44,349 bases of DNA, from positions 363-44,711 of the forward strand of contig CAZMEF010000001.1 in the NCBI GenBank assembly GCA_964565305.1. Direction: 5' to 3'. The position numbers and the translations under genes were made by a program. Within the stretch, counting starts at the first letter, position 1. Each line of letters begins with the position of its first letter. Shown here one piece after another: positions 1-44,349 of this stretch. The notes beneath the pieces are model-generated. The model did no database searches, had not been told where the DNA came from, and worked only from the letters and a program-made list of their open reading frames with translations. The stretch is from an uncultured Eubacteriales bacterium (GTDB lineage Bacteria; Bacillota; Sulfobacillia; Fermentithermobacillales; Fermentithermobacillaceae).

Positions 1-61
1 TATATTCCCATACCTCGTTGAGGTCGTTTAGAGCCTCAGGAGAATAACGAAGCTTATGCAT
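1..61 (-). CDS. ParE/RelE-family type II toxin, N-terminal 20 codons only (rest lies left of the window)
   Basis: Reverse-strand ATG at 61..59 overlaps the antitoxin stop (ATGCATAA). It reads MHKLRYSPEALNDLNEVWEY, a typical ParE/RelE toxin N-terminus, and sits directly downstream of a Phd/YefM antitoxin. Confidence 0.55.
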   Translation of the reverse strand, partial: MHKLRYSPEALNDLNEVWEY

Positions 62-317
62 CTTCTTTTTCCTTGAAGCGCGATTTCATGTCCTCGTGAG
101 AAAGCCATCCCTTTTCCTCTCCTGACTTGCGGCCTTTGTTAAGCTCGCCAAGCAGTTTGATCGTTGCTTGTGTCTTTTCGTAATCAGTAATATCGATCAG
201 TGCGTATCGTCCCCTGCCGTTCTTAGTTAAGAACACAGGCTCACCGGCGGAGACATCGCGCAAAACCTCGTTGTAATTGCGTAAATCCGATACTGGCTTG
301 ATATTTGGCATAAACAA
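54..317 (-). CDS. Phd/YefM-family type II antitoxin
   Basis: 87-aa ORF. The N-terminus MPNIKPVSDLRNYNEVLRDVSAGEPVFLTKNGRGRYALIDITDYE is the classic Phd/YefM fold signature. The C-tail is acidic/basic. There is an 8-nt overlap with the downstream toxin start. Confidence 0.8.
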   Translation of the reverse strand: MFMPNIKPVSDLRNYNEVLRDVSAGEPVFLTKNGRGRYALIDITDYEKTQATIKLLGELNKGRKSGEEKGWLSHEDMKSRFKEKEDA

Positions 318-338
318 CGACCCCTTTCTGCTGTCATC

Positions 339-367
339 ATTATATGCTTATTGTTCGTAAAATCCAA
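339..367 (-). promoter_or_regulatory. Sigma-70-type promoter of the phd-parE pair
   Basis: On the minus strand: TTGGAT (362-367), a 17-nt spacer, then TATAAT (339-344). GAAAGGGG lies about 9 nt upstream of the ATG at 317. Confidence 0.5.
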
Positions 368-391
368 CAGCAAACTACGCAGCGAGAATAG

Positions 392-539
392 TGTCTCCTG
401 AAGGAGCAGCCCACCGTCATCACCGATTATTACGAGCCGCTTGTCCGGAGGCTGATTGAAAAGGTGGACCGTCAACCAATTCACCGTGGAATTCAAGTCC
501 CCCTTGGCGGGAAGCTATATATCAACAAAGCGACTTTGA
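392..539 (+). pseudogene. Remnant of the C-terminal end of a large serine recombinase (frameshifted fragment)
   Basis: One frame reads CLLKEQPTVITDYYEPLVRRLIEKV. A shifted frame continues TVNQFTVEFKSPLAGSYISTKRL then stops. Joined, they match the usual C-terminal tail of large serine recombinases (..ITEFDE.L...LI.KVTVY...F.V.FK.G..I). No upstream catalytic domain is present. Confidence 0.45.
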
Positions 540-548
540 AGGTCTGCC

Positions 549-1082
549 TCAACAGTTCCATTTACATTTTGCGGGATTTGGTTCGGCCTCTACTGCAATT
601 GCCCTTAAAGCGGCGGCATAATCTGCGCAAACTTCTTCTGCGACTGCTTCATACTCTTCGTCGTTAGCGCTAAAGCCTAAACGGTCATAGCCAACGGCGG
701 CAGCCGCATAAAAATACGTACCTAGCGAATGCGACGCAGCGTGTATGCTTCCGGTTGACTGCCCGATTGCTCTTGCGGCGGCTTGCGCAACAGGATTATT
801 GTCCAACTCACGGGCGGCGGCGTGGCATTCATTTAGAATGATATTCCTGACATACGGCAGCTTCGCCTTGCCATAGAGCCACTCGCGGGCGGCGGATATC
901 GCATGATCTGGTCGCCTGTCATTTGGGTAATGCTTCATAAAAAGCGGCAGGATCTTCCGCTCTGCATAATCAAGCGTCCAGTTGGCAACCGTTGTCTTGC
1001 TCTGCGTTTCAATAAGCCGCATAAGAGCAATGGTCGAAGGCGCATCCGCTCTGCCGCGCGTTTTTCGTAGTTTACCGCTCAT
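549..1082 (-). CDS. Imm-5-like putative immunity protein (all-alpha; often mis-annotated as SbcC fragment)
   Basis: 177-aa ORF with GGAGGT 8 nt upstream of the ATG. The Ala/His-rich helical core CHAAARELDNNPVAQAAARAIGQSTGSIHAASHSLGTYFYAAAAVGY resembles the Imm-5-like family pattern. No toxin gene is adjacent. Confidence 0.45.
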   Translation of the reverse strand: MSGKLRKTRGRADAPSTIALMRLIETQSKTTVANWTLDYAERKILPLFMKHYPNDRRPDHAISAAREWLYGKAKLPYVRNIILNECHAAARELDNNPVAQAAARAIGQSTGSIHAASHSLGTYFYAAAAVGYDRLGFSANDEEYEAVAEEVCADYAAALRAIAVEAEPNPAKCKWNC

Positions 1083-1129
1083 ATTAGATTACCTCCGAAA
1101 GCTTAGTCAAACCCTTTGGTTACAAGGCT

Positions 1130-2515
1130 TTACGCCCTCTCCAATAAGCACGCACATTCTGTATGAGGCGTCATCGGAAACATATCCACCGGTTGGCAAT
1201 ATGTCGGGCGCCAGCCGTATGTACCCAAAGTGATGAGATCCCGGGCAAGGGTGGCCGGATTGCAGGAGACGTAGACGATGTTTCGGGGGCGGGAGCGGGC
1301 GATGGCTGTTAGCGCGCCTTCCTCTGCTCCACCTCTCGGAGGGTCCAAGATAACGACCGATGGATCGCCATGACGCGAACGAGTCATTGAGGGTAACACG
1401 CGTTCGGCCCGCCCTTCTACAAACGAGACGTTCTTGATGCCGTTGATCTCCGCGTTCTTACGCGCGTCTTTCACGGCCGGAGGAACTTCTTCGATCCCCA
1501 CCGCGCGCGACGCTCTCCTTGCCGCGAAGAGAGTTATGGTCCCGATGCCCGAATAGACATCGTACACGAGGTCATCGGGGCCCAATCCGGCGGCGTCGAG
1601 CACGATGCGGTAAAGCTGAACGGCCTGCTCCGAGTTCACCTGGTAGAAGGAATGCGGGGAAACGCGAAACCGGAGACAGCCAAGCCCGTCATCCCCGAAG
1701 AGATCTTCTATGTAGGCCCGGCCTCCGATCACTCTGTTCCGTTCGCCCAAGATGATGTTGGTCCGCTCTGTATTGAAGTTCAATACCACGCTGACCAATC
1801 GGGGAAGCTTTTCGCGCAGCTCTCGCGCGAACTCCTCTTCTGTAGAGGCGCCGCCGGGAAGCCCTCGCCCGTTGATGACTAACACCGCCATGCGTTCGCC
1901 TGTACCGGGAGCAGCCCTCGCCATGACGTGCCGCACAAGCCCTCTTCCGGTCTTCTCGTCATACACCGAGAATTTTCGATGGCGAAGCATCTCGACCATC
2001 TCCCGGATAACCTCGCGCGCGGAAGGGTGCTCAAGAGGGCAATCCAAGGACGCGACCACATCGTGACTGTACGGTTTGAAAAAACCGGCTGTTATGCTGC
2101 CGCCCCGCACGGCCAGCGGGACTTCGACTTTGTTGCGGTATTCGAGGATCCGTGGAGAAGGGATGCAAGGAAGGACTTCAAGGTCGCGGACCTTTGCGAT
2201 CCGTGCGAACGCCTCCTCGACGATCTTGCGTTTCCATTCGAGTTGAAGCGGGTATTCAAGATGTTGCCATGTGCAGCCTCCGCAATCAGAGGCGACGGGG
2301 CAAGATTCTTTGATCCTGCCGGGGCCCGGCCGGACGATCTCCAGCACACGCCCTCTCAAGAATCCCTTTTTTCTCTCGATCGTCTCGTATTCGACCTTGT
2401 CGCCCGGAACGGTTCCCGCCAAAAAGACGACAAGCCCCTCATCGGGGCCTGACAGGACTCGTCCGACGCCCTCTCCCCTATGATTGAGGCCGGTCACCTG
2501 GGCGCTTGCGCTCAC
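1130..2515 (-). CDS. rlmD: 23S rRNA (uracil-C5)-methyltransferase RlmD/RumA family (TRAM + Fe-S + SAM MTase)
   Basis: 461 aa. N-terminal TRAM-like segment, Cys cluster CPVASDCGGCTWQH, SAM-binding region DVYSGIGTITL, and a C-terminal catalytic Cys region VYVSCNPATLARD. The GTG start overlaps the murB stop (GTGA). Confidence 0.85.
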   Translation of the reverse strand: MSASAQVTGLNHRGEGVGRVLSGPDEGLVVFLAGTVPGDKVEYETIERKKGFLRGRVLEIVRPGPGRIKESCPVASDCGGCTWQHLEYPLQLEWKRKIVEEAFARIAKVRDLEVLPCIPSPRILEYRNKVEVPLAVRGGSITAGFFKPYSHDVVASLDCPLEHPSAREVIREMVEMLRHRKFSVYDEKTGRGLVRHVMARAAPGTGERMAVLVINGRGLPGGASTEEEFARELREKLPRLVSVVLNFNTERTNIILGERNRVIGGRAYIEDLFGDDGLGCLRFRVSPHSFYQVNSEQAVQLYRIVLDAAGLGPDDLVYDVYSGIGTITLFAARRASRAVGIEEVPPAVKDARKNAEINGIKNVSFVEGRAERVLPSMTRSRHGDPSVVILDPPRGGAEEGALTAIARSRPRNIVYVSCNPATLARDLITLGTYGWRPTYCQPVDMFPMTPHTECACLLERA

Positions 2516-3498
2516 TTAAGTGAGACACTCGAAGAAGGGGAGCACGGATCGTGGCCTTCTACGCCGGCCGGCAGGTCGTCCTCGCCGATAATCACTATCT
2601 CCGGCTCCAACTCGACCCCGAAGGTCTCCTTGACTTTGTCGCGTATGGCAGCCATCAGCGCCAGCACATCCTTGGCGGTCGCGGTTCCCGTGTTCACGAT
2701 GAAGCCGGCGTGCCTGGTAGACACTTGAGCCCCTCCGATAGCGAACCCCTTAAGCCCGAGTTCTTCTATCATGGAGCCAACGTAATGTCCCGGCGGACGC
2801 CTGAAGGCGCTTCCGGCGGACGGCAGACCCAGCGGCTGTTTTCGCTCGCGTTCGCGGGAGCGGCTTTCCATCAGTTCGTGGATCCTAGCCGGGTCCCCCT
2901 TGGTCAGCCCCAGTTCGACTTCCAGTATCAACAGATCGTCTCGCGTCTGAAACAAAGAGTAGCGGTACGAAAACTGCAGCTCATCGGGGCCATACCAGCG
3001 GATGCCGTCGCCCAAGGTGGCCGCTCTCACTCTTCTCACAAGAGAGCCGAAGTCGCCGCCGTACGCCCCCGCGTTCATGGAGACCGCCCCGCCGACGCTG
3101 CCCGGAATGCCGGTCGCGAACTCCAGCCCCGAAAGACCGCTCGTTTGCGCTTCACGGACCAAGTCGGAAAGCAGCGTGCCTGATTTCGCGTAGAGGGAGA
3201 ATGCCCCGTTGTTCTCTATTCCGGATAGGCCTGGCGCCATTTTGATGAGGCACCCGCGCACTCCCCCGTCTCTCACAAGCAGGTTTGTCCCATTGCCGAC
3301 CACCCGGCACGGTACGGAGAGGTCCATGCACGCGTTCCAGGCCGCCACCGCGTCCTCTGCCGTTTCAGGCAGCACGAGCAGATCGCACGGTCCTCCGATT
3401 CGAAAAGAGGTATGGTTCGCCATAGGCTCGGAGAAGAACACGCGAGAACCGGTGAGGGTGCGAGCGACGTTCACGAGCCTTTCATCTTCCCCGATCAT
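2512..3498 (-). CDS. murB: UDP-N-acetylenolpyruvoylglucosamine reductase
   Basis: 328 aa. Contains the FAD-binding signature HTSFRIGGPCDLLVLP...VVGNGTNLLV and a C-terminal SAGSAFRRP...GGAQVSTRHAGFIVN. Confidence 0.9.
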   Translation of the reverse strand: MIGEDERLVNVARTLTGSRVFFSEPMANHTSFRIGGPCDLLVLPETAEDAVAAWNACMDLSVPCRVVGNGTNLLVRDGGVRGCLIKMAPGLSGIENNGAFSLYAKSGTLLSDLVREAQTSGLSGLEFATGIPGSVGGAVSMNAGAYGGDFGSLVRRVRAATLGDGIRWYGPDELQFSYRYSLFQTRDDLLILEVELGLTKGDPARIHELMESRSRERERKQPLGLPSAGSAFRRPPGHYVGSMIEELGLKGFAIGGAQVSTRHAGFIVNTGTATAKDVLALMAAIRDKVKETFGVELEPEIVIIGEDDLPAGVEGHDPCSPSSSVSLK

Positions 3499-3540
3499 CC
3501 CTAACCCCCCCGCCTACCATATACAGACTATGCCCCGGTA

Positions 3541-4992
3541 TCAGGATAGTATCTTCTGCCTGAGTATTATGTTTACCTTTCCGGGGTTCGCCTTACCCTT
3601 GCTGGCCTTCATGACCTGGCCGACAAGGAATCCCAGAGCCTTGTCTTTGCCGGACCGGTACTCATTGACCGCGTCCGGGTTGGCATTCACGACGGACTCC
3701 ACGATGGCCGACAGTTCCGCGTCATCCGATACCTGCTCCAAACCTTCCTCTTTCACGATCTGCCCCGGTGGTTTCTGGGTCTCAATCATCTTTATGAGTA
3801 TGTCCTTGGCTATCTTTCCACTGATAAGGCCCTCGCGTTGCAGTTCCATCATGGAGACCAGATTCTCAGGCGATAGGGGAATCGAATCATAGTCCAACCC
3901 CTTCGCCTTCATGTACCCCATCAGATCTCCCATCACCCAGTTGGATGTGGTCTTGGGATCGCCGCCCAGTTCCACACACCTATCGAAAAACTCAGCCAGG
4001 CTCGGATCGAGCGTCAGCACCCCGGCATCATACGGGGGCAACCCTAACTGGTTGACGTAATATTCGACCAATTGGTTCGGAAGGCGAGGAATAGATGATT
4101 TGATTTGTTCGATGTACTCCGGATCTAATTCCAGGCGAGGCAGGTCCGGGTCGGGAAAGTATCTGTAATCCTGGGCGGTTTCCTTGGAACGCATAGAGGA
4201 CGTGACGCCTTTTTCCTCATCCCAATGACGCGTTTCCCGTACGATCCTTTCGCCCCTTTCAAGGGCCGCTATCTGCCGCTCGTACTCGCAAGCGATGGCC
4301 CTCCCGACTGCCCTGAACGACGAAAGGTTCTTGATTTCGACAGGAACGCCCATCTCGGCGGCGCCATCCTCCCGAACCGACACGTTACAGTCGACCCGCA
4401 TGGACCCCTCTTCCATCCTAACGTCGGACACGCGGGCAAACTTCAGCGTTCGCTGCATTTTCTCGAGATACTCGCGAGCTTCCTCAGGCGACGATAGGTC
4501 CGGCTCGGAGACGATCTCAGCCAAAGGCACGCCCGAACGATTGAAGTCCAGGAGAGAGTACTCGGCTGTCGTTATGTCGTCGCCCGCGTGCATCGATTTA
4601 CCGGCATCCTCCTCAAGATGCAGCCTCCGTATCCGGATGCGTTTGCCGCTATCCAGATCAATGTACCCATTCTGGGCTAAAGGCTCGTCCAACTGCGTGA
4701 TCTGATACGCCTTGGGCAGATCCGGGTAGAAATAGTTCTTGCGATCAAAGCGCCCTGACAGGTTAACGTGGCAGTTGAGCGCCAAAGCCGCAACTGTGCC
4801 GAGCCTGATGGCTTCCTCGTTGGCTACGGGAAGCGAGCCCGGTAGGCCCAGGCACGCGGGGCAGACGTTGGTGTTTGGAGGGTCTCCGAATTTCGCCTCG
4901 CACCGGCAGAACATTTTTGTGGTTGTGAGGAGTTCGACGTGGACCTCCAGCCCAACCGTAAGGGCGTATTTCGGACTAGACAACAGGCTCAC
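3541..4992 (-). CDS. gatB: Asp-tRNA(Asn)/Glu-tRNA(Gln) amidotransferase subunit B
   Basis: KYALTVGLEVHVEL...KMFCRC..FG..PNTNVCPACLGLPG is the GatB signature. The track ORF extends to 5016. I placed the start at the GTG at 4992, which overlaps the gatA end; a TTG at 4983 is also possible. Confidence 0.9.
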   Translation of the reverse strand: MSLLSSPKYALTVGLEVHVELLTTTKMFCRCEAKFGDPPNTNVCPACLGLPGSLPVANEEAIRLGTVAALALNCHVNLSGRFDRKNYFYPDLPKAYQITQLDEPLAQNGYIDLDSGKRIRIRRLHLEEDAGKSMHAGDDITTAEYSLLDFNRSGVPLAEIVSEPDLSSPEEAREYLEKMQRTLKFARVSDVRMEEGSMRVDCNVSVREDGAAEMGVPVEIKNLSSFRAVGRAIACEYERQIAALERGERIVRETRHWDEEKGVTSSMRSKETAQDYRYFPDPDLPRLELDPEYIEQIKSSIPRLPNQLVEYYVNQLGLPPYDAGVLTLDPSLAEFFDRCVELGGDPKTTSNWVMGDLMGYMKAKGLDYDSIPLSPENLVSMMELQREGLISGKIAKDILIKMIETQKPPGQIVKEEGLEQVSDDAELSAIVESVVNANPDAVNEYRSGKDKALGFLVGQVMKASKGKANPGKVNIILRQKILS

Positions 4993-6484
4993 CCTCTTTC
5001 TCGGACGAAACCGCATGACGCGCCTTCATTCTGCTCCTTCGTGCCGATATCTCGTCCTTCGCCGACTGCTCGAAAGCCCATCCCACGGCGAGAATGGTGC
5101 CCTCGTCGTAAGGCTTGCCCATTATCTGCAGGCCGCAAGGCAGGTCGTCTACGAAACCGCACGGGACGGAAAGCGCGGGAATGCCCGCAAGGTTTGCCGG
5201 CACCGTGAGGACGTCGGCGGCGGACATGGCGACGGGATCATCCGCCAGAGCCCCGAGTCTGAAGGCCACCGTCGGCGTAGTCGGCGTGAGAAGTACATCG
5301 TATGAGCCGAACGCTTTCTCGAAGTCGCGACGTATCAAAGTGCGAATTCGCGCGGCCCTCAGATAATAGGCGTCGTAGAAACCGGCGGAAAGCGCAAACG
5401 TTCCCAGCAGAATGCGCGCCTGCACCTCTTTTCCGAACCCTTGGCCGCGGGTTTCTTTGTACATCTCTGTCAGGTCTGAAGATTCCGCTCGCGTGCCAAA
5501 CCTCACCCCGTCGAACCTGGCGAGATTGGATGAGGCCTCGGAAGGCGCGATTATGTAGTAGACATCCAGGCTATGCGGAGTAGCGGGAAGGGACACCTCG
5601 TCGATTACGACCCCCATATCGGCCAACCGGCCCAAAGAACGGTCAAACTCGCTCTTGATTCCGGAATTCTTGACGAGCCCCAGCATCTCGCGAGGGATGC
5701 CCGCCCGAAGGCCCTTCAAGGGCCGGCCAAGACGCCTGGCATACGGAGGCACATCCTTCCTGGAACTGGTGGAATCCATCGAATCGTGCCCGGCCATGAC
5801 CGAAAGGGCAAGAGCGCACTCCCACACGCTGTTCCCAAGCGGCCCGATCTGATCGAGAGAAGACGCGAAAGCCACAGCCCCGTACCGCGATACTCTGCCG
5901 TAGGTGGGTTTCAGCCCGCATATCCCGTTGTAACTCGCGGGCTGCCTAATGCTTCCCCCGGTGTCAGTTCCGAGGCTGAGCGGAACCATTCCTGACGCGA
6001 CGGCGCAGGCAGAGCCCCCGCTTGAGCCGCCGGGAACCCTACTCAGGTCCCACGGATTTCGCGTAGCCCCGAAAGCGGAGAGTTCGGTAGAGGAACCCAT
6101 GGCAAACTCATCGCAATTTGTCTTCCCTGTGAATACGGCCCCGGCACGCCTCAGATTGGCCACGGCCGTAGCATCGAAAGGCGACACGTACCCTTCCAGC
6201 ATCTTCGAGCCGCAAGTGCAACGCGACCCTTTGAGGTTGAGGTTATCTTTAAGCGCCAAGGGAAGTCCCGCCAGCGGGCCTGGATCTTCTCCTCGCATGA
6301 TCAATGCGTCGATTCTCGCCGCTTCCAGCCGGGCATCCGCTTCCCTAATCTCAAGGTAGGCGTGCAGTTCCGGCTCCAGTTGAGCCGTCCTTGTGAAGAA
6401 AGAATCCAGCACTTCCTGGGCAGAAACCTTCTTCTGAGCAACCATTTCCACTATGTCTTTTGCTTCCAGTTCCCAGATTTCCAC
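4976..6484 (-). CDS. gatA: Glutamyl-tRNA(Gln) amidotransferase subunit A
   Basis: Amidase signature GGSSGGSA and GTDTGGSIRQPAS. The track ORF (to 6616) carries a 44-aa Arg-rich extension that overlaps gatC. A GTG at 6484, 1 nt after the gatC stop, gives the conserved N-terminus EIWELEAKDIV. Confidence 0.9.
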   Translation of the reverse strand: MEIWELEAKDIVEMVAQKKVSAQEVLDSFFTRTAQLEPELHAYLEIREADARLEAARIDALIMRGEDPGPLAGLPLALKDNLNLKGSRCTCGSKMLEGYVSPFDATAVANLRRAGAVFTGKTNCDEFAMGSSTELSAFGATRNPWDLSRVPGGSSGGSACAVASGMVPLSLGTDTGGSIRQPASYNGICGLKPTYGRVSRYGAVAFASSLDQIGPLGNSVWECALALSVMAGHDSMDSTSSRKDVPPYARRLGRPLKGLRAGIPREMLGLVKNSGIKSEFDRSLGRLADMGVVIDEVSLPATPHSLDVYYIIAPSEASSNLARFDGVRFGTRAESSDLTEMYKETRGQGFGKEVQARILLGTFALSAGFYDAYYLRAARIRTLIRRDFEKAFGSYDVLLTPTTPTVAFRLGALADDPVAMSAADVLTVPANLAGIPALSVPCGFVDDLPCGLQIMGKPYDEGTILAVGWAFEQSAKDEISARRSRMKARHAVSSEKEGEPVV

Positions 6485-6485
6485 T

Positions 6486-6788
6486 CTAGACCATCTCCCC
6501 CGCGCCCGGTGAGCCTTCGCGCGGCACTGATACGTAAGGCCCTTGTTTGGCGGGCGCCATCTCGAGGACCTCTCCCCGCGCGAGACTGGGTCGAGGTACA
6601 TCCTGTTCCGGCTCAAGACGGACGATGTCTCCCGCCACGAAGGTGGGGGGCACGCCGGTTACGTCAACCGCCTTCAGGCGTTCGAACCGTAGTAGTATGG
6701 ACTTAAGCTCGGCTTCTATCGCCGGTGTTTCCGCAGGCAAAAGGCTCAGATGAGCCAGCTCCGCCACATGCTTCACATCGATATCCAA
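6486..6788 (-). CDS. gatC: Glutamyl-tRNA(Gln) amidotransferase subunit C
   Basis: 100 aa. IDVKHVAELAHLSL...E...L..IL..FE.L..VDV.GV is the GatC pattern. The gatC-gatA-gatB order is as expected. Confidence 0.85.
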   Translation of the reverse strand: MDIDVKHVAELAHLSLLPAETPAIEAELKSILLRFERLKAVDVTGVPPTFVAGDIVRLEPEQDVPRPSLARGEVLEMAPAKQGPYVSVPREGSPGAGEMV

Positions 6789-6792
6789 ACCG

Positions 6793-10775
<3,983 letters not shown>

Positions 10776-10909
10776 GGAAACACCGCCGCGGTAAGTTTGT
10801 AGATGACCCGATTATACCCGAAGCGCGCCCTCTCGTGCAGGAGTCCTGCTTTCAACGTAGAAATACTGTAGATTGAGTATTCTCTTCCGAAAAGAGGAAA
10901 GGGGACCGC

Positions 10910-12625
10910 ATGAGACCAGACGCGCCGGCAGTCGTCCAAAGCGACGGCACCATACTTTTGGAAGTCGGCAATCCCGACTACGAAAGCGCCCGGGATAGCC
11001 TAATGCGTTTCTCCGATCTTGTGAAAAGCCCCGAGTACATCCACACCTACAGGCTGTCTTCTTTGTCGCTGTGGAACGCCGCGTCTTGCGGAATGACGCC
11101 TCCGGAAGTCATACGATTGTTATCGGGGGTTTCGCGCTACGATCTCCCGCAAACCATTGAAGCGCTGATACGCGACACCATGGGAAAGTACGGCATCCTT
11201 TCTCTCCATCAAGAAGGGGAGGACCTGGTCCTCCGGTCCCGCGATCCGTTCGTGATGGAAGAAGTGAGGAGGTCCGACAAGACGGCGCCGCTCATCGAGC
11301 AAATCCGCGCCGACGGTTCGTTCATCGTGCGGCCCGAAGCCAGGGGGTCCATGAAGCAGGCCCTCATCAAGATGGGATATCCTTGCGAGGACCTGGCAGG
11401 TTACAAAGCGGGCGATCCGCTGGCCGTGTCATTCTCCAAAAAGAAAGAGGGGAACGGCGCGTGGTCTCTGAGACCGTACCAGAAAGCGGCATGTGACGCC
11501 TTTTGGGCCGGGGGCTCCGTCCGCGGCGGCAGCGGAGTCGTAGTGTTGCCCTGCGGGGCGGGAAAGACGATCGTAGGCATGGGCGTGATGGAAAAAGTCG
11601 GCATGCAGACCCTCATCCTGACGACCAACGTCGTGGCCTTGAGGCAATGGATCTCCGAACTGCTCGAAAAGACAGATCTTTCGCCCGACCAGGTGAAAGA
11701 GTATAGCGGCGAATGCAAAGAAATAGGTCCCGTGACGGTGTCGACGTACCAGATTCTGACGTACCGGAAAAAGGGCCGGGAACCGGAATACCCCCATTTC
11801 GAGCTTTTCGACAGGCGAAACTGGGGACTCATCATCTACGATGAAGTGCACCTTTTGCCGGCACCCGTGTTCAGAATAACGGCGGACCTACAAGCCCGCA
11901 GAAGGTTGGGCCTCACAGCGACTTTAGTTCGCGAAGACGGACGTGAGGATGAGGTCTTCAGCCTGATCGGACCCAAGAAATTCGACAAACCGTGGAAAGA
12001 GCTGGAGGAACAAAACTGGATAGCCCAGGCAAGCTGCCACGAAATACGGGTGGACCTCTCGCCTGAAGACAGATTGGAATACGCCGTGGCAGAAGAGCGG
12101 GACAAGTACCGCATAGCGGCCACAAACGAGCGGAAACTGCCTATCATAAAGAACATCTTAGACCATCACAAAGACGATCAAGTTCTGGTCATCGGCCAGT
12201 ACCTGTCCCAGTTGGAACTCATCGCCAAAGCGCTGGGAACTCCTCTTCTTTGCGGCCAAACTCCCAACTCCGAGAGAGAAGAGCTGTATTCGGGCTTCAG
12301 GGAAGGTCGGATCAAGACGCTTGTGGTTTCCAAGGTCGCCAATTTCTCCGTGGATCTGCCCGATGCCAACGTGGCCGTCCAAGTTTCGGGCACCTTTGGG
12401 TCTCGTCAGGAAGAAGCGCAGCGTCTTGGAAGGATTTTGCGGCCCAAGCCCCAAGGCGACGGAGCGACTTTCTACTCTCTTGTGACAAGGAACACCAAAG
12501 ATCAGGATTTCTCCCAAAAAAGACAACTGTTCCTCACCGAGCAGGGTTACCGATACACCATATGGGAAGGGCAAAATTACTTGAACGCGTTGTCCGAAGG
12601 AGGCGTCGCCGGTGAACCTGTATGA
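10910..12625 (+). CDS. XPB/Ssl2 (ERCC3/Rad25)-type SF2 DNA helicase/translocase
   Basis: 571 aa. XPB-type N-terminal domain of about 150 aa, Walker A LPCGAGKT, motif II YDEVHLLP, the XPB-specific RED motif in GLTATLVREDGRE, and motif VI QEEAQRLGRILR. Confidence 0.85.
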   Translation: MRPDAPAVVQSDGTILLEVGNPDYESARDSLMRFSDLVKSPEYIHTYRLSSLSLWNAASCGMTPPEVIRLLSGVSRYDLPQTIEALIRDTMGKYGILSLHQEGEDLVLRSRDPFVMEEVRRSDKTAPLIEQIRADGSFIVRPEARGSMKQALIKMGYPCEDLAGYKAGDPLAVSFSKKKEGNGAWSLRPYQKAACDAFWAGGSVRGGSGVVVLPCGAGKTIVGMGVMEKVGMQTLILTTNVVALRQWISELLEKTDLSPDQVKEYSGECKEIGPVTVSTYQILTYRKKGREPEYPHFELFDRRNWGLIIYDEVHLLPAPVFRITADLQARRRLGLTATLVREDGREDEVFSLIGPKKFDKPWKELEEQNWIAQASCHEIRVDLSPEDRLEYAVAEERDKYRIAATNERKLPIIKNILDHHKDDQVLVIGQYLSQLELIAKALGTPLLCGQTPNSEREELYSGFREGRIKTLVVSKVANFSVDLPDANVAVQVSGTFGSRQEEAQRLGRILRPKPQGDGATFYSLVTRNTKDQDFSQKRQLFLTEQGYRYTIWEGQNYLNALSEGGVAGEPV

Positions 12626-14177
12626 GGCATTTTCCTCCACTTCGGCCGAACGCCTGAAGAGCATAGCCGCCTTCTACGGTTTGCAAACGACTTGCGATCT
12701 CGCCGCTAAGGTAGCCTCGCATCTGGTCGTTCCCGCAAACGTCTTGGTGGCCATGAACGGGCTCAACAGCGAAGAGATCTTGGCGCTCCGCCTCATCACC
12801 ATCGCTGCCGGGGGACAAGGAGTAGTAGTGGAACAATGCCACCAGAAGCTGAACCAACTTTCTAGAAAATGGCGCAGGAACGGTGCAAAGGTTATCGAGG
12901 CGCTCATTTCTAGAGGGCTGGTGTTCACACGCCGGGAGGGGTACAGGCACATCTACTTTGTGGCCTCCGACCTTCGGGGTTTCTTGGCCGATTACTTCCT
13001 GTCCGAGATCTATAGATCCGCCGTCGTGGACAGCGCCCGGTTCGCGCCGAGGCGACGACATGACGGAGCGATGCCGCTACGCCATATGTGCCTTTTCCTG
13101 TCGTACCTTCGCAAGAACGAGGTCAAGCTCACTCAATCGGGCAACATGTTCAAGAAATCTCAGACGGAGATATCCGCCTTGATCGAGGAAGAGGCGGCGC
13201 CGCTTGACGAAGCGCTGTTCCCCGTGAGGTATCCCCCTAGGCTCGCGTTCCTTCTCTACTTCGGGAAATCCAAAAGCCTCGTTGAAGAGCGAGGGGGAGC
13301 ACTGGTCCTCGGTCAGAAAGCCTATCCTTGGATAGAGGCCCCCTATGAATCTTGGCGCCAGGACCTTTTCGACTACTGGCGGCAAACCTTCATCGCCCAG
13401 GACAGTGATCTCCAGACCCTCCTTTGGATTGTGATGATGGCCCCGAAGGACAATATCCTTTCGTTGGAATCGCTGCTGGCCGAGATGGACACCTTGTCCA
13501 CCAGCCACTCGTCCCATGGGCTGAACCTTCGGGTAGAACGCAGTCTCGTTGATTTCCTGGAGTATCTGGGCGGACTCGAAGTGGCCTCCTCGATAAACGG
13601 CCTTTTCATAAGGCCGACCGATATGGGAAGGGTTATGTTCAATCCGGGGGCCTCCTGGCCGGATGAAACCTTTGACGAAAGCGTCTACGTCCAGGCCAAT
13701 TTTGAGGTGCTCGTGCCGTGCTCTGTGGGACCGCGCGTCATTTGGGCGATCGACGCGTTCGCGGAACTGCTCAAGTCAGATCAGATGATGGTCTTTAAGC
13801 TTACACGAAATTCTGTCTACAGGGCCTTGGTGTTATCCTACACCCCCGAAACCATAAAGGCGTTCCTTGAGTCCCACTGTAAGAGCCCCGTGCCCCAAAA
13901 CGTCTCCTATTCCATATCCCATTGGGGGACATCCTACGGACGGTTGGAGTTCGAAGAGGCTATCCTTCTGAAATGCGACACGGCGGAATTGGCGGACGAG
14001 CTTCTGCTCTCTCCCAGGATCCGGCCTCACTTGCAGGGAAAAGTCGGACCCCGGCACCTCGTCGTGAATAGGACGTCATACGACCAATTGATCGCGGCTC
14101 TGGCCGATGAGGGATACATGCCGAAAGTTGATGGCAGCTCGCGTGTCCGTCGAGAGATCGCCGGACAACCCGACTAG
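12612..14177 (+). CDS. XPB-associated protein whose C-terminal domain resembles p52/Tfb2 and the XPB N-terminal domain
   Basis: 521 aa. The GTG start lies 14 nt inside the XPB 3' end, with GGAGG about 9 nt upstream. The C-terminal 150 aa (VQANFEVLV...FKLTRNSVYRAL..SYTPETIKAFLESH....VPQNVSYSISHW) aligns by eye with the XPB N-terminal domain and with the eukaryotic p52/Tfb2 pattern. No NTPase or nuclease motifs were seen. Confidence 0.6.
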   Translation: MNLYEAFSSTSAERLKSIAAFYGLQTTCDLAAKVASHLVVPANVLVAMNGLNSEEILALRLITIAAGGQGVVVEQCHQKLNQLSRKWRRNGAKVIEALISRGLVFTRREGYRHIYFVASDLRGFLADYFLSEIYRSAVVDSARFAPRRRHDGAMPLRHMCLFLSYLRKNEVKLTQSGNMFKKSQTEISALIEEEAAPLDEALFPVRYPPRLAFLLYFGKSKSLVEERGGALVLGQKAYPWIEAPYESWRQDLFDYWRQTFIAQDSDLQTLLWIVMMAPKDNILSLESLLAEMDTLSTSHSSHGLNLRVERSLVDFLEYLGGLEVASSINGLFIRPTDMGRVMFNPGASWPDETFDESVYVQANFEVLVPCSVGPRVIWAIDAFAELLKSDQMMVFKLTRNSVYRALVLSYTPETIKAFLESHCKSPVPQNVSYSISHWGTSYGRLEFEEAILLKCDTAELADELLLSPRIRPHLQGKVGPRHLVVNRTSYDQLIAALADEGYMPKVDGSSRVRREIAGQPD

Positions 14178-14186
14178 GGGCGCATA

Positions 14187-14618
14187 CTACAGGTCCCTGA
14201 CGGGACGGGCAAGCGGAAGGTAACGCCCCGCCTTGTTTGCGGCTTTGTCGTACCTGTTGAGCCAGAAGAACGATAAACCCAATCCGGCCAGTCCCGCGAC
14301 GGTCCCCCACAATGTGGGATTGCCAATCCCTCGCCCCAGAAGCCATCCGGCGCCGAAAGCCAAGAACGCGATTATGACAGGCATGAGGTAGACCAGGAAC
14401 GAAATTCGCAGGTAATCTTCGTTATCCATCTCGAGTTCAACAGTTTCCCCCGGTGAAACGTCCCCGAGAGGGACGGCTTCCACTATCAGATCATCGTTGT
14501 CCCCGAAAGCGATATGGGCATGAGAGCATTTTTGACAGTTGTCGCATGCCGCCGTCCGCTTCACGGAAACGGTGATCCTGCCATCGCCGACCGAGACCAC
14601 CCGACCCAATTCCCTCAC
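14187..14618 (-). CDS. RseC/MucC-family (SoxR-reducing system) membrane protein
   Basis: 143 aa. N-terminal beta domain with the Cys motif CDNCQKCSHAH, followed by two TM helices (ISFLVYLMPVIIAFLAF, WGTVAGLAGLGLSFFWL). GTG start with GGAGG 8 nt upstream, 16 nt after the rodA stop. Confidence 0.7.
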   Translation of the reverse strand: MRELGRVVSVGDGRITVSVKRTAACDNCQKCSHAHIAFGDNDDLIVEAVPLGDVSPGETVELEMDNEDYLRISFLVYLMPVIIAFLAFGAGWLLGRGIGNPTLWGTVAGLAGLGLSFFWLNRYDKAANKAGRYLPLARPVRDL

Positions 14619-14634
14619 TGTTCCGCCTCCGAAT

Positions 14635-15702
14635 CTAGAACAGAATCTTATGCCTGCTCCATCCTACATTGAGGACAAGGCCCAGGGCAAATGAGTCAAC
14701 CAGGAGCGCGGAGCCGCCGTAGCTCAAAAACGGAAGCGGCATCCCGGTGACAGGCATGATCCCCATGGTCATTCCCAAGTTCACGAACAAGTGAAAAGCG
14801 AACATAGTTAGTATCCCACCGGCCACAAGAGTCCCCTCCCTATCGGACGCGTTTGCGGCTATGACAAGGCATCTTAACAAAATAACAGCGTAGAGACCCA
14901 GCACCAAGAGGGTCTTGACGAATCCCAGTTCTTCTCCCACAACCGAGAAGATGAAATCGGTGTGTTGTTCCGGTATGAAATCCAGCTTGTTCTGAGTGCC
15001 TTTCCCGAGACCCTTGCCCCACGTTCCCCCCGAACCTATCGCGATCTTCGACTGCAAAACTTGATACCCCGTCCCAAGCGGGTCCTCGTGAGGATTAAAG
15101 AGTGACGTTAGGCGCTTGACCTGATAATCCTCTAGCGGCAAAGGCAACCCGGCGTAGCGGTTAAGCAGCAGCAACACCGCTATCGCCAGTACCGCCAGGA
15201 AGACCAACTTCATGACCGAAACGCCCGAAACGCCCCCGAAGTAGAGCATCCCAGTGCATATGGCGAGGAGCACCAAGGCGGTACCGAGGTCAGGCTGTTT
15301 CATGATCAAAAGAAGGGGCGGGACGAAGGTCACGTAGAAGAACGCGAGTTCCCATATCCTTTGCGGAACCTCATCGGATCTGGTAAGCAGCCAAGCGCCG
15401 AACAACACCGCCGAGACCTTCGCGACCTCTGACGGTTGTAGCGGAAAAAGGCCCAAGTCGATCCAGCGGGTCGCGCCCCCCACGGTAGTGCCAACAAACA
15501 ACACGAGTACCAAGAGACCGACCGTAACCCCGAAGATCCACGGCGAGATGCTCACCATGTCCCTGTAGTTTATGAAGGTTCCCAAGGCCAAAGCGACCAA
15601 TGACAGCCCCATAAGTACCAGCTGTTTCTTGACCCAATAATGACCGTCGGAGCCGTGTGTCGCGCTATCGATCAGCGGAAGAGAAAGGGCGTCCAACAAC
15701 AA
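14635..15702 (-). CDS. rodA: SEDS-family peptidoglycan glycosyltransferase RodA (start uncertain)
   Basis: Multi-TM protein with FtsW/RodA signatures (QPSE.AK, DFIFSVVGEELGF, PLPFLSYGGSALL). It sits downstream of mrdA/minCDE. The conserved N-terminal RRIDVYLVVAV continues upstream of the TTG at 15702 without an ATG/GTG/TTG codon. Confidence 0.85.
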   Translation of the reverse strand: MLLDALSLPLIDSATHGSDGHYWVKKQLVLMGLSLVALALGTFINYRDMVSISPWIFGVTVGLLVLVLFVGTTVGGATRWIDLGLFPLQPSEVAKVSAVLFGAWLLTRSDEVPQRIWELAFFYVTFVPPLLLIMKQPDLGTALVLLAICTGMLYFGGVSGVSVMKLVFLAVLAIAVLLLLNRYAGLPLPLEDYQVKRLTSLFNPHEDPLGTGYQVLQSKIAIGSGGTWGKGLGKGTQNKLDFIPEQHTDFIFSVVGEELGFVKTLLVLGLYAVILLRCLVIAANASDREGTLVAGGILTMFAFHLFVNLGMTMGIMPVTGMPLPFLSYGGSALLVDSFALGLVLNVGWSRHKILF

Positions 15703-15748
15703 GACGGCGACGACAAGATATACGTCGATCCGCCGGACGACTCTTCTT

Positions 15749-16033
15749 TCAATACGAACGCTGGGCAGTTCTATCGTTGTAGACTGCTCCCCTCTTCACG
15801 GATATGATCGGTATGTTGGCCACGAGGGCGCTTCTCTTTTCGATGACTTTCCAGTCGAACTCGATCCCGGACCGGTCTATCTCTACGTATTTGGAAATAG
15901 CCACTATAACATCGTCTCGCATCTGCTCCATCGTCTGCGGAGACAGCGAGAGACGGTCTTGCATCAATACCACACGTAATCTGTCTTTGGCCACATCCTT
16001 GGTCGCTTTTTTCCGACCAAACCAGTTCAACAC
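15749..16033 (-). CDS. minE: Cell division topological specificity factor MinE
   Basis: 94 aa. LNWFGRKKATKDVAKDRLRVVLMQDR is the MinE membrane-targeting/MinD-binding N-terminus. Confidence 0.9.
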   Translation of the reverse strand: MLNWFGRKKATKDVAKDRLRVVLMQDRLSLSPQTMEQMRDDVIVAISKYVEIDRSGIEFDWKVIEKRSALVANIPIISVKRGAVYNDRTAQRSY

Positions 16034-16044
16034 GGCTATCCCCC

Positions 16045-16854
16045 CTAACCCAGCCCTACGATCTTCTTGAGCTTGTCCCAGACGCTTTGCTTCTCCGCCA
16101 GATCCATGAAGGGCACTTCCTCTCCCCTAATCCTTCTGGCGATATTCCGAAACGCCTGCCCCGCCCGGGATTCCTGCGATAACGCCGCGGGCTCGCCGCG
16201 GTTAGTGGAGACAACTATGTACTCATCATCGGGCACAACGCCTATGAGTTCGATGGCAAGTATGTCCAGAATGTCAGGTATATCCATCATATCGCCCCGG
16301 GCGACCATTCTCGGCTTGACCCTGTTGACCAACAACTGAGGCCTCTCAAAACCCGCCGCCTCCAAAAGGCCTGTGATCCTGTCGGCGTCCCTCACGGCCG
16401 AGATCTCGGGCGTGGTGACGATGATCGCCTTATCGGCTCCGGCGATGGCGTTCTTAAAGCCCTGTTCTATCCCCGCGGCGCAGTCGATCAAAACGTAGTC
16501 ATGATCTTCCCTAAGGCCGTCCATGAGCTCTTTCATCTGCTCAGGCGTGACCGCGTTCTTATCCTTTGTCTGGGCAGCGGGCAAAAGGAACAACCCGTTG
16601 ATCCGCTTGTCCTTTATTAGCGCCTGCCTAAGCCGGCAATAGCCCTCTACCACGTCCACCAAATCGTAGACTATCCGGTTTTCGAGGCCCATGACCACAT
16701 CCAGGTTACGAAGGCCAATATCGGCGTCCACCATGACTACCTTGGCGCCGGACACGGCAAGCGCAACTCCCAGGTTGGCGCATGCCGTGGTCTTGCCAAC
16801 TCCTCCTTTGCCGGACGTGATCACAATGGTCTCACTCAATGCTATCCCTCCCAT
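16045..16854 (-). CDS. minD: Septum site-determining ATPase MinD
   Basis: Deviant Walker A SGKGGVGKTT, with a C-terminal amphipathic helix. A TTG at 16839 with GGGAGGG 6 nt upstream is an equally plausible start. Confidence 0.95.
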   Translation of the reverse strand: MGGIALSETIVITSGKGGVGKTTACANLGVALAVSGAKVVMVDADIGLRNLDVVMGLENRIVYDLVDVVEGYCRLRQALIKDKRINGLFLLPAAQTKDKNAVTPEQMKELMDGLREDHDYVLIDCAAGIEQGFKNAIAGADKAIIVTTPEISAVRDADRITGLLEAAGFERPQLLVNRVKPRMVARGDMMDIPDILDILAIELIGVVPDDEYIVVSTNRGEPAALSQESRAGQAFRNIARRIRGEEVPFMDLAEKQSVWDKLKKIVGLG

Positions 16855-17567
16855 CGGGTGCCTTCTAGAGGCTCGACAACGATTCTTCCGTCTTTCAACC
16901 TGGCCACTTCGGGCCCGTGACCCCCCACCCGATCATCCTCCGGGGGCCGCCCTATGGTGTCGGCTATCCTTATCTGGGTCGGAGAAAGGCTAAAAGCGAC
17001 TATTGCAGAGGACGGATCGCCGCTTGATCCGGCGTGTGCCAGCCCTCGTAAAGATCCCATTACAACGATGTCTCCTGTAGCCCGGATTTCTGCTCCTGGG
17101 TTAACCTCCCCCACGATGACGACGTTTCCCTGATGCAAGATCCTTTGGCCTGAACGAAGGGTGCCCCTATGCAGCAACGTCTCGGGCGCCCACGACGAAC
17201 TCTCAGCCTGCCTAGGCACCTCTTTTGGCGGCTCAACCCTCACGGGAACAGGCTGTCCTCCGGCATCGGGCTTTCTTTGCTTTCGTGGTCCGGGGCTTTT
17301 GCCCGTCCCGGGCCCTTTGTTCACTACTTGCCTGATCTTCAACCCGTAAGGATTCGCCAGGATTTGCTGGACTTCCAAGACCTGTTCCAGCGAATAGACC
17401 GCGTCCTGGGTATCAAGAATGACGTCTGAGCCCTGGAAAAAGAACTCCGCGCTCTTCAGACGCTCGCGAAGCAAGTCCTTCAAGGACTCGAAGTCCTGCG
17501 TTGGATCCAAAATGAGGTGAAGGCCGCCTTTCACGCCCTTCCACGTAATCGATTGTTTATCTGACAT
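16842..17567 (-). CDS. minC: Septum site-determining protein MinC
   Basis: 241 aa. N-terminal domain, Pro-rich linker, and a C-terminal beta-helix (GNVVIVGEVNPGAEIRATGDIVVMG.LRG.A.AG). The minCDE order is conserved. Confidence 0.85.
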   Translation of the reverse strand: MSDKQSITWKGVKGGLHLILDPTQDFESLKDLLRERLKSAEFFFQGSDVILDTQDAVYSLEQVLEVQQILANPYGLKIRQVVNKGPGTGKSPGPRKQRKPDAGGQPVPVRVEPPKEVPRQAESSSWAPETLLHRGTLRSGQRILHQGNVVIVGEVNPGAEIRATGDIVVMGSLRGLAHAGSSGDPSSAIVAFSLSPTQIRIADTIGRPPEDDRVGGHGPEVARLKDGRIVVEPLEGTRWEG

Positions 17568-17586
17568 GATTTCGCCCTCGCCCCTT

Positions 17587-19425
17587 TCAAAAAGGAGTTT
17601 CCGGTGGAGCGGGCAACCGGTCGGCGAAGTACGAATTTATGGCAGCCCTGGCGATCGGCGCTGCGACCGCACCGCCGCCGCCGCCCTGGTCCACGACAAC
17701 AGACACGGCAATCTCCGGCTCTTCGTACGGGGCGAACCCGACGAACCACGCGTGACTCTCTCCCGAAGGATTCTCTGCTGTGCCCGTTTTCCCTGCCGTC
17801 TCGAAGGGCAGATCCCAAAATGAAGCATATGCTGTGCCTTCAGGCGACGAAGTTGCGGCCCTCATTCCTCTTGTGACGATATCCAACACCCAATCTTCTA
17901 CTTCAAGAACGCTTGCGACTTCCGGAGGAAATAGAGCGACGGTCTCCCCCGCGGAGTCTACTATCTTCTCAGCGAGGCGGGGGCGCATTCTGGTGCCGCC
18001 GTTGGCTATAGCTTGGACGACGGAGGCCATCTGGATGGGGGTATCGAGGTGGAAAGCCTGGCCCATGGCCGCCATCATGTGTTCCGCGTAAAGGACCTGT
18101 GGTTCGGCGACCCGGCCTTCCTCGTAGGCCTTGGCTTTCCATTCTGTGCTCGGCACCGTTCCGTAGTTTTCGCCAAACAAGTCCACTCCCGTCTTCGATC
18201 CCAATCCTAAAACGGTCGCGTACTCCGCCATTCTATCTACGCCGAGCCGCCGGCCCATCTCGTAAAAGAAGACGTTGCAGGACCTTGCCAAGGCGCTGAC
18301 TATGTTCAAAGAACCGTGGCCCCCCCAGACGTTGCATGGGAGAGAGGGCACCATGGGGTGGTAACCCGGATCGTAAACCTTCTCTTCGGGGGTGACGACG
18401 CCTTCCGCCAAGGCGGCGATGGCGGATACGATCTTGTATGACGAGCCGGGGGGATACATCCCGGTGATGGCCAGATTGGAGAACCTCCAACTGCCGGTAT
18501 CGAGCAGCATGTTGAGTTCTGCCTGGGTGATGCCTGTGACAAGTTTGTTCGCGTCAAACCCGGGAACCGAAACCATGGCCAAGACCCCCCCGGTCTTGAC
18601 ATCGAGCACGACGGCGGACGCGGATTTCGCCTTAGGATGCTCGGCTAAAGCGCCCATGCACGCCTCTTCGAGGGCTTCTTGGAGGCTGGCCTTAAGGTTA
18701 AGATAGACATCGTACCCCGGAACGGGCTCAATTCCTTCGCCGACATGGCCGGTGGGGCGTCCTCTGTAGTCGACTTCGACCTGGTATCCGCCGCTTTGCC
18801 CTCGCAAGTACTTTTCGTAGTACGATTCCAGCCCTTGTTGCCCGACGGTGTCCCCCATCTTGTAACCGGCCCACTCGGACGCTTTCAGTTGTTCGGCCGT
18901 GATTTCAGATACGTAACCCAAGGTCGCCGAGGCGAGACCTCCTCCGGTGTAATACCTTATAGGCTCCGCCTCGATGAAAACGCCCGGGAGGTTCGGAGCG
19001 TCTTCAACGATCGACGTGTACTGGTCCGGAGCGATGTCTTTGGCTATAGGGATAGGCTCGAAGTACCTTCCGGCGTAGTTTTTCACTTTTTCTTCTACCA
19101 CCGCCGGGTCGATACCTAAGATCCCGCACAACCGCGGTAGCGTCTCCTCGGCTTTCTTCGCGTCAAGGTACCAGTAGAAGACCGAGAACGAAGGTCTCGA
19201 CGTCACAAGAGTCCGGCCGTCCGCATCGATGATGTCGCCCCGAGGCGCGGGAATAGGGGTAATTCTCATGTAATTTTGTTCGGATTGAAGGAGATAACGC
19301 TCCCCGTTCAAGACCTGCAAATCGAAAAGCCGGCCCGCCACGACCACAAATAGCAGGCAAATAAAGGCCAGAGATGTGTTGTGTCGCGAACGCAACTCAT
19401 TTGGAGTCAAGTTGCTCAAGCCCAC
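17587..19425 (-). CDS. mrdA: Penicillin-binding protein 2 (elongasome transpeptidase)
   Basis: 612 aa. N-terminal TM, then the SxxK (PGSSYK), SxN (SCN) and KTG (GKTGTAE) motifs. It lies between mreD and minC. Confidence 0.9.
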   Translation of the reverse strand: MGLSNLTPNELRSRHNTSLAFICLLFVVVAGRLFDLQVLNGERYLLQSEQNYMRITPIPAPRGDIIDADGRTLVTSRPSFSVFYWYLDAKKAEETLPRLCGILGIDPAVVEEKVKNYAGRYFEPIPIAKDIAPDQYTSIVEDAPNLPGVFIEAEPIRYYTGGGLASATLGYVSEITAEQLKASEWAGYKMGDTVGQQGLESYYEKYLRGQSGGYQVEVDYRGRPTGHVGEGIEPVPGYDVYLNLKASLQEALEEACMGALAEHPKAKSASAVVLDVKTGGVLAMVSVPGFDANKLVTGITQAELNMLLDTGSWRFSNLAITGMYPPGSSYKIVSAIAALAEGVVTPEEKVYDPGYHPMVPSLPCNVWGGHGSLNIVSALARSCNVFFYEMGRRLGVDRMAEYATVLGLGSKTGVDLFGENYGTVPSTEWKAKAYEEGRVAEPQVLYAEHMMAAMGQAFHLDTPIQMASVVQAIANGGTRMRPRLAEKIVDSAGETVALFPPEVASVLEVEDWVLDIVTRGMRAATSSPEGTAYASFWDLPFETAGKTGTAENPSGESHAWFVGFAPYEEPEIAVSVVVDQGGGGGAVAAPIARAAINSYFADRLPAPPETPF

Positions 19426-19946
19426 ATCCTCCTATCAGGCCTCTCGTCTCCCGGCGCTACGGTAAGCAGGGCCGCGGCAGCCTTCTTGAGACCGTAGGAG
19501 ATAGGCGTGGTTAAGAAAAAGGACCAACCGGCCGAATTCAACAACACCCTTTGAAGGTGTGCGGTGCCCACTACTATGCCCTTGGCTCTTAGTAGACCGT
19601 AGCAGACCGCGTCTCCCGCCACGACGGAAACGAACGTTATGAGGGCCCGCGAAAAGAACGCGTCGGGGTTTAGAAAACGCCTGAGAGCCGAAGCCGAAAG
19701 CGCGGCTATCCCAAGCGACACTCCCCTCACCCCGAAAGCGCGCGTAACCGTCAGATCTTCCACAAGCCCAACAAAGAACCCGGCGGGTCCAGACACCCAC
19801 GGGCCGCACAACAACCCCAACCCCACCGCGAGGATCATGAGGAGGTCCGGCCGGTCAACGGCAGGAAAAGACGCGAACTCCACCGCCTTTAGGACGGGTG
19901 CAAGCAGGAGTGACACGATTACAGTATAAAACTCGCGCCTTGTCAT
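19416..19946 (-). CDS. mreD: Rod shape-determining protein MreD
   Basis: 176-aa polytopic membrane protein immediately after mreC (4-nt overlap). Confidence 0.75.
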   Translation of the reverse strand: MTRREFYTVIVSLLLAPVLKAVEFASFPAVDRPDLLMILAVGLGLLCGPWVSGPAGFFVGLVEDLTVTRAFGVRGVSLGIAALSASALRRFLNPDAFFSRALITFVSVVAGDAVCYGLLRAKGIVVGTAHLQRVLLNSAGWSFFLTTPISYGLKKAAAALLTVAPGDERPDRRMWA

Positions 19947-20755
19947 TGGATGATCACCATTACCTCTTCCAGATGCTCCAAGTCGGTGGCCGGAACGACC
20001 AGAGCCTCCTTGACAAGCCCGGGCTTTGGGGAGTAGACGGATGTCACCTCGCCCACGAGGATCCCGGAAGGATATTTGCTGCCAACTCCAGACGTCAGGA
20101 CTTTATCGCCCGGCCGTATGCTTGCTTCCTTGGAAAAGAGGCTCAGCGTCAGGCTCTCGTTACCGCTATTGCCGAGGAGGACGCCATAATCTCTTGAGCG
20201 TTCCACCATGGCGCCCACGCCGCTTTCCGGGTCCGTTATGAGCAGAACTGTGGAAGTGTGGTCCAAGACCGAGGTGATTCTGCCGACAAGCCCGCTTCGC
20301 GAAACGACAGCGCTGTCTATTGTTATCCCGTCCAGGGCCCCTTTGGATATGCCGACGGTTGAAAACCACTTGGACGGGTTCCGCCCTATGACCTTCGCCA
20401 CTTCGTACGTTCCAGGAAACTCGTCGACAAACCCCAGAAGCTCGTGAAGGCGGGCGTTCTCCTTCTCCAGTTCGCCGACCTTGGCCTCCAAAGAAGCAAG
20501 ATACTCCAGTTCTTTGGTCAAACGGTCGTTCTCCGACTGCAGATAAGCCTTATCGGAAAAAGCGGTCCTCCAGGAATCATAACGCTCTCTCGCCCTGCCC
20601 ACCGCGCTCACGACCGGACCGGCTATTTTATAGAGAAGCGTTTCCCAGAAAGAAGGGCCCTCCGCGGGCTTACCGGTAAGGTTCATGAGAGAGACAGAGG
20701 CGGCAACCAATAGCAGGAGCGCAATGGTCTTTTTGTAGGGAAATTGCCGCCTCAA
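19943..20755 (-). CDS. mreC: Rod shape-determining protein MreC
   Basis: 270 aa. N-terminal TM, coiled-coil (ENDRLTKELEYLASLEAKVGELEKENARL), and beta-barrel domains (GLVGRITSV, PSGILVGEVTSV). Confidence 0.85.
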   Translation of the reverse strand: MRRQFPYKKTIALLLLVAASVSLMNLTGKPAEGPSFWETLLYKIAGPVVSAVGRARERYDSWRTAFSDKAYLQSENDRLTKELEYLASLEAKVGELEKENARLHELLGFVDEFPGTYEVAKVIGRNPSKWFSTVGISKGALDGITIDSAVVSRSGLVGRITSVLDHTSTVLLITDPESGVGAMVERSRDYGVLLGNSGNESLTLSLFSKEASIRPGDKVLTSGVGSKYPSGILVGEVTSVYSPKPGLVKEALVVPATDLEHLEEVMVIIQ

Positions 20756-20780
20756 ACCTCTCCACCCTTTTCACCGGAAG

Positions 20781-21815
20781 TTATCCCTTGGCCCGGCGCG
20801 ACGACGCCATGACCTTTCTGAGCATGGTCTGATCTTCGAGCATAACACCTGTTCCGCGAGCCACGGCGCCTAATGCGTTGTCCACTATGTGAACAGGCAT
20901 CCCGGTTTCCGAAGAAACCAGCCTGTCAAGCCCGCGAAGCATAGAACCCCCACCCGACATCACGATACCGCGGTCCATGATATCGGCTGCAAGTTCCGGA
21001 GGGGTTCTTTCCAAAGTCTCCTTGATCGCGTCGATAATGGCGCTCACAGGTTCCGAAAGCGCCTTCCTGATCTCCCGCGAATCTACAGTGATGGTCCGCG
21101 GAAGGCCGGTAACAAGGTCGCGGCCGCGTATTTCCGCGCTCGTCTCTTCGTCCAAATCAAACGCGGATCCGATGGTCATCTTCACGTCTTCGGCGGTCCT
21201 CTCGCCTATCAACAAGTTGTAAGCTTTTTTGACGTAGTTCACCACTGCCTCGTCCAGTTCATCCCCACCGACACGTATGGAACGGGAGGTCACGATGCCT
21301 TCCAGAGAAATGACAGCGACTTCGCAGGTCCCCCCGCCGATATCAACAATCATGTTCCCGGTAGGTTCGTTCACGGGAAGGCCGGCGCCGACGGCAGCCG
21401 CCATGGGCTCCGGTACTGTCTCCGCGTCTCGGGCCCCCGCCGATTCGGCCGCGTCGATCACGGCTCTACGCTCCACCTCTGTGCAGCCGGAAGGCACGGC
21501 TACCAGGACAAACGGCTTAAGGATGCGCCTTTTCTGGGCCTTCTTAATGAAGTGGCGCATCATAGCCTGAGTTATGTCAAAATCAGCGATCACGCCGTCT
21601 TTCATGGGCCTTACGGCGATTATGTTCCCGGGGGTGCGCCCTATCATCATCTTGGCTTCAGTGCCCACTGCCAAGACCTCTTTGGTGTCGGCGTTAATGG
21701 CCACGACAGAGGGTTCCATAAGAGCGATCCCCTTGCCCCTTACGTGTACCAACGTGTTTGCGGTTCCCAGATCGATCCCAATGTCCCTGGCCAGGTAATT
21801 GTAGAGCCACTGCAA
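20781..21815 (-). CDS. mreB: Actin-like rod shape-determining protein MreB
   Basis: 344 aa. [30 protein letters not shown] and [15 protein letters not shown] are MreB/actin-fold ATPase motifs. Confidence 0.95.
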
Positions 21816-21852
21816 TGCGCACCCTCTCCTTTGACTGTCGGATGAACCCTTC

Positions 21853-22551
21853 TTAGCAGAACCAGCCGGGACGCGATTCCCTGATGCTGTGATACGTAGA
21901 TCGCCCCACGATCACGTGGTCCATGACAAGGATCCCAAGAAGCTTCCCCGCTTCGCAGAGCCGTTCCGTCGCTACAAGATCATCATCGCTCGGAGTCGGG
22001 TCTCCGCTGGGATGGTTATGCACCAGGATGATTGCCGCCGCGCTCTTCTTAATAGAACTCTTGAAAACTTCCCTAGGATGCACGATAGTCGCATCCAGAC
22101 TTCCGACCGACACCAGATCCTTTCCTGTGACCTGGTTTCTCGTGTTCATGGACAGGATCCAAAAATGCTCCTTGTCCAACGAATTCGCCTCGAGCCGCAT
22201 GTACTCGAAAACTTCCTTTCCGCACGTCAAGGCCGCTTTGATCTCGACCTTTTCTTGGGACAGCCTCCTCCCAATCTCAACCGCGGCCATAAGCCTGGCG
22301 GCTTTGGCGGGGCCCACTCCTTCCACGCTTTCAAGTTCGCCGGGCGCCAACCTCTGCAGGAACCCGAGGCTCGTCCCATGTTCGGCTTCGCTCTTCACAA
22401 GCATGGTCCGGGCCAACTCGAGCGCCGTGAAAGAGGTGCTTCCCGTCCCTAGAAGGACAGCCACGATCTCCGCGTCTGTCAGGCTGCCCGCCCCCAGGCG
22501 CGCCATCTTTTCCCGTGGCTTATCCTGTTCGGGCCAGTCCTTGATAGTCAA
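21853..22551 (-). CDS. radC: RadC-like JAMM-family protein (UPF0758)
   Basis: 232 aa. N-terminal HhH region and the JAMM motif [17 protein letters not shown]. Confidence 0.85.
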
Positions 22552-22601
22552 ACGTCCGTTCCGAATCCTTTATTCCCCCCGTGATGCGCCCTTCGCAGCG
22601 A

Positions 22602-23204
22602 TCACGTCCCCACTCTTTGCAGAAGGTCTGACGGGCTGACGCCCGCGTCCTGCAACATGTCAAAAACCTTTGGCAAGGGGAGGCCGATTACCCCTGTGTA
22701 ATCTCCCTCGATCCTTTGTACCAAGAAAGCGCCGGCGCCTTGCAGGGCATAAGCGCCCGCTTTATCCATGGGTTCTCCGGTGTCGACATACCACCGGATG
22801 ACCTTATCCTCCAACTTTCGCATCCGGACCACCGTCCGGTCGTGGCCGGTACTGATCTGACAAGAGGCGGGATCGTACAACGCTACACCGGTATAAACGA
22901 TGTGGTCCTTCCCGGAGAGTCGTCGCAGCATTTCCTCTGCCTCAACCCTATCGGACGGTTTCCCCATTAGGTGCCCATCCTGACAAACCACCGTATCGGC
23001 CCCGAGGACGAAGTCATATGGGTAATCCCGGCTTACGGCCTCTACCTTCGCTCTCGCGAGTTTCTTCACAAGTTCCTCAGGGTTCAACTCTCCACCGGCG
23101 CTCTCGTCCACTCTTGACGGCACGACGAGCGGGTCTATCCCCACGCTTCTTAAGAGCGCCTTCCGTCTGGGAGATTCCGAAGCGAGAACAAGTCTGATCG
23201 CCAA
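22602..23204 (-). CDS. maf: Maf-family nucleoside triphosphate pyrophosphatase
   Basis: 200 aa. LVLASESPRRKALL...GADTVV...KAGAYALQG are the Maf signature motifs. Confidence 0.9.
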   Translation of the reverse strand: MAIRLVLASESPRRKALLRSVGIDPLVVPSRVDESAGGELNPEELVKKLARAKVEAVSRDYPYDFVLGADTVVCQDGHLMGKPSDRVEAEEMLRRLSGKDHIVYTGVALYDPASCQISTGHDRTVVRMRKLEDKVIRWYVDTGEPMDKAGAYALQGAGAFLVQRIEGDYTGVIGLPLPKVFDMLQDAGVSPSDLLQRVGT

Positions 23205-23450
23205 TCACCGCCCCAGAAGGAGGATCAGAAGCAACACAACAATCGCTCCGGCCAGATTAAGGTGAAGCGTGAAGCCGAACGAAAAAGAGATCACGTTCAC
23301 ATCGACGGCAAACGGGGGATCAACGCCCACAGTGAAACCCCTGGCCAACACGGGCACATTGTCTTTCAGGGTTTCACCCACGACGCTGCCGACAATGGCG
23401 CCTGCCATCAGGGCGATAACCAAAAGCCAAGTCCTTGTCTGTTTACGCAT
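23205..23450 (-). CDS. DUF4321-family small membrane protein
   Basis: The start is reassigned to the ATG at 23450, with GGAGG 7 nt upstream. 81 aa with two TM segments. This is the conserved position upstream of maf seen in Firmicutes-like operons. Confidence 0.65.
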   Translation of the reverse strand: MRKQTRTWLLVIALMAGAIVGSVVGETLKDNVPVLARGFTVGVDPPFAVDVNVISFSFGFTLHLNLAGAIVVLLLILLLGR

Positions 23451-23641
23451 AAGAGATCCTCCCATATTATACCATAGCAGTTCCCGGTTTGGCCGGGCCG
23501 AATACATACAATTGGGTTTCTACCAGCAATCTTATTCGAAGTAATCCCTGTCCACAAGTACTCTGGCCGCCCGTATTTCTACTGTTGACGACCAGTGACG
23601 CCAACCGGTTCCGGTCAATCGGACCCCCGGCCCCGCACGTG

Positions 23642-23672
23642 CAAAACCGCCGGGCCCCTCTGGGTCCGGCGG
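23642..23672 (-). terminator. Rho-independent terminator of the rnf operon
   Basis: Minus-strand RNA reads CCGCCGGACCC-AGAG-GGGCCCGGCGG followed by UUUUG: an 11-bp GC-rich stem (one G.U pair), a 4-nt loop, and a start about 25 nt after the rnfB stop. Confidence 0.6.
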
Positions 23673-23696
23673 ATTATGGCGCTGACTAAAGGCGAT

Positions 23697-24509
23697 TTAT
23701 GAAGCCGCTTGGGCCGGCCCTTTGGGATGGGTTATGGTCTTCGCGGGGCATTTCGAGGAACAGATGCCGCAGTTGTCGCAGAGCGAGTAATCGATTTTGG
23801 CAAGCGTTCCCTTATCCATCGCGATGGCCTTCTGCGGACAAGATCTGACGCAAATGGTACAAGCGATGCAACCCACCGAGCAGTACTTGCGAACGGCGGG
23901 CCCTTTGTCGTAGGAACGGCAAAGGATGTGGACTTCTTTGTCCTTTGGGACCAGTTCTATTACGTTCCTGGGGCACGCTTTTACGCACGCTCCGCAGCCG
24001 GTGCACTTTTCCGGTATGACCACGGGGAGCCCCTTGTCGCTCATGTACATCGCGTCGAATTTGCACGCTTCCACGCACGAACCGAGACCCAGACAACCGT
24101 ACGAACATTCTTTGTTGCCTCCAAGAAGATGGAGGGCGAGGCAATCGGAGATGCCCTGGTACTCGGCGTTCTTCACTGCTTTCTCGTTGTCGCCCTGACA
24201 GAAAACAACAGCGACGCTCGGTTCGACAGCAGAAGCGGCCTTACCTGTAATCTGCGCTATTTTCTCCGCTACCAGATTACCGCCAACCACGCATGCGTTT
24301 ACAGGCGCCGTCCCGGCGACGACCGAAGATGCGTACCCGGCGCAACCCGGGTACCCACAGCCACCGCAATTCGCTCCGGGGAGGACAGAAATGATCTCTC
24401 CGACGCGCGGATCTTCTTCAACCTTGAACTTCTTTGCCGCTACCGCCAGCAGCACTCCGATGACCAGACCTGAGACTCCCAGAAAAATGGCGGCTTGGAG
24501 CATTTCCAT
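23697..24509 (-). CDS. rnfB: Rnf electron transport complex subunit B (polyferredoxin)
   Basis: 270 aa. N-terminal TM, the CGGCGYPGCAGYA motif, and several CxxCxxCxxxCP 4Fe-4S motifs. Confidence 0.9.
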   Translation of the reverse strand: MEMLQAAIFLGVSGLVIGVLLAVAAKKFKVEEDPRVGEIISVLPGANCGGCGYPGCAGYASSVVAGTAPVNACVVGGNLVAEKIAQITGKAASAVEPSVAVVFCQGDNEKAVKNAEYQGISDCLALHLLGGNKECSYGCLGLGSCVEACKFDAMYMSDKGLPVVIPEKCTGCGACVKACPRNVIELVPKDKEVHILCRSYDKGPAVRKYCSVGCIACTICVRSCPQKAIAMDKGTLAKIDYSLCDNCGICSSKCPAKTITHPKGPAQAAS

Positions 24510-24516
24510 GTCCCCC

Positions 24517-25110
24517 CTATTTCAGCACGTTTTTGAATAATCCCGCGAAGCCCTGGAAGGCAAGCGCCATAAGCGAGGTGCCCACAAGAGCCAACGGGAA
24601 GCCCTTCAGCGTGGAGGGGATCTTGGTGAACTTCCAACGCTCCCTGATTCCGGCGAAGATCAGGATGGCGACGCTCCATCCGAGAGCGCCCGCGAATCCG
24701 TTAACCGTGCTCCACAGGACGTTGTAAGACTTGTTGGCGTTTATGATGGCGACACCCAAAACGGCGCAGTTGGTGGTGATAAGCGGAAGGTAGATGCCCA
24801 ACGCCTTGTAAAGCGAGGGGGCCACCTTCTTCAGGAAGATCTCCACCAACTGTACGAAGCCCGCGATGACCAAAATGTACACGATTGTCCTCATGTACTC
24901 CAGGCCCAGCCGGACCAAAATGAACTGCTCGAAAGCGGCGGTGACGGTTGAGGCGAACGTCATCACAAAAATGACGGCCCCCGACATGCCCAACGCCGTC
25001 TCCGTCTGCTCAGACAGCCCCAGGAAAGGGCATAGACCGAGATATTGCATGAAAATGAAGTTGGAGACGAAAACGCCACCGATCAATATCGAGATGAATG
25101 TCAAGGTCAT
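24517..25110 (-). CDS. rnfA: Rnf complex subunit A
   Basis: 197-aa polytopic membrane protein with YLGLCPFLGLS, typical of RnfA/NqrE. Confidence 0.9.
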   Translation of the reverse strand: MTLTFISILIGGVFVSNFIFMQYLGLCPFLGLSEQTETALGMSGAVIFVMTFASTVTAAFEQFILVRLGLEYMRTIVYILVIAGFVQLVEIFLKKVAPSLYKALGIYLPLITTNCAVLGVAIINANKSYNVLWSTVNGFAGALGWSVAILIFAGIRERWKFTKIPSTLKGFPLALVGTSLMALAFQGFAGLFKNVLK

Positions 25111-25117
25111 CCCTCCA

Positions 25118-25744
25118 CTAATGAGCCTTCTTGCGCTCGGACCGCAATACCGCGATGTTCAAGATCGCCATCAGGAGTCCCAGAGTCATGAATCCCCCGG
25201 GCGGAGTGAGCATTACGACAAGAGGCTCAAACAGCTTAACGCTCGGAAACACAAAACTTCCCCAAGAAATCTGCCCTGTTCCAAGAAACTGCCTTATGCC
25301 GCCGATGATCATCAGATTGATGGTATATCCCGCACCTATGCCGAGCCCGTCAAGAAGCGATCTTATGACCGTAGATTTGTAGGCGAACGCTTCAGCGCGG
25401 GCTATGATGATGCAGTTCACAACGATTAGCGGGACGAAAACGCCCAGGATGTTGAACATAGCGGGCATGTATGCCTTCATGAACAACTCGACGATTACCA
25501 CCGGGGTCGCGATCAGAATTACGAAAACGGGAATGCGAATCCCGTCGGGGGTCACTTTCCGTAACGCCGACACGCAGACATTTGAGAAAGCCAAGACGAA
25601 AATCACGGCCAAGCCCATCCAGAACCCGTTTTCGACGGAGGTCGTGACGGCCAGAGTGGGGCACATGCCCACGACTAGCCTGAAAGTAGCGTTCTCCTCT
25701 ATGAACCCTTTTGTGAACTCGCCTAGCAAGGACCTAGTCTTCAC
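25118..25744 (-). CDS. rnfE: Rnf complex subunit E
   Basis: 208 aa. VVGMCPTLAVTTSVENG is typical of RnfE/NqrD. GTG start, 7 nt after the rnfD stop. Confidence 0.9.
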   Translation of the reverse strand: MKTRSLLGEFTKGFIEENATFRLVVGMCPTLAVTTSVENGFWMGLAVIFVLAFSNVCVSALRKVTPDGIRIPVFVILIATPVVIVELFMKAYMPAMFNILGVFVPLIVVNCIIIARAEAFAYKSTVIRSLLDGLGIGAGYTINLMIIGGIRQFLGTGQISWGSFVFPSVKLFEPLVVMLTPPGGFMTLGLLMAILNIAVLRSERKKAH

Positions 25745-25751
25745 TCTAATC

Positions 25752-26720
25752 TCACCTCTTTGCCTTGGCGGATTTTCGGGCCGCCAGGTCGTGCGCGTAC
25801 CCGTAGTACTTTGGAACGACGAACTTATCGATCAACGGGGTGATCAGATTCATGAACAAGATAGCGTACGTGACGCCTTCGGGATAACCACCCCATATCC
25901 TTATGAGGAGGGTCATAAAACCGCAGCCGATCCCCATGATGAGGCGACCCTTCGGAGTCACGGGCGACGTGACGTAATCTGTGGCCATGAAGAACGCCCC
26001 CAGGATCGCGCCGCCAAGAAGAAGTCCCTGCAACCCATCACCTTTCAAATACCCTAGCGGGCTCCCGAAAACCCAAGTACCAACAAATAACGTGCCGAGA
26101 AAACCCAAAGGAATCCAGCCGTCGATGATATCGGTTGCCAAAAGAAACGCGCCGCCGAGGAGCAAGGCGATGACGCAGGTCTCGCCGAGCGACCCAAGGC
26201 GCTTGCCGATGAGCAGATCTACGAGCCCCGGAACAGCGCCGCCTCCCAAAGGAGTAGCCGAAGAAATTGCGTCGCGCGTGGCGGGATTCACCCACGCTGA
26301 GGTCATGGCGCTGGGCCAGGCTGCCAAAACGAAGGCCCTGCCGGCAAGAGCCGGGTTTACGAAGTTAACTCCCAGCCCACCAAAGATCTGCTTCCCGATG
26401 ACTATCGCAAAAACGGACCCGATGGCAGGGACGTAAAGCGGCACCCCGGGCGGAAGCGTCATCGCCAAAAGGAGCCCCGTCACGACAGCCGACAAGTCGC
26501 CGATAGTAATTTCCTGCTTATTCGCCCTCTGCCAGACCGCTTCCGAGGCGACAGCGAACGCTACTGAAACGAGGATAAGCAAGAGCGCGTTAGAGCCAAA
26601 CCAGTAAACGCCTGCCGCGGATGCAGGCAAGAGCGCGGCTATTACGCCGAACATGATTCTTTTGACCGTCGTAGGACTCTTTATATGAGGAGACGGCGTT
26701 ACTAGAAGCTTTTCCTCCAT
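25752..26720 (-). CDS. rnfD: Rnf complex subunit D
   Basis: 322-aa polytopic NqrB/RnfD-like protein. SPHIKSP N-terminus and an FMN-attachment-type motif, DAISSATPLGG. Confidence 0.9.
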   Translation of the reverse strand: MEEKLLVTPSPHIKSPTTVKRIMFGVIAALLPASAAGVYWFGSNALLLILVSVAFAVASEAVWQRANKQEITIGDLSAVVTGLLLAMTLPPGVPLYVPAIGSVFAIVIGKQIFGGLGVNFVNPALAGRAFVLAAWPSAMTSAWVNPATRDAISSATPLGGGAVPGLVDLLIGKRLGSLGETCVIALLLGGAFLLATDIIDGWIPLGFLGTLFVGTWVFGSPLGYLKGDGLQGLLLGGAILGAFFMATDYVTSPVTPKGRLIMGIGCGFMTLLIRIWGGYPEGVTYAILFMNLITPLIDKFVVPKYYGYAHDLAARKSAKAKR

Positions 26721-26750
26721 CCGTTACTCTCCGTCCTTCCCTTCCGCCTT

Positions 26751-28103
26751 CTACCTGGCGGCCGCTGCCCGGCGTTTTGCTGTGATTCTCGCCTTGGCAA
26801 GCTTTATCGACTGCACCAGGGGTCTCTTCGAAGGGCACACGTAGCTGCATGCCCCGCATTCGATGCAATCCATGGCGCGGAACTTCTCGGCATCCTCCAG
26901 ATAGCCGTTGTCGGAACTGGCGGATATCCAAAGAGGGAGTAACCTGGCGGGGCAGGCCTCAACGCACCGCCCGCACCTGACGCAAGGCAGCACCGGTTCC
27001 TCTTTGACTTCCTCCGTAGACAGAACGACGATACCGGAAGTGCCCTTGCATACGGGAGTGTTAGGATCTTTGATCGAGACGCCCATCATGGGCCCTCCCA
27101 TGATGATTTTGGCCGGAGTGCCCGAAAACCCGCCGGCCGCCTCGATCAGATGCGAAACAGGCGTCCCCACAAACGTTCGGAAATTGCCTGGATTCTTCAC
27201 TCCTCCGCCCGTCACGGTCACAACGCGTTCGACAAGCGGCAACCCGTCAAGAACTGCTTCGGCCAACGCGTACGCGGTACCTACGTTCGAAACGATAACG
27301 CCCACGTCGAGCGGAAGACCCGGCGGAGGCGGAACCTCGCGACCCAAGACGACCTGAATCAGCTGCTTCTCCCCACCGCGCGGGTAGCGAGAAGGCACGA
27401 CCGCCAAGTCTATATCCGAAAACTGCTTCACAGCGCCGCGCATGGCTTCTATGGCTTCAGGCTTGTTATCCTCTATGCACACGATCCCCCGTTCGACAGA
27501 GGATGCCTTCATGAGAGCGCGAAAACCGAAGACCACTTTCTCCGGCTCTTCGACCATGAGCCTGTCATCCGCCGTCAAGTAAGGCTCGCACTCAATCCCG
27601 TTTAGGAGATACGTGTCGATCCGCTTTGCGGGCGGCGGAGACAGCTTGACCGCCGTCGGAAATGCGGCGCCTCCGAGCCCGACCAGCCCGATCTCCCTCG
27701 CCAAAGCCAAGAGCTCTTCCTTGGAGATCTCGTCGAGATTACCTGCCCTGGACGCAACCGATTCGTGCGTCTCGTTCTGGCCATCGGGCACGATAACGAC
27801 GGCGTCCACGAGCCTCGCCTGCACGGGGTGGAACCTCGGCTCGATCCCTTTTATCTTTCCGGAAGTAGGAGCATGAACAGAGGCGCTAACGGCGCCCTGA
27901 GCGGCCGCGACAACCTGGCCTCTCTTCACAAGGTCGCCCGCCTTCACGAGGGCGCTTGCGGGAGCGCCTGTGTGCTGGGAAAGGAAAAGAGCGAGCTCGC
28001 CCGGAATTCCCGCAAACGAGATCGCCGCTTTTGACGAAAGTTCCTTTCTGTCGGGAAACGACACTCCACCTGAAATTCGTTTCAGGTTCTCCAACAACAC
28101 CAC
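26751..28103 (-). CDS. rnfC: Rnf complex subunit C (NADH-binding, 2x[4Fe-4S])
   Basis: 450 aa. GLGGAAFPT, the SLBB region, and CVRCGRCVEACP plus CIECGACSYVCP. Confidence 0.9.
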   Translation of the reverse strand: MVLLENLKRISGGVSFPDRKELSSKAAISFAGIPGELALFLSQHTGAPASALVKAGDLVKRGQVVAAAQGAVSASVHAPTSGKIKGIEPRFHPVQARLVDAVVIVPDGQNETHESVASRAGNLDEISKEELLALAREIGLVGLGGAAFPTAVKLSPPPAKRIDTYLLNGIECEPYLTADDRLMVEEPEKVVFGFRALMKASSVERGIVCIEDNKPEAIEAMRGAVKQFSDIDLAVVPSRYPRGGEKQLIQVVLGREVPPPPGLPLDVGVIVSNVGTAYALAEAVLDGLPLVERVVTVTGGGVKNPGNFRTFVGTPVSHLIEAAGGFSGTPAKIIMGGPMMGVSIKDPNTPVCKGTSGIVVLSTEEVKEEPVLPCVRCGRCVEACPARLLPLWISASSDNGYLEDAEKFRAMDCIECGACSYVCPSKRPLVQSIKLAKARITAKRRAAAAR

Positions 28104-28149
28104 CTCATCACCTTGCTAACGACAAATATAAAGCCACCAAACAGAACAT

Positions 28150-28179
28150 ATTGTACAAGTCTGTCCCTCGGTTCGTCAA
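28150..28179 (-). promoter_or_regulatory. Candidate sigma-70 promoter of the rnf operon
   Basis: Minus strand: TTGACG (28174-28179), an 18-nt spacer, then TACAAT (28150-28155). It lies about 45 nt upstream of the rnfC GTG. Confidence 0.4.
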
Positions 28180-28253
28180 ACTGCCGAACGGTTTCAACCA
28201 TGGCTAAATAGACCAAATCACGCTTCGACTCGCGGGCTTGAAGATGCGGTCCT

Positions 28254-29612
28254 TTATGGCCTTCGACGCCGTGAGGCGGCGGCGATGCCGAGGCAGGCTC
28301 TGTACTTGGCCACTGTGCGTCTCGCCACCTCGAACCCTTGGGCGGAAAGCGCTTCGGCCAGTTCTGAGTCGGACAGAGGGGACTTGGGGTCTTCGGCCTG
28401 TATCACCTCACGCAGGCGCTCCATAGCGGCTCCTTGAGAGGCGCCCTCCTTTCCCGAACGCAACCTGGGGCTGAAAAACCCTTTACACGGAAATGTGCCG
28501 TGCGGCGTCAGTATGTATTTCTGCGATACCGAACGACTGACCGTCGACTCGTGCATCGACAGTTCCGAGGCCACTTGCCGGAGAGTCAAAGGCTTTAGCC
28601 CAAGCGGACCTACCTTGAAAAAAGCTTCTTGGTGACGCGCCACGCACGTCATCACCCTGAGCACCGTGTCCCGCCGACCTTCTATGCTCGAAAGAAGGGC
28701 GCGGGCCCGCCTTTGTCTTTCCTTGAGGTATTCCCTGGTCTCGGGGTCCCCGGACCTCAGAAGTCTCAAATAGAAAGAACTCCAGCGCACTTCAGGCAAG
28801 GCCGGTTCGTTGAGCGTCACCTTTATCTCGCCGTCTTGGGCATGCGCTATGACGTCCGGTATCACGTTGACCACTTTGGTCTCTGAGAACTGAGCCCCGG
28901 GCTTCGGATCTAGAGATTGCACCTCATCACGGGCCCACAGAACCTGGTCCACCTCCACGCCGAACTTCCTGGCGATTTTCCTGTAGCGTCCTGCGGCGAG
29001 GTCCTCAAGGTGGCCTTCGATAATGTCGTGAGCAAGGGGCGAAATGCGCCTGTAATGGGCCTGGATGTCCAAGCATTCGCGCAAACTCCTAGCTCCCACT
29101 CCGACAGGTTCCAAGGATCTGACGATACCGACCGCTTTCGCGATCAATTCGACCGGATAGCCGGTCAAATCCGCCATTTCGCTATCGGTGGAAAGGAGGT
29201 ATCCGTTGTCGTCAATGCTGCCAATCACGTGTTCGCAGGCGCAATATTCCTTCTTGGAAAGAGGTATCAGGCCCAACTGCGACAACAGGTGGCTCCTGAG
29301 GCTTACCGGGGTCTCAGAATAGCGCTCGTAATCGCCGGCACGCGGACCCTGTTTCACGCCGGGCAAGGCCAAGGGGCCGTACATTTCGGGAAGTGGGCGC
29401 TCATCGTCGCCGGCGGGCTCGCTTTGCTCGGGAAGAGGCTCTTCGGGCCATTCGTCCAACATTTCGAGAAGTGGGTTCTCTTGGACCTCGGATTGTATGA
29501 GCGAGAGGAGGTCCGCCGCGTTCAGCTGCAAGATCGTAATCGCCTGCCTAAGCTCAGGCGTCAAACTAAGCCGTTGGGACTGTATCAGTTGCAGACCGTA
29601 ACCCGGTTTCAT
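28254..29612 (-). CDS. rpoN: RNA polymerase sigma-54 factor
   Basis: 452 aa. Region I LQLIQSQRLSLTPELRQAITILQL, an acidic region II, and the C-terminal RpoN box ARRTVAKYR. Confidence 0.9.
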   Translation of the reverse strand: MKPGYGLQLIQSQRLSLTPELRQAITILQLNAADLLSLIQSEVQENPLLEMLDEWPEEPLPEQSEPAGDDERPLPEMYGPLALPGVKQGPRAGDYERYSETPVSLRSHLLSQLGLIPLSKKEYCACEHVIGSIDDNGYLLSTDSEMADLTGYPVELIAKAVGIVRSLEPVGVGARSLRECLDIQAHYRRISPLAHDIIEGHLEDLAAGRYRKIARKFGVEVDQVLWARDEVQSLDPKPGAQFSETKVVNVIPDVIAHAQDGEIKVTLNEPALPEVRWSSFYLRLLRSGDPETREYLKERQRRARALLSSIEGRRDTVLRVMTCVARHQEAFFKVGPLGLKPLTLRQVASELSMHESTVSRSVSQKYILTPHGTFPCKGFFSPRLRSGKEGASQGAAMERLREVIQAEDPKSPLSDSELAEALSAQGFEVARRTVAKYRACLGIAAASRRRRP

Positions 29613-29668
29613 CTTCTCCCCCTTCTCAGATCTATTTCCGACCCGGGGGGTCCTTTCCTTCCGGAAGG

Positions 29669-30529
29669 TTATTCCAGACTTATCTTCTTGGTTGAGATAT
29701 CGACGCTTTGAAGGTAGATTCCGGTCAGGTGTTCCAGCCGTTCTTTCAGGCTTCTTTGAAGATCGATCATCAGGGCGAAGATGTCCTGTCCGTATGTCAG
29801 GACGAGCTCGACATCGATGATAGTACCCTCCCCTGTGGATAGAACTATCACTTTTTGAACTCTCTTGACGCCGGGAGTCTCCATGCAGATCTTCTGCGCG
29901 ATCTGCATCACCACTTGATCGGCGATGTAAAAATGCCCGAAGTAACTGTAAGTCGGCCTAACGACCGACCGTTCCGCTTGCACGTATCGCTGCTCCCTCG
30001 ACCGGATGAACATCTGGATAGGATCCACCATGTATCCGGAAAAGGTCTTCTTCACTTCGAACGTGGGCGCGGGGATGACGTGTTTTCCCTCTTGCCGCCT
30101 CTGCCAGAGGGCCTTGTCAATATCCTCAATGGAAGCCAAATCCTTGATGTCGAGGTACTTCAGCGGGCGTCCCAATCCCAATCGCGATGTTATGCGATCT
30201 ACCATGGTCATGGATGTTCCGAGTATCAAGACCCGGGAGGGTGACAATTCAAGCAAAGCATCGCGAACCTCAAGGGCGTGGCCCGGTGTGGAGAAGATGG
30301 CTCTTCTGATCGCGGCGGTCCGGGTCTCTTCCCGCTTTGCGGAACGGCCGGCAAGTATCCTGGAGCCCGCTATCAGCAAACCGTCGTCGACAAGAGCGTC
30401 GCAGCCCCACTCTTGGGCGACCGCCATGGCGTGGTGGGACTTGCCGGTCCCACTTGGTCCGACTAGTGCGATAACCTCGATGCCTTCCCGCGTGGGCCGG
30501 TTTTCTATTTCTTTGCCCGACGAAACCAC
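29669..30529 (-). CDS. Fusion protein: N-terminal P-loop NTPase (HprK/RapZ-like Walker A context) + C-terminal Asp23/Gls24-like domain
   Basis: 286 aa. Walker A LVGPSGTGKSH, followed about 20 aa later by ALVDDGLLI. The C-terminal 100 aa (YIADQVVMQIAQKICMETPGVKRV...IIDVELVLTYGQDIFALMIDLQRSLKERLEHLTGIYLQSVDI) fits the Asp23 pattern. GTG start with GAAAGGGG 7 nt upstream. Confidence 0.6.
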   Translation of the reverse strand: MVSSGKEIENRPTREGIEVIALVGPSGTGKSHHAMAVAQEWGCDALVDDGLLIAGSRILAGRSAKREETRTAAIRRAIFSTPGHALEVRDALLELSPSRVLILGTSMTMVDRITSRLGLGRPLKYLDIKDLASIEDIDKALWQRRQEGKHVIPAPTFEVKKTFSGYMVDPIQMFIRSREQRYVQAERSVVRPTYSYFGHFYIADQVVMQIAQKICMETPGVKRVQKVIVLSTGEGTIIDVELVLTYGQDIFALMIDLQRSLKERLEHLTGIYLQSVDISTKKISLE

Positions 30530-31977
30530 GAACGCGCCCCTTTCTCCGGCTCCGCCCCATCTTGCGCCCGCGCGGCGTCGCCCGGTGTGGCCGGTGGCTC
30601 GGTATCCCCTTTGACAAGGCTATTGACCAAGTTCGCGGCCTTCTCCTCATCTTCTGTCTTGGCCGCGTCCATCGCCGCCTTGGACAAAGCGGGCCACACG
30701 GAGCGCCCGATGAACACGCCGTTGCTCATTGCGAAGTTAGGGTCGCGTTTCATGGATTGCGTCCACTTCCTAACGCCGTCCCTATGTCTGCCCAACGCTA
30801 GCAAGAGAGTGCCGTGAAGCAATAAGACCGCCGACAGTGCGTAACGATTATCGGGGGATTCTTCCAAAGATTCAAGTTTGTCCGAAAGATTTGCCGCCAT
30901 CTCTTCTCCACGCTTGAAATCGCCTTTGCGCAAGAACAACTCCCCAAGCGCGAGATCGGGCTCAAGAGAAGCGGGGTCAAGCCTTTTTAGGGCGGCGTAG
31001 TGAAGGATCGAGCGGTCGTAATCTTTCTCCGCAGCGAACACGCTGGCAAGGCTCCGGTGGGCTATCGAAAACCCCGGATCTGCCTCCAGGCATTTCTGCC
31101 AATATTCTATGGCTTTTGCGGTGTCCCCTTTTTGGAGATGCACAAGCCCCATGTTGTAGGAGGCGTTCACGTCCTTGGGATGCGACTCCAAAACGCTTTG
31201 CCATATGGCGACGGCCTTGTCTTCGTCTTCCGACGCGATGAATGCCTGGGCAAGGGTATTCATAGTGGTCGTGTTGTCGGGCTCCAATTCCAAAGCTTTT
31301 TCCAGATTCAAAATGGCCTTCTCGGGAACTTTCGTCGCCAGATAACACAATCCGAGGTTGTAGTAGAGCCCCGGGTTATCGGAACCAAGGTTTGCGGCTC
31401 GCGACAGATACTCGATCGCTTTCGTGTAATCTCTAGTGTCGGTGTAGGCGGCCCCCAGATTATGAAGCGCCTGCAAGTTTGTCGGATCAAGTTCGGAAAC
31501 CTCAATCCACTCATCGATCGCTTCCTTGGCGCGCCCTGTAGCGATATATAGTTCGCCAAGTTGAGTTCTGGCGAGTATATTATCCGGCTTAAGATCACGC
31601 GCCTTTTCGGTCATGGCGATGGCCCCGGGGATATCGTTCTTCATTATCAGGATCTTGCCTAAGAAATAGCTGGCGGCGCCGTGTTTTGGATCCAACGCGA
31701 CAGCTCTGCGAAAAGATTCGAGCGCTTTGTCTTCGTCGCCGAGATCGGCGCTCATGATGCCGTAGTAGTAGTGGGCGTTGGCATTCTTGTCGTCGTCGGC
31801 GAGGACCAGATCGAGCTGCTCCTTTGCTTTGTCCATCTCATGAACCTGCATATAGGTGATTGCCAGCTGGAGTCTCGCGCCTTTGCTGCCGCGGGAGCCC
31901 TTAACCTCTTTTTCAAGTCTTTCAATAATGGCCCTGAGGGACCCATCATCCATAGCCACGGCAAAACCCCCACTCAT
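30505..31977 (-). CDS. Tetratricopeptide-repeat protein
   Basis: 490 aa with at least 10 recognisable 34-aa TPR units (A..Y.LG..Y...G....AI..Y..AL.LDP). No TM segment was seen. Its 3' end overlaps the next gene by 25 nt. Confidence 0.8.
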   Translation of the reverse strand: MSGGFAVAMDDGSLRAIIERLEKEVKGSRGSKGARLQLAITYMQVHEMDKAKEQLDLVLADDDKNANAHYYYGIMSADLGDEDKALESFRRAVALDPKHGAASYFLGKILIMKNDIPGAIAMTEKARDLKPDNILARTQLGELYIATGRAKEAIDEWIEVSELDPTNLQALHNLGAAYTDTRDYTKAIEYLSRAANLGSDNPGLYYNLGLCYLATKVPEKAILNLEKALELEPDNTTTMNTLAQAFIASEDEDKAVAIWQSVLESHPKDVNASYNMGLVHLQKGDTAKAIEYWQKCLEADPGFSIAHRSLASVFAAEKDYDRSILHYAALKRLDPASLEPDLALGELFLRKGDFKRGEEMAANLSDKLESLEESPDNRYALSAVLLLHGTLLLALGRHRDGVRKWTQSMKRDPNFAMSNGVFIGRSVWPALSKAAMDAAKTEDEEKAANLVNSLVKGDTEPPATPGDAARAQDGAEPEKGARSWFRRAKK

Positions 31978-32057
31978 CGGTGCCTTTCTTAACGTTTCTT
32001 CCGCAAGATGTATAATACCTCTAGAGATGAAACTTCTCCCGCACCCCCACGCCTCTA

Positions 32058-32092
32058 TTGACGTGTAATAATCCTACGATAATAATAGGATT
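32058..32092 (+). promoter_or_regulatory. Candidate promoter plus inverted-repeat operator of the Rrf2-nifS-nifU operon
   Basis: TTGACG (32058-32063), a 16/17-nt spacer, then TAATAAT. The inverted repeat AATCCTA (32070-32076) / TAGGATT (32086-32092) straddles the -10. AGGAGG lies 8 nt before the ATG at 32118. Confidence 0.45.
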
Positions 32093-32117
32093 TAATGAAA
32101 CGCAGGAGGCTCAAAGA

Positions 32118-32522
32118 ATGCCGTTCAGGCTTTCGACCCGTGGCCATTACGCGGTGCTCATGATGTACGAGCTGGCTAGAGCAGGACGAGCCTACGTGTC
32201 GTTGACAGATATCGCGTCGGCCCAAAGGGTATCCCAGGGTTACCTCGAGCAGATCGTGAAGCCGCTCAGAGAAGCCGGCCTTGTGATAAGCAGAAGGGGC
32301 TTCGGCGGAGGGTACACCCTGGCCAGGCCGCCCGAGGAGGTAACAGTGGGCCAAGTGGTCAGGGCCGTTGAAGGGCCCGTCCTGCCGGTCAAATGCGCGG
32401 GGCTGGCCGCGGCGCCGGACGAATGCCCCGATGACTGCCAAGCGCGTTCTGTGTGGCAAAAGGTGGGGTTAGCCATCGATTCCGTACTGGATTCGGTGAC
32501 GCTTAGGAGTCTTCTGCAGTAG
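32118..32522 (+). CDS. iscR: Rrf2-family transcriptional regulator, IscR-like (three clustered Cys)
   Basis: Start reassigned to MPFRLSTRGHYAVLMMYELA (Rrf2 wHTH). The Cys cluster is VKCAGLAAAPDECPDDC. It sits upstream of nifS/nifU. Confidence 0.8.
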   Translation: MPFRLSTRGHYAVLMMYELARAGRAYVSLTDIASAQRVSQGYLEQIVKPLREAGLVISRRGFGGGYTLARPPEEVTVGQVVRAVEGPVLPVKCAGLAAAPDECPDDCQARSVWQKVGLAIDSVLDSVTLRSLLQ

Positions 32523-32551
32523 TGACGTCTAGGAGCTCGGGGGGTATTGGT

Positions 32552-33709
32552 ATGAGGCGTGTCTACCTGGATCACTCGGCGACGACCCCGGTAAGGGGCG
32601 AGGTCATGGCCGCGATGATGCCTTACTTCGCGAACACCTTCGGGAACGCTTCGAGCGTTCACCGGTGGGGCCGGGAGGCGAGGGCGGGCCTTGAAGAGGC
32701 AAGGACCAAGGTTGCGGAGCTGTTGGGCGCCGAACCTCAGGAGATTATTTTCACCTCAGGTGGCACCGAGTCGGATAACCTCGCCATAAGGGGCATGGCG
32801 TCGCGGCTGAGCGGAAAAGGCAATCACATCATAACCTCGGCCATCGAGCATCACGCCGTTCTCCATACCTGTGAAGATCTTGAAAAGAACGGGTACACCG
32901 TCACGTACCTTCCCGTCGACAAGTACGGGCTTATCGACCCTGAGGACGTAAAGCGAGCCATTACGGACAAGACCATACTGTTAACGCTCATCCACGGCCA
33001 CAACGAGGTGGGCACCATTCAACCTTTGGACGAGATCGGCGCCATCGCAAAGGAAAAGGGCGTCATATTTCACGTCGATGCCGTCCAAAGCGCCGGGAAA
33101 GTGCCCCTCGATGTCAAGAAGACGGCCGTTGACCTCATAAGTCTTTCAAGCCACAAGATGTACGGACCAAAGGGGATCGGGGCGCTTTACGTCAGAAGGG
33201 GCGTCAGGCCCACGCCTTTGGCTACAGGCGGCGGCCACGAACGCGGCCTTAGGGCGGGAACCGAAAACGTAGTCGGAGCGGTGGGGTTTGGAGAGGCTTG
33301 TCGCCTGGCAAAGGAGGAACTGCCGACTGAACCCGCAAGGCTCACGGCTCTTCGCGATCACCTTATCACGGGAATTTTGGAAGGGATCCCGGACACGGTC
33401 CTGAACGGACACCCCACGAAGCGACTTCCGAACCACGTCAATGTCAGCGTCAAGTACATCGAGGGCGAAGCCATGCTCTTGAATCTGGACCTTGTTGGCA
33501 TCGGCGCGTCCTCGGGCTCCGCTTGCACGTCAGGCTCTTTAGAGCCATCTCACGTCCTGTTGGCCATGGGGCTAACGCATGAGCTGGCACACGGTTCTTT
33601 GCGGCTGACTCTTGGCAGAGATACGACAAGAGAAGACCTGGATTACGTGATCGCCTCTTTGGCCCCGATAGTGGCCAAATTGAGAAGCATGTCGGTATTC
33701 GGTCGATAG
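32552..33709 (+). CDS. nifS: Cysteine desulfurase (NifS/IscS class I)
   Basis: Starts MRRVYLDHSATTP. PLP-lysine motif SLSSHKMYGPKG and active-site loop SSGSACTSG. Confidence 0.9.
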   Translation: MRRVYLDHSATTPVRGEVMAAMMPYFANTFGNASSVHRWGREARAGLEEARTKVAELLGAEPQEIIFTSGGTESDNLAIRGMASRLSGKGNHIITSAIEHHAVLHTCEDLEKNGYTVTYLPVDKYGLIDPEDVKRAITDKTILLTLIHGHNEVGTIQPLDEIGAIAKEKGVIFHVDAVQSAGKVPLDVKKTAVDLISLSSHKMYGPKGIGALYVRRGVRPTPLATGGGHERGLRAGTENVVGAVGFGEACRLAKEELPTEPARLTALRDHLITGILEGIPDTVLNGHPTKRLPNHVNVSVKYIEGEAMLLNLDLVGIGASSGSACTSGSLEPSHVLLAMGLTHELAHGSLRLTLGRDTTREDLDYVIASLAPIVAKLRSMSVFGR

Positions 33710-33724
33710 TGGAGGCGCTACAAA

Positions 33725-34108
33725 ATGTACAACGACAAAGTCATGGATCACTTCACAAACCCTCGCAATGTTGGCGAGATAGAGAACGCCGACGGCGTCG
33801 GCCAGGTTGGTAACCCCGTTTGCGGGGACGTGATGCGTATTACCCTTAAGATAAAAGATGACCGGATAGAGGATATTAAGTTTCGCACTTTCGGTTGCGG
33901 CGCGGCGATCGCCACCAGTTCGATGGTTACCGAGCTTGTCAAAGGACTGACGCTCGACGAGGCCATGAGCGTCTCCAATAAGGCGGTGGCCGATGCCTTG
34001 GGCGGGTTGCCCACGCCCAAACTCCATTGCTCGAACTTGGCCGCCGACGCCTTGCACAAAGCTATCGAGGATTATCGTCAAAGAAACGGCCAAGCCATAA
34101 CAGCCTAA
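33725..34108 (+). CDS. nifU: Fe-S cluster assembly scaffold (IscU/NifU N-terminal type)
   Basis: 127 aa with the three scaffold Cys contexts: GNPVCGD, FGCGAAIASS-like (FGCGAAIATSS) and LHCSNLA. Confidence 0.9.
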   Translation: MYNDKVMDHFTNPRNVGEIENADGVGQVGNPVCGDVMRITLKIKDDRIEDIKFRTFGCGAAIATSSMVTELVKGLTLDEAMSVSNKAVADALGGLPTPKLHCSNLAADALHKAIEDYRQRNGQAITA

Positions 34109-34272
34109 GAGCCCCTCAACGTCCACATCCCCGGGGCGGGATCCGATAATGTGATCGTTGTCGAAGGCGCTCGAATCCGCTGATACATGCGGAACAGCGT
34201 TCGAGGCGGAAGCGTCTTACCACACGAAAGATTTACTTTTTCGCGCGAAACAATCGACCGGGGTGATTCCAT

Positions 34273-36459
34273 TTGAGAAACTCTGCCCAAAGAAAGAGCG
34301 TCAAAAAACCGGACCGCGCATTACTCATCTTGTTGTCTTGTGCCTTGTTCGTATCGCTCCTATCTCCCGTTTCGTACGCGGCGCCCGGAGGGCCGGTGCC
34401 GCCCACGCTTGAGGGATTTGAGGCCGTGGTGGTAGGAGACGTCTGCAATGTCAGGACCGGCCCGGACACAAAATACGATTGGAAAGGCGAGGCCCGGCGA
34501 GGAGAACGCGTCCTTGTGCAAGGTTACGATAACGGATGGTATCTGGTGAAGACCAAATCGTGTGAGGGTTACATAGCAGGATGGTTGGTAGATGTTGACC
34601 TGTCGTCTCGAGGAGTCTCCGCCCGGATAACGAAAAGCGATGTCAACGTTCGCGAAGGGCCCGATCTGTCTTTCGAAGTCAAGTTCATGGTCGGTCCCGG
34701 CACGGTCCTGCCTGCCGAAGCGCGTAGAGGAGACTGGATCCGCGTGACGCTCGGCGACGGAGCTGATGGATGGATAAGAGAGGACCTGCTGGTTCTCGAG
34801 TACAGAGTCATCGAGTCGGAACCCGCCACCGGTCTGATGGTGTTCCCTGCCGGACAAAGCCTAAGCGTCACCCACAGCGCGATGGTCAGTTCGGAAGTTT
34901 TGGCGACCTTGAGTCGGGGCGAATCGGCACGACTTGTGGGTTGTAGGGGAGCTTACATAGCGGTCGTAACGTCCAAGGGCGTAGGGGGATGGGTCTACGG
35001 GCCGCAGGCCACGGTCATCTCCTCAAACGACGGGGCTCTCTCATTCGGAGTATCGGCATCGTCGTGGAGTCTTGGGAGATATTCGACCTTCAAAGTGAAC
35101 GCCACGGATGTCAATTTCCGGTCCGGCCCCGGGACAAGCTATCCCGCAATCGGGATGCTGCAAAAGGGCGATACGCTACGGTTGATTGAGACTCAAGGGG
35201 ACTGGATCAGGGCCGTCTCGCCGAAAGGCGTGACCGGTTGGGTCGCTTCTTGGCTGACGACAGGCGCTTCCGACGCCAAGGGCTTCACGGTCACCGCCGA
35301 CGCCTCTGGTAAAGCCAGGACAGTTACCGTCACAGGCGATTTCCAGAGCGCCGTTATCCTGCCGGGCCCGGACGGCACCTCAGTTACCATAAGCACATCG
35401 GTTCTTCTTGGCACTGACGTGCTGTTGCCGGTCAACGCGTTTGAGTTCGAAAGTTTGAGGGTCTCGGGCAGTGACGTAACGGTGAATCTCCTGGGGAGGT
35501 CGTCTTACTCGGTCAAAACCAACGTCCGGGGAAAAGTCGTCGTCGAATTCGCTCCCGAGATCACGGGGATCACCATGACTCCGAAACAGGACGGGGACTA
35601 CCTCACGGTTGATACTCTTGGCTTCGCTTGGCCGGATGTTACCCGGAATGGCAATAACATTGACCTTTTTGTGGCAGGAGCCTCCTTTACGGGCAGCGCC
35701 ACAAACCAACCGGGCGGCTCGGCCAGATTGGCCGCGGTGGGGGCCAAGGATGGAGGCACCAATGTGTCCGTCACCGCCCCGACAAATACCGCGTACGTCT
35801 TGACGCGAGATTCCAACGCGTTGACGGCCAAGTTTCAAAAACCGGGTTTGGCGGGAAAGACCATCGTAGTGGACCCGGGTCACGAGGCGGACGATCCCGG
35901 GGCGGTGGGACCGACGGGCCTGGCTGAAAGGAACGTCAACTGGGAGATAGCATTGCGCTTGGCAGAACTCCTGAGACAACAAGGAGCCAACGTCATAGTC
36001 ACCAGAAACGGCACTTTCGAGTCGTCGCCCGCGCCGGAAGACTGGGTTCCCGGTTTGGACGAGTACTCGGGATCTTTGGCCCGGAGGGTCGCCTGGTCGA
36101 AAGGGGCCGATCTTTTCGTGTCGATCCACAACGACTCGGCTTACGATCGCTCCGCCGGAGGAACCGCGTCGTATGTCTGCGACAGAACGCTCAATTGCGC
36201 GGAATCGAGAAGGCTTGCGAACTTGATCCAGTCTAGTCTCTGTCCCATACTGGGCACCAAAAACAGGGGCATCAACGACTCCAATCTGTTCGTAGTGAGA
36301 GAATCGTCTTGCCCGGCCGTGCTCGTCGAAGTTATGTTCATATCGAATTACACCGAAGAATCGTATCTGCGGAAGGCCAACACCTGGGAACTGGCGGCGT
36401 CAGGGATATGCAACGCCATCGAAAGCTTCTTCTCGCCCGCCGGGTCCGCCGGGATCTAG
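34273..36459 (+). CDS. Secreted SH3b-repeat N-acetylmuramoyl-L-alanine amidase (Amidase_3)
   Basis: 728 aa. Signal peptide ending VSYAAP, four SH3b-like repeats (NVR.GP......G....G....GW..V....GW), a central beta-rich region of about 190 aa, and a C-terminal Amidase_3 domain (IVVDPGHEADDPGAVGP..L.ERNVNWEIA, SIHNDS). TTG start is presumed. Confidence 0.8.
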   Translation: MRNSAQRKSVKKPDRALLILLSCALFVSLLSPVSYAAPGGPVPPTLEGFEAVVVGDVCNVRTGPDTKYDWKGEARRGERVLVQGYDNGWYLVKTKSCEGYIAGWLVDVDLSSRGVSARITKSDVNVREGPDLSFEVKFMVGPGTVLPAEARRGDWIRVTLGDGADGWIREDLLVLEYRVIESEPATGLMVFPAGQSLSVTHSAMVSSEVLATLSRGESARLVGCRGAYIAVVTSKGVGGWVYGPQATVISSNDGALSFGVSASSWSLGRYSTFKVNATDVNFRSGPGTSYPAIGMLQKGDTLRLIETQGDWIRAVSPKGVTGWVASWLTTGASDAKGFTVTADASGKARTVTVTGDFQSAVILPGPDGTSVTISTSVLLGTDVLLPVNAFEFESLRVSGSDVTVNLLGRSSYSVKTNVRGKVVVEFAPEITGITMTPKQDGDYLTVDTLGFAWPDVTRNGNNIDLFVAGASFTGSATNQPGGSARLAAVGAKDGGTNVSVTAPTNTAYVLTRDSNALTAKFQKPGLAGKTIVVDPGHEADDPGAVGPTGLAERNVNWEIALRLAELLRQQGANVIVTRNGTFESSPAPEDWVPGLDEYSGSLARRVAWSKGADLFVSIHNDSAYDRSAGGTASYVCDRTLNCAESRRLANLIQSSLCPILGTKNRGINDSNLFVVRESSCPAVLVEVMFISNYTEESYLRKANTWELAASGICNAIESFFSPAGSAGI

Positions 36460-37284
36460 GACTTCCGCATGCGAGGCTTTGGCCTCGGCCGGAGGGAAGA
36501 GTTTGTCCATAGTCGTAAATGTGTAGCCGCGTTCCCTTAGCGTGTCGATTATGATTGGGAGGGCCTGTACGGAACCTGAAAGATCCTCTCCGGGCCCTCC
36601 CGAAGAATGTTGCAGTATGACGGCTCCGGGAGCCACCATTTCCATCACCTTTCCCACGACCGTATCCCTGTCCAAGCCTCGCCAGTCCAAGGAATCGATG
36701 GACCACAACGCCACTCTGTAACCTAATGAAGCCGCTTGCTCCACGAGGTTCGGCGATATGGCTCCGTACGGTGGACGAAACAGACCGGAACCGGTGACGC
36801 CTGCCCGGGCAAACGCTTCTTCGGCGGCGCACAGCTGGCTTTGCAGTCCGTTGGTGCCCGACGCCTTCTGGATCACCGGGTGAGAATATGAGTGGTTTCC
36901 GATGAGATGCCCTTCAGAGATTATCCTCCTGGCCACTTCCGGGTACTCGTCGACCCGGTTCCCTATCAAGAAAAATGTCGCGGTCACGCCCTTGGAGGCC
37001 AACACGTCCAATACCTGCGGCGTATACAACCTGTCCGGTCCATCATCAAAGGTCAAGGCCGCCACCTTGTGCTCGGACGGCCCCTGACGCAAAACAAGGC
37101 TGGGATAAAGCCTCACGAGATCGAGTTCCCCAAGAAGCCTATTGTCCCGCTCTGAACCTCCAACAAGTTTCACAAGCCGGGACGAAAGATTACCTTTCAC
37201 TGCCGGGTCCGAGTAGTACGCCAGCGCCGCTACGAGCGCGACAACGATGAGCCCTGTGATGACCGCCTCTATCCTGCTTTTCAT
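36400..37284 (-). CDS. Polysaccharide (peptidoglycan) deacetylase, NodB-homology domain
   Basis: 294 aa. N-terminal TM, NodB motifs LTFDDGPD, HSYSHP and RPPYG. Its 3' end overlaps the amidase 3' end by 60 nt (convergent). Confidence 0.85.
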   Translation of the reverse strand: MKSRIEAVITGLIVVALVAALAYYSDPAVKGNLSSRLVKLVGGSERDNRLLGELDLVRLYPSLVLRQGPSEHKVAALTFDDGPDRLYTPQVLDVLASKGVTATFFLIGNRVDEYPEVARRIISEGHLIGNHSYSHPVIQKASGTNGLQSQLCAAEEAFARAGVTGSGLFRPPYGAISPNLVEQAASLGYRVALWSIDSLDWRGLDRDTVVGKVMEMVAPGAVILQHSSGGPGEDLSGSVQALPIIIDTLRERGYTFTTMDKLFPPAEAKASHAEVLDPGGPGGREEAFDGVAYP

Positions 37285-37317
37285 AAAGAACCCCCGTGGG
37301 TTAGTCTCCCGCGGGGG
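37285..37317 (-). terminator. Hairpin/terminator after pmbA, overlapping the deacetylase ribosome-binding region
   Basis: Minus-strand RNA reads CCCCCGCGGG-AGACUAA-CCCACGGGGG followed by UUCUUU and then the AUG at 37284. The stem pairs 9 of 10 positions. Confidence 0.5.
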
Positions 37318-37341
37318 GCGTGTTTTTAGCGAAAACCGTAA

Positions 37342-38688
37342 CTAAAACGACGTGGCGCCTGTGAAGTTGAACTCCTTGATCTTGACGATGGGCAGGACGG
37401 GTTCAAAAGTGCTCCACCAGTCCCTTGTGATCCTGGATGTCTTGGATAAGGACTCAACGCGCCCGAAAGCGTCAACCATAGATTCGGTGAACCGCAGGTT
37501 CTTGACCCTGGCCACGATACGGCCATCTTCGATCAAGAAAGTTCCGTCCCTGGTCGTTCCCGTTGCAACAACCCGTGAGGGTTCGGGACAGTGCGTGTAG
37601 TGGAATCTCGTCACGATCAAGCCCCGCTTCGTCGAGCCGATCATCTCTTCCAGGGTCGAGTCACCTGTGTCCATGAACATGTTCGTGGGCATAGGCCCGG
37701 GATTCCAGGCGGAATCGCCGCCTTTGTGCCCTGTGGTCCGCACCCCGTCCCGGGTGGCGGTCCTGAAATCGTAGACGACCGCGTTGGCGACGCCCTTGTC
37801 GATAATGACGACTTTTCGTTTCGGCATCCCTTCCGGATCGAAAGGAATCGCCATTCCCCTTGTGTCCAGACCGTCGTCCCATATGGTGACGTTATCCCCA
37901 AGGACCTTTTGGCCCATCTTGTCGGACATGAAGCTTCGCCCCTGCTGCTTGGCCTCAGCGTCGAAAGAATAGATCCCGAAGAAACGGATCAAATCGGCCA
38001 CAGCGTACTCCATGAAAATAGTATCGTACCGGCCGGGAGGCAGATCGCGCGCGTCAGGATATAACGTTGCGCGTTCAAGCGCCTCCTCCGCGCAAGCGGC
38101 GACGTCTATCTCCCGAACGTCTCTCTTGAGTCTATCGCCGTAACCCGTGTTGGGGCCGGATCCCACGATGCACCGGAAAAACGCCTCGGTGGACGAGTTG
38201 TAGGCTCGTACGCCGGTGCTGCTGGCCACCGCCTTCTCTCGAACTCCCGTTGAGAAAGTTCCCGCTGCCGTGAGCCCCTTCGCCCTGGCAACCGAAATGG
38301 CGACCCCACACGCGTCCGCCCGCTCGCGGGGCTTAAACGAGGCTGTGCCGGGAACGTATGTCTGAACGGAGCCCGACGCCTCAGGTTTGGGCAGCCCGGG
38401 AAACGACTCATCTTCGCCGGAGGCCTCCATGTTTTCCAGTGCCGACTGAACGGCCCACCGAAGCGACCCGTCATCCAGGAGGTTAACTTGCGACTTTCCG
38501 GAGCGTTTCTTCTTGATGACCCGGACGGTCAGGAGGTGATCTTGACGGCGCAAGTTTTGGTGGATGTGGTTGTCGTAAAATCGGGTGAGCGCTATGTCTT
38601 CAGTTTCCAACAACGCTTCGATCTCGAAACCGGAGGCGTAGGATATGACCTTGTCCAAAATCTTTCGGGCATCGTCTTTTCCGATCAT
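37342..38688 (-). CDS. pmbA: TldE/PmbA-family metalloprotease subunit
   Basis: Start reassigned to the ATG at 38688 (ATGA overlap with the tldD stop), giving MIGKDDARKILDKVISYA and 448 aa. TldD/PmbA fold without the HExxxH motif. The track ORF's 84-aa N-extension lies inside tldD. Confidence 0.85.
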   Translation of the reverse strand: MIGKDDARKILDKVISYASGFEIEALLETEDIALTRFYDNHIHQNLRRQDHLLTVRVIKKKRSGKSQVNLLDDGSLRWAVQSALENMEASGEDESFPGLPKPEASGSVQTYVPGTASFKPRERADACGVAISVARAKGLTAAGTFSTGVREKAVASSTGVRAYNSSTEAFFRCIVGSGPNTGYGDRLKRDVREIDVAACAEEALERATLYPDARDLPPGRYDTIFMEYAVADLIRFFGIYSFDAEAKQQGRSFMSDKMGQKVLGDNVTIWDDGLDTRGMAIPFDPEGMPKRKVVIIDKGVANAVVYDFRTATRDGVRTTGHKGGDSAWNPGPMPTNMFMDTGDSTLEEMIGSTKRGLIVTRFHYTHCPEPSRVVATGTTRDGTFLIEDGRIVARVKNLRFTESMVDAFGRVESLSKTSRITRDWWSTFEPVLPIVKIKEFNFTGATSF

Positions 38689-40115
38689 TGACCGACACCC
38701 ACTTTCACTTTGCGAAACCTCGCCGGCGAAGCGCCGTGTCCAACGTGCGCCACCTGTACGGGTTCGCCCTTCGCGCAGTTGGGCATGCCATAAATATGCC
38801 ATTCGTCCTTCTTGGCAACGGCGTCGCACGAATTCCAGAATTCGGGCGTTATGCCCGTATGCGCCGGGTTCTTGAGCATCCTTCCGAGGCAGCCGTCCTT
38901 GATCTCGTAGGCTACCTCCTGGCCAAAGTGGAAGTTCCACCGTTTGTCGTCCAAGCTCCAGCTCTTGGGGGTCTCCACATACACGCCTTTAGACGTGTCC
39001 TTGATTATCTCGTCCAGACTCCAATCGCCTGGCTCGAGGTTAATATTGGTCATCCTGACGAGAGGGATGTTCTGCCACCCCACGGCCCGCATGGTGCCGT
39101 TCGATTCTTGCTCGAACTTGGACGCAAGCTCGCGGGACGTCAGATAGTCGACGAACATCCCGTCGACAACAAGATCCGTCCTCTGCGCCTCTACCCCTTC
39201 GTCGTCAAAGGCAAAACTCCCAAGCCCTCCGGGCGCCGTGGCGTCCGCCACCATATGCACTTCCTCTGAGCCGTAACGGAAACTGCCCTTCTTGTCGGGC
39301 GTGAGGAAAGAAGTCCCGGCGAACGTGGCCTCCTGACCCAATACCCGGTCCAATTCCACGGGATGGCCGCACGATTCGTGGATCTGTAAGGCTACCATTT
39401 CCGCGCCCATCACGAGATCTGTGACCCCGCCCGGACACGGCGGTGCATCCAGCAAAGCCACCGCTTCGCGTCCAAGCCGTTCGGCCCGGCCCGGCAGGTC
39501 CAAGTCCCGGATGAACTCGTAACCCGCGCCTGCGTAGTCCGCAAAAGACCGGCTTTGGACCTCGTTCTCTGCCCTTGCGGCGACAGAGATCGAGGCCCCC
39601 GAATGTATTAACGTCTGCTCGATCTGGCGCCCGTCGGTCGACATGAACTGCTTTTCCTCTTTGTAGGTCAGCATCGAAGCGGTAGCCCTAGACACACCGG
39701 GTATTCTCTTCGCCGCGTCGAGGGCGTCTTGCAAAGTGGCGACCTTATCCTCTGTCTTGACGGATAGAGGGTCGATTCTGTGGGGCGTCTGGTATCGCGC
39801 CCGTATGGGGGCCATCGGAGACAGGGTGACCCCGTCTCCGATCTTATGTCTCGCGGATGCGGCCGCGATCCTGACCGCCTCGTCCGCGGTCTTTTCGATG
39901 CTGCGTGGATCAAGGTACGGGGTGGCGGCGAAACCCCATCCCCCATCCATGAGAACGCGCAAGCCCAGCCCCACGCTCCTTCGGGATGACGTGTCGGCCG
40001 CGCCGTCCGTAGACAGGCTCACAGGAGCCTCAGTAGTCGCAACGTAGCGAGCGTCGGCGTACTCCGCGCCCATCTTTTGAGCAAGACCCAAGACTCGCTC
40101 CAATTCGCTAAGCAC
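38685..40115 (-). CDS. tldD: TldD-family metalloprotease
   Basis: 476 aa. Contains the metal-binding HESCGHPVE (HExxxH) and the conserved C-terminal GxC motif region. Confidence 0.9.
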   Translation of the reverse strand: MLSELERVLGLAQKMGAEYADARYVATTEAPVSLSTDGAADTSSRRSVGLGLRVLMDGGWGFAATPYLDPRSIEKTADEAVRIAAASARHKIGDGVTLSPMAPIRARYQTPHRIDPLSVKTEDKVATLQDALDAAKRIPGVSRATASMLTYKEEKQFMSTDGRQIEQTLIHSGASISVAARAENEVQSRSFADYAGAGYEFIRDLDLPGRAERLGREAVALLDAPPCPGGVTDLVMGAEMVALQIHESCGHPVELDRVLGQEATFAGTSFLTPDKKGSFRYGSEEVHMVADATAPGGLGSFAFDDEGVEAQRTDLVVDGMFVDYLTSRELASKFEQESNGTMRAVGWQNIPLVRMTNINLEPGDWSLDEIIKDTSKGVYVETPKSWSLDDKRWNFHFGQEVAYEIKDGCLGRMLKNPAHTGITPEFWNSCDAVAKKDEWHIYGMPNCAKGEPVQVAHVGHGASPARFRKVKVGVGQ

Positions 40116-40134
40116 GTCTTTGCCCCTTCTTCCT

Positions 40135-41130
40135 TTAGAACTCGAGCGGGCTTTCGCAGAGCGCCACTGTTAACTTGACGCACTCCTCGATATCGGAAAG
40201 GTCGACCATCTCACACGGGCTGTGAATGTACCGGCAAGGAATCGAGATGACGCCGGCCGGAACCCCTGCCTTTGTCATCTGAATGGCCCCGCTATCCGTA
40301 CCTCCCGCTTCCAGCACTTCCATCTGATACTTGATGCCCTTTTCGATCGCTACCTTCACCATGTATTCCTTCAGCGCCGGGGTGCAAAAAAGGCTCGAAT
40401 CTTTCACCTTGATCGCGGCGCCCCCACCCAAGGAGACTTCCATGGTGATGCCCTTTGGCGTGTCGCCCGTCCGGGTCACGTCGAGGGCGATGCCCACATC
40501 CGGTTCGATGCCGAAGGCAGCGACCCTGGCCCCTCTTAGCCCAACTTCCTCTTGCGTGGTGAAAACAGCGTAAACGTCGTGCGCTACCTTTCCGAGTCGC
40601 TTCAAAGCCTCGATAATCACGGCGCACGCCGCCCTGTCGTCGAGAGCCTTGGCCACAAACCGGTCGCCGAGATCCAACGCGGGCTGGTAGAACGCCGCTG
40701 CGTCTCCCACGCCGACCTTGGCGGATGCTTCCTCCTTGCCTTTTGCGCCGATATCCACAAAGAGCTTCTCGGTCTTCATGTCTTTCGGATCCTCTACCCT
40801 GTCGGAACCGATAACCCCAAACGTGCCGTTCTCAAAATAGACCCGCTGACCGAGGGACACAAACGGATTGACTCCCCCGATAGTGCCGTACCGCAAGAAA
40901 CCGTCCTTATCGACATGGGTCACCATCAGGCCGATCTCATCCATATGCCCATCGAGCAAAATCTTCTTGCCCCCGCCCGTTCCTTTCTTCAGGCAGATGA
41001 GGTTCCCCAAGGCGTCAACCCTGATCTCGTCGACGTAGGGTTCAACCTCTTTCCTGATGGCCTCGCGGATGATTTTCTCGGAACCTGACGGCCCGTAGGC
41101 CTCGGTTAGTTTGGTGAGAAGTGTCTTCAC
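40135..41130 (-). CDS. M42-family (TET/FrvX/CelM-like) aminopeptidase, paralogue 1
   Basis: 331 aa. GPSGSE, GHMDEIGLMV, ALDDRAACAV, TTQEEVGLRGA and IPCRYIHSP motifs. The GTG start overlaps the paralogue 2 stop (GTGA). Confidence 0.9.
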   Translation of the reverse strand: MKTLLTKLTEAYGPSGSEKIIREAIRKEVEPYVDEIRVDALGNLICLKKGTGGGKKILLDGHMDEIGLMVTHVDKDGFLRYGTIGGVNPFVSLGQRVYFENGTFGVIGSDRVEDPKDMKTEKLFVDIGAKGKEEASAKVGVGDAAAFYQPALDLGDRFVAKALDDRAACAVIIEALKRLGKVAHDVYAVFTTQEEVGLRGARVAAFGIEPDVGIALDVTRTGDTPKGITMEVSLGGGAAIKVKDSSLFCTPALKEYMVKVAIEKGIKYQMEVLEAGGTDSGAIQMTKAGVPAGVISIPCRYIHSPCEMVDLSDIEECVKLTVALCESPLEF

Positions 41131-42143
41131 GGTCTAAACCCTCCTTCAACGCTCTTCAGGAAGCAAGCCACCAGTTCTCGGGCGGCATTGAAATCGCCTT
41201 CGGAAATCAGGGAGAAAGGCGAGTGGATGTAGCGACAAGGCACCGATACCGAAGCCACAGGGCACCCCGATCTGGCAAGGTGAATGACGCCGGCGTCGTT
41301 GCCTCCCGACGTCGCCTCCCGGAACTGGAACGGGATTCCGTTCTCTTCGGCAAGGCGGACTAATTCCCGCAGCATACCCTTGTGCGCGATCGATCCTCTA
41401 TCCATAACCGAAAGGACCGCCCCCGCGCCAAGCCTGGTCGCCTGTCCCTCCGGATCTGTCCCCGGGATATCGGCGCACACCGTTCCCTCAATCGCGATGC
41501 CCAAATCCGGGGCCACGTCATAAGCGGCTATCCGCGCGCCTCTTAACCCCAACTCTTCTTGAACGGCGAACACAGCGTACAAGCGGATCTTCTGCCAGTC
41601 CTCTTTGAGGAGTCACAGCAAGATCGCGCAGCCCACTCTGTCGTCGAAAGCTTTCGCCTTCAACACTCCGGGGGACAACTCTTCGAACTCGGTGTCAAAG
41701 ACGATAAAATCGCCGAGTTTGACCTTGCTTTCGGCTTCCTCCCTGCATTTGGCCCCGATATCTATGGTTAGCTGCTCCAAAGGTATCACGGCTTCGCGCT
41801 CTTTCCGTTCCTGCAGGTGAATGGCTTTGGCCCCGATAACCCCGGGGACCTTGTCCTTGCCGACAAGCACCCGCTTGGAAGCGAGCACGGCCGCCGGCAC
41901 GCCGATGCTGTAAAAGCGCAAGAAACCGCTCTTCTCTATGTACGACACCAAAAGGCCGACCTCGTCCATGTGGGCGTCCACCAGAACCTTTGGGCCGGCA
42001 TCGCCTTTGTGAGCGATGATGTTGCCCATCGTGTCGGTCTTGTACGATACTCCCATGGAATCCAGCTCGCGCTTAATCGCGCTTCTGACTTCCCCTTCGT
42101 GTCCCGAGACGCCGGACAAAGAAGTGAGTTCCTTCAGTTCCAT
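41127..42143 (-). pseudogene. M42-family aminopeptidase, paralogue 2, interrupted by a single in-frame TGA (41613-41615)
   Basis: The ATG at 42143 (GAAGGAG 8 nt upstream) gives MELKELTSLSGVSGHEGEV...AHMDEVGLLV...AFDDRVGCAILL, then TGA. The same frame continues LLKEDWQKIRLYAVFAVQEELGLRGA...VPCRYIHSP to the stop at 41127. There are no other lesions. Confidence 0.8.
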
Positions 42144-43207
42144 GTGCTCAACTCCTTCACGAAGGCCCTGTCGCAGGAAGCGATGAATTTGGCGAGAACC
42201 CTTCCGGATTTCTCCACATCTCCTATAGACAGGGTCTCCACTGAAGTGTGCATATAGCGGAGAGGAATGGATACGAGCCCGGTCGCCACCCCGGACCCTG
42301 TCACCTGCATTGCCCACGCGTCGGTGCCTGTGGGCCCCGGCGCCACCTCCGGTTGAAACGCGATGCCGAGCTCTCCGGCGGCTTTGACCAAAGCCTCGTA
42401 GATCTTGGGGTGGATGTTGCCGCCCATGCATATGGCCGGTCCTTTGCCCATCTGGGTAGTTTTCCACTCCGGTACGCCCGGCGTTTCGGCGTGGCAGACG
42501 TCGATCGCGATACCAATGTCGGGCTTGATCCCGTAGGTCCCCACTATGGCGCCTTGGAAGCCGGCCTCTTCCTGCGTGGTCGCCACGGGATATACATCCG
42601 CCTCAACTTTGTACTTCTTCAGCTCTTCCATGCAGACCAGGATGACGCCGACTCCGGCCCGATCATCCATGGATTTGCCCGAAAGGACATCCCCCATCAG
42701 CTCCGAGACTTGTCGCTTGTATGTAACAGTATCGCCTACCGTGACAAGGTCCCTAACTTCTGCTTCCGGTAGCCCCACGTCGATAAAAAGCTCCTCCATC
42801 TTCTGTGCCTTCATTGCATTCTCAGGCGGGATCAGGTGGGGAGGCTTCACCCCGATGAGCCCTACGAGGGGCTTTCTGCCGTACACTATCACTTCGTGCC
42901 CGGGGAGCACTCTTGGATCGACGCCGAGGCCCGTGAACCGCAGGAACCCTCTTTCCTCGATTTTCTTGACCATAAGCCCGACCTCATCCATGTGTCCCGC
43001 CAACATGATTTTGGGCCGCACCGCATCGCCTTCGCCTTTCTTGAAGCCGATCACATTGCCGAGAACGTCGTGGCGAATCTCATCGACGAGCCCGCGGAGA
43101 GATTCCTCCATGACATCTCTCGCGTTCAAGAACTCGTAACCGGAGACCCCATGCGCCATTGAAGCCTTTTTTAGAAACTCCTTGATGTTAAGACTCAGAA
43201 CCGACAC
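42134..43207 (-). CDS. M42-family aminopeptidase, paralogue 3
   Basis: 357 aa. GVSGYE, GHMDEVGLMV, SMDDRAGVGV, TTQEEAGFQGA and IPLRYMHTS motifs. The exact start is uncertain: the GTG at 43207 directly abuts AGGAGG. Confidence 0.9.
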   Translation of the reverse strand: MSVLSLNIKEFLKKASMAHGVSGYEFLNARDVMEESLRGLVDEIRHDVLGNVIGFKKGEGDAVRPKIMLAGHMDEVGLMVKKIEERGFLRFTGLGVDPRVLPGHEVIVYGRKPLVGLIGVKPPHLIPPENAMKAQKMEELFIDVGLPEAEVRDLVTVGDTVTYKRQVSELMGDVLSGKSMDDRAGVGVILVCMEELKKYKVEADVYPVATTQEEAGFQGAIVGTYGIKPDIGIAIDVCHAETPGVPEWKTTQMGKGPAICMGGNIHPKIYEALVKAAGELGIAFQPEVAPGPTGTDAWAMQVTGSGVATGLVSIPLRYMHTSVETLSIGDVEKSGRVLAKFIASCDRAFVKELSTWN

Positions 43208-43297
43208 CTCCTGTACCGAAAGAACTTCCGTCGTATATCATTCTTCCGCGCGCCATCGGATCCTGCCCGGATTCGGGTTATGCCCAAAAGAGAGCGT

Positions 43298-44349
43298 TCA
43301 TCCGGCAAGCACAACCTGGCACCCGGTCTCTTCCGTGAATAGCTTGTGACTCACCCCCTCAAGGTCCCTTCCCCAGGGGTCAAAGGCCCGGCCGGGCAAC
43401 GTCACTGTTCCCGGCGGCGTTTCGCTCTTTGCGAAGTTTCGAAACGCGGACAAAAAGTCCTTGACAGTCAGAAGTCCCGCAGCCTGAATGTTGCCTCCAA
43501 AATAGCGGCTGCGGACCTGCACGACCCTTCCTGCAAGCCCCCGGCTTTCCAAAGCGGACTGGATCAGCGGTCGCGCAAGCGATGAAGTCAAGATCAGCGG
43601 AGGGGTTGGTCTGCCGAAACCCGCTCTAAACGTCCACTCGGCGAACTTCCGGGAATCCAGGTCTTCGTATACAACAAACCCAGGGGATGTCCGACGGGGC
43701 TTTGCGAGGGCGACCTGAATCTCGGCTCCGTCCCTAAGAAGAGTCAGACGTGGGTTCTCTCGTTCCTTTGCCAGACCGAAAGCATCCTGTCGCGACCACA
43801 CCTCCACCCCGGCGACTTTAGTTATGACGTCACCGCGCTTCATTCCCACCGCCGACGCCGGGCTCTCATCTAGCACGGCCTCAACCCGGGCGATCATATC
43901 GCGCAACTCCGGGGGCTCAAAAAGCACGGGGATCCCCAGCCGCTCCATGACCGTCACTGCAAAACGCCGCAGTTCCGGCCAGGTGGCTGAAGTCATCCGG
44001 GATGAAAGCGGATGGAGAGAAGAAAATCCGGGCGCCAACAACCGGATGGTGAGGGCGCCGGCTTCTTTGAGAAACCTGCACGTCTCCTCGATGTCATCCC
44101 ACCCGGAGAGAAAAGGCAGGGCGACGATGCTGCCGTCGAACCTGACCGTGTCCTTAAGGGCAAGTATGTTTTCAAGGGTGGCATCGGGATTGCTATCGCC
44201 CATGATCTCTTGTCGCTTGGATACGGTGTTAAGCGACACCATTAACTCGATGCCCAGTTCCCCCAGCCTGCGAGATACTTCCGGGTATAGGAGCGAGCCG
44301 TTGGTCGTCACTTTTACCGGCCTTTGTGGGTACGCCTCCCGAACCCTGG
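43298..44349 (-). CDS. Radical SAM / PDZ / DUF512 protein (5' end beyond window)
   Basis: The frame stays open to the window edge. A radical-SAM barrel segment is followed by a PDZ-like segment (SPASAVGMKRGDVITKVAGVEV) and the DUF512 hallmark YFGGNIQAAGLLTVKDF. Confidence 0.7.
   Translation of the reverse strand, partial: RVREAYPQRPVKVTTNGSLLYPEVSRRLGELGIELMVSLNTVSKRQEIMGDSNPDATLENILALKDTVRFDGSIVALPFLSGWDDIEETCRFLKEAGALTIRLLAPGFSSLHPLSSRMTSATWPELRRFAVTVMERLGIPVLFEPPELRDMIARVEAVLDESPASAVGMKRGDVITKVAGVEVWSRQDAFGLAKERENPRLTLLRDGAEIQVALAKPRRTSPGFVVYEDLDSRKFAEWTFRAGFGRPTPPLILTSSLARPLIQSALESRGLAGRVVQVRSRYFGGNIQAAGLLTVKDFLSAFRNFAKSETPPGTVTLPGRAFDPWGRDLEGVSHKLFTEETGCQVVLAG

What the first reader, a model, noticed from the sequence alone, without database searches (positions are those of the whole stretch)
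10910..14177. Bacterial XPB helicase translationally coupled to a p52/Tfb2-like partner: a minimal TFIIH-core-like two-gene module
**XPB gene.** The first gene is a clear XPB/Ssl2 helicase. It has an XPB-type N-terminal domain, Walker A LPCGAGKT, DEVH, the XPB-specific RED motif in TATLVREDG, and QxxGRxxR.

**Partner gene.** The second gene (521 aa) starts at a GTG 14 nt inside the XPB stop region, with GGAGG about 9 nt upstream, so the two are probably made stoichiometrically. I saw no NTPase, nuclease or DNA-binding motif in it. Its C-terminal third does follow the motif order I know from eukaryotic p52/Tfb2:
- VETNFR-type strand: here VQANFEVLV.
- ITRESV..A...GITA.QII.FL..HAH....P..V..QI.LWE: here KLTRNSVYRALVLSYTPETIKAFLESHCKSPVPQNVSYSISHW.

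**Why it matters.** In TFIIH, p52 is the subunit that clamps and stimulates XPB. In archaea, XPB instead pairs with the Bax1 nuclease, and no Bax1-like gene is present here. A bacterial XPB+p52-like pair is poorly characterised functionally. It could be a repair or transcription-coupled translocase, or an anti-foreign-DNA device.

**Context.** The pair is one of only two plus-strand blocks in the window. It sits divergently beside pcrA-ligA, wedged against the end of the morphogenesis operon.
Basis: partly seen in the sequence, partly recalled or inferred. Interest (0 to 1): 0.7.

Follow-up and report, generated by a model that had tools for sequence, protein, structure and literature searches.

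The report
Bacterial XPB helicase with p52-like partner
A bacterial XPB DNA helicase gene is translationally coupled to a gene for a full-length relative of p52/Tfb2, the protein that anchors and activates XPB in the eukaryotic factor TFIIH. This suggests that a two-protein XPB–p52 motor exists widely in bacteria and may be the missing activator of bacterial XPB.

Summary

**The two genes**
- 10910-12625 encodes a complete XPB (NCBIfam 843 bits, cutoff 610).
- 12612-14177 encodes a 521-aa protein whose GTG start overlaps the XPB stop by 14 nt.

**The partner resembles p52/Tfb2 along its length**
- Pfam Helicase_C_3, the XPB-NTD/p52-clutch fold, matches residues 358-473 (E 1e-22).
- A family profile aligns collinearly with human p52 residues 176-453 (hhalign 96%, E 2e-9).
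- The AlphaFold model (pLDDT 87) has p52/Tfb2 chains as its 21 best PDB matches (E down to 2e-14).
- The N-terminal winged-helix half alone also hits p52 first.
- It fails Pfam's own Tfb2 threshold (15 vs 34.5 bits).

**Linkage and context**
- XPB lies immediately upstream in 39 of 42 related genomes.
- 45 of 52 fully testable metagenomic XPB loci carry a partner.
- The context is core chromosome (pcrA-ligA, rodA-min-mre), not a defence island.

**Limits**
- No description of a bacterial p52 homologue was found in the held literature.

**Verdict:** a new variant of a known kind, of moderately high interest.

The parts
10839..10863 (+). Conserved promoter-like motif AGGAGTCCTGCTTTCAACGTAGAAA (AGGA-N15-18-RGAAW), 47-71 nt upstream of the XPB start.
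   Evidence: The motif is present at a similar position (-64 to -88) in 23 of 38 upstream regions of related loci. Shuffled controls average 0.45. No sigma-70-type match was found in the intergenic region. Its assignment as a sigma-H-like promoter rests on memory only.
10910..12625 (+). XPB/Ssl2-type SF2 DNA helicase/translocase, 571 aa.
   Evidence: NCBIfam NF045503 repair_heli_XPB scores 842.9 bits (cutoff 610). TIGR00603 rad25 scores 337 bits (cutoff 328.7). Pfam finds Helicase_C_3, ResIII and ERCC3_RAD25_C. Human XPB matches at E 2e-79 over residues 6-551, and archaeal XPB only at about 1e-46.
10931..11293 (+). XPB N-terminal domain (residues 8-128). This is the domain that pairs with p52 in TFIIH.
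   Evidence: Pfam PF13625 gives E 6.8e-32. The role in TFIIH comes from Greber et al. 2019, PMC6422496.
10997..11386 (+). XPB residues 30-159, paralogous to partner residues 379-504.
   Evidence: hhalign of the XPB family against the partner family gives probability 99%, E 9.4e-18 over 126 columns.
11465..12565 (+). XPB helicase core (residues 186-552) with Walker A, DEVH, RED and QxxGRxxR motifs.
   Evidence: Pfam ResIII covers residues 186-340 and ERCC3_RAD25_C covers 365-552. The motifs were read directly in the translation.
12599..12603 (+). GGAGG ribosome-binding site for the partner, inside the XPB 3' end.
   Evidence: Read from the sequence. There is an 8-nt spacer before GTG 12612.
12612..12625 (+). 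14-nt overlap between the partner start (GTG) and the XPB stop (TGA), the translational-coupling junction.
   Evidence: Seen. Overlaps of 4, 1 or 14 nt occur in 32 of 39 related loci.
12612..14177 (+). p52/Tfb2-like XPB partner, 521 aa. Databases name it 'helicase-associated domain-containing protein'.
   Evidence: The AlphaFold2 model has pLDDT 87.4 and pTM 0.77. Its Foldseek top 21 PDB hits are all p52/Tfb2, E 2e-14 to 2e-6, with alignments of about 500-534 columns. hhalign to vertebrate p52 gives probability 96.3%, E 2e-9, aligning partner 214-494 with p52 176-453.
12612..13646 (+). N-terminal half (residues 1-345): a helical N-terminus followed by three winged-helix-like units (about 53-116, 154-233 and 245-335).
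   Evidence: A separate AlphaFold2 model has pLDDT 90 and pTM 0.87. Its Foldseek top 13 hits are all p52/Tfb2 (E 3e-6 to 2.5e-3), including 6tru_D, the N-terminal half of p52. TM-scores are only about 0.3.
12831..12881 (+). Invariant basic motif EQCHQKLNQLSRKWRRN (residues 74-90) in helices 2-3 of the first winged helix. It is a candidate DNA- or partner-binding surface.
   Evidence: E74, C76, H77, L80, N81, W87, R88, R89 and N90 are invariant in 25 homologues of 32-76% identity. The function is inferred.
13683..14030 (+). Clutch/HubA (MD2)-type domain, residues 358-473.
   Evidence: Pfam PF13625 scores 80.6 bits, E 1.3e-22. Pfam Tfb2 matches residues 358-423 to profile positions 291-356 of 358, E 0.011. 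NCBIfam XPB matches at E 4e-10. The PDB profile search returns only XPB and p52/Tfb2.
14031..14126 (+). C-terminal beta-beta-alpha element (residues 474-505, ending GYMPK). Together with strand 451-454 and helix 458-466 it forms a beta-alpha-beta-beta-alpha unit aligned to the p8-dimerisation domain of p52.
   Evidence: Secondary structure comes from the model. The hhalign alignment runs through p52 residues 400-453. The same unit is paralogous to XPB residues 110-159. One relative hits Pfam Tfb5 at E 0.006.

Best explanation
**Proposal.** The two genes form one operon that makes a two-subunit DNA translocase: XPB plus a bacterial homologue of the TFIIH subunit p52/Tfb2.

**Shown here**
- The genes are translationally coupled.
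- They are linked in both search directions across several bacterial phyla.
- The partner has the p52 domain order: a winged-helix array, then a clutch/HubA domain, then a small C-terminal alpha/beta domain.
- Sequence homology to p52 covers more than half of its length.
- The partner's C-terminal 125 residues are a paralogue of the XPB N-terminus.

**Inferred by analogy with TFIIH (Greber 2019; Kappenberger 2020; Coin 2007)**
- The partner's clutch domain packs its beta-sheet against the homologous XPB N-terminal domain, forming a pseudo-symmetric heterodimer.
- The C-terminal domain sits against RecA2.
- This holds the two RecA lobes in an ATPase-competent geometry and so activates or tunes XPB translocation on double-stranded DNA.
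- The winged-helix half, with its invariant basic RKWRRN helix, probably anchors the complex to DNA or to another factor.

**Likely biological role.** Chromosomal DNA repair or rescue of transcription-associated DNA problems, not defence against foreign DNA.
For: **XPB identity:**

**Coupling:** 14-nt overlap with a GGAGG site. Overlap or a gap of 34 nt or less in 39 of 39 adjacent pairs.

**Linkage**
- XPB lies directly upstream in 39 of 42 genomes whose partners are 35-74% identical.
- The same pairing is found in Planctomycetes, Anaerolineae and Paenibacillus, and the two genes lie about 4.6 kb apart on opposite strands in Nocardia.
- Starting from XPB instead, 45 of 80 metagenomic loci carry a partner. 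Among the 52 loci that either carry a partner or have at least 2.5 kb on both sides without one, that is 45.

**p52 homology**
- PF13625 gives E 1e-22, with a weak Tfb2 hit.
- All 13 PDB sequence hits are XPB or p52/Tfb2.
- hhalign to vertebrate p52 gives E 1e-6 with the narrow profile and E 2e-9 over 260 columns with the broad profile.
- 18 of 78 relatives hit Pfam Tfb2, best E 1.4e-8.
- Foldseek with the full-length model and with the N-terminal half alone returns p52/Tfb2 as the exclusive top hits.

**Paralogy to the XPB N-terminus:**

**Role in repair or transcription**
- Divergent pcrA-ligA synteny is conserved even in distant relatives.
- There are no PADLOC or phage matches.
- 12 of 78 relatives carry a WYL domain. 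From background knowledge, WYL domains sense ssDNA in PafBC and DriD.
- In M. tuberculosis Tn-seq, ercc3 (Rv0861c) and its neighbour Rv0862c are both hypersusceptible to rifampin (LFC -1.45 and -1.68) but not to isoniazid (PMC10534295 supplement).
- Purified mycobacterial XPB alone is a weak enzyme (PMC3353954). That would fit a missing activator.
Against: - No interaction was predicted or measured.
- The window protein fails Pfam's Tfb2 gathering score (15.1 vs 34.5 bits).
- In sequence it is closer to the XPB N-terminal domain than to p52.
- A sub-profile of residues 236-398 found no p52 in PDB sequences.
- Foldseek TM-scores are only about 0.3 (rmsd 15-19 A). The N-terminal similarity is therefore one of domain order and local fold, not a rigid superposition.
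- The p52 profile used came from vertebrates only.
- The residue equivalent to the essential p52 E310 / Tfb2 E342 is Q361 here. It is E in some relatives.
- No p8/Tfb5 gene is present.
- 7 of the 52 fully testable XPB loci have no partner nearby.
- 3 of the 42 partner loci lack an adjacent XPB.
- That Rv0862c belongs to this family was not verified with tools. Its Tn-seq phenotype could also be a polar effect on ercc3.
Confidence: 0.68

Rival explanations
1. The partner is not a p52 homologue. It arose independently when a duplicated XPB N-terminal module was fused to a generic array of winged helices. It may still bind XPB, but its resemblance to p52 is convergent.
For: - The strongest sequence signal is to the XPB N-terminus (hhalign E 9e-18; NCBIfam XPB E 4e-10).
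- The window protein is below the Pfam Tfb2 threshold.
- The sub-profile of residues 236-398 finds no p52.
- TM-scores are low.
- Tandem winged-helix proteins such as STK19, RPC62, PaaX and ScpB appear as weak hits.
Against: - The hhalign alignment to real p52 is collinear over 260 columns. It includes about 130 p52 residues upstream of the clutch and about 50 downstream, regions that XPB does not have in that form.
- The N-terminal half alone ranks 13 p52/Tfb2 chains before any other fold.
- The domain order and total size match p52.
Confidence: 0.15
2. The partner is mainly a DNA-damage-responsive transcription regulator. Its winged helices bind operators, and a WYL sensor is present in some lineages. 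Its XPB-like domain only tethers or senses XPB, and it is not an ATPase activator.
For: - The N-terminal half is a winged-helix array with an invariant basic helix.
- 12 of 78 relatives carry a C-terminal WYL domain.
- Some sources name relatives 'DNA-binding protein'.
- A conserved promoter-like motif lies upstream.
Against: - Translational coupling and near-obligate adjacency point to a stoichiometric complex.
- The closest structural relatives of the winged-helix array are p52 scaffold domains, not operator-binding repressors.
- The window protein has no WYL domain.
Confidence: 0.1
3. The pair is an anti-phage or anti-plasmid defence module: a helicase with an accessory subunit.
For: - The XPB helicase core gives partial hits to PbeA models in PADLOC.
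- SF2 helicase plus accessory pairs are common in defence systems.
- One distant relative has a weak Mrr_cat_2 hit (E 0.003).
Against: - The partner has no PADLOC hit, and the XPB hits cover only the generic helicase C-terminal lobe.
- There is no nuclease or other effector gene.
- The locus sits in the same core-chromosome position, between pcrA-ligA and rseC-rodA-minD, across a whole family.
- There is no match in 50,697 phage records, and only three in large non-mobilizable replicons.
Confidence: 0.04

Closest known systems
XPB-p52-p8 sub-module ('bottom lobe') of eukaryotic TFIIH
   Same: - The XPB has the same N-terminal domain, RED motif and helicase core.
- The partner has the same domain order as p52: a winged-helix N-terminal region, a clutch/HubA domain homologous to the XPB N-terminal domain, and a small C-terminal alpha/beta domain.
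- Profile-profile and fold matches support this.
   Different: - The bacterial form has only two genes: no p8/Tfb5, p34, p44, p62 or XPD.
- XPB lacks the eukaryotic C-terminal extension.
- Sequence identity to p52 is about 13-20%, below Pfam's Tfb2 cutoff.
- The N-terminal winged helix that binds p34 in TFIIH carries an invariant basic motif here.
- Some bacterial lineages have two tandem partner paralogues or a WYL fusion.
- The genes are encoded as an overlapping operon.
Archaeal XPB-Bax1 helicase-nuclease pair
   Same: It is a two-gene XPB module in a prokaryote, with the partner encoded next to XPB.
   Different: - Bax1 is a nuclease unrelated to p52. The partner here has no nuclease domain.
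- The solved archaeal XPBs are more distant from this XPB (E about 1e-46, partial) than human XPB is (E 2e-79, full length).
- According to Balasingham 2012, A. fulgidus XPB appears to lack the N-terminal domain that bacterial and eukaryotic XPB share.
Mycobacterial XPB (Ercc3, Rv0861c) and its neighbour Rv0862c
   Same: - It is the same XPB family.
- A protein of at least 749 aa, of unknown function, is encoded next to it.
- The Nocardia counterpart is a 765-aa Helicase_C_3 + WYL protein near XPB.
- Both M. tuberculosis genes give rifampin hypersusceptibility in Tn-seq.
   Different: - The actinobacterial partner is longer and carries a WYL domain.
- The gene order is partner then XPB.
- Orthology of Rv0862c to the window protein is inferred, not tested here.
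- The literature treats XPB alone and states that no bacterial p52 homologue is known.
Database family 'helicase-associated domain-containing protein' (Pfam PF13625 Helicase_C_3 / InterPro 'Helicase XPB/Ssl2 N-terminal domain')
   Same: The window protein is an unambiguous member (80.6 bits). PGAP and UniProt name its relatives this way.
   Different: The name describes only the roughly 120-residue shared domain. It does not recognise the full-length p52-like architecture or the obligate link to XPB.

Membership tests
XPB/Ssl2/Rad25 helicase (gene 1) | Full-length match to the curated XPB model above its cutoff. | tested here: met
   NF045503 scores 842.9 bits against a cutoff of 610, over residues 6-551. 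TIGR00603 scores 337 against 328.7.
XPB/Ssl2/Rad25 helicase (gene 1) | SF2 motifs including Walker A, DEVH, the XPB-specific RED motif and QxxGRxxR. | tested here: met
   LPCGAGKT, DEVH, TATLVREDG and QRLGRILR were read in the translation. All are invariant in 14 XPBs.
XPB/Ssl2/Rad25 helicase (gene 1) | N-terminal domain of the eukaryotic/bacterial type, which is the p52-binding domain in TFIIH. | tested here: met
   PF13625 matches residues 8-128 at E 6.8e-32. Human XPB aligns from residue 6.
p52/Tfb2 (gene 2) | Match to Pfam Tfb2 (PF03849) or TIGR00625 above the curated cutoff. | tested here: not met
   PF03849 scores 15.1 bits against 34.5 (E 0.011). TIGR00625 scores 15 against 320.7. Relatives reach E 1.4e-8 and 28 bits, but no relative whose score was inspected reached the cutoff.
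p52/Tfb2 (gene 2) | Clutch/HubA (MD2) domain homologous to the XPB N-terminal domain. | tested here: met
   PF13625 scores 80.6 bits over residues 358-473. hhalign to the XPB N-terminus gives E 9e-18. Authentic p52 proteins carry the same Pfam hit.
p52/Tfb2 (gene 2) | Homology to p52 outside the domain it shares with XPB. | tested here: met
   hhalign of 78 bacterial members against 13 vertebrate p52 gives probability 96.3%, E 2e-9. It aligns partner 214-494 with p52 176-453. The narrower profile gives 91%, E 1e-6, aligning 294-453 with 245-410.
p52/Tfb2 (gene 2) | N-terminal winged-helix region (NTD + MD1). | tested here: inconclusive
   At fold level, the N-terminal half alone returns 13 p52/Tfb2 chains as top hits, E 3e-6 to 2.5e-3, including 6tru_D. 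However, TM-scores are about 0.3, there is no sequence signal for residues 1-213, and the sub-profile search was negative.
p52/Tfb2 (gene 2) | C-terminal p8/Tfb5-dimerisation domain (Tfb2_C, PF18307). | tested here: inconclusive
   The window protein has no PF18307 hit. The hhalign alignment continues through p52 residues 400-453. A beta-alpha-beta-beta-alpha unit is predicted at 451-499. One relative hits Pfam Tfb5 at E 0.006.
p52/Tfb2 (gene 2) | A p8/Tfb5 partner subunit. | tested here: not met
   Only 9 nt separate the partner stop from the convergent rseC-like gene, and the intergenic region upstream of XPB holds no small ORF. Genes elsewhere in the genome were not examined.
p52/Tfb2 (gene 2) | Binds XPB and stimulates its ATPase. 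| not testable with these tools
Only genomic linkage supports this feature.
Archaeal XPB-Bax1 module | A Bax1 nuclease gene adjacent to XPB. | tested here: not met
   The neighbours are pcrA, the p52-like gene and an rseC-like gene. None of the Pfam-scanned large ORFs of the window has a Bax1 or nuclease domain.
Known anti-phage defence systems (PADLOC) | Both proteins match the models of one defence system. | tested here: not met
   The partner has no hit. XPB gives only partial PbeA hits over the generic helicase C-terminal lobe.

The most novel reading that the evidence does not exclude
The XPB-p52 heterodimer may be an ancient and widespread bacterial DNA translocase. The XPB-p52-p8 lobe of eukaryotic TFIIH would then descend from this bacterial module rather than from the archaeal XPB-Bax1 system.

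- p8 and the p52 C-terminal domain would be later duplicates of the same small domain that bacterial XPB and its partner already share.
- In bacteria the complex would act on RNA-polymerase-linked DNA problems. This would explain why both mycobacterial genes affect rifampin tolerance.
Probability: 0.3. Interest if true: 0.85.

Novelty: new variant of a known kind. Interest (0 to 1): 0.66.

Why it matters
Bacterial XPB has been known since the 1990s, but its function is still called elusive in a 2026 review. The purified enzyme is feeble. The literature I could search states that p52 has no bacterial homologue.

Identifying the operon partner as a p52-type subunit has three consequences:
- **A testable biochemical hypothesis.** Co-express the two proteins and the ATPase/translocase activity should appear.
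- **A minimal system.** A two-protein bacterial complex would be a simple model for studying how p52 controls XPB, which is relevant to xeroderma pigmentosum and trichothiodystrophy mutations and to triptolide action.
- **Evolutionary data.** It bears on where the TFIIH core came from.

It also flags Rv0862c as a candidate partner of Ercc3 in M. tuberculosis rifampin tolerance.

Tried and rejected
1. **Complex prediction.** No interface test was possible.

2. **Sub-profile search.** A profile of partner residues 236-398 (last winged helix plus the first half of the clutch) was searched against PDB sequences. Only chance hits came back (E about 0.3) and no p52. HMM-versus-sequence sensitivity is too low there; profile-profile comparison was needed.

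3. **Defence hypothesis.** PADLOC, phage and plasmid searches were negative or uninformative. Rejected.

4. **Bax1-like or nuclease partner.** None was found among the Pfam-scanned large ORFs of the window.

5. **Sigma-70 promoter and terminator scan.** The scan of 10700-14700 found nothing useful in the intergenic region. The terminator-like hits lie inside coding sequence, at roughly chance level.

6. **Rv0862c membership.** I could not fetch its sequence. The Nocardia query returned only Nocardia in the 120 rows listed. Only indirect support exists.

7. **Literature.** Eight searches for a prior description of a bacterial p52/Tfb2 homologue or of PF13625 partners found none. Subscription journals are not covered.

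8. **Oversized Pfam scan.** It was repeated with 78 members.

Full report
**1. What is in the sequence**

- ORF 1 runs 10910-12625 (571 aa) and ORF 2 runs 12612-14177 (521 aa).
- The second starts at GTG 12612, and the XPB stop codon TGA lies at 12623-12625, so the overlap is 14 nt.
- GGAGG lies at 12599-12603, eight bases before the GTG.
- The N-termini of 24 homologues align to this start.
- The surroundings are ordinary chromosome: gatB, gatA, ligA and pcrA on the minus strand upstream. Downstream, also on the minus strand, are an RseC-like gene, rodA, minE, minD, minC, a PBP2 and mreB. Further on come rnfC, sigma-54 and TldD/PmbA.
- The only other plus-strand block is 32058-36459 (Rrf2, cysteine desulfurase, amidase).
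- No Bax1-like or nuclease gene is among the Pfam-scanned large ORFs of the window.

**2. Gene 1 is XPB**

- NCBIfam's XPB equivalog model scores 842.9 bits (cutoff 610), and the rad25 model 337 bits (cutoff 328.7).
- Pfam finds the N-terminal Helicase_C_3 domain (residues 8-128), ResIII and ERCC3_RAD25_C.
- Walker A, DEVH, RED and QxxGRxxR are all present.
- Against PDB sequences, human XPB aligns over residues 6-551 at E 2e-79. The solved archaeal XPBs align only partially, at E about 1e-46 to 1e-36.
- No bacterial XPB structure is in the PDB copy.

**3. Gene 2 is a p52/Tfb2-type protein along most of its length**

*Domain level*
- Pfam Helicase_C_3 matches residues 358-473 (80.6 bits, E 1.3e-22).
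- There is a weak, sub-threshold Tfb2 hit on residues 358-423, matching the last 66 positions of that model (E 0.011, 15.1 vs 34.5 bits).
- Authentic vertebrate p52 proteins carry Tfb2, Tfb2_C and the same Helicase_C_3 hit. PF13625 is therefore the fold shared by the XPB N-terminal domain and the p52 clutch (Greber 2019).

*PDB sequences.* A profile of 25 homologues returns 13 sequences, every one an XPB (E from 7e-5) or a p52/Tfb2 (E from 1.4e-3). The p52 match spans 160 residues.

*Profile against profile.* I recovered real p52 sequences by probing with a recalled human sequence; the top hit was 99% identical to the probe.
- The 25-member bacterial profile aligns to 13 vertebrate p52 at 91% probability, E 1.1e-6. 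Partner 294-453 aligns with p52 245-410.
- A 78-member profile spanning several bacterial phyla gives 96.3%, E 2e-9 over 260 collinear columns. Partner 214-494 aligns with p52 176-453.
- That range covers part of MD1, the HubA/clutch domain and the p8-dimerisation domain as defined. It therefore includes regions that XPB does not share.

*Structure*
- The AlphaFold2 model is confident (pLDDT 87.4, pTM 0.77).
- Foldseek against the PDB lists 21 p52/Tfb2 chains first (E 2e-14 to 2e-6, alignments of 500-534 columns). XPB chains follow, through their N-terminal domain.
- A separate model of residues 1-345, which lacks the clutch, has pLDDT 90. It again puts 13 p52/Tfb2 chains first (E 3e-6 to 2.5e-3), including the crystal structure of the p52 N-terminal half. 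Other tandem winged-helix proteins follow only weakly.

*Caveats*
- TM-scores are about 0.3. The similarity is one of domain order and local fold in a flexible multi-domain protein.
- A sub-profile of residues 236-398 found no p52 by HMM-versus-sequence search.
- The Pfam Tfb2 cutoff is not reached by the window protein, and the relatives whose scores I inspected also stay below it.
- My p52 profile came from vertebrates only.

**4. Internal paralogy**

- Profile-profile comparison of the XPB family with the partner family aligns XPB 30-159 with partner 379-504 at 99% probability, E 9e-18.
- The match runs beyond the Pfam domain into a beta-beta-alpha element that ends in GYPC (XPB) or GYMP (partner).
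- Both proteins therefore carry the same two-part module. In TFIIH the equivalent elements (XPB NTE and DRD, p52 MD2 and p8) form the ring that cradles the RecA lobes.

**5. Linkage**

*Starting from the partner*
- A scan of one genome per species found 42 loci, in Fermentithermobacillaceae and other Bacillota, with partners 35-74% identical.
- XPB is immediately upstream on the same strand in 39 of them.
- The junction is a 4-nt ATGA-type overlap in 28, a 1-nt overlap in 3, a 14-nt overlap in 1, and a gap of 1-34 nt in 7.
- Of the three exceptions, one has XPB 3 kb downstream with unrelated genes in between, and two have no XPB within the flank.
- Distant partners of 650-830 aa are also next to XPB in a Planctomycetes MAG, an Anaerolineae MAG and another metagenomic contig.
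- They are also adjacent in cultured Paenibacillus cellulosilyticus. There RefSeq annotates 'DNA repair helicase XPB' and 'helicase-associated domain-containing protein' with a 14-nt overlap.
- In Nocardia the two genes lie about 4.6 kb apart on opposite strands.

*Starting from XPB*

I examined 80 metagenomic XPB loci by searching their ORFs with the partner HMM.

| Outcome | Loci |
|---|---|
| Partner-like ORF of at least 60 bits in the flank | 45 |
| – immediately upstream of XPB | 17 |
| – immediately downstream of XPB | 20 |
| – downstream and followed by a second paralogue (subset of the 20) | 9 |
| – elsewhere in the flank (same strand nearby, or opposite strand) | 8 |
| No partner despite at least 2.5 kb on both sides | 7 |
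| No partner, only one usable flank | 16 |
| Too short to test | 12 |

So 45 of the 52 fully testable loci carry a partner.

*Family size.* The family has 6182 representatives at E 1e-3 or better and 469 at E 1e-30 or better, among clusters at 50% identity. The E 1e-3 set may include XPBs matched through their own N-terminal domain.

**6. What it probably does**

*Against a defence role*
- The partner has no PADLOC hit, and XPB gives only generic helicase-lobe hits.
- There is no match in phage genomes and only three in large non-mobilizable replicons.
- The pair sits in the same place, divergent from pcrA-ligA, across the family and in relatives with only 35-38% partner identity.

*Hints of a link to DNA damage or transcription*
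- The pair is conserved next to pcrA-ligA.
- 12 of 78 relatives carry a C-terminal WYL domain.
- In an M. tuberculosis Tn-seq study, ercc3 (Rv0861c) and the adjacent Rv0862c both score as rifampin-hypersusceptible (LFC -1.45, p 1.5e-11; LFC -1.68, p 8.5e-14). Neither scores with isoniazid (PMC10534295 supplement).
- Rv0862c is at least 749 aa and of unknown function.
- Its membership of this family is inferred from position, from the Nocardia counterpart and from an M. avium annotation. It was not tested, and a polar effect on ercc3 is possible.

*Proposed mechanism, inferred from TFIIH work*
- The partner's clutch domain pairs with the XPB N-terminal domain through their beta-sheets.
- Its C-terminal domain contacts RecA2.
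- Together they set XPB's ATPase and translocase activity.
- The winged-helix half, with its invariant EQCHQKLN...RKWRRN motif, would provide DNA or partner binding.
- The reported weakness of isolated mycobacterial XPB fits a missing activator.

**7. Comparison with what is known, and novelty**

- Databases recognise only the shared domain, under names such as 'helicase-associated domain-containing protein' or 'Helicase XPB/Ssl2 N-terminal domain-containing protein'.
- A 2026 review calls bacterial XPB function elusive.
- Eight full-text searches found no description of a bacterial p52 homologue. Subscription-only literature was not searchable, so prior mention in comparative-genomics papers cannot be excluded.
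- I class the locus as a new variant of a known kind: the XPB-p52 sub-module of TFIIH in a minimal, operon-encoded bacterial form without p8, p34, p44, p62 or XPD.
- I do not file the protein as a Pfam Tfb2 member, because that threshold was tested and not met. The claim is remote homology plus a shared architecture and a probable shared mode of action.

**8. Not done**

Noticed in passing
window 10839-10863; upstream regions of L001-L040: A conserved promoter-like motif, AGGA-N15-18-RGAAW with an ACGTAGAAT core, lies 47-88 nt upstream of the XPB start. It occurs in 23 of 38 related loci, against 0.45 expected from shuffles. From memory it resembles the Bacillus sigma-H consensus. That would imply expression in stationary phase or at the onset of sporulation.
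   Followed up: partly
L043 1398-8250; L047 2688-8340; L053, L076, L078, L080, L088, L091, L096, L117: In Chloroflexi-type and several metagenomic loci, XPB is followed by two tandem partner paralogues (XPB-P1-P2). In L043 an SfsA (nuclease-fold) gene is inserted after XPB. Two paralogues could heterodimerise through their C-terminal domains, as p52 and p8 do.
   Followed up: partly
L049 4429-6864; L050 8001-10298; P0183, P0220: Actinobacterial and some Chloroflexi partner homologues carry a C-terminal WYL domain (12 of 78 sampled). This suggests that a ligand or ssDNA signal feeds into the XPB module in those lineages.
   Followed up: partly
L077, L093-L095, L103, L105-L107, L110, L111, L116, L118-L120, L122, L127, L129: In 17 metagenomic loci the gene order is reversed, with the partner immediately upstream of XPB. 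The order of the locus tags Rv0862c and Rv0861c, both on the complement strand, implies the same arrangement in M. tuberculosis.
   Followed up: partly
window 12831-12881 (partner residues 74-90): EQCHQKLNQLSRKWRRN is invariant across 25 homologues down to 32% identity. The motif is absent in that form from the distant 700-800-aa relatives. It may be a subfamily-specific DNA- or protein-binding helix.
   Followed up: no
window 8817-10775 (pcrA) and 6793-8814 (ligA), minus strand: The divergent arrangement of pcrA-ligA and XPB-partner is kept even in relatives whose partners are only 35-38% identical (L033, L037-L042). This hints at co-regulation or a functional link with PcrA.
   Followed up: partly
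M. tuberculosis Rv0861c/Rv0862c (PMC10534295, supplement file 4): Transposon mutants of ercc3 and of the adjacent Rv0862c are both rifampin-hypersusceptible and both unaffected by isoniazid. The published paper followed up only ercc3.
   Followed up: partly
window 12612-12680 (partner residues 1-22): The partner's N-terminus (MNLxEALxxxxxERLxxIAxFYG) looks like a helix-extension-helix/SAP-type motif. One distant relative gives a weak Pfam SAP hit (E 7e-4).
   Followed up: no
window 37342-38940 and 38685-40115, minus strand: Two adjacent TldD/PmbA-family ORFs overlap by about 250 nt as listed. The upstream start of the downstream gene is probably over-extended.
   Followed up: no

What the first reader, a model, noticed from the sequence alone, without database searches (positions are those of the whole stretch)
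13680..14129. The partner's C-terminal domain is a paralogue of the XPB N-terminal domain encoded 2.3 kb upstream
XPB residues about 5-160 (nt 10922-11389) and partner residues about 357-506 align by eye, segment by segment:
- VVQSDGTILLEV with YVQANFEVLVPC.
- FSDLVKSPEYIHTYRLSSLSLWNAASCGMTPPEVIRLLSGVSRYDLPQTIEALIRDTMGKYGILSL with FAELLKSDQMMVFKLTRNSVYRALVLSYTPETIKAFLESHCKSPVPQNVSYSISHWGTSYGRLEF.
- LVLRSRDPFVMEEV...FIVRPEARGSMKQALIKMGYP with ILLKCDTAELADEL...LVVNRTSYDQLIAALADEGYMP.

In eukaryotic TFIIH, the XPB N-terminal domain and the p52 'clutch' domain share a fold and form a pseudo-symmetric heterodimer. Finding the same paralogous relationship between two adjacent bacterial genes suggests the heterodimeric clamp architecture predates eukaryotes. 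It also suggests these two proteins dimerise through these domains.
Basis: seen in the sequence. Interest (0 to 1): 0.6.

Follow-up and report, generated by a model that had tools for sequence, protein, structure and literature searches.

The report
Bacterial XPB helicase with p52-like partner
The gene after this bacterium's XPB DNA-repair helicase ends in an ancient copy of XPB's own N-terminal domain and is predicted to fold like p52, the protein that docks onto and activates XPB in eukaryotic TFIIH, a partner that papers on bacterial XPB say bacteria lack.

Summary
XPB residues 6-157 and partner residues 357-502 are homologous. The shuffle Z-score is 7.4, BLASTP gives E 4e-5, and profile-profile hhalign gives 99.6% probability with E 2.8e-24. 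Both stretches pass Pfam PF13625 above its cut-off.

AlphaFold2 models of both are confident. In the PDB they match only two things: the XPB N-terminal domain and p52/Tfb2.

The partner goes beyond the finding. Over its full length it is collinear with p52 (Foldseek E 3e-15; the top 23 hits are all p52/Tfb2). It has about three winged-helix units, then a clutch-like domain, then a small beta-beta-alpha tail.

The two genes overlap by 14 nt, and a GGAGG ribosome-binding site precedes the partner's start. In 33 of 41 related genomes the domain occurs exactly twice; the other 8 have none. A tree separates XPB N-terminal domains (human included) from partner C-terminal domains on one branch (support 98), so the duplication is ancient.

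Heterodimerisation and ATPase activation are inferred, not shown. No p8, p34 or Tfb2_C signal was found. The N-terminal likeness to p52 rests on predicted structure only.

The shared domain is already visible in Pfam. I found no paper describing a bacterial p52.

The parts
10910..12625 (+). XPB/Ssl2-type SF2 DNA helicase-translocase gene, 571 aa
   Evidence: NCBIfam NF045503 (DNA repair helicase XPB) scores 842.9 bits against a 610 cut-off. Pfam finds PF13625, ResIII and ERCC3_RAD25_C. phmmer against the PDB hits human and yeast XPB at E 1e-80.
10925..11380 (+). XPB N-terminal domain (residues 6-157), the paralogue of the partner's C-terminal domain
   Evidence: PF13625 matches residues 8-128, E 6.8e-32. 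The hhalign range is 6-157. The AF2 model of residues 1-170 has pLDDT 94.7. Foldseek hits the human/yeast XPB N-terminal domain at E 5e-14, TM 0.8, rmsd 2.6-3.3 A, then p52/Tfb2 at E 4e-7 to 5e-5.
12597..12625 (+). Translational-coupling junction: GAAGGAGG ribosome-binding site (12597-12604), partner GTG start at 12612, XPB stop TGA at 12623-12625 (14-nt overlap)
   Evidence: Read directly from the sequence. The partner N-terminus (M1, L3, L7) is conserved in homologues.
12612..14177 (+). Partner gene, 521 aa, p52/Tfb2-like; NCBI names relatives 'helicase-associated domain-containing protein'
   Evidence: The AF2 model has pLDDT 88.5, pTM 0.79. The top 23 Foldseek PDB hits are all p52/Tfb2 chains, E 3e-15 to 2e-5, about 520 aligned columns.
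12612..13640 (+). Partner N-terminal region (residues 1-343): a helical start plus about three winged-helix-like units (about 53-116, 154-233, 245-335). It includes the most conserved motif, EQCHQKLNQLSRKWRRNGAKV (residues 74-94).
   Evidence: Secondary structure comes from the AF2 model and conservation. Foldseek hits the p52 N-terminal-half crystal structure 6tru_D at E 2.9e-3 over 355 columns. There is no p52 signal by sequence alone.
13680..14117 (+). Partner C-terminal clutch-like domain (residues 357-502), the paralogue of the XPB N-terminal domain
   Evidence: PF13625 matches residues 358-473, E 1.3e-22. Pfam Tfb2 matches residues 358-423 to profile positions 291-356 at E 0.011, below the cut-off. 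hhalign is. The partner profile hits the human XPB N-terminal domain (E 6e-5) and human p52 (E 1.4e-3) in the PDB.

Best explanation
The 521-aa protein encoded immediately after XPB, and overlapping it, is a bacterial counterpart of the TFIIH subunit p52/Tfb2. Its last ~150 residues are an ancient paralogue of the XPB N-terminal domain.

Shown here: the homology, the shared predicted fold, the full-length predicted p52-like architecture, the gene coupling, and strict co-occurrence with XPB.

Inferred by analogy with TFIIH:
- The partner's clutch-like domain pairs with XPB's N-terminal domain, beta-sheet to beta-sheet, as a pseudo-symmetric heterodimer.
- This tethers the partner's winged-helix array next to the XPB motor.
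- The partner switches on or tunes XPB's DNA-dependent ATPase/translocase.

The conserved position beside the divergently transcribed pcrA points to a chromosomal DNA-repair or DNA-opening role, carried out by a minimal two-subunit machine. No p8, p34 or other TFIIH subunit was detected.
For: Homology of the two domains:
- Z = 7.4, BLASTP E 4e-5, hhalign 99.6% / E 2.8e-24.
- PF13625 is above its cut-off in both proteins.

Fold:
- All 37 Foldseek hits of the XPB N-terminal model with E <= 1e-3 are XPB or p52.
- All 38 hits of the partner model with E <= 1e-3 are p52/Tfb2 (23, E down to 3e-15, about 520 columns) or XPB (15).
- The p52 N-terminal half alone (6tru_D) also hits the partner model, at E 2.9e-3.

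Specific link to p52:
- The partner profile reaches p52 in the PDB at E 1.4e-3. The XPB N-terminal profile does not reach it.
- 39 of 39 family members hit Pfam Tfb2 at E <= 1; the best is 1.8e-7.
- The Thr/Ser equivalent to human XPB T119 is kept: partner T398, XPB S49 (alignment). Greber 2019 notes this residue is conserved in the p52 clutch as well.

Partnership:
- 14-nt overlap with a GGAGG ribosome-binding site.
- 33 of 41 relatives have exactly two PF13625 hits about 2.8 kb apart, and 8 have none.
- In the phylum sample, 24 of 301 genomes have the domain, and 19 of those have exactly two copies.
- In all three checked genomes where the partner has no XPB next to it (one partner sits at a contig end), XPB is encoded elsewhere.
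- XPB lies directly upstream of the partner in 39 of 43 loci.
- The XPB N-terminal and partner C-terminal subtrees mirror each other.

Functional precedent: C. thermophilum p52 alone is sufficient to enable XPB's ATPase (PMC7708078).
Against: - No physical or predicted complex was obtained, because the tools fold single chains only.
- The family-level sequence tests for p52 fail. Pfam Tfb2 scores 15.1 bits against a 34.5 cut-off, and TIGR00625 scores 15 against 320.7.
- Partner profiles for residues 1-357 and 236-395 do not find p52 by sequence. The N-terminal likeness therefore rests on a predicted structure.
- Global TM-scores are low (0.25-0.4, rmsd about 20 A), as expected for flexible multi-domain chains.
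- 6tru_D's E-value (2.9e-3) is close to the first non-TFIIH hit (5.6e-3).
- No Tfb5/p8, Tfb2_C or Tfb4/p34 signal was found in the genome, which is 89% complete.
- A few genomes in the phylum sample show only one PF13625 hit.
Confidence: 0.75

Rival explanations
1. The shared domain is an independent functional module, for example a DNA- or damage-binding domain, that each protein uses on its own. The partner works in the same pathway as XPB but does not heterodimerise with it through these domains.
For: No interaction was tested here. The most conserved part of the partner is not the clutch-like domain but a basic winged-helix motif, residues 74-94. This would fit a DNA-binding protein with its own activity. 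In a few genomes the partner and XPB are not adjacent.
Against: In the PDB this fold occurs only in the XPB N-terminal domain and p52, at E <= 1e-3, and there the two copies pair with each other (PMC6422496). Presence is all-or-none across genomes, the genes overlap, and their trees mirror each other.
Confidence: 0.15
2. The partner's C-terminus is a recent, lineage-specific duplication or gene conversion of the neighbouring XPB 5' end. It would then have no deep relationship to p52.
For: The two copies lie only 2.3 kb apart in one operon.
Against: Identity between the copies is only about 20%. In a 46-row tree, every XPB N-terminal domain (human included) is separated from every partner C-terminal domain by one long branch (SH-aLRT 98, length 1.32), and the subtrees mirror each other. 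The pair occurs in distant lineages, including Chloroflexota. The partner family has 453 representative clusters at E <= 1e-30.
Confidence: 0.01
3. The XPB-partner pair is an accessory, mobile or anti-phage defence module rather than a housekeeping repair machine. The p52-like protein would be its sensor or adaptor.
For: The pair is patchy in the phylum, present in 24 of 301 genomes. XPB's helicase core gives partial hits to the PADLOC PbeA models. One genome carries two pairs.
Against: The partner has no PADLOC hit. Across the family the pair sits in a fixed core-gene neighbourhood: pcrA divergent upstream, rseC-rodA-minE downstream, in most of 43 loci. There are no mobile-element genes next to it. 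GC content is close to that of the neighbouring sequence.
Confidence: 0.07

Closest known systems
Eukaryotic TFIIH XPB-p52 'clutch' (human ERCC3/GTF2H4, yeast Ssl2/Tfb2; PDB 6NMI, 8EBU, 7ZS9, 6TRS)
   Same: - The helicase carries an N-terminal domain that is duplicated in a non-enzymatic partner.
- The partner is predicted collinear with p52: a winged-helix array, a clutch-like domain, and a small C-terminal subdomain.
- The Thr/Ser at the human T119-equivalent position is conserved.
   Different: - It is a two-gene bacterial operon, with no detectable p8/Tfb5, Tfb2_C or p34/Tfb4 signal.
- It scores below the Pfam and TIGRFAM p52 cut-offs.
- The N-terminal similarity is structural only.
- There is no TFIIH core to anchor to, so the role of the winged-helix array must differ.
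- The interaction has not been demonstrated.
Archaeal XPB-Bax1 helicase-nuclease complex
   Same: A prokaryotic XPB encoded next to a dedicated partner that modulates its ATPase (review PMC13024598).
   Different: Bax1 is a nuclease that binds XPB's thumb motif and HD2 domain (review PMC13024598). A. fulgidus XPB has a short DRD in place of the N-terminal domain (PMC3353954). Here the partner shows no nuclease domain: its only Pfam hits at E <= 1 are PF13625 and Tfb2.
Mycobacterium tuberculosis XPB (Rv0861c), studied as a stand-alone helicase
   Same: The same bacterial XPB architecture: N-terminal domain plus two RecA-like domains (PMC3353954; NF045503).
   Different: [quoted passage not shown] Here a p52-like partner is encoded in the same operon.

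Membership tests
PF13625 (Helicase_C_3; XPB N-terminal-type domain) | HMM score above the Pfam gathering cut-off (34.2 bits) in both proteins | tested here: met
   XPB residues 8-128 score 110.5 bits and partner residues 358-473 score 80.6 bits. All 39 partner homologues match.
PF13625 (Helicase_C_3; XPB N-terminal-type domain) | Same three-dimensional fold as the solved XPB N-terminal domain | tested here: met
   The AF2 XPB N-terminal model matches human XPB at TM 0.8, rmsd 2.6-3.3 A, E 5e-14. The partner model hits XPB N-terminal chains at E 3e-5. These are predicted models, not experimental structures.
XPB helicase (NCBIfam NF045503) | Equivalog HMM score above the cut-off (610 bits) | tested here: met
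   842.9 bits over residues 6-551.
p52/Tfb2 (Pfam PF03849, TIGR00625) | Family HMM score above the curated cut-off | tested here: not met
   PF03849 scores 15.1 bits against 34.5, and TIGR00625 scores 15 against 320.7. The match covers only the clutch part, profile positions 291-356. The best family member reaches E 1.8e-7.
p52/Tfb2 (Pfam PF03849, TIGR00625) | Clutch (MD2) domain homologous to the XPB N-terminal domain | tested here: met
   hhalign gives 99.6%. The partner profile hits human p52 at E 1.4e-3, profile 303-460 to p52 244-408.
p52/Tfb2 (Pfam PF03849, TIGR00625) | N-terminal winged-helix array (NTD and MD1) collinear with p52 | tested here: inconclusive
   Structure supports it: full-length Foldseek alignments of about 520 columns at E 3e-15, and the N-terminal-half structure 6tru_D at E 2.9e-3. 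Sequence does not: profiles of residues 1-357 and 236-395 find no p52.
p52/Tfb2 (Pfam PF03849, TIGR00625) | C-terminal p8-binding domain (Tfb2_C, PF18307) and a p8/Tfb5 partner | tested here: not met
   Neither PF18307 nor PF06331 matches at E <= 1 in the genome, which is 89% complete. A beta-beta-alpha tail (residues 474-500) is predicted, but its equivalence to the p52 CTD was not resolved.
p52/Tfb2 (Pfam PF03849, TIGR00625) | Binds the XPB N-terminal domain and stimulates XPB's ATPase | not testable with these tools
   Only indirect evidence: gene overlap, co-occurrence and mirrored trees.
TFIIH core complex | Presence of the other core subunits (p34/Tfb4, p8/Tfb5) | tested here: not met
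   PF03850 and PF06331 are absent from the genome. p44, p62 and XPD were not searched.
Anti-phage defence systems (PADLOC-DB) | Match of the partner to any defence-protein model | tested here: not met
   The partner has no PADLOC hit at E <= 0.01. XPB gives only partial helicase-core hits to PbeA.

The most novel reading that the evidence does not exclude
The XPB arm of TFIIH, meaning the helicase plus the p52 scaffold joined by a pseudo-symmetric pair of paralogous domains, already existed as a two-gene bacterial operon, and the eukaryotic module descends from it.

The three archaeal control genomes named in the control lists (Sulfolobus, Methanosarcina, Haloferax) gave no PF13625 hit. Archaeal XPB uses Bax1 instead. 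The eukaryotic XPB-p52 pair could therefore be of bacterial rather than archaeal ancestry.
Probability: 0.35. Interest if true: 0.85.

Novelty: new variant of a known kind. Interest (0 to 1): 0.6.

Why it matters
Bacterial XPB has been studied as a lone helicase of unclear function. The 2012 M. tuberculosis paper says no p52 homologue is known in bacteria, and a 2026 review still calls XPB's role in archaea and bacteria 'more elusive'.

If XPB comes with a p52-like activator, three things follow:
- In-vitro work on XPB alone has probably missed its regulated activity.
- The minimal two-protein module offers a simple bacterial model for the XPB-p52 clutch. That clutch carries human disease mutations, among them F99S and T119P.
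- The origin of the TFIIH translocase arm becomes a testable phylogenetic question.

One caveat: the shared domain is already recorded in Pfam, and other windows of this scan have reached the same reading. This locus is therefore one more clean instance, not a unique discovery.

Tried and rejected
- Sequence-only tests of p52 likeness outside the clutch gave nothing. HMM profiles of partner residues 1-357 (A3) and 236-395 (A5) found only weak generic winged-helix hits in the PDB (Crp, STN1, MarR/ArsR; E >= 0.1) and no p52.
- The XPB N-terminal profile does not reach p52 by sequence.
It gave organism names and synteny but no broad taxonomy.
- I could not obtain a p52 clutch sequence through the tools, so the four-family tree (bacterial XPB N-terminal domain, partner C-terminal domain, eukaryotic XPB N-terminal domain, p52 clutch) was not built. 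Only human XPB was added.
- Co-evolution (DCA) analysis was not attempted. About 45 paired sequences, mostly from one family, are too few.
- Nine literature searches found no paper describing a bacterial p52/Tfb2 homologue.
- Chance similarity and a recent local duplication were considered and rejected.

Full report
**What is there**

Two same-strand genes fill 10910-14177.
- The first (10910-12625, 571 aa) is an unambiguous XPB helicase. NCBIfam NF045503 scores 842.9 bits against a 610 cut-off. Pfam finds PF13625, ResIII and ERCC3_RAD25_C. phmmer hits human and yeast XPB in the PDB at about E 1e-80.
- The second (12612-14177, 521 aa) starts at a GTG that lies 14 nt before the XPB stop codon. 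A GAAGGAGG ribosome-binding site sits 7 nt upstream of that GTG.
- The partner's only Pfam matches at E <= 1 are PF13625 (residues 358-473, E 1.3e-22) and a sub-threshold Tfb2 hit (residues 358-423 to profile positions 291-356, E 0.011).

**Is the similarity real?**

Yes, by every test tried.
- Smith-Waterman scoring gives 65, against 29.3 +/- 4.8 for 2000 shuffles (Z = 7.4; no shuffle reached it). XPB's N-terminal domain against the partner's first 350 residues scores at the shuffle mean.
- BLASTP gives E 4e-5. Cross-hits between XPB N-terminal domains and partner C-terminal domains of other genomes reach 1e-9.
- I extracted both genes from 21 other genomes. hhalign of the two domain alignments gives 99.6% probability, E 2.8e-24, 146 columns, XPB 6-157 = partner 357-502.

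**Fold**

- The AF2 model of XPB residues 1-170 has pLDDT 94.7. The model of the whole partner has pLDDT 88.5 and pTM 0.79.
- The two domains show nearly the same order of strands and helices; XPB has one extra strand after the third helix.
- Foldseek of the XPB N-terminal model against the PDB returns human and yeast XPB N-terminal domains first (E 5e-14, TM about 0.8, rmsd 2.6-3.3 A), then p52/Tfb2 chains (E 4e-7 to 5e-5). All 37 hits at E <= 1e-3 are XPB or p52.
- Foldseek of the partner model returns 23 p52/Tfb2 chains first (E 3e-15 to 2e-5, about 520 aligned columns), then XPB chains through their N-terminal domain (E about 3e-5). The crystal structure of the p52 N-terminal half alone (6tru_D) hits at E 2.9e-3.
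- The partner is therefore predicted to be collinear with p52 as a whole. It has a helical start, about three winged-helix-like units (about 53-116, 154-233, 245-335), the clutch-like domain, and a beta-beta-alpha tail.
- This matches the published p52 layout of NTD, MD1, MD2 (the clutch) and CTD (PMC7708078; PMC6422496).

**Limits of the p52 assignment**

- Global TM-scores are low (0.25-0.4). Some of this is expected for a flexible multi-domain chain, but it means the full-length match is not a rigid superposition.
- The hit to the N-terminal half alone is only marginally better than the first unrelated hit (E 5.6e-3).
- Profiles of partner residues 1-357 and 236-395 do not find p52 by sequence.
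- The curated p52 models are not passed.
- What is specific at sequence level is this. The partner profile reaches both the human XPB N-terminal domain (E 6e-5) and human p52 (E 1.4e-3), whereas the XPB N-terminal profile reaches only XPB. All 39 family members give a Tfb2 hit at E <= 1, the best at 1.8e-7.
- The residue equivalent to human XPB T119 is Thr in the partner (T398) and Ser in this XPB. T119 is mutated in trichothiodystrophy, and Greber et al. note its conservation in the p52 clutch.

**Partnership**

- Among 41 related genomes, 33 carry PF13625 and 8 carry none. Of the 33, 31 carry exactly two copies. The other two are one genome with three and one 74%-complete genome with one. 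The two copies are almost always about 2.8 kb apart on one strand.
- In a 301-genome sample of the phylum, only 24 genomes have the domain. Nineteen of these have exactly two copies, one has three and four have one.
- I checked three genomes whose partner has no XPB next to it; in one of them the partner sits at a contig end. All three encode XPB elsewhere, and one carries two full pairs.
- In 43 loci from named assemblies (mostly Candidatus Fermentithermobacillaceae and other Bacillota MAGs), 39 have XPB directly upstream of the partner.
- The neighbourhood is fixed across that family: pcrA divergent upstream, and rseC-rodA-minE convergent downstream.
- The partner family is large: 453 representative clusters at E <= 1e-30 and 2689 at E <= 1e-10. 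It reaches Chloroflexota, and planctomycete-labelled MAGs by source names.
- A maximum-likelihood tree of 23 XPB N-terminal domains (human included) and 23 partner C-terminal domains splits the two sets on one long branch (SH-aLRT 98). The internal topologies largely mirror each other.
- So the duplication is ancient, older than the split between human and bacterial XPB N-terminal domains, and the two genes have co-diverged.

**Mechanism**

Shown: homology, a shared predicted fold, gene coupling and co-occurrence.

Inferred from TFIIH:
- The partner's clutch-like domain and XPB's N-terminal domain form a pseudo-symmetric, sheet-to-sheet heterodimer.
- The partner thereby regulates XPB's ATPase/translocase. 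Fungal p52 alone is sufficient to enable XPB's ATPase.

Other points:
- The most conserved part of the partner is a basic motif in the first winged helix (EQCHQKLNQLSRKWRRNGAKV, residues 74-94; W87, R88, R89 and N90 are invariant in 39 sequences). I take this as a likely DNA contact or second XPB contact; that is speculative.
- The module is minimal. No Tfb5/p8, Tfb2_C or Tfb4/p34 signal was found in the genome.
- The partner has no PADLOC match.

**Novelty**

- The shared domain is already implicit in Pfam, and NCBI names the partner family 'helicase-associated domain-containing protein'.
- The open literature I could search contains no description of a bacterial p52.
- Balasingham et al. [quoted passage not shown]
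- Notes from other windows of this scan report the same reading in at least 46 genomes. These are unchecked AI notes, not independent evidence, but they show that the module recurs.
- I therefore rate this a new variant of a known kind, with moderate to high interest.

Noticed in passing
L003:398-7250 (Anaerolineae MAG, GCA_049975525.1): The operon reads XPB - SfsA - 654-aa unannotated protein - 749-aa partner. The 654-aa protein gives a weak PF13625 hit (E 1.7e-4). The long partner gives two PF13625 stretches, and a fifth hit lies on another contig. In Chloroflexota the XPB-N-terminal-type domain has therefore multiplied.
   Followed up: partly
L059/L001 genome (G337; GCA_040756655.1): This Bacillota MAG carries two XPB-partner sets. 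One pair is adjacent (contig C40). The other has the two genes about 10 kb apart on contig C2, with the partner next to tldD/pmbA rather than XPB.
   Followed up: partly
L023 / L061 (Bacillota MAG, SLSY01000238.1): Gene order is reversed here. The partner comes first and XPB lies about 3 kb downstream on the same strand, with pcrA still divergent upstream.
   Followed up: no
window 12831-12893 (partner residues 74-94): The most conserved stretch of the partner is not the clutch-like domain. It is a basic motif in the first winged-helix unit, EQCHQKLNQLSRKWRRNGAKV, with C76, H77, W87, R88, R89 and N90 invariant in 39 homologues. Its role is unknown.
   Followed up: no
window 14187-14618 (-) and L001:6744-7175: An RseC/MucC-family gene lies convergent immediately downstream of the partner in nearly all relatives. 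This holds even in a distant locus where XPB is not adjacent; there it sits with HMA and CsoR-like metal genes. The linkage is probably only syntenic.
   Followed up: no
window 10910-12625: XPB's C-terminal RecA-like domain gives partial hits to the PADLOC PbeA helicase models (best E 5.5e-24, residues 390-544). This looks like generic SF2 similarity rather than membership of that system.
   Followed up: no
control genomes of the genome search: Of the 14 named control genomes, only Corynebacterium glutamicum has PF13625. The three archaeal controls named in other control lists (Sulfolobus, Methanosarcina, Haloferax) gave no hit. This bears on whether the XPB N-terminal domain and p52 clutch lineage is bacterial or archaeal.
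   Followed up: no
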